Origin: an uncultured Dehalococcoidia bacterium
GTDB taxonomy: Bacteria > Chloroflexota > Dehalococcoidia > Lucifugimonadales > UBA3495
Direction: 5' to 3'
DNA: 36,845 nucleotides
Assembly (NCBI GenBank): GCA_950072105.1
Contig: CATMOE010000037.1
Coordinates: 1 to 36,845, forward strand
Under the pieces are notes generated by a model. It was not told where the DNA came from and searched no databases. It was given only the letters and a program-made list of their open reading frames with translations. A program made the position numbers and the translations under genes. Of the stretch, positions 1-36,845 are shown in pieces. Each line of letters opens with the position of its first letter. Within the stretch, counting starts at the first letter, position 1.

Positions 1-65
1 AAGAATGCAGACAAGGCCACCTTGGCTTTGAAGGCTGGGCTGTGTTTCTTCCGTATCTGTTTCAT
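1..65 (-). CDS. IS3-family transposase OrfA, N-terminus (partial)
   Basis: ATG at 65 gives MKQIRKKHSPAFKAKVALSAF, matching the RKxHSxxFKAKVAL start of IS3 OrfA HTH proteins. Confidence 0.8.
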   Translation of the reverse strand, partial: MKQIRKKHSPAFKAKVALSAF

Positions 66-140
66 GTCCTGCTCCTTCTTTGCAATTCTAGGAGCGGGAC
101 TCTCTCTTAGCTACCTGTTCAAATTTCCCAGACCACCTCA
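1..140 (-). mobile_element. IS3-family insertion sequence, left end (partial; continues beyond the window start)
   Basis: Minus strand begins TGAGGTGGTCTGGGAAATTTGAACA at 140 (5'-TG, IS3-like terminal IR), then RBS AAGGAG and an OrfA-like start. It interrupts the lipoprotein frame. Confidence 0.8.
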
Positions 141-522
141 GTGCGTGGGTGTTGACAGGTACAGGTACCAATGTGGGTTGTTGGGTGGGTGAGGGATTCG
201 GCGCCGGAGTAGGCGAAGGAGCCGCCGCGTCTATTGAAGCCGGTGTTGCCGGAGGCTGGGCCGGCTGCACAGATTGTGTAGGCGTGGGCGTGGGACCTGA
301 TGATGTCGCTGAGGACCCTTCTGGTTTATCCGGTGCGGGAACTTGCGTGGCCACAAGCGTCGGCTCGATCGCCGCTTGCGTCGTCGCTGGGACGGGCACG
401 GCGGTGGCGGTCCGTTCCGGCTCCGGGTCTTGCCCGCATCCAGCCAACGCCAATACGCTGAACGACAGCACCAACACGAGCCTTCAATGTGCCCCGAGCA
501 TTCTTGCCAAGATGATATTCAT
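141..522 (-). pseudogene. Pro/Thr-rich lipoprotein, truncated by IS3, with an in-frame TGA in the signal peptide
   Basis: RBS AAAGGA and ATG 522: MNIILARMLGAH*RLVLVLSFSVLALAGC (lipobox LAGC; TGA at 484-486), then a PT-rich linker that runs into the IS end at 140. Confidence 0.7.
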
Positions 523-762
523 TCAGACCGATTCCTTTGTTCGAAAGTTGTTTCCTATTCGATAGTACGTCCGGGCGGTGATCCAGGTTTGGTTTATGCG
601 GTAACGACGTTCGCATGGGAGATCGCGCCGGCATTTTCAGTATTTATTATTCCATCTCTTCCGCGTAAACATCAATGACGCTAAGGCGGGATTGATGTAC
701 CAAAATGGTCCTTTTGTCCGCGCCGGTAGGGCCACTCCAAGTGCGGGCTAAGGGTAGGCCGG

Positions 763-771
763 TGATATACT
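763..771 (+). promoter_or_regulatory. Putative extended -10 promoter element
   Basis: TGATATACT (TGn-TATACT) about 100 nt upstream of the hydrolase start. Confidence 0.4.
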
Positions 772-874
772 TCTGGACGCGGGCCGCCGTACCCGGCTGG
801 ACTTTACAGATCTTGATACCCGATCGGCGTCTGTGGGTTGGGACCTTATATGGATTCTAACGTTGGAGTATGAA

Positions 875-1753
875 ATGGTTCAATCACCGGCGCTATCTTA
901 TGATCCGAAGCAGATCATCGGACTGGATGTTACCGAAGTCGATTACCGGCGTGATCAGGATGTGTCCTGGATGGTGCGAGTATATCAACCTAAGGGGACC
1001 GGCCCGTTTCCGGTTATGTTGGATGTACATGGCGGAAGGTGGAGCCGGGGCACCAGGACCAACTCCGAGGTGATGGATCGGGCACTGGCCGAGAGCGGTA
1101 TCGTGGTGGCGGCTATCGAATTCAGACTGGCTCCCGACCACCCCTATCCGGCCCAAGTGGCCGACATCAATTACGGTACGCGCTGGCTAAAGGCCCATGC
1201 CAGGGATTTCAATGGCGACCCCGGCGCGATAGGCGCGATAGGTTCGTCCAGCGGTGGGCACGGCGTCTTCCTCAGCGCCATGCGTCCCAACGATCCTCGC
1301 TACGCCGCATTCCCATTGGACGAGGCTCCGAAATTTGATGCCACGCTCAATTTCATCGTGGCTTGTTGGCCGGTAGTGGACCCCCAAGCCCGCATCCAAT
1401 ATGCCCACGACACCAACAACGAGGGGCTGATTACCGCGACCGAAGCCTACTTCACCAGCAGCGACGGCGCCACGGAGGGCAACCCTCACATGATTCTGCA
1501 ACGGGGCGAAACAGTGATTTTGCCTCCCGCTATCATTATTCAGGGCACCGAGGACGACAATATTCCGGTGCCGGCGACAAAGGAGTTTGCCGAGGCTTAT
1601 CGCCGTTGCGGTGGCGAGATACAGCTAGAGATTTTCGATGGTATGCCCCACGGATTTGGCTATCGCCCCGGGCCGGAAACCGACCGCGCCGTTGACTTGA
1701 TCAAAGCTTTCATCGCCCGTCAATTGTCCGCGCCCGCCCGAGCTGGTTCTTAG
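875..1753 (+). CDS. Alpha/beta hydrolase (HSL/GDXG esterase family)
   Basis: HGGRW oxyanion motif, FRLAP..YPAQV.D, GSSSGG nucleophile elbow, GTEDD, HGF. RBS GGAG at 865 supports ATG 875. Confidence 0.9.
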   Translation: MVQSPALSYDPKQIIGLDVTEVDYRRDQDVSWMVRVYQPKGTGPFPVMLDVHGGRWSRGTRTNSEVMDRALAESGIVVAAIEFRLAPDHPYPAQVADINYGTRWLKAHARDFNGDPGAIGAIGSSSGGHGVFLSAMRPNDPRYAAFPLDEAPKFDATLNFIVACWPVVDPQARIQYAHDTNNEGLITATEAYFTSSDGATEGNPHMILQRGETVILPPAIIIQGTEDDNIPVPATKEFAEAYRRCGGEIQLEIFDGMPHGFGYRPGPETDRAVDLIKAFIARQLSAPARAGS

Positions 1754-1834
1754 TTCGGTGGAAGGACTCTTTGTCAAACTCCGGGCTATCGGTTGACGTT
1801 ATAAGGATCAGTTCTTAGGGTTTCTAGCCGCGCG

Positions 1835-1916
1835 AAAAAAAGCCGCCCCAACGGCGGCTTATCTGATGCTCAAACACGGTGGGCAAAAAAATCGCCTCAA
1901 CAAATTGTTGAGACTG
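1835..1916 (-). ncRNA. Putative ~80-nt small RNA, copy 1
   Basis: Bounded by a sigma70 promoter and an intrinsic terminator (AAGCCGCC-gttgg-GGCGGCTT-T-tract). 5' hairpin GTCTCAACA-att-TGTTGAGGC. No conserved ORF. Confidence 0.6.
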
Positions 1917-1922
1917 CCGAGA

Positions 1923-1952
1923 ATTGTAGCATATTACGGATAAGGCCGTCAA
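1923..1952 (-). promoter_or_regulatory. Sigma70-type promoter of the putative sRNA
   Basis: TTGACG (1952-1947), 18 nt, TACAAT (1928-1923), with extended TG. Confidence 0.7.
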
Positions 1953-1984
1953 GCTTTTGAGCCTAGATCGATAAAAAGGTCGTC

Positions 1985-2038
1985 ACCGTGTTTGGCCGGC
2001 GACGCCAAGGAAAGCAAGCCTTGATGGCCAAACACGGT
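1985..2038. repeat. 13-bp inverted repeat / long hairpin
   Basis: ACCGTGTTTGGCC ... GGCCAAACACGGT, with inner stem CAAGG/CCTTG. Confidence 0.85.
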
Positions 2039-2086
2039 TTGATTGGGAGAACGCGGTAGAGACGGGCATTGGTACGGGCGGGCGCT

Positions 2087-2230
2087 GCGCAAAAAAAGCC
2101 GCCCCAAACGGTGGCTATATTGATGCTCAAATACGGTGGGCAAAAAAATCGCCTCAACAATTTGTTGAGACTGTCGAGCATACTAGGGATAAGGCCGTCA
2201 AGCTTTCCTTCCTAGATCGATAAAAAGGTC
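2087..2230. repeat. Direct repeat copy 2 (second putative sRNA copy at ~2091-2172, minus strand)
   Basis: Same hairpin, U-tract and terminator. The 8 nt ACAATTCT of the -10 region are missing and the terminator stem has one mismatch. Confidence 0.9.
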
Positions 2231-2366
2231 CCACGCTAGTAACCGGCGAAAAAAATAGCTGCCCAAGGAGCCACGGTCCTTGGCCGAGTCTTCCATGCGG
2301 CATAGGATAAGGTAGAATAGCGTCGCACCAACTCAGAATCACCTTCGCTTCTATCAGGAGGACCAC

Positions 2367-2855
2367 ATGCCAGACCTATCTTCAATGGCCGCGTCGGTAG
2401 GAGCGCTGCTCAAAGAGTCAGATCAGACTCTGGCTGTGAGCGAATCATCCTGCGGCGGCTTGCTCTCAGCGTGTCTGGTTGCCATACCTGGGGCATCAGC
2501 CTATTACCGGGGCGGCGCTGTGGTTTACACTCGCTTCGCTCAGCGAGGCCTGCTTCAAGTCCCCGACTCCGCCATGACCGGAATACGGGCCAGCTCCGAG
2601 CCCTATGCCTTGCTGAACGCCCGGACCGTGCGAGAGTCCTTGGACACGACCTGGGCTCTTAGCGAAACAGGCGCCAGCGGCCCCACGGGAAATAGTTACG
2701 GCGATTCCGCTGGCCACGCCTGTTTCGCTGTGACCGGGCCTGTAGAACGGGCTATAACCATGGAAACCGGAGACGCCAACCGGGAGGCCAACATGTGGGT
2801 CTTTGCCAAGGCGGCTTTCGACTTGTTGGAGCAGTGTGTTCGGGAATCCCGGTAA
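2367..2855 (+). CDS. CinA C-terminal domain / PncC-like amidohydrolase family protein
   Basis: LAVSESSCGGL, PGASAYY.GG.V.Y, SETGASGPTG motifs; RBS AGGAGG. Confidence 0.9.
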   Translation: MPDLSSMAASVGALLKESDQTLAVSESSCGGLLSACLVAIPGASAYYRGGAVVYTRFAQRGLLQVPDSAMTGIRASSEPYALLNARTVRESLDTTWALSETGASGPTGNSYGDSAGHACFAVTGPVERAITMETGDANREANMWVFAKAAFDLLEQCVRESR

Positions 2856-2890
2856 CCCGGACCTATTCGTCTAGCGCGTGAGCGAGTCAG

Positions 2891-3652
2891 TTGACGCTGA
2901 ACCGGTTGTACAACGATCTGGCATGGCTCTGGCCGGTTATCAGTCCTCCCGAAGAATACGCCGATGAGTCCGCCTATTGGCGCCGGGCGCTATGGGACAA
3001 ACTCGGGGTTGGCCGTCACCGCATCCTGGAATTGGGAGCCGGCGGGGGACATAATCTTTCCCATCTAACCCGGCACTTCCAGGCCACCGCGGTGGATCTC
3101 TCACCGCAAATGTTCCGTCTTTCGACCGGTCTGAATCCGGGTGTGGATCACCACCTGGGGGACATGCGGTCAGTGCGGTTGAGCCGGACATTCGATGCAG
3201 TGCTTATCCATGACGCCGTTTCCTACCTGCTGACCGAAGACGACTTGAAAGCTACGTTGGAAACCGCCAGGGTTCACCTGCGTCCCGAAGGGATGTTGTT
3301 GATTGGACCGGATTGGGTTCGCGAGGATTTTGATGGGTCCACTCCCAAGGAATTCCGCTGGGTCAGAAAAAAAGGAAGCGTCGAGGTCACCATCGAAGAA
3401 TATCTCCACGATCCCGACCCGGATGATACTCAGATAGAGTCGGTTTACACTTATACGATCAAAGAGGCTGGACAGGACCGCGTTGAGAAGGACATTCATA
3501 TCACTGGGCTGTTCCCGATAGCCACGTGGACCAGGCTTATGGAAGAGGCCGGGTTCGGGGTGGAGACGACCCGGCTGCCGCCCAACCGTGGCGGTTATGG
3601 CAGCTTGATGTTTTCTGGAGTATTGCTGCCTCAAGCGTCCGCCGGCGGCTAG
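2891..3652 (+). CDS. Class I SAM-dependent methyltransferase
   Basis: ILELGAGGG, VDLSPQM, GDMR, FDAV, HLRPEG motifs. Confidence 0.9.
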   Translation: MTLNRLYNDLAWLWPVISPPEEYADESAYWRRALWDKLGVGRHRILELGAGGGHNLSHLTRHFQATAVDLSPQMFRLSTGLNPGVDHHLGDMRSVRLSRTFDAVLIHDAVSYLLTEDDLKATLETARVHLRPEGMLLIGPDWVREDFDGSTPKEFRWVRKKGSVEVTIEEYLHDPDPDDTQIESVYTYTIKEAGQDRVEKDIHITGLFPIATWTRLMEEAGFGVETTRLPPNRGGYGSLMFSGVLLPQASAGG

Positions 3653-3707
3653 AAGCGCCGATAGCGATGCGTGTCGAGCATGGACCATCTAGATCTGGAG
3701 TGTAGGT

Positions 3708-4034
3708 ATGGCCTACAACGCTGAGATTGCCGATAGAGTGTTAAAAATGATGGTAGGGCGGGAAGGTCTCACCGAAAGGAAAATGTTCGGCGGAATCGCC
3801 TTTATGCTGAATGGTAACATGTGCTGCGGCGTGACCAACGACGACTTGATGGTCCGGGTGGGCGCCGACGGTCTCGAAGACGCTCTGGACCAGCCCCACG
3901 CCCGCCCCATGGACTTTACCGGCCGTCCGATGAAGGGATTCGTCTTCGTGGACGCCGGCGCCGTGGGGGACAGGGTGCTTCGGCAATGGATACAGCGGGG
4001 CGTGACTTTTGCCGAATCGCTTCCGGCTAAGTGA
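3708..4034 (+). CDS. TfoX/Sxy N-terminal domain protein
   Basis: ERKMFGG.AFM.NGNM, LMVRVG, PMDFTGRPMKG, LPAK ending. Confidence 0.9.
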   Translation: MAYNAEIADRVLKMMVGREGLTERKMFGGIAFMLNGNMCCGVTNDDLMVRVGADGLEDALDQPHARPMDFTGRPMKGFVFVDAGAVGDRVLRQWIQRGVTFAESLPAK

Positions 4035-4078
4035 TCCCATACGCCAAAAGAGCCTGACAAGATCAAGGAGAAATAAAG

Positions 4079-5191
4079 ATGACAGACAATGTGATTCCCT
4101 TGGCGCGAGAGATAGGGCGGGTACCGTCGATGACGGTGGCGCTTGACCAGGAAGAGGAGCTGCGGTTCCAGCGCCTGATGGAAGACATAATAATGATCGA
4201 CGTGCACCAGCACCCATTTGTTTGCCCAGAGGACATGGAACGGTTGGTGGAACTGCTGCGGGGCAACAAGTACAAATGGGGGTATGAAGCGGTGAAGCAG
4301 GGCGGCTGGACTGCGGTTGCTACGTCCAACGCTTTTCGTGGGTTTATCAATACCCACGACATGTCCTTTACCCGGTTCCAGGACCTCCAGGCCGAAGTGG
4401 GATTGATGCTGTCGGACTTGAACCTCAGCGGCCAGGCAGTCCTGGTGGGCAACGCTGACGAGATCGAGGCGTGCAAGCAGCAAGGTACTGTTGGATTCTT
4501 GCCCACCTTGGAGCACTTGGCCATCGGTAACGAGATCGACCGGTTGGACATCTACCACGGCATGGGCATTCGTCTGGCGGGCCTCACCTACACCCGCAAG
4601 AACTACATCGGCGATGGACAGAACGAGCGCAACGGCGGCGGTCTCAGCGACTTCGGCATTGAGGTTGTGAACCGTATGAACTCGCTGGGTATGGCCATCG
4701 ACATCTCCCACGCGTCTTTCAATACCGCCTTGGACGCCGTCAAGTTCTCCAAGACGCCGGTGACCTTTAGCCACAATGCTTCTTACACCCTGAGGCCCAC
4801 CGCCAGGACCCGCAACGACGAAGAGTTGGCCGCCTGCGCCAAGGAAGGCGGCCTGATCGCCATCACCGCCGTTCCCAACTCCCTGAGCGACGACCCGAAC
4901 CAAGATATCGGCTGTGTCTTGGACCATTACGACTACATGGTGAAGCTGGTGGGAGTCGACCACGTGGCCATCGGCACCGACACAAATATCGGAGACCACG
5001 TGGCATTTCACCGGGTAATGCTGGGCCGGAACGCGGATGAACTGCCCGCGCCCTATCTGGACGGCCTGGAATCGCCCGAAGACGGTAAGAACATCATCCG
5101 GGGACTGATCAGCCGGGGATACTCGGACGCCGACGTCACCAAGCTGGCCGGCGGCAACGCTCTACAGTTCTTCCGAAGGGTGATGGCTTAG
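4079..5191 (+). CDS. Membrane dipeptidase (peptidase M19) family protein
   Basis: TLE, G.RL.GLTY, GGLSDFG.EVV.RMN.LGM.IDISH, FSH, HVAIGTD, GGN.L motifs; RBS AAGGAG. Confidence 0.9.
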   Translation: MTDNVIPLAREIGRVPSMTVALDQEEELRFQRLMEDIIMIDVHQHPFVCPEDMERLVELLRGNKYKWGYEAVKQGGWTAVATSNAFRGFINTHDMSFTRFQDLQAEVGLMLSDLNLSGQAVLVGNADEIEACKQQGTVGFLPTLEHLAIGNEIDRLDIYHGMGIRLAGLTYTRKNYIGDGQNERNGGGLSDFGIEVVNRMNSLGMAIDISHASFNTALDAVKFSKTPVTFSHNASYTLRPTARTRNDEELAACAKEGGLIAITAVPNSLSDDPNQDIGCVLDHYDYMVKLVGVDHVAIGTDTNIGDHVAFHRVMLGRNADELPAPYLDGLESPEDGKNIIRGLISRGYSDADVTKLAGGNALQFFRRVMA

Positions 5192-5314
5192 GAGAGACCG
5201 GTCGGACAGTCCTACTTAGGCTCAGGCCAGTTCACCACGGACGAACCTTAGTCGTAGAAGTGGCGGCACCGGACTGAACCTTGATTTTCGATCGTCGGAG
5301 GATGTTGGAACGTC

Positions 5315-6175
5315 ATGCCAAGTCAAGTAATAGAAAACTCTGTGATGGCCTATCTCGATAATGAAGATAGCGCCGACATAAGCAACCCCATCCACTCCAC
5401 TGAGGTTGCCAAATCATACGGTTTCGCAGGTCCGTTAGTGGGCGGCGTAACGGTTTGGGGATGGGCAACGGATACTATCCTAGAAGCGTTGGGAGAAGAT
5501 TGGCTGGAGAAGGGCTGGGCAGAATACTCTTTTCGCCATCCAACATTTCCCGGTGACCGCCTGACCGTCAGAGCGTCGCTCGATGGGGAATCTCCATCCG
5601 GTTCCTGGAAAGTAGAGATGATTAATCAAGATGACGAAGTGTGTGTTGTTGGTCGGGTAGGTTCAGGAATGGCGGAATGGTCCAGCGAGTTAGTTCGTCC
5701 GGCGTCCATGCGTACGACAGACGAGGTCTATCCGAAGGGACCGTTAACTCTGGAGAACGCAGAGGCTGGAAAGGACTGGTTGGCGATGAGCCTCAAATTC
5801 TCTCGGGAAGCCGCGCAGGAATTCATTACAGTTAAGCAGCGGACTGACAACCCCTTGTTCACCGGCGAAAAGGCAATCGCTCACCCTTCATGGACTGCGG
5901 GATGGGCGGAGAAACTCCTCAGGCACAATTTTGCCATCCCAACTTCGATGCATACTAGAAGCCGAGCGCAACATCACCGCAGACTACCCGTTGGATCCAC
6001 CGTCACCGGCGGCGCCCACCTTATCCAAGCCTACGAACGCAAGGCCCACCACTTCGCCAATTTCGATGTCCTTTTACAAGATGAGCAAGGCTTTGACATA
6101 GCCCAACTTAGGCATTGGACGATATTCAAAATAGCGACCGTCGAGGAACGGGAAGCCCTAGGCCATATTGGCTAG
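5315..6175 (+). CDS. Double hot-dog fold (MaoC-like) protein
   Basis: SNPIHSTEVAKSYGF.GPLVGGV, F.HP.FPGD, and a second half with YERK.HHF; RBS GGAG. Confidence 0.75.
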   Translation: MPSQVIENSVMAYLDNEDSADISNPIHSTEVAKSYGFAGPLVGGVTVWGWATDTILEALGEDWLEKGWAEYSFRHPTFPGDRLTVRASLDGESPSGSWKVEMINQDDEVCVVGRVGSGMAEWSSELVRPASMRTTDEVYPKGPLTLENAEAGKDWLAMSLKFSREAAQEFITVKQRTDNPLFTGEKAIAHPSWTAGWAEKLLRHNFAIPTSMHTRSRAQHHRRLPVGSTVTGGAHLIQAYERKAHHFANFDVLLQDEQGFDIAQLRHWTIFKIATVEEREALGHIG

Positions 6176-6203
6176 CCAGTCGAGTCAATCCTCGACGCCG
6201 AGC

Positions 6204-7223
6204 CTACACGTCTATCTTATAAACCCTCGCCGCGGTGTCGTGGAACATGGCGGCCCGCTCGGTGGCCGAGTAGTCCTTGGACAGCCGCTTGAAGGCGTTG
6301 TACATGATGTTGTAGGAGAAGGACACCTTGTCCACGGGGAAGTTGCTTTCGAACATGCATCGTTCGGGGCCGAACTGCTCGATGCAGTAGTTCATGAACG
6401 GGGCCATGGATTCGGCCAACTCTTCAGAGCCGATGGGTTGAGTCCGGGTGTGCCAGTCGAAACCGTTGGCGGGCATACCCATTCCGCCCAGCTTGATGAC
6501 GACGTTGGGGCAGGCGGCAACGGCGGCTATGCCGCTGCGCCAGATGGGCAGAATTTCATCGTCCCGGTTGGCGTAGATCCCTTCCCGTATCAGGCCGCCG
6601 ACGTGGTTGAGGATGATAGTCAGGTCGGGTACGGCCTTGGCAAAGTCCGCCAGTTCGGTCAACTGCCGGAAGTAGAGCCAACCCTCCAGCGACAGGCCCA
6701 TCTTCGCCAGCAGCCGCGCTCCCGCCCGGAAATTGTCGGCGCCCAATTGGCCCTGGGCGTTGTGCGCGGCGGTATTCGCCACCTCGGCGTCCCAGGTGAC
6801 CGAGTGGCGGATACCGCGGAATCGATTGGGGCTGGCGGCTTGCAAGGCTTGCAACACCGGCTCCACTTGGTCGCCTAGGTTCAGGTTGGCGTGGCCGATG
6901 ATGGTTGCCGCTGCCCGGCCGGGTCCGTACAGTCCGTTGGCGCTGGCGGCGGCCAGACCCTGAACGAACTCGACCTCGCCAACGGGACGCATCTCCTCCG
7001 GACCATCGGCGCGATACATCGACCGGGCTTCCACGAACACCGTTGAACGCACGTTGTGGCCGCTGGTGATGTCGGCGGCTAACTCGTGGAGTAGATACCG
7101 TTGGTAGGGAATCCGAGCCGCCCGGAAGTCCCAGAAGTGATGATGCGGGTCGCAGATGGGAAGGTCCGGCTCCAGCGAGGATTCTTGGGTCAAAGCGTGC
7201 CAGTCATTGCCGCCGAATGGCAT
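6204..7223 (-). CDS. Amidohydrolase family 2 protein
   Basis: ICDPHHHFWD, STVFVE, FRGIR, ILNHVGG, KLGG, RCMFESNFPVDK motifs. Confidence 0.92.
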   Translation of the reverse strand: MPFGGNDWHALTQESSLEPDLPICDPHHHFWDFRAARIPYQRYLLHELAADITSGHNVRSTVFVEARSMYRADGPEEMRPVGEVEFVQGLAAASANGLYGPGRAAATIIGHANLNLGDQVEPVLQALQAASPNRFRGIRHSVTWDAEVANTAAHNAQGQLGADNFRAGARLLAKMGLSLEGWLYFRQLTELADFAKAVPDLTIILNHVGGLIREGIYANRDDEILPIWRSGIAAVAACPNVVIKLGGMGMPANGFDWHTRTQPIGSEELAESMAPFMNYCIEQFGPERCMFESNFPVDKVSFSYNIMYNAFKRLSKDYSATERAAMFHDTAARVYKIDV

Positions 7224-7293
7224 GATTGGGCCTCCATAACAGAATATCTAGGCCCAATAGTATCACAGCCTCGGAGCGGGTTTCCCCGCGTTG

Positions 7294-7683
7294 CTAGGAA
7301 GGCTCTCTTTGGCGAATGGCCCCAACTATCAAGGAAGTCCATGCTGCCATGAGGCTAAGGCCCCCCAGGGGCGCGATCGCCCCGAACACGCCGATCCCCG
7401 TGATCGCAAGTATATACAGGCTCCCGCTGAACAGAACGACTCCAGCGGTAAATAGGACACCGGACAATTTTACAAACCCCGTTTTCCACCGGCCGGCCAG
7501 CGACCCCACGGCCAACAGCGCCAGAGCGTGGTACATCTGGAACCGCACCCCGGTTTCGAAAGTGTTTAACGCCTTGGCATCCAAAACATCTCGCAGAGCG
7601 TGTACTCCCATCGCGCCGGCCACAACGCCCAGAAGTCCCAAGATACCTCCCGCCATTATCAAAACCCGGCTTGTGGACATCAT
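7294..7683 (-). CDS. DUF423 (YgdD/TMEM256) membrane protein
   Basis: GAMGVHAL, FETGVRFQMYHALAL, LFSGSLY, IAPLGG motifs. Confidence 0.92.
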   Translation of the reverse strand: MMSTSRVLIMAGGILGLLGVVAGAMGVHALRDVLDAKALNTFETGVRFQMYHALALLAVGSLAGRWKTGFVKLSGVLFTAGVVLFSGSLYILAITGIGVFGAIAPLGGLSLMAAWTSLIVGAIRQREPS

Positions 7684-7754
7684 GCTTCCTTTGTCATCTG
7701 TTTCATCACAATACTGTAAGTCACGGCCACCCCGAAGAAAAGACTGGTCCGGGT

Positions 7755-7783
7755 TTGACTACCGCCACCCAGCCCGTTACCAT
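7755..7783 (+). promoter_or_regulatory. Putative sigma70 promoter
   Basis: TTGACT-17 nt-TACCAT upstream of the LLM gene. Confidence 0.55.
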
Positions 7784-7838
7784 CCCGAATGGCGCATAAT
7801 CCGTTCCTGGCGGCGATATCGAAGATTAAGGAGATACT

Positions 7839-8897
7839 TTGAAGTTTAGCAACTTCCTATTCCCGGAGAGCAAATCTCCGGATGACGATTTCAGTGTCAT
7901 CGAGGAGTCTTTGGACGAAGCGGTCCTGACCGACGAGCTGGGTTTTGACGCCGTTTGGTTGGCGGAGCACCACTTCGACGGCGGCTGTGTGTACGTGGAC
8001 CCGGTGACCTTCGCCGCGGCCATCGCCGCCAGAACCAAGAAGGTCAAGATCGGCTTCGCCGTGGCTCAGATGGCCTTGCATCACCCGATCAGATTTGCCG
8101 AGCAGATAGCCCTCATCGACAACATCAGCCGGGGGCGGATGATCGTCGGCGTGGGCCGGGGAACGGCTTACAACTTCTACGAGTTCCGTGGCTATGGCAT
8201 CGACCCTGACGAGGCCCACGAACGGCTTCTGGAAGTGGAAGACATTCTCATCGAAGCCTGGACCACCGAGAATTACAAGCATGAAGGCAAATACTGGCAG
8301 GTCGAGCTCCCCGTGCTGCGCCCGCAGGTATACCAGAAGCCGCACCCGCCCATTATAAGGGCCTGCTCCGGCCTGGAATCCACCTTAGAGATGGCCCGGG
8401 AGGGAAGGCCGTTCTTAATGAATCTGCAGAGCGACCAGACCACCAAGGAACGGATGGATCTGTACCGGAGCACCATGTTCGAGGCCGGTTTCGACGAGGA
8501 AGCGGTGGCCCGCTGCGTGGACGACTCCTGGGTGTGGCGCAACATTTTCGTCGCCGACACCGACGCTGAGGCTGAAGCCATCGCTGTGCCCCACTTTCGG
8601 GCCATGCGCGCCTATCTCTCGGGTAACCGGGCCCGGATGAACACGGAAGAAGAGCGGGCCGCCCAAGCCGCCGCCGTCACCGGCGCGGCCCGGGACTCTA
8701 TCGATCACGGACTGATCTTCGGCTCGCCGGAAACGGTCCGCCAGCGCCTTGAAGAGGTAGACAATATCGGCGTCGGCGGCATCATCATCCACTTCCGCCT
8801 GGGCTCCATGCCCTACGCCGACACCGAACACAGCCTGCGGTTGTTCGCCGAGAAGGTGGCGCCGCATTTTAAGAGACCGGATAATGAACACGATTAA
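7839..8897 (+). CDS. LLM class flavin-dependent oxidoreductase (luciferase-like)
   Basis: GFDAVWLAEHHF, HPIRFAEQ.A.ID.IS.GR, GVGRG, YQKPHPP, IFGSPETV; TTG start after TAAGGAG. Confidence 0.93.
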   Translation: MKFSNFLFPESKSPDDDFSVIEESLDEAVLTDELGFDAVWLAEHHFDGGCVYVDPVTFAAAIAARTKKVKIGFAVAQMALHHPIRFAEQIALIDNISRGRMIVGVGRGTAYNFYEFRGYGIDPDEAHERLLEVEDILIEAWTTENYKHEGKYWQVELPVLRPQVYQKPHPPIIRACSGLESTLEMAREGRPFLMNLQSDQTTKERMDLYRSTMFEAGFDEEAVARCVDDSWVWRNIFVADTDAEAEAIAVPHFRAMRAYLSGNRARMNTEEERAAQAAAVTGAARDSIDHGLIFGSPETVRQRLEEVDNIGVGGIIIHFRLGSMPYADTEHSLRLFAEKVAPHFKRPDNEHD

Positions 8898-8931
8898 ATT
8901 TGTGTCCAATTTCCAAACCGGAGAATAAGTT

Positions 8932-9456
8932 TTGCTACAACGAATGATTGGCGCGGCTATGCTGCGCACGGGGACATACGAAGAGGTTGAGGCCGACACG
9001 TCAGCCACGAAACAAGCAATGTTGGTGGTTGTGTTAGTGTCTCTGGCTTCGGGCATCGGGAACGTTGGCGTGGGCGGTGTCCCTGCCCGGGTATTCGGAC
9101 TGCTGGCGGCGTTGGCCGGCTGGTCGTTTTGGGCGTGAATCACCTACGTCGTGGGTACAAAGATACTTCCGACTCCGGAAACTCACGCGAACTGGGGGCA
9201 GTTGGCGCGAACTTTGGGTTATGCCCAAACGCCGGGTCTGTTCAAGGTTTTTGGGTTTTTGCCCGGGATCGGCCCTATTATCTTCTTCATCGCGACCATT
9301 TGGCAGTTGATCGCCGCGATTATCGCGATCAGGCAGGCCCTGGATTACACGTCCACCCGGCGGGCAATCGCGGTTGCGGTTATCGGGTTCATCGGCTACG
9401 CCGTCGTGACCGGAATAGTGATGGCGATATTCGTGTCCCCGATTATACCCGGCTAA
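8932..9456 (+). pseudogene. Yip1-family membrane protein interrupted by an in-frame TGA (9136-9138)
   Basis: ORFs 8932-9138 and 9151-9456 share one frame: YEEVEAD..AT.QA ... GWSFWA*ITYVVGTK ... R.LGYAQTPG ... AIRQALDY.ST.RA. Confidence 0.8.
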
Positions 9457-9479
9457 TCACGACTGATTAAGTCTACAGC

Positions 9480-10226
9480 CTAGCCGTAGTTGGCCCTCCG
9501 CCGCTCGGCGAAGGCGGTGACTCCTTCCCGGCTGGTATCAGAGTCCCGAAGTGGGGCTGACAGGGCCCTGGCATACGCCTCCGATTGTTCAGTTGCCATG
9601 TCCCGGCCGGTGAACGCCGCCTTTTTAGTTGCCTTCAAGACCTCTATCGGATACTCCGCCATTCGTTGGGCAAGGGCCTCCACGGTGGACATCAACTCGG
9701 ACGGCGGGACGACTTTGGTCACCAACCCGAATCGCAGAGCCTCCTGGGCGTCAAAGATGTCTCCGCTGAGCAGCATGTGCAGAGCCGGTCCGAAGCCAAT
9801 CAGGCGGATGAGAGGGTCCGGCGGGTTGGGCAGGCCCCGGCGAATCTCGAAACAACCGAATTGGGCGTTTTCCGACGCGATGCGGATGTCGCAAGCCAAG
9901 GACCGCTCCAGACCTCCCGCCACCGCGTAGCCGTTGACCGCGGCGATGGTTATCTTATCAGTCTTCATGTAGGGAGGCACCACGTTGCTTACTGGGCCGC
10001 CCTCGGCGATACGGGCCGCCGCCGCCTTGAGGTCCATCCCGGTACAGAAAGCGCGTTCGCCGGCGCCGGTCAGGATCAGCACCTTCAAGTCCGGATCTTG
10101 GTCGAAGTTCTGCTCGCACTCGTAGATGTAGTCGGTGGTGGGCGGGTCGCAAGCGTTCATGACATGGGGACGGTTAATCGTGATCGAGGCTATGGGCGTT
10201 CGCTTTTCGTATATGACAGTGTCCAT
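9480..10226 (-). CDS. Enoyl-CoA hydratase/isomerase family protein
   Basis: INRP..MNA, AFCTGMDL, IAAVNG.AVAGGLE, ACDIRIA, FE.RRG. Confidence 0.93.
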   Translation of the reverse strand: MDTVIYEKRTPIASITINRPHVMNACDPPTTDYIYECEQNFDQDPDLKVLILTGAGERAFCTGMDLKAAAARIAEGGPVSNVVPPYMKTDKITIAAVNGYAVAGGLERSLACDIRIASENAQFGCFEIRRGLPNPPDPLIRLIGFGPALHMLLSGDIFDAQEALRFGLVTKVVPPSELMSTVEALAQRMAEYPIEVLKATKKAAFTGRDMATEQSEAYARALSAPLRDSDTSREGVTAFAERRRANYG

Positions 10227-10265
10227 TATTGTTCCTTCTTTTGCTAGGTATCGCCGGTTACGCGC

Positions 10266-11130
10266 TTACTCTATGACCAGGAGGTCCGATCCCAACAGTA
10301 CCTCGCCCTGGTAATGCTGGCGCACATCCGCCAACGCCTCTGTCTCATTGACGGACGGGCTCAAGTGGGTCAGCACTAGGCGCTTCACTCCGGCTTCCGC
10401 TGCGATCTGGCCCGCCTGGGTGGTGGTCGGCAGGACAGATTCGGTGAGAATCTGGACGGTGGGGTTGGTCAGGGCACTTTCGGGCCACATGCAGCACTGC
10501 ACTAGCAGGTCGGCGTCACGGGCTAACCCGATGACTCCGGGGCAGGGGACGGTGTCGCCGCTGATCGTGATGACCTCGGCCCCTGACTCGATACGATAAC
10601 CCAGGCAGCGCCAGTCAAAATCGGGGGCGTCGGGGAAATCGCCGTGCCGGACGTAATCGGCAATCACTCGCCACCCATCTCCGACCGCTGCGACTCCTGA
10701 ACCGATCTCATGGACCGCGACATCGCTGATTGCTTCCCGCCGTTGGTGTCCACCTTGCGTCCGGCGGAGAACTTCCCGGTTTTCCTCTATGCGGAACCGG
10801 ATGTCAGGTCCATAGACGCCGTTGAGAAGAGCATCGACTATCTGGCGTGTGCCGGCCGGCCCGTAGATGTGCAGAGCATCAATCCTCCCAAATGTCGCCG
10901 TCGCAAAGATGACTGGGTACAAATCATTTATGTGGTCATAGTGGTGATGGGTGATGGGTGATGAAGATGGGGCCGAGCCGGCTCAGGTCGACTCCCGAAT
11001 TTAGCAACTGGTGGAGAGCGCCCCCTCCAGCATCAAACAACAGCAGATCCGAACCAACCTCCACCAGCGCTGAAAACTGGAACCGGTTCGGGTTGACGGG
11101 TGTACCTGTCCCGAGCAGCGTAACTTTCAT
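10266..11130 (-). pseudogene. MBL-fold hydrolase (RNase Z/arylsulfatase-like), frameshifted by a 7-bp duplication
   Basis: N-part MKVTLLGTG..FDAG and C-part ISGDT..ADLL..LVLTHL. Removing one of three CATCACC copies restores FITHHHYDH (HxHxDH). Confidence 0.88.
10943..10963. repeat. Heptamer tandem repeat (GGTGATG)x3
   Basis: Read directly; lies in the metal-binding motif of the MBL gene. Confidence 0.95.
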
Positions 11131-11141
11131 CGATACTTCTT

Positions 11142-12488
11142 CTACTCCGTCCCGCCGCGCTCGATTCCCAACCGCTTCTTGTAATCCCTATCATACTCGG
11201 CCAGAAATCCCATGCGCAGCAGGGCTTCCGGGTCGGGCGGAGGCGTTACCCCTTGGTTGTCCGGGATATGTCCGATAACTCGGGCTTCTTCCAACTCTTG
11301 GTACTCTTCATTGCTGTACCCAAGAATGTCGCACAATACGTGACGGTTGTGCTGTCCCAGAGTGGGGGCCAACCGGTCGGGGGGCAACTGAACGCCCATC
11401 AGGTTGAACAGCGGAGCCGCGTGCGGGCGGGGTCCGATAGGCCCAGGGTGGTTGGAGATTCGGAAGAAATCCCGGTCGCTTAAGTGAGGGTCGGTCGTAA
11501 TCTCCCGAGTGTTGTTCACGGCGCCGCAGGCCACGCCGGCTGTCTGAAGTTGGCGCATCACTTCATGCTTGTCTCTGGAAGAGGTCCACTTTCCGATATC
11601 TGCATCAAGCTTCTCGCGGTGGTGGAGGCGGCCTTCCGTAGTCTCCAACTCCGCATCGTCAACCCACTTTCCCCCCACCGCTCTTTTGAAGTTCATCCAC
11701 TCGGCATCGGACGTGATGGTGATGGCGACCCAGGAGTCATCCCCCGAGCAGGGGTAGATGCCGTAGGGGGAGAAGTTGGGATGGCTATTGCCCCGGCGGG
11801 TGGGGATCCTTTCGTTCATGGTGTAGTCCATGAACGCTTCTCCCAACTGCACCACACCCGCTTGGTACTGGGAAAGGTCGATCCACTGCCCCTCTCCAGT
11901 CCGCTCCCGGTGGGCGATGGCCAGCAGGATCGCATAAGTTGCCGTGAGCGCGCCTAATATATCGTTGTAGAGGATGCCTCCCTGTACCGGCCCGCCATCT
12001 TCGTAACCGGTGAGGTAGGTGAGGCCGGTTACCGCCTGGATGCTAGAGCCGTAGCCGATGTAGTTCTGCCAGGGACCGGTGCTGCCGTAGGCCGTGGAGT
12101 CCAATACGATGATGTCTGGCTTGACCTTTTTTAGCTCCGGATAATCCAGGCCGAAGTTGCGCATCACCCGGGGCGGGAAGTTCTGAGCCACGACGTCGCT
12201 AACGCTGACCAATTCCTTGAAGAGGTCCTTGCCCCGCTGGGTGTTCAGGTTCAAGGCTATGCCCAGCTTGTTGCGGTTCACCTCGTGATAGGCCCCGCCG
12301 TGGTTCCAGGCGTCGCCCTCCACCTGGTTGTCTGGCTGGGGGCCGCCGCGGGACGAATCGGGGCGTACCGTGGACTCGACCTTGATGACCTCGGCCCCGT
12401 ACATGGCCAAAGGAGCGATGGCGTAGGGCAGCGCCCAGACCTGGCCCGGCTCGATTATGCGGATGCCGCTGAGGGGTAAAGTTTCCAC
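11142..12488 (-). CDS. CoA-transferase family III (CaiB/BaiF), catalytic-type (BbsF-like) subunit
   Basis: PLSGIRI, GAEVIKVE, NRNK, SDVV.QNF, YNDILG with the catalytic Asp, G.GQ.IDLSQ. Confidence 0.93.
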   Translation of the reverse strand: METLPLSGIRIIEPGQVWALPYAIAPLAMYGAEVIKVESTVRPDSSRGGPQPDNQVEGDAWNHGGAYHEVNRNKLGIALNLNTQRGKDLFKELVSVSDVVAQNFPPRVMRNFGLDYPELKKVKPDIIVLDSTAYGSTGPWQNYIGYGSSIQAVTGLTYLTGYEDGGPVQGGILYNDILGALTATYAILLAIAHRERTGEGQWIDLSQYQAGVVQLGEAFMDYTMNERIPTRRGNSHPNFSPYGIYPCSGDDSWVAITITSDAEWMNFKRAVGGKWVDDAELETTEGRLHHREKLDADIGKWTSSRDKHEVMRQLQTAGVACGAVNNTREITTDPHLSDRDFFRISNHPGPIGPRPHAAPLFNLMGVQLPPDRLAPTLGQHNRHVLCDILGYSNEEYQELEEARVIGHIPDNQGVTPPPDPEALLRMGFLAEYDRDYKKRLGIERGGTE

Positions 12489-12492
12489 TAGG

Positions 12493-12530
12493 CCCCCATC
12501 CTAACCTTCCCCCGAAATGGGGGAAGGGAC
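12493..12530. repeat. REP-like palindrome
   Basis: CCCCCATCCTAACCTTCCCCC-gaaat-GGGGGAAGGGA; its reverse complement matches 28555-28616. Confidence 0.85.
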
Positions 12531-13727
12531 TTGGTTTTGGCTGCAAAGTTCTGCCACGTCTTGGGGCGAGTATCCCAGGCTGCTGAATACTTCTTCGTTG
12601 TGTTCGCCCAGTAAGGGTGCGGCCCTCACTTGTTGACCGTTGCGCCCCGGGCTTTCCGACATCTGGAACGGCGCTCCCGGATATTTTAGAGCGCCGACGG
12701 CGGGATGGGGAAACTCGACGAAGAAGCCTCGCTCCCGCAACTGGGGCGACTCGGCGATGTCCGCCATGGTCTGCACCGGAGCGAAGGGGAATCGCCACTC
12801 TTGGGCATGGTGGAACCACTCCTGGGCCGTCTGTTCCAGCCACTTACTCTTGAGCAACGAGTCCACTTCATCGGAATGGACCTGCCGGCCCGCCGGAGTG
12901 TCGAACTTGGGGTCGTGCAATTCCGGTACCCCGGCCATCTCGGCATAGGTTTCCCAGTCGCCCATGACACCGGGTGTTGGCAGGATGTAGCCTTCTTTGG
13001 TCTGGACCGGGTAGCGCAGGCTGCTCCCCTCCATCGGTTGCCTCCGGTTGACCATGCCGGCGTAGGTATAGTCCAGGACCGAACTGAAGAGGGTACTGGT
13101 AACACATTCCATGATCGACACGTCCACCTGCTGCCCAACGCCGCCGCGCCAACGCTGCAGCAGCGCCGCTACTGTTCCCGAGGCCGCCGCCATGCCTCCC
13201 AGGTATTGGGCCTGGTTGTACCCGTGCTTGACCGGCTCGCGGTGGTACTCGCCGGTGACGTAGGCCATGCCGCCCAAGGCGTAGAGCACCAACTCGGAGG
13301 CGCGGTAGTCCCGGTATCGGCCGGATTGCCCGAAGCTGGATATGGAGGTCATTACCAGGCCGGGGTTGATCTGTTTTAGGGTTTGGTAGTCCAATCCCAG
13401 GGAAGGCATCACCCGGGGTGAGAAGCTCTCCACCAGAATGTCCGCGTCCCGCACCAGGTCCAGCAGGGCGGCCCGGCCCTTGGGGTCTTTTAGGTTCAGA
13501 GTGATGCCGCGTTTGTTGGTGTTTAGGTAGAGAAAAAGGCCGCTCTTCTCCGGGTGAGGGACGTCTTCGGGGAAGGGACCCAACCGCCGGCCGGAGTCAC
13601 CGCCATCGGGCCGCTCCACCTTGATGACGTCGGCGCCGAAGTCCGCCAACAGCTTGGTGCAGTAGGGACCGGCAATGTGGTGGGTTAAATCGATTACTTT
13701 GACGTCTTGGAGGACTGATCCGCTCAT
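12501..13727 (-). CDS. CoA-transferase family III, BbsE-like subunit
   Basis: IAGPYC.KLLADFGADVIKVE, FLYLNTNKRG, ADILVE. The catalytic-Asp position reads QAQYLGG, with no Asp. Confidence 0.93.
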   Translation of the reverse strand: MSGSVLQDVKVIDLTHHIAGPYCTKLLADFGADVIKVERPDGGDSGRRLGPFPEDVPHPEKSGLFLYLNTNKRGITLNLKDPKGRAALLDLVRDADILVESFSPRVMPSLGLDYQTLKQINPGLVMTSISSFGQSGRYRDYRASELVLYALGGMAYVTGEYHREPVKHGYNQAQYLGGMAAASGTVAALLQRWRGGVGQQVDVSIMECVTSTLFSSVLDYTYAGMVNRRQPMEGSSLRYPVQTKEGYILPTPGVMGDWETYAEMAGVPELHDPKFDTPAGRQVHSDEVDSLLKSKWLEQTAQEWFHHAQEWRFPFAPVQTMADIAESPQLRERGFFVEFPHPAVGALKYPGAPFQMSESPGRNGQQVRAAPLLGEHNEEVFSSLGYSPQDVAELCSQNQVPSPISGEG

Positions 13728-13734
13728 AGGCGTT

Positions 13735-13764
13735 ACTATACGGGCCTTTCGTGAATCTGGTCAA
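13735..13764 (-). promoter_or_regulatory. Sigma70 promoter positioned for a leaderless transcript
   Basis: TTGACC-18 nt-TATAGT, then 7 nt to ATG 13727; no Shine-Dalgarno. Confidence 0.65.
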
Positions 13765-13781
13765 TCAAGACGCGAACCCGG

Positions 13782-14762
13782 TCAATCTAAAATCGAAGAG
13801 TCCCGTTGCCATTGGAGATAGTCGGTGAGGCCGGTGTTCAAGTCGAACTTCGGTGTCCAGCCCAGGTCATGGAACAGGCGGTGGCCGGAAAGGGGACCCC
13901 GGTCAGCCCCTTCGCTGGAGGGTTCCCTGTTCCCCGAGGCTGTCTCCGCTACTTGGATTTTTGGGACAAGCCCGGTTAAAGCGTCCAGAATTTCCCGGTA
14001 GGTGACCCATATTCCAGTCGTCAAGTTGTACAAACCGTGGGGCAAGGTGGGGGCATCTAGGACGGCCTGGATCCCGCCGGCGATGTCGGTAACGTATATG
14101 TAGTCCCGGCCACCATCCATGTTATCGGCTTGAATGATTTCGCCCCGTAGCGCCTGTCCCGTCCACTGGTAGAACACCGACATCACCGCCCGGTGTCCAG
14201 TCACCCGCTCCATTGGTCCGTAGGGAGTGCTGAGCCTGACGCTGGCCGTGGAGATACCGTGTAACTCCCCGTAACGCCGGGTCAAAAGCTCGCTGGAGTA
14301 TTTGGTGATGCCATACAGGTTGGGAGGTACTGGCGGCGCGTCCTCGTTCAGCGTTTGGTCTGCGGTCGCGGACGGTCCGTAAACCGCTCCGGAGCTTACG
14401 TACACGAAGCGGTTAACGTGCAAAGTGCGGGCCAGTTCCAACAGGTTGGCCGTTCCCTCGATGTTTATGGCAACGACGTCCCGGCTACGTTGGGTCTCCA
14501 ACTCGACCCGGTTCACCGTGAATACGGCGGCGTGAACGATCTTGTCTATGGAATGCCCGGTCCCTAATCGTTCGACGATGCCCCGGTCCAACATGTCGCC
14601 CTGAACGAAGCTGACTTTGGATGACGCTTCGCTCATGAACTTCTCGGTGAGTTGGTCAGGACCGTTCAAGTCGAAACATACGACATCATGACCCGCCTGA
14701 GCCAACCCCTTCACGATGTTAGACCCGACGAACCCGGTGCCGCCGGTTACCAGTGTGGCCAT
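13782..14762 (-). CDS. NAD-dependent epimerase/dehydratase (extended SDR)
   Basis: LVTGGTGFVG, SSGAVYG, YGITK (YxxxK), YGP, RDYIYV.D; RBS TAAGGAG. Confidence 0.93.
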   Translation of the reverse strand: MATLVTGGTGFVGSNIVKGLAQAGHDVVCFDLNGPDQLTEKFMSEASSKVSFVQGDMLDRGIVERLGTGHSIDKIVHAAVFTVNRVELETQRSRDVVAINIEGTANLLELARTLHVNRFVYVSSGAVYGPSATADQTLNEDAPPVPPNLYGITKYSSELLTRRYGELHGISTASVRLSTPYGPMERVTGHRAVMSVFYQWTGQALRGEIIQADNMDGGRDYIYVTDIAGGIQAVLDAPTLPHGLYNLTTGIWVTYREILDALTGLVPKIQVAETASGNREPSSEGADRGPLSGHRLFHDLGWTPKFDLNTGLTDYLQWQRDSSILD

Positions 14763-14821
14763 GCTGCTAACTCCTTATTTCGAGGACCAAGGCTAAACTG
14801 ACACGGAAACGTAACCGGGCG

Positions 14822-15514
14822 CTAACGAATGTCGCCCACCCAGGCCCGGTCGGGTAGACCGCGTTGTTCCCAATACCCCAGGGGTGAACCGGAAGCCAAC
14901 TCTATCCTTACCACCCATTTGGTCCACTTGTAGCCGTATTTGTTTGGAGAAACGAGCCGCAGCGGGAAGCCGTGTACGGGCGTGTCTTGGCCGTTTATCT
15001 GGTAGGCCAGGAAAGCCTCGGTCTCCGCTAGGTCCGCCAGGGGGTGAGTGGTGAAGTAACCGTCGGCGCAATGGAAGACGGCAGTGTCCGCATCATGCAT
15101 CGGTTCGGCGCTCTCCAGCAACGACGCCAAGGACACTCCACGCATCGCCATGATGTTTCGGAGGCCCCCGACGCAGTCGAGGGTAACCTGCCGGTTGACG
15201 ACGGGATAGCTCTTCAAGTCGTCGAAGGAGAGGCTTAACGGATGGGCTACCTGACCGTCCACCGTCAAACTGAATTGCTCCGGGTCCAAGCGGGGAACGC
15301 CCCAGAAAGAAAGGGTGAAGATCTTCTTTGGTGGCGTTAGATCGGCTTGCCGGTATATCCCCATGACGCGCTTCAGATATAGCAGGGTTCGAATACCATC
15401 GGTCGTAACTCGCTTTCGCACCGGGTAGGGCAGGATGATCCAGAGAACCCAGATGGCCTTGAGCAGCATCCGGTTTGTGAGCAAGCTGGTTAACAGGCCC
15501 ATCTCTTCATCCAC
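14822..15514 (-). CDS. Molybdopterin-dependent oxidoreductase (sulfite oxidase family, YuiH-like)
   Basis: L.VDG.V, LDCV (Mo-ligand Cys), GV.L..LL, DGY.T, HGFPLRL..P..YGYK..KW, GYWE.RG. Start may be ATG 15502. Confidence 0.9.
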   Translation of the reverse strand: MDEEMGLLTSLLTNRMLLKAIWVLWIILPYPVRKRVTTDGIRTLLYLKRVMGIYRQADLTPPKKIFTLSFWGVPRLDPEQFSLTVDGQVAHPLSLSFDDLKSYPVVNRQVTLDCVGGLRNIMAMRGVSLASLLESAEPMHDADTAVFHCADGYFTTHPLADLAETEAFLAYQINGQDTPVHGFPLRLVSPNKYGYKWTKWVVRIELASGSPLGYWEQRGLPDRAWVGDIR

Positions 15515-15691
15515 CGCCGGTTTGGATACCGTAATACCCCGGAAAACCGCACGCGGTTATCAATCTGGATCGTCGTGAATCATAACATTCCTTCTCCTGT
15601 AGGATGCGGCGTATTGAAGCGCGATCCGCATCGACAGCAAGGAGGCTTGGCGGTAATATAACTTCAAAATCAACTCGGCATCGGAGTGATC

Positions 15692-16513
15692 GTGTTTCAA
15701 AAGATTCAACACATCGGATACCTTACGCCCGACTTGGACGAGACGGTGGCCTGGTTCGAGAAGTCCTTCGGCGCGGTTAACGGCGGAGGCGGCCCCCTCA
15801 ACGCGAGCTACGCCGTACCCAGCGGCGGCCGTAACGCATATATGCGGTTCGGCCGGGTTGAGGCCGAGCTCATCGAGCCCACCGATAAGCACGGGCTAAC
15901 CAGTGGCCGCGTGGCCATGCACCATGTCGGGTACGTGGTGGCCGACATTGAGCAGGCCATGACGGAGTTGACCGCTAAAGGATTCAAGTTCGCCGGGCCC
16001 GGCGCATTCACCAATATCATTGGGCAGCAACTACGATACTTCGACTCCTCTACCACCAACGGAGTTCTTGTCCACCTTACCCAGTTGCCATCGGGGAGCG
16101 ATGACCCAGCGCCCGGAGACGGGACGGAGATCCAGCGCATCGTTCACGCCGGATACCGGGTGAAGGATCTAGACAAGGCCGTCGCCTGGTACGTGGACAA
16201 CTTCCAGGGTGAGCTCATTGGCGGCGGCCCGTCCCGCACCGGAGGGCGCAACGCATTCGTGAACTTCGCTCAGGTCCAGGTAGAGCTTATCCAGCCGCCC
16301 GACACCTCCAGTATGTCCGACGACGTCCACGACATGGACCACGTAGGGTACGTGGTTGGAGACATCCCGTCGTGTATGGGAGGTTGCCAGGAAAGGGGAC
16401 TGCAGTTCGTGGCCGACACGCCCATTACCAATTCGGTCCGCCAGCAGGTGCTGTACTTCGAAACAGAAACCACCCTGGGTTCCCGCATGCACTTAACGAT
16501 GCTGCCCGATTAA
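15692..16513 (+). CDS. Two-domain VOC (glyoxalase/methylmalonyl-CoA epimerase-like) protein
   Basis: Two internal repeats, each H.GY ... GGRNA ... ELI.P ... HVGYVV.DI ... HLT.LP; RBS GGAG before GTG 15692. Confidence 0.85.
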   Translation: MFQKIQHIGYLTPDLDETVAWFEKSFGAVNGGGGPLNASYAVPSGGRNAYMRFGRVEAELIEPTDKHGLTSGRVAMHHVGYVVADIEQAMTELTAKGFKFAGPGAFTNIIGQQLRYFDSSTTNGVLVHLTQLPSGSDDPAPGDGTEIQRIVHAGYRVKDLDKAVAWYVDNFQGELIGGGPSRTGGRNAFVNFAQVQVELIQPPDTSSMSDDVHDMDHVGYVVGDIPSCMGGCQERGLQFVADTPITNSVRQQVLYFETETTLGSRMHLTMLPD

Positions 16514-16542
16514 CAACCCATTCAAACCACTGAACGAAAATC

Positions 16543-16581
16543 GACCCGAAATGCCGATAAGCATCCCGGGTCTTTTGTTTT
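16543..16581 (+). terminator. Probable intrinsic terminator between convergent genes
   Basis: GACCCG..ATGC/GCAT..CGGGTC followed by TTTTGTTTT. Confidence 0.5.
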
Positions 16582-16615
16582 AGCTAGCCTGGAATTCAGC
16601 GGGAACAGCGCGTTG

Positions 16616-17521
16616 TTAATCGCCGGACTGGGCGACGGCTGCCCGGCCGATGCCCAATTCGTTCAACCTTTTCTGCATCATGGTGCGCTGCTCCGGGGTG
16701 ATGGGCTGACCGGGCGGGCGCGGGGCGCCGCAATCAATGCCAAGTCTCTCGCTTAAGATTGCCTTGGTGCCGGCGTGCAGGCCGATGCTCCGGACCAGAT
16801 CGGTGACCTGGCTGGCTTTCTCTTGGGCTGCCTCCGCCCGGTGGATATCACCGTCGTTGTAGGCGTTCCAGATCTCGACCCAAAGCTCGGGAGCCACGTT
16901 GGGAGGACCGTCCACGCATCCCGACGCGCCGATAGTTAGCGCCGGCAGCATGAGCATGGCGTTCCCGACGAGGCATTGCAGTCCCATGTTGGAGAAGGCG
17001 CGAACGTTGGCGAAGGTCACGGCCGAGTGCTTCAGCCCCTTCAGTTGGGGCACGCCGTCCTGAATCTTCTGCATCATCTCCGGCGTGATCTCCACACCGG
17101 TGGCCTGGGGCAGGTTGTACACGAACAGCGGTAGGTTGGCGGCGGCGCCCACGGCTTTGTAGTGCTCCACGATGGCTTCGTCGCTCTGCCGGTAGAAGAA
17201 GGGAGGCACGCAGCAGATCGCCTCAACACCGGACTTGGCGGCGTGTTCGGCCAACTTGACGGCCCGCGCCGTCGTGGCCGCGCCGACGTGCATTATGTTC
17301 TCGATCCTGCCTCGCGACTGGTCGGACGCGATCTCGGCGATGCGCATGTTTTCTTCGTCCTCCAGAAGCACGCTCTCACCGGTGCCTCCGGCTACCCAGA
17401 ATCCATGCACTCCGGCCTGGATGTTGAACTCGATGACCTCCCGAAGCGCCGCCTCATTGAGCTCGCCACCAGCGGTCATGGGAGTGATTAACGCGGGATA
17501 TACGCCCCTGAAACCAGCCAT
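16616..17521 (-). CDS. Dihydrodipicolinate synthase / N-acetylneuraminate lyase family aldolase
   Basis: GVYPALITP, GGTGE, PPFFY, YNLP, LKHS (Schiff-base Lys); RBS AGGAGG. Confidence 0.92.
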   Translation of the reverse strand: MAGFRGVYPALITPMTAGGELNEAALREVIEFNIQAGVHGFWVAGGTGESVLLEDEENMRIAEIASDQSRGRIENIMHVGAATTARAVKLAEHAAKSGVEAICCVPPFFYRQSDEAIVEHYKAVGAAANLPLFVYNLPQATGVEITPEMMQKIQDGVPQLKGLKHSAVTFANVRAFSNMGLQCLVGNAMLMLPALTIGASGCVDGPPNVAPELWVEIWNAYNDGDIHRAEAAQEKASQVTDLVRSIGLHAGTKAILSERLGIDCGAPRPPGQPITPEQRTMMQKRLNELGIGRAAVAQSGD

Positions 17522-17662
17522 TGTTTTCCTCCTGAACGGTTTGCGTAGAGTGTATCACGCCGGTGCGATGGTACGAGCGTAAATCGTTTAGCGTAGAGCA
17601 AGGTGCTAGAATGGAGCCCGGAGAACTTAAAAAACTCAGTACTCAGTATGGGAGTGATGAGA

Positions 17663-18415
17663 ATGCCTGATCCTAAAGTGTATTTCCGCCCTGGTTGATT
17701 CACCTGCGGCCGCACGAAAGAGTTTCTTTCGTCCCAAGGTATCGAGTACGTAGACGGCGATGTCGAACACGATCCGGAATCCATGGAAGAACTGCTGAAG
17801 CTGGGTATCAAAGCGGTCCCGGTGACGATCTGGGGAGACGAGGTAATAATCGGGTTCAACCCCAAGGAGCTCGCTCGCGTATTCAAGCTGAATAGTGAAG
17901 TATCTCAGGTGTCCCCGCCCGCCATGATCGAGAAATACGAGACGGTGTTGGTGGCGGCCGGCCGCGCGGCGCGTCAACTCCCGGACGAGTATCTGGGATG
18001 GAATTGTCCCGAGCGCAAGCGTACGCTCGGCCAATTTACTTTCCACATCTTCGATAGGCCGGACAGAGCCCTGAACGCTTACGAAACTGGCCACTACAAC
18101 CTCGATGACCGAGGCCGCCACGCTGAAGATGTACTGGACAAGGTAAGATTCGAGGAGATCGCAGTCTACGGCGAGGATGTTCTCAGCCGGGTGAAACACG
18201 GCTTAACGGGTCCGGCCCAGATGGACTTGGAAAAGGTCCTCGAGACCTACATGGGACGGAAGACCACTGCTGAGTTGATGGACTTGGCCCTGGGGCACTC
18301 CGTGCACCACCTGAAGCAACTGTACGAGTACATGTCGCAGGCAGGGATGGAGCCGGTGGACAAGTTGGAAGACGCTGACTTCCAAGGGGTGGCGGTTCCG
18401 ACTGAGTTGTTCTAA
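17663..18415 (+). CDS. Predicted selenoprotein: glutaredoxin/NrdH-like UxxC domain fused to a DinB-like domain (250 aa, Sec12)
   Basis: RBS GGAG 17651 and ATG 17663: MPDPKVYFRPG-U(TGA 17696)-FTC-GRTKEFLSSQGIEY...AVPVT...IGFNP, in frame with ORF 17783-18415. The C-terminal part has RTL...FHI and HSVHH. Confidence 0.88.
17714..17732 (+). promoter_or_regulatory. Bacterial SECIS-like hairpin
   Basis: ACGAAAGA-GTT-TCTTTCGT; the stem starts 15 nt after the UGA, the G-first loop 23 nt after it. Possible lower stem ACCT/AGGT. Confidence 0.78.
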
Positions 18416-18464
18416 TAATCTTCGAACCGAACCGAGTCAATCCGAGCAGTAGACGGGTCGGACT

Positions 18465-19795
18465 ATGACTTCGAATGCAGACGGTCAGTCCGCATCGAAT
18501 GACGCGTCTGAAATCTCTTGGGAGAAACTGGGCATCACGCCGTTGATGCGGGCTGCCCGTGCGGGCGATCTGGGGCCGTGCGGTCAGCTCTTGAACTCGG
18601 GCGATTCAGTGGATACCGCCGACGAGGCTGGTTGGACCGCGCGTATGGGCGCCGCGGCAGAAGGGCACGAGCAGATCGTTCAACTCTTGATCGACCACGG
18701 CGAGAACGTAGACGCTGAATCTTTCGATACCGCCACGGCACTGCATGCGGCTACCGCCAATGGCGTGCCGGTATAGTGCGCCTGCTTTTGGGCGCAGAGG
18801 CTGAATGTAGATCCGGCATGAGCGGGATAGGTCCCTTCGGCGGGGGCGGCTGGTGGGACTCGATAAAATTGGCCGCCAATAACGGTGATGGGGAGATCTT
18901 GCAGTTGTTGGCCGACGCCGGGGCCAAGCTGGTGGACCACGATGCTGCCTTGTATCTCTACCGGGCGTACGCCGTGATGGGCCGGGATGTCAAATTGTTC
19001 CACCGCGGTAAGACCGAGACCTACCAAAGCCACGATGACGCATTCTATCATCCCGACATCTTCACCGTAGGTGAGCCATTCCAGATTCCGGATGGAACAC
19101 CGCCATGCGTACTACGATTGATCAACGCATACAGCGGTGGCTGTGGTGTCCCAGTCACCGGTGACCGGGACACCACGGCGCCCGTCGCCTTTTTTGGTAC
19201 CAGGCCTGCCGACGGCAGCATCGCTTCATTCGAGGCCAAGGGTCAGGGTAAACCGGATGAAGACCCGAATGGATACGGGGCTGATCGGGCCGAGCACGTG
19301 AGCCTGGGAGGCTGGAGGGTCCACGGTTATACCTTGGCCTTGGAAGAACTGCTACACCAGGACACCCCCGGATCTCAAGAACCCCCGGCTCCGTTGGAAC
19401 GCCTCCTCCAAGTTGCTGCCGGTGTGGGCAAGTTGGAGATTGTGCGGGAGTTGCTCCGGCGGGGCGCCGTACCACCAAGAGGTTTTCAGGACCTCATAGA
19501 AACGGTTGTGGACCCGCACTGGAAGATTCCAGATGCGACCAGTATCAAACGCCTGCTGTTAACAAGAATCGCCGGTCCAGAAATTTTTCTGGAGCCAGTT
19601 GAACGGTTGGAGCTATCTCCTAGAACCCTGAACTGTTTGAAGAGGGGTCAGGTTACCGACTTGGGTCAAGTTTTTGACATGTCTGACGAAGAACTACTCC
19701 AGATTCGCAACTTTGGGGAACAGTCGTTGGAGGAGTTGAAAATTCAACTGGAACGTCTGATTTATGCAAACGACGAGATACCTGCTAACAACTGA
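18465..19795 (+). pseudogene. Ankyrin-repeat protein with C-terminal RNA polymerase alpha-CTD domain, 1-nt frameshift near 18765
   Basis: Ankyrin motifs TPLM.AA..G, GH..IV.LL..G, TALH.A..NG continue as AGIVRLLL in another frame. The tail LELSPRTLNCLKR...ELLQIRNFGEQSL.EL is alpha-CTD-like. Confidence 0.8.
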
Positions 19796-19891
19796 CGGCT
19801 CAACGGCGATGCGCCCCGCGGATGCAGCAGCGCCACCCCGGCGTTGGATACCGGCCCAAGCCCTGCGCCCGCCCGCCCCTGTTTCCCCTAG

Positions 19892-20701
19892 CTAGCGGCC
19901 CTTCCAGACGGGGGGGCGTTTTTCGGAGAAAGCGAGAGGTCCCTCTTTGGCGTCCTCGGAATTCAGGACGCGCTGAGACACCCAGGCGTTCAGCTGCAAC
20001 GATTCCTCCAACCCGAAGCGATGCCAAAACTGAGCTACCGACTTGGTTCCTTGGACTGCCAATGGCGCGTTGGCGCCGATGGTCTCGGCTATTTCCACCG
20101 CCCGGGACATCAGTTGGTTCGGTTCCAGAACCTCGTGAACGAAGCCAAGCCGGTGGGCTTCTTCCACACTCAGCGTATTGCCCGTCAGCATCAGGTACAT
20201 CGCTTCACCGAATGGCATCACCCGAGCCAGATTGTTCATGGCGTAGTTGGCCAGAATACCGCGCTTGACCTCAAACAGCGCGAAATAAGCTTCGGTGGAG
20301 GCGATGCGGATGTCACAGTCGGCCGCGCGTTCCATGCCCGCCGCTATGGCCAGTCCGTTGACCGCCGCGATGAAGGGTTTGGGGTTTCTGGAGAAGGGTT
20401 GGCCCTGGCGCAGTCCTTCCATCCGCACTTCCGGTGGCATCTCCGCTAGCCGGGCTTGATCCTCTTGGTTGCCCGCCGCGTCTCTTTCGGCCATCTCCCG
20501 CAGGTCGGCCCCGGCGGAGAACGCCCTGCCCGCTCCAGTGACGATACCAACCCTCATTTCGGGGTCGCGGGTGAACTCGGCGAGAGCGGATGTCAACTCT
20601 TCTCGCATCACCGCGCCCTGGGCGTTCAGGCGGTCCGGACGGTTCATGGTGAAAATGGCGTAGTGACCCGCAGGGTATCTTTCATAGAGCATGTACGGCA
20701 T
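19892..20701 (-). CDS. Enoyl-CoA hydratase/isomerase family protein
   Basis: MNRPDRLNA, AFSAGADL, KPFIAAVNG, GME, CDIRIA, FEVKRG, EG..AF.EKRPP.W.GR. Confidence 0.93.
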   Translation of the reverse strand: MPYMLYERYPAGHYAIFTMNRPDRLNAQGAVMREELTSALAEFTRDPEMRVGIVTGAGRAFSAGADLREMAERDAAGNQEDQARLAEMPPEVRMEGLRQGQPFSRNPKPFIAAVNGLAIAAGMERAADCDIRIASTEAYFALFEVKRGILANYAMNNLARVMPFGEAMYLMLTGNTLSVEEAHRLGFVHEVLEPNQLMSRAVEIAETIGANAPLAVQGTKSVAQFWHRFGLEESLQLNAWVSQRVLNSEDAKEGPLAFSEKRPPVWKGR

Positions 20702-20736
20702 GACCGGCCTCCAATCTTTGAAGCGGAACTACGAAG

Positions 20737-21462
20737 TTATGCGGCAGACGCCCCTTTCAGGTTGGCCGCGAAGAATTCCAGGGTACGGCTCCACGCAAGC
20801 TCGTCAGCCGCTTTTTGGTAGTTGGTAAACGTGAAGTCCGCGAAGCGGTGATCGGCGTCCGGGTAGGTGTAAAACTGGTGGGGCTTGCCCAACCGGGTCA
20901 ACTGTTCGTCAAATTTGGCCATGTCTTCCAGGGATGGATTACGGTCGATCTCGCCGAAGTGATACATGATGGGGCAATTAATGCCATCGCTTAGATCGAA
21001 GGGACTTTGGGTACCCTCGCCCCAGCAATCCATCATGAATCCGCCGTAATAAGGCACCGCGGCCTTGAATTTGGGATTGGTGGCCGCCGCCAGCCAGACC
21101 ACCCGGCCTCCCATGCAGAAGCCGGTGACCCCGATCCTGTCGCGGTCTACCGAAGGGTGTTGCCGCAGAAATTCCACGGCGGCGTTTACGTCGGCGATTA
21201 TTTCCGGGTCGTCAAGCAATTGGCGGCGGGTTTTGCCCTTGGCTTTCTCGATCTCTGCAGTCGTCCGGTGATAGAGGGAGGGGGCGACCGCGGCGTAGCC
21301 TTCGTCAGCCAGCCGGCCGGCGATGGTTTGGATGAACTCATCTACGCCATCGGCGGCTTGGATGACGACAACGGCGGGAAAAGGACCGTCCCCATCGGGC
21401 ACCGTCATGTAAACTGGCATCTCGGATCCGTTTACTTCAAGTTTCTCCCAGGAAAATGCCAT
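20737..21462 (-). CDS. Dienelactone hydrolase family protein
   Basis: GFCMGG (Cys nucleophile), VPYYG, FGEID, YP.ADH.F. RBS AGGAGA supports ATG 21462. Confidence 0.93.
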   Translation of the reverse strand: MAFSWEKLEVNGSEMPVYMTVPDGDGPFPAVVVIQAADGVDEFIQTIAGRLADEGYAAVAPSLYHRTTAEIEKAKGKTRRQLLDDPEIIADVNAAVEFLRQHPSVDRDRIGVTGFCMGGRVVWLAAATNPKFKAAVPYYGGFMMDCWGEGTQSPFDLSDGINCPIMYHFGEIDRNPSLEDMAKFDEQLTRLGKPHQFYTYPDADHRFADFTFTNYQKAADELAWSRTLEFFAANLKGASAA

Positions 21463-21643
21463 CGTAAATCTCCTGCATATATTGCGATTGCTGTATTTAA
21501 CAGTGATTAGGAGGTCTCGGCAAGGCCCGATGACGCGAAGGCGCCGTCCCCCATTCAAGTTCTTTCGCCTCCCCTTCATGGGAAACCAGGCATTGAATGA
21601 TGGGGGTTAGCTACGGCCCTAGACCGGCCGGGACCCCACACGG

Positions 21644-21655
21644 TATGTATACATA
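21644..21655. promoter_or_regulatory. 12-bp perfect palindrome, possible operator
   Basis: TATGTATACATA in a GC-rich intergenic region. Confidence 0.3.
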
Positions 21656-21656
21656 A

Positions 21657-21687
21657 AGAGGGCCGGCCTTGGTGGGGCCGGCCCTCT
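21657..21687 (-). terminator. Intrinsic terminator-like hairpin
   Basis: 12-bp stem AGAGGGCCGGCC/GGCCGGCCCTCT just after the stop at 21709. Confidence 0.75.
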
Positions 21688-21708
21688 CTTCTTAGCTGGA
21701 CTCGAGGA

Positions 21709-23987
21709 TTACTCTTCGTCTTCCCCGTGGGCCTGGTGGTTACCCTGGTTCAGGACACCACTGATGTCCGGGCTTTCTCCACCTGGGAAGGTGATGGTAA
21801 ATGTGTCCCTTCGGCCTGGTTCGCCGTCGTCGGTGATCACTGCCGTGAACGCGATACCTTCGACGCCATTGAGTTTGCCAGTGCCTGATATATGGGCCGT
21901 GTCGAACTTGGCCTCAGGATTGCCGGGGTCCAGCGCCGGATCGTCGGTGAAGACGATGGACGTGAAGTCCTTCACGTGGAACTTGTCGCCGGTCCCATGG
22001 TGGTTGTACTCCAGGTTGCCACTGAAGGAGCCGTCTGAGTTGACGACCTGATTAAAGCCGTGGCTGGTGTGAATAGCCTTTGGCTTGCCCTTACCCTTGC
22101 CTTTGGGTTCCTCCACTTCGCCGGTGTCGACCCTGCCGCCACCGGTCATTTTACCCGCCGCCTTTATGATTACTTCCACAGTCGCGGTGTCAACGCCACC
22201 GTCGTCGTCGGTAACCGTGACGGTGATGGTGGTCACGCCCTGAGCGACAATGTAGGTATGGCCGGCACTGAATGGGCTAGTCGCGGCCGTGGGGCCAGAG
22301 GTGGTTGTGTCACCCCAATCCACGGCCACCGTGTGGGAGTCGAGAACGCCCACGTCAGTGAAGGTGCCGTTGAGCACCAATGGCTGGTCAACGAAGACCA
22401 TCATCGGTGCATCCAGCCCGGTTATCACCGGGTCGACGTTCAGAACTGTGACTTTGATCGTTGTTTCGTCAGTAGCCCCGAAGGGTTGGTCGGTTACGAT
22501 CAGTGTCGCCGGCTCGTTGCTCAGGTCGTCCTGGATGATTAGACTTCCGGCCGACAGAATATTGACGGTCAGTCCGGCGAGAGTATCGCCATCGAAGTCC
22601 CACTCGCCGGCTATAGAATCGCCATCAGGATCGCTCGAACCACTTCCATCCAGCGTCAGGTCATCGCCTTCATTGATGGTGACGTTTGTCGCGACCGCAT
22701 CGGGGTCCCGGTTCGGAATCTCAAAGTGCAGTATGGTGCCGGCTTTGCAGGTTACGTGTACGGGTTCGATGTTGCTTGCCAACAGAGGCGAGTCTGGAAT
22801 CACCTGCACCGAGTAGCTGCCTACTGGGAGAACTATGCTGAACGCATCCCCGGAGAAGTTTCCGGTGGGCGGCTCGGTAGTCACGCCACCGGTTGCCAGG
22901 TTGGTGATTTTCACCGTGAAGTTCCCGGTGAACGGTAGTCCTCCTCGCTGCACCGTGCCGTCAACCTTGCCCGCGCCGAAGGTGAGCCAGGTGGCGTATA
23001 TGCCATTGTCAGATCCGGAAAGCTTTTCGACCACGTAATGGTGGTCCATCCCGGATACTTCCACCGACCAGAGACCCGCCCCCGGAACAGAACCTTGGAC
23101 CAGGATATCGATGCCTAAGCCGGTGTCGGACTGGGTGTCGACCACGTTCCCATCCGGGTCCCTGAGGGTCACGGTCCCTGTCGTCGCCGGAGAGACGGGG
23201 AGTCCAACACTGGACACTCGGACCTCGACGTTCTCAGACGCGCCACCTTATACGTACCATCGTGCCGGTGGGGCGACGATATTGACGGTTACGCTCCAGT
23301 TGTCTATGCCAGTGCTTCTTGTGGAGGTGCTGGCGCCGGTGTGGGAAGATGCGCGTGCATGTCCGAACTCGATCGTGGTGCCGCTGGCCGTAAAGTTCGG
23401 TTTTTCACCGCAATCCTGTCCCCCACAATCACTCTGCAGAATAGACCCTGCGTTAGACCTGCAGCGCTGATGGTAGTTCAGGGAGTGGCAGGCGGCGCCG
23501 GGAGTATGGTACCGGGCAGCCCCGAGCAGTCGGGCTGAGTACAGGCGAGGAAGCGGGCGTAAATCTTGCTATCTTGGCGAAGGGCGACCCCGGGGACTGC
23601 TCCAAAAGTATTAAATTCGGTGGAGTCGGTCCGTGCCCGCTCAGAATAGTCGATCGACGCGATAGCACCATCCGTTCCCGGATCGTGGGTGGCGCTTGGA
23701 TTGATGTGCACTGAGTGTACGGCCCCAACACCAGCCATAACATGGGTGATCTGTTGGTAATCACCCGGGTCTCCCCCGCTATTCACTTGGGTGCGGGAAG
23801 CGGAGCTAGCTGTTACGGTCTTGAATATCGTTATGTCCCAATCGGCGTTGGCGAACGTTCCATCGCTAAACGGACCCGCGGCATGTGTGGCAGGAACGTG
23901 GGAGCCGGTGGCAGACGCCACCAGAACCACCAATATTGCCAGAACCAATACTTTGGTAGAAGCGGCCAGGCTATCTATTCCAAACAT
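21709..23987 (-). pseudogene. Secreted multi-domain beta-rich surface protein with PKD/Ig-like domains; three lesions
   Basis: Signal peptide; in-frame TGA at 23478-23480; frameshift probably at the G5 run 23420-23424; in-frame TAA at 23248-23250. PKD motifs (LDGSGSSDPDGD..WDFDG; VDWGD..HTY..VTDDDGG). C-terminal TGGG...D.GEPG..D.F...L..GN.Q.H domain. Confidence 0.8.
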
Positions 23988-24265
23988 AACGGCAAGACCT
24001 CAGTGCATAAAATACTTGAACTTCCACGACTCGTCCCCAGCGGACGCCATGAACGAATCATGGGTTGGGCAGGCCAATGATATTTGGCACCCCGGCAGAG
24101 CGCGGTCAATCGCCGGGAGTTCATAATGCTTAACAATACCTAACCGATTCTGAGGGATTTCTTGTATTATTTTGCGTGATATCCCGATTGTCCGCACAAT
24201 GCCAGGTTGATACTGTTTGGGTTGAGGCAACCCGGTGCAAAGCTTGATGTCTGGAGGGGGGGCGA

Positions 24266-24508
24266 ATGGTAAGATCAGCAGTAGGGATCAACCTGGGGAC
24301 CTATAATCATGCGAACGATCGGGCCAGCTTAATGACCGTGGCTCAGGTCGCCCGGCGGCTAAGCGCCCATCCGCACTCAGTTCGCCGATGGGCTGATTCG
24401 GGGCTGCTTAGTTGCTACCGCATCGGGTTCAGGGGATACCGCCGGTTCAAACAAGAGGATGTTGAAGCATTTTTGGTGACCCGGAAGAACGGTTCCGTTA
24501 CCGAGTAG
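24266..24508 (+). CDS. Excisionase/MerR-like HTH DNA-binding protein
   Basis: LMTVAQVARRL..H..SVRRW...G.L..YRIG.RG.RRF...DV..FL; RBS GGAGG. Confidence 0.88.
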   Translation: MVRSAVGINLGTYNHANDRASLMTVAQVARRLSAHPHSVRRWADSGLLSCYRIGFRGYRRFKQEDVEAFLVTRKNGSVTE

Positions 24509-24528
24509 CCGGCTAAATCAGATACTAG

Positions 24529-24559
24529 AAGCCCCTGGGAACTTCTCAGGGGCTTTTTT
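24529..24559 (+). terminator. Intrinsic terminator
   Basis: AAGCCCCTGGGA/TCTCAGGGGCTT stem plus T-tract. Confidence 0.85.
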
Positions 24560-24763
24560 GATGCCTGCGGTTGGGCGCGCAGGAACGGCGGTAACAAGCC
24601 GAGCGTATATCGCGATCGGGAAGCCTTTGCATTTTCCGGATGCTCGCGCGCCGTTCAAGGACCACCGCGACGTTAGCCGATACGATTCCAACTAAGCACT
24701 GGACACGCCGTGCCGGACGGCGCAAAATTCGCCCAGAGTATAAGCAAGTTTCGGGAGGGCCAC

Positions 24764-25693
24764 ATGACTACCCGGCAGATCCCTTCGGAAGAACAAGTCA
24801 TCGGTTGGATGGACTCGCTCAGCAATTGGGGCCGTTGGGGCGCCGACGACCAGATGGGCACCCTGAACTTGATCACCGACGCCAAGCGGGCCCAGGCCGC
24901 CGGACTGGTGAAGGAAGGCATCAGCGTCACCTGCTCACGGCTCATCGTGCCGGAGATGGCGGCCGATGTTACCAGCATCCCTCCGCTGCATTACATGGTC
25001 CGAGCCGGGGATTCTGTCCCGGCGGAAGGCTCGGGCGGTACCTCGGACTTCATCGGTTTTTCTTTTCACGGTCTGACTATCACCCACTTGGACGCCCTTT
25101 GCCACCAGGTTTGGAACGGCAAGATGTACAACGGCCGTCCCGCGTCCGAAGTTGGTTCAGACACCAAGGCGACCAGCCTGAACATCGATGCTGCTCAGAA
25201 CGGAATCGTAACCCGGGGTGTATTACTGGACATCGCCAAGCTCAAGGGTAAGAAGTGGCTGGATGCCGGAGAGCCGGTGTTCGTTGAAGACTTGGAAGCC
25301 GCCGAAAAGGCGGCCGGAGTGCGGATAGAGGAAGGCGACGCCCTGATGTTGCGCCTAGGTTGGTACAAGCGCCGGTTGGAGGAAGGGCCGCCAACCTCCG
25401 GGCGTCCGGGTCTGCATGCGGAGACCCTGCCCTGGCTCAGGGAAAGAGGCGTTTCCATAGTCAGCGGTGACGCCTCCCAAGACGTTGACCCCAGCGGCTA
25501 TCCCAAGCTGGGACTGCCGGTGCATAAGGTGGGCATAGTTGGGATGGGGTTGTGGCTGATAGACGCGGCCAACTGCGAAGAGCTGGTGCAGGTCTGCGAA
25601 CGCTTGAACCGTTGGGAGTTCATGTTCAACGTGGCGCCCCTGCGTTTCAAGAACGCCACCGGTTCCCCCGTAAATCCCTTGGCCCTTTTCTAA
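24764..25693 (+). CDS. Cyclase family (kynurenine formamidase-like) metal-dependent hydrolase
   Basis: SNWGRWG.DDQ.GTLN, HG..ITHLDALCH, RGVLLD, GD....R.GW, TGSPVNP.A.F. RBS GGAGG supports ATG 24764. Confidence 0.92.
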   Translation: MTTRQIPSEEQVIGWMDSLSNWGRWGADDQMGTLNLITDAKRAQAAGLVKEGISVTCSRLIVPEMAADVTSIPPLHYMVRAGDSVPAEGSGGTSDFIGFSFHGLTITHLDALCHQVWNGKMYNGRPASEVGSDTKATSLNIDAAQNGIVTRGVLLDIAKLKGKKWLDAGEPVFVEDLEAAEKAAGVRIEEGDALMLRLGWYKRRLEEGPPTSGRPGLHAETLPWLRERGVSIVSGDASQDVDPSGYPKLGLPVHKVGIVGMGLWLIDAANCEELVQVCERLNRWEFMFNVAPLRFKNATGSPVNPLALF

Positions 25694-25721
25694 GCGGTTC
25701 TCCCGCATCAGAACCATAACG

Positions 25722-25753
25722 AATGGACCGCTCGATAAAGAGCGGTCCATTTT
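25722..25753. terminator. Terminator hairpin between convergent genes
   Basis: AATGGACCGCTC-gataaa-GAGCGGTCCATT, a perfect 12-bp stem. Confidence 0.85.
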
Positions 25754-25779
25754 GTCTATCCGGTGTTGTTATTGGCGAC

Positions 25780-28443
25780 CTAAACCACTCCCGCTTCCGC
25801 CAGGTAAGCCAACTCCGTCCGTTGCAGCCCTAGCTCCTGGCAATAGATCTCCACGTTGTGCTCTCCGATAAGAGGGGCCCGGCTGGATATCCGCCAGGGG
25901 GAGCCGTTGTAGATGCCGGCCGCGCCGGGGTATCTGAAGCTTCGGCCCAGTTCGGGATGGTCCACGTCCACCCAAAATCCTCGATCGTTCAGGTGTCCTT
26001 CATCCAGCAGCTCATCGGGAGTCCGCACCGCTCCCCAGTTGAACCCCCGTTCCTGGCCGCCATGGGCCACCTCATCCCTGGTTAAGTTGCTGACGAAATT
26101 AATCAACAATTCGTTGATGTGGGCGGAGCTATCTGAGAACACTTTGGGGTCCTTGTAGCGTTCGTCCAGGAGGTCTCCCGCCAAGCCATGGCTGTCCATC
26201 CATTCGGTCAGAACCGAAAACTGGCGGAACGAAACCCGGGCAGCGCCGGCGTTCACGTACTTACCGTCTTTGCAGCGGAATTGGGTGGGAACAGTCCGGG
26301 TGGCCCCCGCGTGGCGGCCGGTTAGGCGTTGTACTACCTCGCCTCGATAAATGTAGGTGTTTACGTGCATCTCGGTGGTGAGGGCGCAGGCGTCGTGCAC
26401 CGAAGCGTCGATGTACTGGCCTCGCCTGGAGCCGGTGCGGGATACCAGGGCGGCGATTATCGCCATGTAGGCATAGTGGCTACCGGTATGCCAGGCGTTG
26501 CCGCCGCCGGGAGCGATGGGAATATCGCCCGCAACCTCGCCGGTATCATAACCGCAGCAGCCCATTTGCCCGCCCGCCGCCATGTGAAGCAAATCACTGC
26601 TCAAAAAGTCCCGCCATGGCCCGGTTTGGCCGAAGGGGGTTAGCGAGCACATGATCAGCCGAGGGTTCGATTCGGCGAGCTTCTCGTATCCAAGGTCCAG
26701 TGAAGACATGTAACCTGGAGCAGACGTCTCTACGATGACGTCGGCCGTGGCGGCCAGTCGCCGGAACAGGTCCCGTCCATCCTCGGTCTCCAGGTTGAGG
26801 GTGATTCCCAGTTTCGACGTGTTGTAGTGCCAGAACGAAAGGCTGCGCTCCCGGTGGGGAATATCGTCCAAGAACGGCCCGACGATCCGGGTGGATTCGC
26901 CTCCCGTGGGCTCAATCTTGATGACATTGGCCCCAAGATCGGCCATCAACTTGCCGCAGAACTGCCCCTTTTCATCGGCCAACTCCAGAACCCGCAAGCC
27001 GGATAAGGGGCCGGGTTGAGGATCAGCGTCGATGGTCTCTTTCGGCTTTTCGCCATTTTGGAATGCGGCGCCCGGGCCCGTAAATGGGATAGGCCCGGCG
27101 TTAATCATGTCGTCCATGTACGGATAGCGGTCCATGGTCTTCGGCCAGAAGGTGCCGTCTTCGTACCCGGATACGAACGCCTCGTGGTTGAGACCCAACA
27201 TGCCCTCGTAGATCTCCTGGTTGTGCTGGCCGATGAGGGGAGCGGCATGGAAGATCTGAGCCGGAGTCTCGGACAGCTTGAAGGGAGCATTTTGGAACTT
27301 GCGCAGCCCCAGTTCCGGGTGGTCCAACTCCTTATATATCTCCCGGTGGCGGAGTTGCGGGTCGTGCTCCACCCTATTCTCGGTACTTTGCACCGGCATC
27401 GCGGGAACGCCCGCCGCCTGGCACTTCTCCATCAAGTCGTATTTCTCAAGGGTTTGGGCCCACTCTTGGATACCCTGATCCAGTTCTTCTTGGTGTTCGA
27501 GCCGTCCCCCAAGGGTGGCGAACTTGGGCGAAGCCGCCCACTGGGGAGAACCCATCACCCCCACCAAGCGCCGCCATTCCTCCTCGGAGAAGCAGGTGAT
27601 GGCGCACCAGTCGTTGTAGCCGCCGCCACTTGTCCGGTAGGCGTTGTGTGGGGCCGTCGTGGGTCCACGGTAATTGTTGAGCATGGGAGTTCCGGGCCAA
27701 TGGGCGCGGTTGCCCGGTGGAAATCCTTCCCGTTGCGATGGCCGCCCATTGACCGAAGCGTCCAGCATCGCTGATCCGTTCAGGGTAGCGCCCATGATCA
27801 TCTGGGAAAGGTCTACGTGCTGGCCCTGGCCGGTCATGTTGCGCCGGTATAGAGAAGTCATGGTGGAAAATGCGATGTACATGCCGCCGGTGTCGTCCAA
27901 GTAGGACCAGCCCCAGCCCGCCGGGGGCTCGCCGGGCAGTCCCGATAGGAAGGTTAAACCGCAGAATGCCTGGGCGATGGGTCCCATGGTGAGGTAGTTG
28001 CTGTGCCGCCCGGTATGGCCGAACCCGGATTGGGAGACGTAGACGATGTCCGGCTTGAGCTTGCACATCTCGTCGTAACCCAGGCCCCAACTCTTCAGTG
28101 CCCGGGCGCTGAAGTTCTCGACAACTACGTCGGATACCGAGATGAGCCTTTTAATTAAGTCCAGGCCCCGTTCGGAGCGCAGATTGACGGTGATTGCCTT
28201 CTTGTTGGCGTTGGTATCGTTGAAGTTGGACGAGGTGTTGAGGGTTTGAGTAACGCCGGGCGGTGTCGGGCCGCTGGTCCGGCCCCGCTCGTTCAGCGGC
28301 CACTCCACCTTTATGACCTCGGCTCCCAGAGCGCCCAGCCAGCGCGTGGCCCAAGGGCCTGCCCTTACCCAAGTAAAATCCACGACCCGTATGCCCGCTA
28401 AGGCCTTCGGTGTGGCCGCGATCTGCTCTTGGGTTAGGGCCAT
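25780..28443 (-). CDS. Fused double-domain CoA-transferase family III (887 aa)
   Basis: Two CaiB/BaiF domains (LAGIRVVD..., PLSGLRVLE...). The first has YLDDTGG; the second lacks the Asp. RBS AAGGAGG supports ATG 28443. Confidence 0.93.
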   Translation of the reverse strand: MALTQEQIAATPKALAGIRVVDFTWVRAGPWATRWLGALGAEVIKVEWPLNERGRTSGPTPPGVTQTLNTSSNFNDTNANKKAITVNLRSERGLDLIKRLISVSDVVVENFSARALKSWGLGYDEMCKLKPDIVYVSQSGFGHTGRHSNYLTMGPIAQAFCGLTFLSGLPGEPPAGWGWSYLDDTGGMYIAFSTMTSLYRRNMTGQGQHVDLSQMIMGATLNGSAMLDASVNGRPSQREGFPPGNRAHWPGTPMLNNYRGPTTAPHNAYRTSGGGYNDWCAITCFSEEEWRRLVGVMGSPQWAASPKFATLGGRLEHQEELDQGIQEWAQTLEKYDLMEKCQAAGVPAMPVQSTENRVEHDPQLRHREIYKELDHPELGLRKFQNAPFKLSETPAQIFHAAPLIGQHNQEIYEGMLGLNHEAFVSGYEDGTFWPKTMDRYPYMDDMINAGPIPFTGPGAAFQNGEKPKETIDADPQPGPLSGLRVLELADEKGQFCGKLMADLGANVIKIEPTGGESTRIVGPFLDDIPHRERSLSFWHYNTSKLGITLNLETEDGRDLFRRLAATADVIVETSAPGYMSSLDLGYEKLAESNPRLIMCSLTPFGQTGPWRDFLSSDLLHMAAGGQMGCCGYDTGEVAGDIPIAPGGGNAWHTGSHYAYMAIIAALVSRTGSRRGQYIDASVHDACALTTEMHVNTYIYRGEVVQRLTGRHAGATRTVPTQFRCKDGKYVNAGAARVSFRQFSVLTEWMDSHGLAGDLLDERYKDPKVFSDSSAHINELLINFVSNLTRDEVAHGGQERGFNWGAVRTPDELLDEGHLNDRGFWVDVDHPELGRSFRYPGAAGIYNGSPWRISSRAPLIGEHNVEIYCQELGLQRTELAYLAEAGVV

Positions 28444-28512
28444 TGTTCCCTCCTTTGGGTTCAGCTTCCGTGTACTAGTAACATTTATAGATGACTTGGA
28501 TGCATGAACCAG

Positions 28513-28619
28513 CACCCCTTCTCTAACTCTCCCCCGTAAAGGGGCGAGGCCAAATCCCTTCCCCCTTGACGGGGGAAGGTTAGAGCCTGCCCTGAGCGCA
28601 GACGAAGGGATGGGGGTGA
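28513..28619. repeat. Inverted doublet of REP-like palindromes with a 25-bp nested insert
   Basis: Unit 1 28513-28549; inverted unit 2 28555-28619, interrupted by AGCCTGCCCTGAGCGCAGACGAAGG (28584-28608) relative to the copy at 12493-12530. Confidence 0.85.
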
Positions 28620-28686
28620 TTCGCATCCATCACAATTAACAGGGTGCTGTACTAGGCTATGTTCATGACAGCCCGGCGTGAGCTTG

Positions 28687-28715
28687 AATATACCCATGGC
28701 GTGCCGGGACGTCAA
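28687..28715 (-). promoter_or_regulatory. Sigma70 promoter for the fused CoA-transferase
   Basis: TTGACG-17 nt-TATATT. Confidence 0.65.
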
Positions 28716-28742
28716 TCTTCCCTTCCCCTTTTCACGCCGCCG

Positions 28743-28770
28743 TTGACGGAGTGGCTTCAAAACATATAAT
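28743..28770 (+). promoter_or_regulatory. Sigma70 promoter for the LLM operon
   Basis: TTGACG-16 nt-TATAAT. Confidence 0.7.
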
Positions 28771-28776
28771 GGGCGT

Positions 28777-28800
28777 GAAGATCGACGGGAAGATCGACGG
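28777..28800. repeat. 12-bp tandem duplication (GAAGATCGACGG)x2
   Basis: Read directly; in the 5' UTR, abutting the RBS GGAGG. Confidence 0.9.
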
Positions 28801-28809
28801 AGGGATCCC

Positions 28810-29934
28810 ATGAAATTCGGCCTTTTCTATCAGATCCAAGTGCCCAAACCCTGGACCGAGGAGAGCGAAGCCAGGCGCATCTGGGAGGCCTTGGACCAGA
28901 TCGCGTATGCCGAGGAAGTCGGCTACGACAGCGTGTGGTTCTCGGAGCATCATTTCCGGCCCGAATGGTCCCACAACAGCGCCCCGGACTTGACCTTGGC
29001 CGCGGTCAGTCAGCGGACCAGCCGCATCCGCATGGGCGTGGGCGTGGTCCTGGCTCCGATTCATCATCCCCTGCACACCGCGTCTCGGATGGCTACCCTG
29101 GATATATTGAGCCATGGCCGGGTCGACGTTGGTATCGGCCGCACCGGCTACCCCTACCAGTTGACCCCCTACGGCTCGGGATTAAAAGACACTCGGGGTA
29201 TGTGGGAGGAATACGCTCAGGTATTGCCCAAGATCTGGACCGAAGAGGTCGTTTCCTACGAAGGGCAGTACTTCCAGATTCCCCCTAGAGAAGTCTTGCC
29301 CAAACCGTTGCAAAAACCCCACCCACCCCTATGGTCGGCCTGCGCCAGTGAGGAAACAACCAGATTGACCGGCGAAATGGGACTGGGCGCTCTGGTGGGC
29401 AGCGAGGGCGGACCGGAGAAGGTTGCCGAGGTTCTAGAACTGTATAACAAGACGGTCAAGGCTTCCACGCACGAGGGCATCCACGTCAACCACCAGAACG
29501 CCCTGATGACCGCCGGCTACTGCCACGAAAGCAGTAAGGTGGTGGAAGAGCGCGGTACCGAGTTGGTGGCCTGGTACCTGAATCAGCAGAGAGAACGGGC
29601 CCGGCTGGTATGGCGGGGGGTTGATCCGGCATCGGTACCGCCGGATTACCAAGGTTATTATGAGCGGGATCAACACTTGGCCGCCGGGCCGCACCCCGGA
29701 GATCCCACACCCGCCGACGTGGTCCGGCAGGGCACGAAATTTTGCGTTGGTACTCCCGACGACTGCATTAAGTTTTATGAATCCTATGAGGCCATGGGAG
29801 TAGAGCAGGTGTTTCTTCTCTCCGCCATCGGCCCTGCCGCCAACGAAGAAGTGATGAACACCATACGGCTGTTCGGAAAGTACGTGATTCCCCACTTCAA
29901 GGAAAAAGAGAAGGCCCAGGCCGCCGTCGTATAA
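28810..29934 (+). CDS. LLM class flavin-dependent oxidoreductase
   Basis: MKFGLFY, GYDSVWFSEHHF, RTSRIR.G, ATLD.LS.GR, PKP.QKPHPP, VGTPD, VIPHF. Confidence 0.93.
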   Translation: MKFGLFYQIQVPKPWTEESEARRIWEALDQIAYAEEVGYDSVWFSEHHFRPEWSHNSAPDLTLAAVSQRTSRIRMGVGVVLAPIHHPLHTASRMATLDILSHGRVDVGIGRTGYPYQLTPYGSGLKDTRGMWEEYAQVLPKIWTEEVVSYEGQYFQIPPREVLPKPLQKPHPPLWSACASEETTRLTGEMGLGALVGSEGGPEKVAEVLELYNKTVKASTHEGIHVNHQNALMTAGYCHESSKVVEERGTELVAWYLNQQRERARLVWRGVDPASVPPDYQGYYERDQHLAAGPHPGDPTPADVVRQGTKFCVGTPDDCIKFYESYEAMGVEQVFLLSAIGPAANEEVMNTIRLFGKYVIPHFKEKEKAQAAVV

Positions 29935-29955
29935 AGCCAATTAGGAGTTGTACCC

Positions 29956-30726
29956 ATGTCCCAAGTATCCACCCAGCTAGAGGGATCCACGGCGATCCTG
30001 AGTCTGGAAGGACGCACCGATCTGAATCTGCTGGGGTTGAAGCTTTTTCAAAGTCTGATCGACGGGCTGGATGAGGTTGCCGTCGACGCTAACGTCACGA
30101 CGGTGGTGCTGCGGGGCGGTGGGGAGCGGGCGTTTTCCGCGGGGGTCGACCTCCATGATATGCGAGACCTGACGCCGCAATCGGCCGAGGAATTCATCCG
30201 TACCCTGCATCGGGCGATCCGCAAGGTGCTTACCTTGCCGATGCCCGTCATCGCCGCCATCACCGGCCCGTGCCTGGGAGGCGCTCTTGAGTTGGTCTTG
30301 GCTTGCGACATACGCATCGCCTCGGAGGACGCCATATTCGGCTTGCCCGAGGTGCTGGTGGGTCTGCCCTCGGTTATCGAGGCGTCGTTGCTGCCCAAAA
30401 CCATCGGTCTGGGGCGTGCACGGCGGCTCATCATGACGGGAGACTCCGTAACGTCTCAAGAAGCTCTGGAGATGGGACTGGTGGATCAAGTCGTCGCCAA
30501 AGACGCTGTGCATGACGCCGCTATGGAGACCACCGAAAAATTCCGTAATATCAGCCCGAAAGTTATGGCGGCCCAGAAGGACATCATCGTCAAATGGCTG
30601 GAGATGGGGGACGAGCAATCCGCTGAATATAGCATCAAGGCCTTTGCCCTGGGGTTCACCACCGGCCATCCCCAAGAAGCCATGACCGCGTTTCTGGAGA
30701 AACGGGAGCCGAGATTCAAGTCGTGA
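29956..30726 (+). CDS. Enoyl-CoA hydratase/isomerase family protein
   Basis: AFSAGVDL, PVIAAI.G.CLGGALEL.LACDIRIA, FGLPEV.VG.PSVIE, AFLEKR.P.F. Confidence 0.93.
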   Translation: MSQVSTQLEGSTAILSLEGRTDLNLLGLKLFQSLIDGLDEVAVDANVTTVVLRGGGERAFSAGVDLHDMRDLTPQSAEEFIRTLHRAIRKVLTLPMPVIAAITGPCLGGALELVLACDIRIASEDAIFGLPEVLVGLPSVIEASLLPKTIGLGRARRLIMTGDSVTSQEALEMGLVDQVVAKDAVHDAAMETTEKFRNISPKVMAAQKDIIVKWLEMGDEQSAEYSIKAFALGFTTGHPQEAMTAFLEKREPRFKS

Positions 30727-30759
30727 CCTAAACATCTAGACGGCGATAGGACCACCAAC

Positions 30760-32004
30760 ATGGACCCAAACCAAGCCAAAGTGATTGACCAAGTCGACGA
30801 GAAAGCCATTGTCGATCTGGCTAGTGAGCTAATCAAGATACCCAGTTTCAAGCTGGAAGAGACCCCAGTGGCCACCTTCCTGGCCGATTTCTTCGGGAGC
30901 CGGGGGTACAAGGTGGACCTTCAGGAGGTGGAGCCGGGGCGGTTCCAAACCATCGCCACCCTGGAGGGGACCGGCGGGGGAACCAGCCTGATGCTGAACG
31001 GCCACACCGACATCAACTCCCTGACCCGCCGCTGGCGCCGCGATCCCTGGGTTCCCGTCGTGGAAGGAGACCGTCTGTACGGCCACGGCGTCCAGAACAT
31101 GAAGGGCGGCCTAGCCAGCATCATCAAGGCGGCGGAAGCGGTGCGGCGATCGGGTGTACGGTTGAAGGGCGACCTGGTGGTTGCCTGCGTGGTGGGAGAG
31201 ACCCAGGGGGGCGAAGGCACCCATTTCTTGATGGAAAGCGGATTTCGTACCGACATGGCGGTGGTGGCCGAACCCTTCGGCGTGGGCAACTTGGTCACCG
31301 TCCATTCCGGCATCGTGCACATGGCGATCCACACCTACGGCGTGACCGGACATATCCGCCAGCCCTATGGCACCGTGAATGCCGTGGAAAAGATGACGAA
31401 GGTGATCGACGCCCTGGGGCGCGTTGAGTTTACCTACCAGCCTCGGGCAGACATGCCGGACCTCCCCAAGCTGAACGTGGGAAGCGTTATCGGCGGACTG
31501 GGCCAGGACTACATCCTGGTGGAGCCGCCCTACATACCCGACCTGTGCACCATCATCGTGGACGTGCATTTCGTGCCGGGCCAAAGGGTGGAGGGCATCG
31601 TCGCCGACATCCGGCGGGTCCTGGACCCATTGGGCGCTGAGGACCCGGAGCTATCATATGAGATCGAGATTCCACCTCCGGAATCCTTTAAGGGCCGGCG
31701 CCGTCTGGTCATGGACCCGTTGGACGTGCCCAAGGACGCGGAGATCGTGCAAGCCGTGACCCGCAGCCACCGCGAAGTCACCGGAGAGCCGCCCAAAGCG
31801 ATCGGGGCGGTATTGCCCTTCTCTTACACCGCCAACGACACCTGCCACCTGTGGAACGCCGGCATACCCTGTCTGCTTTACGGCCCAGCCGTGGTCCGGG
31901 GTGGCGATGGCGAGGATGACAGCTGCGTCATTATCAGCGAGATGGTCCAGTGCACCAAGGTACTCGCCCTCACCGCTCTGGACGTGTGTGGTACGGAGGA
32001 GTAG
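30760..32004 (+). CDS. M20 family (ArgE/DapE-like) metallopeptidase-fold protein
   Basis: LI.IPS, LMLNGHTD, RLYG.G..NMKGG, V.EP, NAVEK, NVG..IGG, GIP...YGP. Confidence 0.88.
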   Translation: MDPNQAKVIDQVDEKAIVDLASELIKIPSFKLEETPVATFLADFFGSRGYKVDLQEVEPGRFQTIATLEGTGGGTSLMLNGHTDINSLTRRWRRDPWVPVVEGDRLYGHGVQNMKGGLASIIKAAEAVRRSGVRLKGDLVVACVVGETQGGEGTHFLMESGFRTDMAVVAEPFGVGNLVTVHSGIVHMAIHTYGVTGHIRQPYGTVNAVEKMTKVIDALGRVEFTYQPRADMPDLPKLNVGSVIGGLGQDYILVEPPYIPDLCTIIVDVHFVPGQRVEGIVADIRRVLDPLGAEDPELSYEIEIPPPESFKGRRRLVMDPLDVPKDAEIVQAVTRSHREVTGEPPKAIGAVLPFSYTANDTCHLWNAGIPCLLYGPAVVRGGDGEDDSCVIISEMVQCTKVLALTALDVCGTEE

Positions 32005-32056
32005 CATCGGCGGCCCGCATCGCTAGCTTTTGGTCTAGACCATCAGGAGGTTAGCC

Positions 32057-32764
32057 ATGGGAGTTATCCCAGGCATTGAGTTCAATACCTTTTCCATAAT
32101 AGGCCGGTGCGCCCGAACCGGGATGTTGGGGATTGCCATTACCACTAGTGACATCACGGTGGGGTCCCGGTGCCCCTACGTGAAGCCGATGGTGGGAGCG
32201 ATCTCCACCCAAGCGTCAACCGACCCCGGCCTGGGTCCGTTCGCTTTGAGGCTGATGGAGTTGGGTTATCCTGCCAAAGGCGCGCTCCAGCAGTTGGAGA
32301 CCAGCGACCCCCACATCGAACGTCGCCAACTGGGATTGGTAGACCGCCATGGCAATTCCGCCGCCCGGACCGGGGCCATGAACAATCCTTGGGCTGGACA
32401 TACCACCGGGCGGGACCACGTCGCCATGGGCAACGGACTGGTGGGAGAAGGAGTGGTCCAGGCGATGGCGGCGGTGTTCCTGGAAGCGCCACAATTGGAT
32501 CTGGAGGAGCGTTTGCTCCGGGCGCTGGAAGCCGGGCAAGAGGCCGGCGGGGAGGCTCAAGACTCTACCCCCTACCACTCGGCGGCTTTGCTGGTTTACG
32601 CCTCGGACGCCTTCTGCAGGGTCGATCTGCGGGTTGACGAGCACGCCACGCCGGTGGCGGAATTGCGGCGGCTGCTGGATATATTCGCGCCCAAGATCGA
32701 CTATTTTGCCCTTAGAGCGAGCGACCCAGAGGCAGCCCAAGCAGCCAAGGACGCGGGGATCTAA
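32057..32764 (+). CDS. DUF1028 (Ntn-hydrolase-like) protein
   Basis: TFSI.GRC..TG.LG, VG.RCP, GA.STQA, RQ.G.VD, GN.L, SAAL, DLRVDEH..PV.EL.RL. Confidence 0.9.
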   Translation: MGVIPGIEFNTFSIIGRCARTGMLGIAITTSDITVGSRCPYVKPMVGAISTQASTDPGLGPFALRLMELGYPAKGALQQLETSDPHIERRQLGLVDRHGNSAARTGAMNNPWAGHTTGRDHVAMGNGLVGEGVVQAMAAVFLEAPQLDLEERLLRALEAGQEAGGEAQDSTPYHSAALLVYASDAFCRVDLRVDEHATPVAELRRLLDIFAPKIDYFALRASDPEAAQAAKDAGI

Positions 32765-32822
32765 GCTGGGGAGACGAGCTTAACGCTGGGCTGAAGATGG
32801 ACGGGATGCCCGGCTGATCCCG

Positions 32823-34163
32823 CTAGTCGCCGGCGGGGATGGGACGGGGCGGTTCCGTAGAGATATTGGGCGAAAGGGCGTCTTCCCAATTGGGAATCAA
32901 CAGTTTGGCGGTGGGCGGCATGGTTAGGATCAACGCGGCCCCGGCCACGCTGGCCAGCACCGACAAGATGACGGTAACGTCGTAAGACCCGGAAATCACG
33001 TAGAGCACCCCGCCGATCCAACCGCCAACCGCCATTCCCGTACCCGCTCCGGCCTGCTGCCATCCGAAAGAGCGGCCCATGGGCCCCCGGCCGAAGTATT
33101 GCCGGTTAATGATGGGAAACGCCGACCCTTCGCCGCCATATCCGATACCGAAGATCACGGCGAACAAGTAGAACTGCCACAGTTCTTGGGTCCAAAACAG
33201 CATCAGCACCGGCAGTCCTTGGAGCACGAACATGGTCGCCATGGCTCGTTTCGCACCCAAGTAGTCGGCGACCACCGGGGTCAGGAACCGGGTCAACACG
33301 CTGACGCCCATCAGGGCGCTTAATATCCCAGCGGCCGACACCACGTTGACGCCTGCCTCCACTGCGATGGGAATTATGTAGATGATGACGATGGCGTGGC
33401 CCACGCATCCCAGGAAGTGTACTCCCACCAACTGCCGAAACGCATTGGTCCCTTGCATACTCATCAGGTACGCTTTGGCTCGCAGCTTTTCCGCGGCCAC
33501 GTCTAAACTTTTCCCCACGGGATCGGTGAGGGAAGCGCCGTAAGGCCGGAGACCCACGTCCGACGGCGCATTGCGGAAAAATACCATAAGACCGACCATC
33601 ACGGCGCTGGCGACCACTCCGATTAGCCAGAACGCCGTCTGCCATGTCAGCGCCGCGATCAGGGCGCTGAGGAGAATGGCCATCACCGCCGGACCCAGCC
33701 CGTGGGCCGCTTGCATCAACCCGACGCCTAATCCCAGACGGGTGCGGAACCAAGAGTTCGCCGCGGTGAGGATGGGGACGCTGAAGCAGGCTTGGGCCAC
33801 TCCCAGGAAGATTCCGTAGGATATCCAGAGGTGCCACACTTGGTCGGCCACGCCGGTGATGATCGCGCCGAAAAAGAAGAAAAATATCCCGGCTAGGATG
33901 ACCTTTCGGGCGCCATACCGGTCGGTCGCTATGCCGCTGAGAGGGGCCAGAGCCGCGCCAACAATGCTGCCCAGGGCGTAACCCAGGGAGATGGACGCGG
34001 GACTCCAGCCCATGTCCTGCTGCAGAGGGACTACCAGCACGCCGAAGGCTTGACGTACCGAGCCCCCGGCCATGTGCATGATGCCTGCGATGACGATGAT
34101 GATCCAGGCGTAGTGGATGCCTGGGAATAATTTGGTGATGCGGTGGACTTGGGGGCTTAACAT
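32823..34163 (-). CDS. MFS transporter
   Basis: HYAW start, motif A (G.ATDRYGARKV), about 12 hydrophobic segments, ADYLGAK. Start estimated. Confidence 0.9.
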   Translation of the reverse strand: MLSPQVHRITKLFPGIHYAWIIIVIAGIMHMAGGSVRQAFGVLVVPLQQDMGWSPASISLGYALGSIVGAALAPLSGIATDRYGARKVILAGIFFFFFGAIITGVADQVWHLWISYGIFLGVAQACFSVPILTAANSWFRTRLGLGVGLMQAAHGLGPAVMAILLSALIAALTWQTAFWLIGVVASAVMVGLMVFFRNAPSDVGLRPYGASLTDPVGKSLDVAAEKLRAKAYLMSMQGTNAFRQLVGVHFLGCVGHAIVIIYIIPIAVEAGVNVVSAAGILSALMGVSVLTRFLTPVVADYLGAKRAMATMFVLQGLPVLMLFWTQELWQFYLFAVIFGIGYGGEGSAFPIINRQYFGRGPMGRSFGWQQAGAGTGMAVGGWIGGVLYVISGSYDVTVILSVLASVAGAALILTMPPTAKLLIPNWEDALSPNISTEPPRPIPAGD

Positions 34164-34248
34164 CAGATAATGTAATGTCTCACAAGGGCTAATATTGGAC
34201 TTAATGGGGGTTGGTGTCAACACATACGAGCGGGTAGCTCTCTCGAAG

Positions 34249-34277
34249 TTGACTCCATTTAACCTGCCCGGTACCAT
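34249..34277 (+). promoter_or_regulatory. Putative sigma70 promoter
   Basis: TTGACT-17 nt-TACCAT, the same hexamers as at 7755-7783. Confidence 0.55.
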
Positions 34278-34315
34278 CCAAATGATCGTTATATCAATGT
34301 CCAGGAAGTGCTGTA

Positions 34316-35449
34316 ATGTCCACGATACCCATGAAGAGCGAAGTCGAAACCCTGAGGAGCGGGAGCGTTTCCGGCGGTCCGCTGGAACGCGGGAACGCCG
34401 TGATATTCCGGGGCGATGGCGAACCGCAATCGGCCGATCTGCTCTTGGGGCGGTTGGCGGAGATACAGTCGGAATCCGGACTGTCCCCGGATAATTACTC
34501 TCTGGGCGGCAGTGTGGCGGACCTGGAAAACCACTTCGCCGCGGCCCTGGGCAAAGAGTCCGCCATCTACATGCCCACCGGAACTCTGGCCAATCATCTG
34601 GCCATCAGGGCGCTGTGTGGCGGCAAGCCCAGAGCGATCGTTCAAGAGCAAAGCCATCTCTACCACGATTGTGGTGACTGCGTGACTCAGCTCAGCGGTA
34701 TCAACCTCGTTCCATTGGCTAAAGGTGAATGCTGCTTCACCCTGGAAGAACTGAAGGATGCGGTTACCGAGTCAACTTCAGGAAGGGTTTTGAGTTCCAT
34801 CGGTGCGGTGATGATCGAAAGCCCGGTTCGCCGGCAGATGGGTCAGGTTGTTTCGTTCCAAGAAATGAAAGCGATGACCGAATATTGCAGAGACCAAGTA
34901 ATAGGCACGCATCTAGATGGGGCCAGGCTCTACATGATGTCGGCGGCGTCTGGGATAAGTCCTCGGGAATACTCCGCCTTGTTCGACACGGTCTACGTGT
35001 CGCTGTACAAATATTTCGGCGCTCCTTACGGCGCGATCTTGGCGGGAGATTCCCAGCTGATCGAAGGTATGTTTCATACTAGAAGGATGTTCGGCGGTGG
35101 GCTGGCGTCGTCCTATTTTGCCGCCGGCTTGGCGCTGAAGGGGACCAAGGGATTTGAAGAGCGGTTCGGCGAGGCGATGCGACAAGGTCGAGATTTGGTC
35201 CAGCGGCTTAACACATTAGCTGGGCTAGAGATCAAGGAATTCGAGCATGGCTCCAATATTTTCCCTCTGACATTTGCTTCAGGTGTTGACACGGAAATCG
35301 TGCTCGAGAACCTGCGCCGCAACCAAGTATTCCTCTATCCCGACGAAGGGACTGACCGGATATCAAGGCTCACGGTGAACACCACCATCTTGAGACAAGC
35401 AAACGACGAGATCTTCGAAGCCTTTGAAGCAGCCTTGAGGGCCGCCTGA
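34316..35449 (+). CDS. Low-specificity L-threonine aldolase / beta-eliminating lyase family (PLP)
   Basis: GKESA..MPTGTLAN, HLDGARL, DTVYVSLYK (PLP Lys), R.MFGG. Confidence 0.9.
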   Translation: MSTIPMKSEVETLRSGSVSGGPLERGNAVIFRGDGEPQSADLLLGRLAEIQSESGLSPDNYSLGGSVADLENHFAAALGKESAIYMPTGTLANHLAIRALCGGKPRAIVQEQSHLYHDCGDCVTQLSGINLVPLAKGECCFTLEELKDAVTESTSGRVLSSIGAVMIESPVRRQMGQVVSFQEMKAMTEYCRDQVIGTHLDGARLYMMSAASGISPREYSALFDTVYVSLYKYFGAPYGAILAGDSQLIEGMFHTRRMFGGGLASSYFAAGLALKGTKGFEERFGEAMRQGRDLVQRLNTLAGLEIKEFEHGSNIFPLTFASGVDTEIVLENLRRNQVFLYPDEGTDRISRLTVNTTILRQANDEIFEAFEAALRAA

Positions 35450-35527
35450 AATGGTAACCATCGCTTCGTTCTGCCCAACCGAATTGAATCTTGCATCCTT
35501 TCCGGCACACGGCAAAGGACAATCCCG

Positions 35528-36034
35528 GTGATTTACTCTTGGGCGCCCTCCTTAGAGGTCGAACTATTCTTCGAAGATCGGACCTTCACGCTGGGGAATA
35601 CGATCGATGTCAGGGTGGCACTCAACGCTAAACGTGATGTAATCGTGAGGCAAGGCCGCGTTGACCTTGTCTACGAAGTGCGGTGGGTTGCGCTGGACAC
35701 CGTGCATCAGCCGATGGTCCGGTTGAGCCGCCCCGGTCCGGGTGGGCACATGATGAGTTCATACGCGTTGAGGGTCCCTACAAAGAAGATAGTGGAGCAC
35801 AAACACTCTTACGTTCTGGGCAGCGCCGGATTCCTTGAGCGCACGCGTCTGGAGGCTCATATGGACGGCGGCTATAATGTTCAGATAACGATTCATAACG
35901 ATGATCCGCCGTATGCCTTTATAAAAGGGGCGTCAATAACATGGAGTCTTGTCGCTATATTTGACGTTGCCCGGGCCGTCGACGTCAAAATGAGTAGGGG
36001 CTTGAAAGTAGCATTCACTCCGACTGGAGCCTGA
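35528..36034 (+). CDS. Hypothetical protein, possibly arrestin-N/SpoOM-like beta-sandwich
   Basis: Pattern F..G.TI.V.V.L....DV.VR..RV.L ... PP......I.W.L....DV.R..D; RBS AAAGGA. Confidence 0.55.
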   Translation: MIYSWAPSLEVELFFEDRTFTLGNTIDVRVALNAKRDVIVRQGRVDLVYEVRWVALDTVHQPMVRLSRPGPGGHMMSSYALRVPTKKIVEHKHSYVLGSAGFLERTRLEAHMDGGYNVQITIHNDDPPYAFIKGASITWSLVAIFDVARAVDVKMSRGLKVAFTPTGA

Positions 36035-36109
36035 AGACCGGACCACGCCAGCCGGATAAAAGACCTAAATGCCGGGAAGACGCCTGCTTGGTGACGACCG
36101 GAGATACAG

Positions 36110-36553
36110 ATGAGTGGAGAGAGGCCGATGTCCGATGCTATCGAACAAGCAAAGGCGTCCTTCAACCGATGGAATACCGCGTTTAACGCCCGGGATATGG
36201 ACGCGATGGTCGCGGAGATGCACTTCCCGCATAGAAGACTGTCCGGGGATAATGAGTTCCAGGTGTGGCGGACCGAGGACGATTTTCGCGCTACCCGTGG
36301 CGACAATACGACCGCATCCCTTAACGCTCAGGCATGGGACCACACCGCGACAACTTCCATTGAGGCCGCGCAATCAGGGGCGGACAAAGTGCATCTAGTG
36401 ATAAATCAGTCGAGGCACCGGGCTGATGGCTCCGAGTACAACGCATTCCCGACGCTTTGGATCTTCACCAAGATCAACGAACGCTGGGGAGTTCAGTTCC
36501 GCTCGTCGTTTCTCGCAGAACCCGTGCCCCCAGCCGGAAACGTTTCGGAATAA
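36110..36553 (+). CDS. NTF2/SnoaL-like domain protein
   Basis: FN.W..AFNARD......MHFPH.R, W.HT, KVH, T.....WG.Q.RSS. Start may be 36128. Confidence 0.75.
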   Translation: MSGERPMSDAIEQAKASFNRWNTAFNARDMDAMVAEMHFPHRRLSGDNEFQVWRTEDDFRATRGDNTTASLNAQAWDHTATTSIEAAQSGADKVHLVINQSRHRADGSEYNAFPTLWIFTKINERWGVQFRSSFLAEPVPPAGNVSE

Positions 36554-36593
36554 CGCTGGCTTATTACCCATGGCTTCCCTGTTAGGCGATAGC

Positions 36594-36845
36594 TCAGACG
36601 CTGTGGACCTCTATCCGTGAGACCTTCCCCGCTTCTCCTTTGCCCTTGTGTATCTGAACTTCAACTTCGCCGTCCGAGGAGTCGACGTTGAAATAAGGGA
36701 CGCACTTGTCTTCCACATAAGCCCGGACGATTATCTCCGTGTACCCTTCGTCCTGGCTGGGAGTCGGGGAGTTGAACAGTTTTATCTTGGTGCCGGGCTG
36801 CACTTCCAGCAACGTGCACGACAGGGCTTCTCCATCGGGTATGGG
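36594..36845 (-). CDS. C-terminal part of a protein, possibly a beta/gamma-crystallin-like domain (partial)
   Basis: Frame open to the window edge: DGEALSCTL...GT.I.LFNSP....DEGYTEI.V ... GKVSRIEV*. Confidence 0.55.
   Translation of the reverse strand, partial: PIPDGEALSCTLLEVQPGTKIKLFNSPTPSQDEGYTEIIVRAYVEDKCVPYFNVDSSDGEVEVQIHKGKGEAGKVSRIEVHSV

Follow-up and report, generated by a model that had tools for sequence, protein, structure and literature searches.

The reading frame

The window, the whole stretch of DNA analysed here, covers positions 1 to 36,845 of contig CATMOE010000037.1 from the genome of an uncultured Dehalococcoidia bacterium (assembly GCA_950072105.1; 164 contigs, 92% complete, 6% contamination). 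On its plus strand a frame runs from an ATG at 17663-17665 to a TAA at 18413-18415, and its sole internal stop is the TGA at 17696-17698, which is codon 12. When this TGA is taken as selenocysteine (Sec) the read-through product has 250 residues. Standard calling starts the gene at an ATG at 17783, exactly 40 codons 3′ of the first. A sequence-only reading had proposed that the frame continues 40 codons upstream, broken only by a TGA at the first position of a glutaredoxin (Grx) CxxC motif, and this is what the sequence contains. The motif peptide is VYFRPG-U-FTC-GRTKEFL, and AVP (with P53), IGFNP, FHIF (with H128) and GHSVHH (with H212, H215 and H216) are found as well. The AF2 model of the read-through protein has a pLDDT of 92.9 and a pTM of 0.91. 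The features are as follows.

17533..17657, no strand assigned: divergent intergenic region, untranscribed, between a DHDPS-family gene (minus strand, start 17521) and the putative selenoprotein gene
17663..18415, plus strand: full Grx-DinB coding sequence, very probably of a selenoprotein, 250 codons and TAA (full-length conservation in 39 loci; AF2 model)
17663..17665, plus strand: start codon ATG (start-codon conservation and 5′ ends of RNA contigs)
17663..17887, plus strand: Grx/NrdH-like domain, residues 1-75, with U12, C15 and the cis-Pro P53 (17819-17821) (PF00462)
17696..17698, plus strand: TGA, very probably Sec (U12), first position of U-F-T-C (39 of 39 TGA loci, Cys homologues, DNA and RNA runs)
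17714..17732, plus strand: SECIS-like hairpin, arms 17714-17721 and 17725-17732, apical loop GTT at 17722-17724
17783..18415, plus strand: truncated open reading frame of translation table 11, M41 to stop, 210 residues
17906..18370, plus strand: DinB/YfiT-type four-helix-bundle domain, residues 82-236 (profile match to 6iz2; structural matches)
18044-18046, 18296-18298 and 18308-18310, plus strand: His triad H128, H212 and H216 (conservation)
18371..18412, plus strand: conserved C-terminal tail, residues 237-250 (P246 in at least 90% of sequences; predicted packing on Grx helix 1)

Comparison of sequences confirms that the frame is conserved beyond chance, the 11 upstream codons and the TGA being kept in 39 of the 39 loci whose N-terminus is intact. 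The start codon lies 10-16 codons upstream of the Sec codon in all 10 genome loci. Truncation by annotation had also been anticipated, and it is general: the 112 database homologues are 199-221 residues long because they are called like the table 11 frame, and every one of them covers at most 88% of the read-through protein. Each database copy of the Sec form (112/112) thereby loses its catalytic residue at the TGA, and the remnant is named 'DinB family protein'.

RNA contigs from three metatranscriptome studies cover 17658-18600, 17663-18600 and 17679-18036, with 0, 1 and 0 differences respectively, and span the TGA. Those of the upstream gene end at 17525-17532, and intergenic positions 17564-17645 are covered in the DNA run and uncovered in RNA. 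The region 17533..17657 probably holds the promoters of both divergent genes; a scan for promoters and terminators gave neither a consensus sigma-70 site ahead of 17663 nor an intrinsic terminator beyond the end of the gene. The proposal had been of an ATG with a ribosome binding site. The ATG stands, but the binding site is doubtful: a Shine-Dalgarno-like GGGAG at 17650-17654 may fall outside the transcript, as the RNA contigs begin at 17658, 17663 and 17679. There is a weak hint here that the mRNA is short-leadered or leaderless.

Probable selenocysteine at codon 12

TGA occupies the first position of the motif in all 39 related loci, which include close and mid-distance relatives down to 30% identity (the window, its paralogue L042 in the same genome, 8 other genome loci and 29 metagenome loci; the metagenome scan used a narrower alignment, A2, the 47-sequence alignment A1 being too divergent). 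In distant full-length homologues the residue is Cys, without exception among the 39 fetched, so that the search for Cys or Sec at this position that had been proposed as a check gives one or the other throughout. In A1, U12 aligns with the invariant Cys of 38 Cys-type homologues, and position 12 (C12 in these), C15 and P53 are invariant among the 47 sequences. Conservation at the protein level is found on both sides of the TGA. TGC or TGT variants, had they occurred in reads, would have told against the proposal; in the one DNA run and three RNA runs compared, position 12 is TGA with no alternative letter. The division into Sec and Cys forms identifies the chemically active residue.

The genome has the means to insert Sec. 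Its selD, selA and selB score 385, 550 and 352 bits against their profiles, all over the curated cut-offs, and tRNA-Sec is found at 66 bits, also over cut-off (ARAGORN calls a tRNA-SeC too, with anticodon tca). All four components that the sequence-only reading had suggested looking for are thus found, and the genome's own selD has an in-frame TGA. TGA also terminates 2 of the 16 genes in the window and, in loci L025, L026 and L030, the homologous Grx-DinB gene itself. Its reading is therefore context-dependent, as it is for Sec.

Bacterial SECIS elements are stem-loops shortly 3′ of the UGA with a G in the apical loop. Here an 8-bp stem, formed by nts 19-26 and 30-37 counted from the U of UGA and closed by the loop GUU, starts 18 nts after the first base of the TGA. 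A hairpin is found at the equivalent position in 39 of 39 loci, and 83% of cells are paired there against 37-62% when the position is slid. A point against the hairpin is that it overlaps the conserved peptide. Its synonymous codons are constrained. Among 37 distinct coding sequences the codons of T18, K19, E20, L22 and S23 are nearly fixed (ACG 34/34, AAA 31/34, GAG 34/34, CTT 34/37 and TCG 35/35), with a mean normalised entropy of 0.12. The 55 other conserved-residue columns have a mean of 0.86 and a minimum of 0.44 (Mann-Whitney p 1.2e-4), and such freezing of synonymous codons is confined to the hairpin region of the gene. The hairpin is absent from the 4 Cys-form genes examined; in the three Cys-form genes that encode the identical peptide TKEFL, the codons are varied and there is no hairpin. 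The paralogue clade has a different peptide, yet other hairpins are present at the equivalent place.

The hairpin varies so little between loci that its base-pair covariation is weak: two pairs have double changes, and the score was matched by 2 of 500 shuffles, a control that relatedness alone can beat. With too little variation for covariation, it is the synonymous-site test that carries the case for the hairpin. The 71-nt fold around the TGA is no stabler than shuffled sequence (z 0.18). A search of 17550-17900 against Rfam gave only two chance snoRNA-like matches (E >0.9); Rfam contains no bacterial SECIS family to compare with.

Other explanations of the TGA fit these observations poorly. 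Were it an ordinary stop, the product would be the 210-residue DinB protein from M41 with a partial Grx stub, and the upstream codons would be noise or a leader peptide. Table 11 calling and all 112 database homologues agree with this, and TGA does terminate other genes in the window. However, the 11 upstream codons, the TGA and C15 would not then be expected to be kept in every locus. M41 is not conserved as Met either (relatives have L, V or A), and a start there would leave the Grx fold, which is predicted with confidence, without its first strand and first helix. The Cys homologues are full length, and the RNA contigs start at ~17658-17663 rather than near 17783. An ordinary stop is accordingly very improbable. 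The chance that the TGA is instead a sequencing or assembly error, or the recent inactivation of a Cys codon in a pseudogene, is close to negligible. TGC and TGT are one base away from TGA and the assembly is fragmented and carries some contamination, but the TGA recurs in 38 other loci from independent assemblies and, with no other letter, in a DNA run and in RNA of three studies; the downstream frame is moreover intact and conserved as protein. Recoding to Trp, Gly or Cys, by a suppressor tRNA or an alternative code, would leave the long frame as it is and the residue different. One database fragment, P0124 (66% identical), does have W there, probably from the caller's use of another code. 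Against this, TGA remains a terminator in window genes and in three Grx-DinB loci, homologues without exception have Cys, the counterpart of Sec, at this position, and a complete Sec system goes together with a constrained downstream hairpin; such recoding is highly improbable. The UGA at 17696-17698 is very probably decoded as selenocysteine, and the gene is, at that same level of assurance, a genuine bacterial selenoprotein gene.

The glutaredoxin domain

Residues 1-75 match Pfam Glutaredoxin (PF00462) at 37.2 bits, over the gathering cut-off of 22.9, and structural comparison gives Z scores of 13.0-13.4 to NrdH and cGrx1. Together with the invariant U12, C15 and P53, this bears out the Grx/NrdH fold that had been read from the sequence.

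The closest likeness is to cGrx1 of Clostridium oremlandii (7c10/7c12), with Z 13.4 and an rmsd of 1.4 Å over 75 of 75 residues at 32% identity; the family profile matches it at E 3.2e-21, and both fold and Sec placement are common to the two. According to the parts of the source consulted, cGrx1 occurs naturally as a selenoprotein, its motif is U/C-P-x-C, and it was solved in its Cys form (PMC7642778). It stands alone, with ~80 residues, and its reduction partner, MsrA, is another protein. Its class is entered as 'Glutaredoxin (Grx), PF00462, UxxC' in Table 1 of PMC13188914. Unlike cGrx1, the redoxin here is fused to a 170-residue DinB metal domain (the metal being predicted), and its motif is U-F-T-C or U-S-S-C.

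The UXX-star families (NF041212, NF041211, NF047338 and NF041114) have a related Grx-like domain. The match to NF041212 is 48.3 bits against a cut-off of 66, the others score lower, and the curated cut-offs are 66-100, so membership was rejected. Judging by the family names, their Sec lies three residues before the C-terminal stop, whereas here 238 residues follow U12. A GST-like detoxifying or catabolic enzyme had also been suggested, a function that stays conjectural. The layout is indeed like that of a canonical GST, in which a helical domain comes after a thioredoxin-fold domain and the thiol site lies between the two, and whole-length structural matches to GSTs exist but are loose (Z 9-10, rmsd 4-6 Å). 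Membership of the family did not stand: there is no GST_C match, the helical part is a DinB bundle with a predicted metal site, and Foldseek gives TM 0.25-0.35 with rmsd 11-16 Å.

The DinB domain

For the C-terminal part, a DinB-like domain with a His...HxxxH pattern had been proposed, and the comparisons agree. The family profile matches the DinB/YfiT structure 6iz2 at E 1e-6, and seven DinB structures align over 141-147 residues with Z 13-15.2 (2hkv 15.2, 6iz2 14.7, B. subtilis YfiT 1rxq 13.4). The window protein itself is below the Pfam gathering cut-offs, at 18.3 against 23 for DinB (PF05163) and 15.6 against 24.8 for DinB_2 (PF12867). Its paralogue is over those for DinB_2 and DinB (44.3 and 27.8), as are 3 of 7 Cys homologues. 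In A1, which spans Sec and Cys forms, every sequence has H216, and no fewer than 90% have H128 and H212. The domain is predicted to carry a three-His metal site made up of H128, H212 and H216.

Among DinB thiol enzymes there is likeness to the M. tuberculosis mycothiol S-transferase with Zn (8f5v, Z 12.6), to S. aureus BstA (5wk0, Z 10.7) and to mycothiol-dependent maleylpyruvate isomerase (2nsg, Z 12.2), but no MST (PF04978), BstA or MDMPI model matches above cut-off. In the thiol transferases and isomerases of the family, the thiol sulfur acts at the metal. These enzymes use diffusible mycothiol or bacillithiol and have neither a redoxin domain nor Sec; by contrast, the models here predict a protein-borne selenol and a resolving Cys at the site. 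Single-marker searches of the 92%-complete genome for low-molecular-weight thiol genes did not find BshC or GshB, and found MshC only below cut-off. A search of the ESM Atlas with the table 11 part, 17783-18412, returned generic DinB_2 clusters only, with scores of at most 0.85, and is a mere lead.

The predicted domain interface

The contact between the two domains was predicted with P0136, a Cys homologue that shares 27% identity with the window protein; its domains were separated and then folded together in the presence of Zn. The ipSAE is 0.90 against 0.23 for the best control, the domains being halves of one natural chain. A value of 0.90 is reached by 116 of 157 solved complexes and by 2 of 215 mismatched pairs, counts that are only rough here because the run used its own alignment and included the ligand. 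Between runs, 90% or more of the contacts recur, and partner pLDDT does not fall below 89. H212, Q215 and H216 come closest, in contact with the residue following the first Cys; the first Cys itself is outside the named interface residues, and the position of the Zn is unscored.

Mapped to the window protein, the interface sets G11, F13-R17 and K19 against P116-R120, Y196-G198, H212, H215, H216, Q219 and the tail with P246. The equivalent tail of P0136 is named in its predicted interface, and nearly all family-conserved residues fall in the mapped one. As the complex prediction sets the CxxC against H212 and H216, it is reasonably likely that the U-x-x-C motif sits on the face of the His triad and that the two form a composite selenol/metal active site. 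That U12 would be a direct or second-shell metal partner, in a His3-plus-selenolate centre where the protein's own (seleno)thiol replaces mycothiol, bacillithiol or glutathione, is possible but doubtful.

Possible chemistry

The reading as a whole, which we hold to be rather probable, is of a Sec-decoded two-domain enzyme of 250 residues, with a composite site acting as a metal-assisted reductase or transferase. SelB and Sec-tRNA(Sec) would decode the UGA at 17696-17698, guided by the hairpin 18-36 nts downstream. The U12 selenolate would then stand where DinB-family thiol transferases have the mycothiol or bacillithiol sulfur, and would attack a substrate, electrophilic or oxidised, that the metal holds in place. 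C15 would resolve the adduct, with formation of an intramolecular Se-S bond and release of the reduced product, and the Se-S bond would be re-reduced, probably by the thioredoxin system (two thioredoxin-reductase-like genes score 340 and 334.5 bits, both below the cut-off of 343.45). Overall, the enzyme would then work as a metal-assisted two-electron reductase or transferase that carries its (seleno)thiol within its own chain. The specific reductive chemistry is a tentative suggestion, with the likelihood against it.

Conservation of gene neighbourhood was looked for among the relatives and none was found. Mfd is upstream in 3 loci, a GMC oxidoreductase is adjacent in 3 and ABC permeases are nearby in 3; proteobacterial Cys forms are amid varied catabolic genes (AtzG-like/amidase, tannase, MaoC/CoA-transferase/MmgE-PrpD). 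Assignment to a specific pathway from neighbours was accordingly rejected, and the neighbourhood gives no pathway support for the proposed chemistry.

Two other functions have to be weighed. The Grx domain could be a general (seleno)thiol-disulfide reductase, for instance one de-thiolating S-thiolated proteins, with the DinB domain recruiting the target and no metal catalysis. The closest solved Grx relative, cGrx1, is, in what was consulted of its description, a natural selenoprotein that reduces a partner enzyme (PMC7642778), and UxxC with a resolving Cys is the classic motif of dithiol exchange. Yet Sec and Cys forms alike keep the three His, and their predicted place in the interface beside the CxxC is likelier for a catalytic metal than for passive docking, which makes a purely docking DinB domain unlikely. 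Less likely again is an enzyme of no net redox change, a thiol-independent isomerase or lyase comparable to mycothiol-dependent maleylpyruvate isomerase; its Sec would add reversibly to the double bond of a ring-cleavage product. The DinB domain does resemble MDMPI in structure (2nsg), and the paralogue has a faint MDMPI_N match. The window and some Cys homologues have catabolic genes around them (VOC dioxygenase-like, dienelactone hydrolase, CoA transferases, enoyl-CoA hydratases), and MmgE/PrpD occurs both as a neighbour and as a fusion, P0214. But a pure addition-elimination has no need of the invariant C15, these surroundings are not conserved, and no isomerase family model matches above cut-off. 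The metal-assisted reductase or transferase is preferred to both.

Family and significance

Proteobacteria have Cys-type Grx-DinB proteins with the same two-domain layout and conserved residues, 245-276 residues long and 23-30% identical to the window protein over their full length, such as WP_162571355.1 (Variovorax sp. SRS16) and WP_207446294.1 (Roseomonas marmotae). Databases name them 'glutaredoxin domain-containing protein' or 'DinB family protein', and Pfam finds Glutaredoxin and DinB_2 in them. They differ from the window protein in having Cys for Sec, in being fully annotated and in lacking the hairpin.

The Grx-DinB family is widespread and uncharacterised. A literature search found, among the papers listed, none on Sec- or Cys-type Grx-DinB proteins (DinB-glutaredoxin fusions being judged by title and abstract), and a search for SAR202 with selenocysteine found no relevant paper. 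NCBIfam has no model for the family, and a May 2026 catalogue of 119 prokaryotic selenoprotein families has no Grx-DinB entry in its Table 1 (PMC13188914). The GOS paper, as far as it was consulted, has a 'Grx-like, UxxC' class with 42 reads (PMC2398784), which possibly covers the Grx-DinB family too.

The fusion is a natural experiment that ties a (seleno)redoxin to a DinB metal site. If U12 does partner the metal as outlined above, no Sec-dependent protein of the DinB superfamily would have preceded this one, and the selenium-metal site would be of a new type. Marine Chloroflexota, where the queries used did not turn up BshC, GshB or MshC above cut-off, could then act on electrophilic organic matter by thiol transfer or reduction and would need no diffusible thiol for it. 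To our knowledge, most members of the DinB superfamily have no known substrate; the enzyme could reveal DinB roles in organisms without the classic low-molecular-weight thiols. A major group of deep-ocean bacteria would have a further metabolic need for selenium. The window stretch is near-identical in 13 DNA runs of 10 studies and is found in part in 6 metatranscriptome runs. RNA contigs of two further relatives were also seen.

Reading frame and transcription

The stretch 17663–18415 is very probably a real, expressed and mis-annotated selenoprotein gene: the UGA is at a position conserved as UGA or Cys, the hairpin after it is constrained, the genome has a Sec system, transcription crosses the codon, and the product has two known folds with catalytic residues conserved. 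The predicted architecture is a Sec-glutaredoxin joined to a DinB metal domain (Grx-DinB). The window sequence has:

17663, plus strand: ATG start
17696–17698, plus strand: in-frame TGA, codon 12
17714–17721 and 17725–17732, plus strand: hairpin arms, loop GTT, beginning 18 nt after the U of the UGA
18413–18415, plus strand: TAA stop, the TGA at 17696–17698 being the only stop before it
17783–18415, plus strand: table-11 ORF of 210 aa, 40 codons shorter than the frame from the ATG at 17663

With TGA read as U, the N-terminus is MPDPKVYFRPG-U-FTC-GRTKEFL, and the read-through product includes AVP (P53), IGFNP, FHIF (H128) and GHSVHH (H212, H215, H216). The upstream ATG, the TGA at the CxxC, and the AVP, IGFNP and His motifs of the sequence-only reading are thus all present.

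The stretch 17400–18600 is complete in 13 DNA runs from 10 studies, each of them a potential source of the sequence, and 66–85% of it is present in six metatranscriptome runs from six studies. Contigs of three RNA runs and one DNA run were mapped in detail. The RNA contigs cover 17658–18600 (no differences), 17663–18600 (one difference, at 17869) and 17679–18036 (no differences), each preceded by loose letters, presumably sequencing adapter. The mRNA therefore spans the TGA and 11 upstream codons, and, with 17869 the only difference, it reads TGA, not the TGC or TGT that the sequence-only reading had named as a refutation. In two relatives, too, the N-terminal codons are part of RNA contigs. 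No contig of the three RNA runs covers 17564–17645, which the DNA run does cover, so DNA carry-over is unlikely. For the divergent upstream gene, the RNA contigs end at 17525–17532.

There is a weak hint, from contigs that cannot prove a start, that the mRNA 5′ end is at or just before the ATG and the mRNA leaderless or short-leadered. In that event GGGAG (17650–17654) may lie outside the transcript, the RNA contigs beginning at 17658, 17663 and 17679; of the ATG with a ribosome binding site proposed earlier, the ATG stands and the binding site is doubtful. Within 17521–17663, RNA contigs end about 4–11 nt from the start of the minus-strand DHDPS-family gene and 0–5 nt from that of the Grx-DinB gene, a hint that mRNAs in the host organism have very short leaders or none.

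Conservation of the probable Sec position

Among 5.8 billion proteins, a word-indexed search gave 112 homologues, which cover at most 88% of the read-through protein and are mostly 199–221 aa long, as expected from truncation at the TGA. Three loci came from species-representative genomes, and 401 sampled same-phylum genomes gave seven full-length places (the window and a second copy in its genome included), each with exactly one in-frame TGA. Each of the 10 genome loci has the TGA where the UxxC redox motif begins (PGUFTC, PGUFSC, AGUSSC, PGUSSC or PGUHSC) and a start codon 10–16 codons 5′ of it. A metagenome scan added 38 loci; nine, cut by contig ends or matching only in part, were left out, and the codon is TGA in 29/29 usable ones. 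The total is 39 of 39 loci, with identities between 30% and 95%.

Exhaustive phmmer searching of 1.84 billion representatives gave 1196 proteins at E ≤0.001, and from the best 150 of these were taken 39 full-length homologues (match starting at query residue ≤7). They are 245–276 aa long, plus one of 721 aa, and Cys occupies both motif positions in every one of the 39, the typical motif being WQPGCSSCLKTKEFL. Position 12 is thus Sec or Cys throughout both sets, as the sequence-only reading had supposed. In a 47-sequence alignment (38 Cys homologues, the 721-aa protein left out, and nine Sec forms) C/U12, C15, P53, G198 and H216 are invariant, and at least 90% of the sequences retain G11, K19, L44, G48, H128, H212, Q219 and P246. 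Of two short fragments retrieved besides, one is 47% identical and has Cys, and the other (P0124, 92 aa, 66% identical) has W (RPGWFTC), probably a TGA read under an alternative genetic code by the gene caller.

The second Grx-DinB selenoprotein gene of the window's genome (G000:C13:52690–53442; L042:1498–2259) encodes a 253-aa protein that shares 36% identity with the window protein, has the motif PGUFSC and scores 44.3 bits for Pfam DinB_2; its TGA too is followed by a hairpin, and an amidohydrolase gene is upstream.

Selenocysteine machinery and genetic code

The genome (G000), 92% complete, has all four components on which the sequence-only reading depended:

L001:1471–2560 (G000:C60): selD, 385 bits, itself with one in-frame TGA, in the motif ...HCAGUAGK...
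G000: selA, 550 bits
G000: selB, 352 bits
G000: tRNA-Sec, 66 bits, ARAGORN anticodon tca

Judged by its sequence, this selD is itself a selenoprotein gene. TGA terminates 2 of 16 window genes, and the Grx-DinB gene of three relatives (L025, L026, L030) ends with TGA besides carrying the internal one; TGA is otherwise a stop.

The hairpin 3′ of the UGA

A hairpin is at the same place in 39/39 loci. Since the conserved peptide TKEFLS is encoded by an overlapping stretch, the hairpin was tested by codon use, by Cys-form genes and by a paralogue clade. Normalised codon entropy per conserved, degenerate column, from 37 distinct coding sequences, is 0.44–1.0 (mean 0.86) in 55 non-hairpin columns versus 0, 0.43, 0, 0.19 and 0 in the five hairpin columns (Mann-Whitney p 1.2e-4), the hairpin codons being ACG (34/34), AAA (31/34), GAG (34/34), CTT (34/37) and TCG (35/35). 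Among four Cys-form genes from plasmid records, three use varied codons for TKEFL, and the 7–8 bp stem forms in none of the four. The paralogue clade (L042, L072, L073) has a differing peptide, yet other hairpins at the same place. In a covariation test pairing is present in 83% of cells, versus 37–62% with the partner slid; double changes occur in two hairpin pairs only and classical covariation is weak. The consensus fold energy is small, the 71-nt region around the TGA is no more stable than shuffles, and Rfam has no family matching the TGA-hairpin region.

Domains and proposed active site

The glutaredoxin half proposed earlier is upheld by profile and structure alike: Pfam Glutaredoxin scores 37.2 (threshold 22.9), the family profile matches solved Grx/NrdH chains (7c10 at 3e-21), and residues 1–75 of an AF2 model (47-row alignment, pLDDT 92.9, pTM 0.91) match cGrx1, BC3987 and NrdH (Z 13.0–13.4, rmsd 1.4–2.0). 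cGrx1 is a natural selenoprotein whose structure was solved as the Cys form (PMC7642778). The DinB half is borne out by structure, residues 81–240 matching seven DinB structures (Z 13–15.2), and by the family profile (6iz2 at 1e-6); the window protein's own Pfam DinB and DinB_2 scores are below threshold, while the paralogue and 3/7 Cys homologues pass that of DinB_2. The C-terminal region is structurally like mycothiol S-transferase of M. tuberculosis with Zn (Z 12.6), maleylpyruvate isomerase (12.2), OvsA/EgtB/SenA (10.5–11.7) and BstA (10.7); GSTs match the model only loosely. The structure search found no solved chain combining Grx and DinB domains.

For the interface, P0136, a naturally Cys-containing homologue with 27% identity to the window protein, was split into residues 1–82 and 88–252, halves of one natural chain, and these were modelled together with Zn as two chains, with a 38-row alignment for each. 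The prediction scored 0.90 against 0.23 for the best control, a mark reached by 116/157 solved complexes and 2/215 mismatched pairs, and a rough guide here given the custom alignments and the ligand. Between runs at least 90% of contacts agree, and partner pLDDT is at least 89. The tightest predicted contacts are of H212, Q215 and H216 with the residue after the first Cys, followed by R208–S15 (third residue of the CxxC), Q219–G12 (G12 immediately preceding the first Cys) and helix 1 against the P246 tail; the first Cys is not itself among the named interface residues, and the Zn position is unscored. Mapped to the window protein, the predicted interface comprises F8–G11, F13–R17, K19, E20 and V52 of the Grx side and C115–R120, T195–G198, H212, H215, H216, Q219 and A244–F250 of the DinB side. 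Nearly all family-conserved residues fall within it, as a composite active site predicts, and on this model a composite Sec/metal site is reasonably likely.

In such a site the selenolate would act at the DinB metal in place of a diffusible thiol, C15 would resolve the adduct to Se-S, and the thioredoxin system would recycle this. G000 has two thioredoxin-reductase-like genes (340 and 334.5 bits, just below the 343.45 cut-off). Single marker families for BshC and GshB found neither in the 92%-complete genome, and that for MshC gave only a match far below cut-off, probably Cys-tRNA ligase. The pattern fits a built-in thiol, and is no proof that low-molecular-weight thiols are absent.

Relation to described families

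Table 1 of a 2026 review, with 119 families including Grx (UxxC), UXX-star families and Trx7/PDZ, has no DinB-containing entry (PMC13188914). The read-through protein passes no NCBIfam model, and full-text literature searching brought up no publication describing a DinB protein with Sec or a fused Grx. The 'Grx-like UxxC' class of the GOS study (PMC2398784) might include the family. A separate Grx fusion family of other Chloroflexota has Sec forms (L034, L035; TPTUPWC), with a hairpin after the TGA, and Cys forms (L038–L041; TPTCPWC), of which L039 is Glutaredoxin + PDZ by Pfam; it may or may not be the Trx7/PDZ selenoprotein that the review gives with CxxU (PMC13188914).

Gene neighbourhood

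Flanking the Grx-DinB gene, which stands alone, are the divergent DHDPS-family gene on one side and an ankyrin-repeat gene on the other. More widely the window encodes enoyl-CoA hydratases, family III CoA transferases, a two-domain VOC protein and a dienelactone hydrolase; relatives of the locus have differing neighbours. Proteobacterial megaplasmids (14 records) carry Cys forms in varied catabolic clusters, with one at each of these sites:

between an isochorismatase-family gene and AtzG-like/amidase genes
near MaoC, CoA-transferase, acyl-CoA dehydrogenase and MmgE/PrpD genes
adjoining tannase genes

With neighbours so varied across Sec and Cys forms, no single pathway follows. The 721-aa homologue (P0214) is a natural three-part fusion, in order MmgE/PrpD N- and C-terminal domains, Glutaredoxin and DinB_2, and an MmgE/PrpD gene is also near a Variovorax Cys homologue (L082); a functional link to dicarboxylate or itaconate-type metabolism is possible. 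A large 'CoA transferase' (2.6 kb) is near that Variovorax gene too, similar in size to a 948-aa window ORF with two CoA-transferase family III domains (25780–28626, minus strand).

The ankyrin-repeat ORF (18465–18776) is followed directly, in another frame, by a 339-aa ORF to 19795, still ankyrin-like at its start and ending as RNA polymerase alpha C-terminal domain (PF03118). A frameshift may have divided a single gene across 18465–19795; alternatively, the product may be an Ank-alphaCTD protein of unusual type. Two relatives (L025, L026) have ORFs of other lengths at the matching position.
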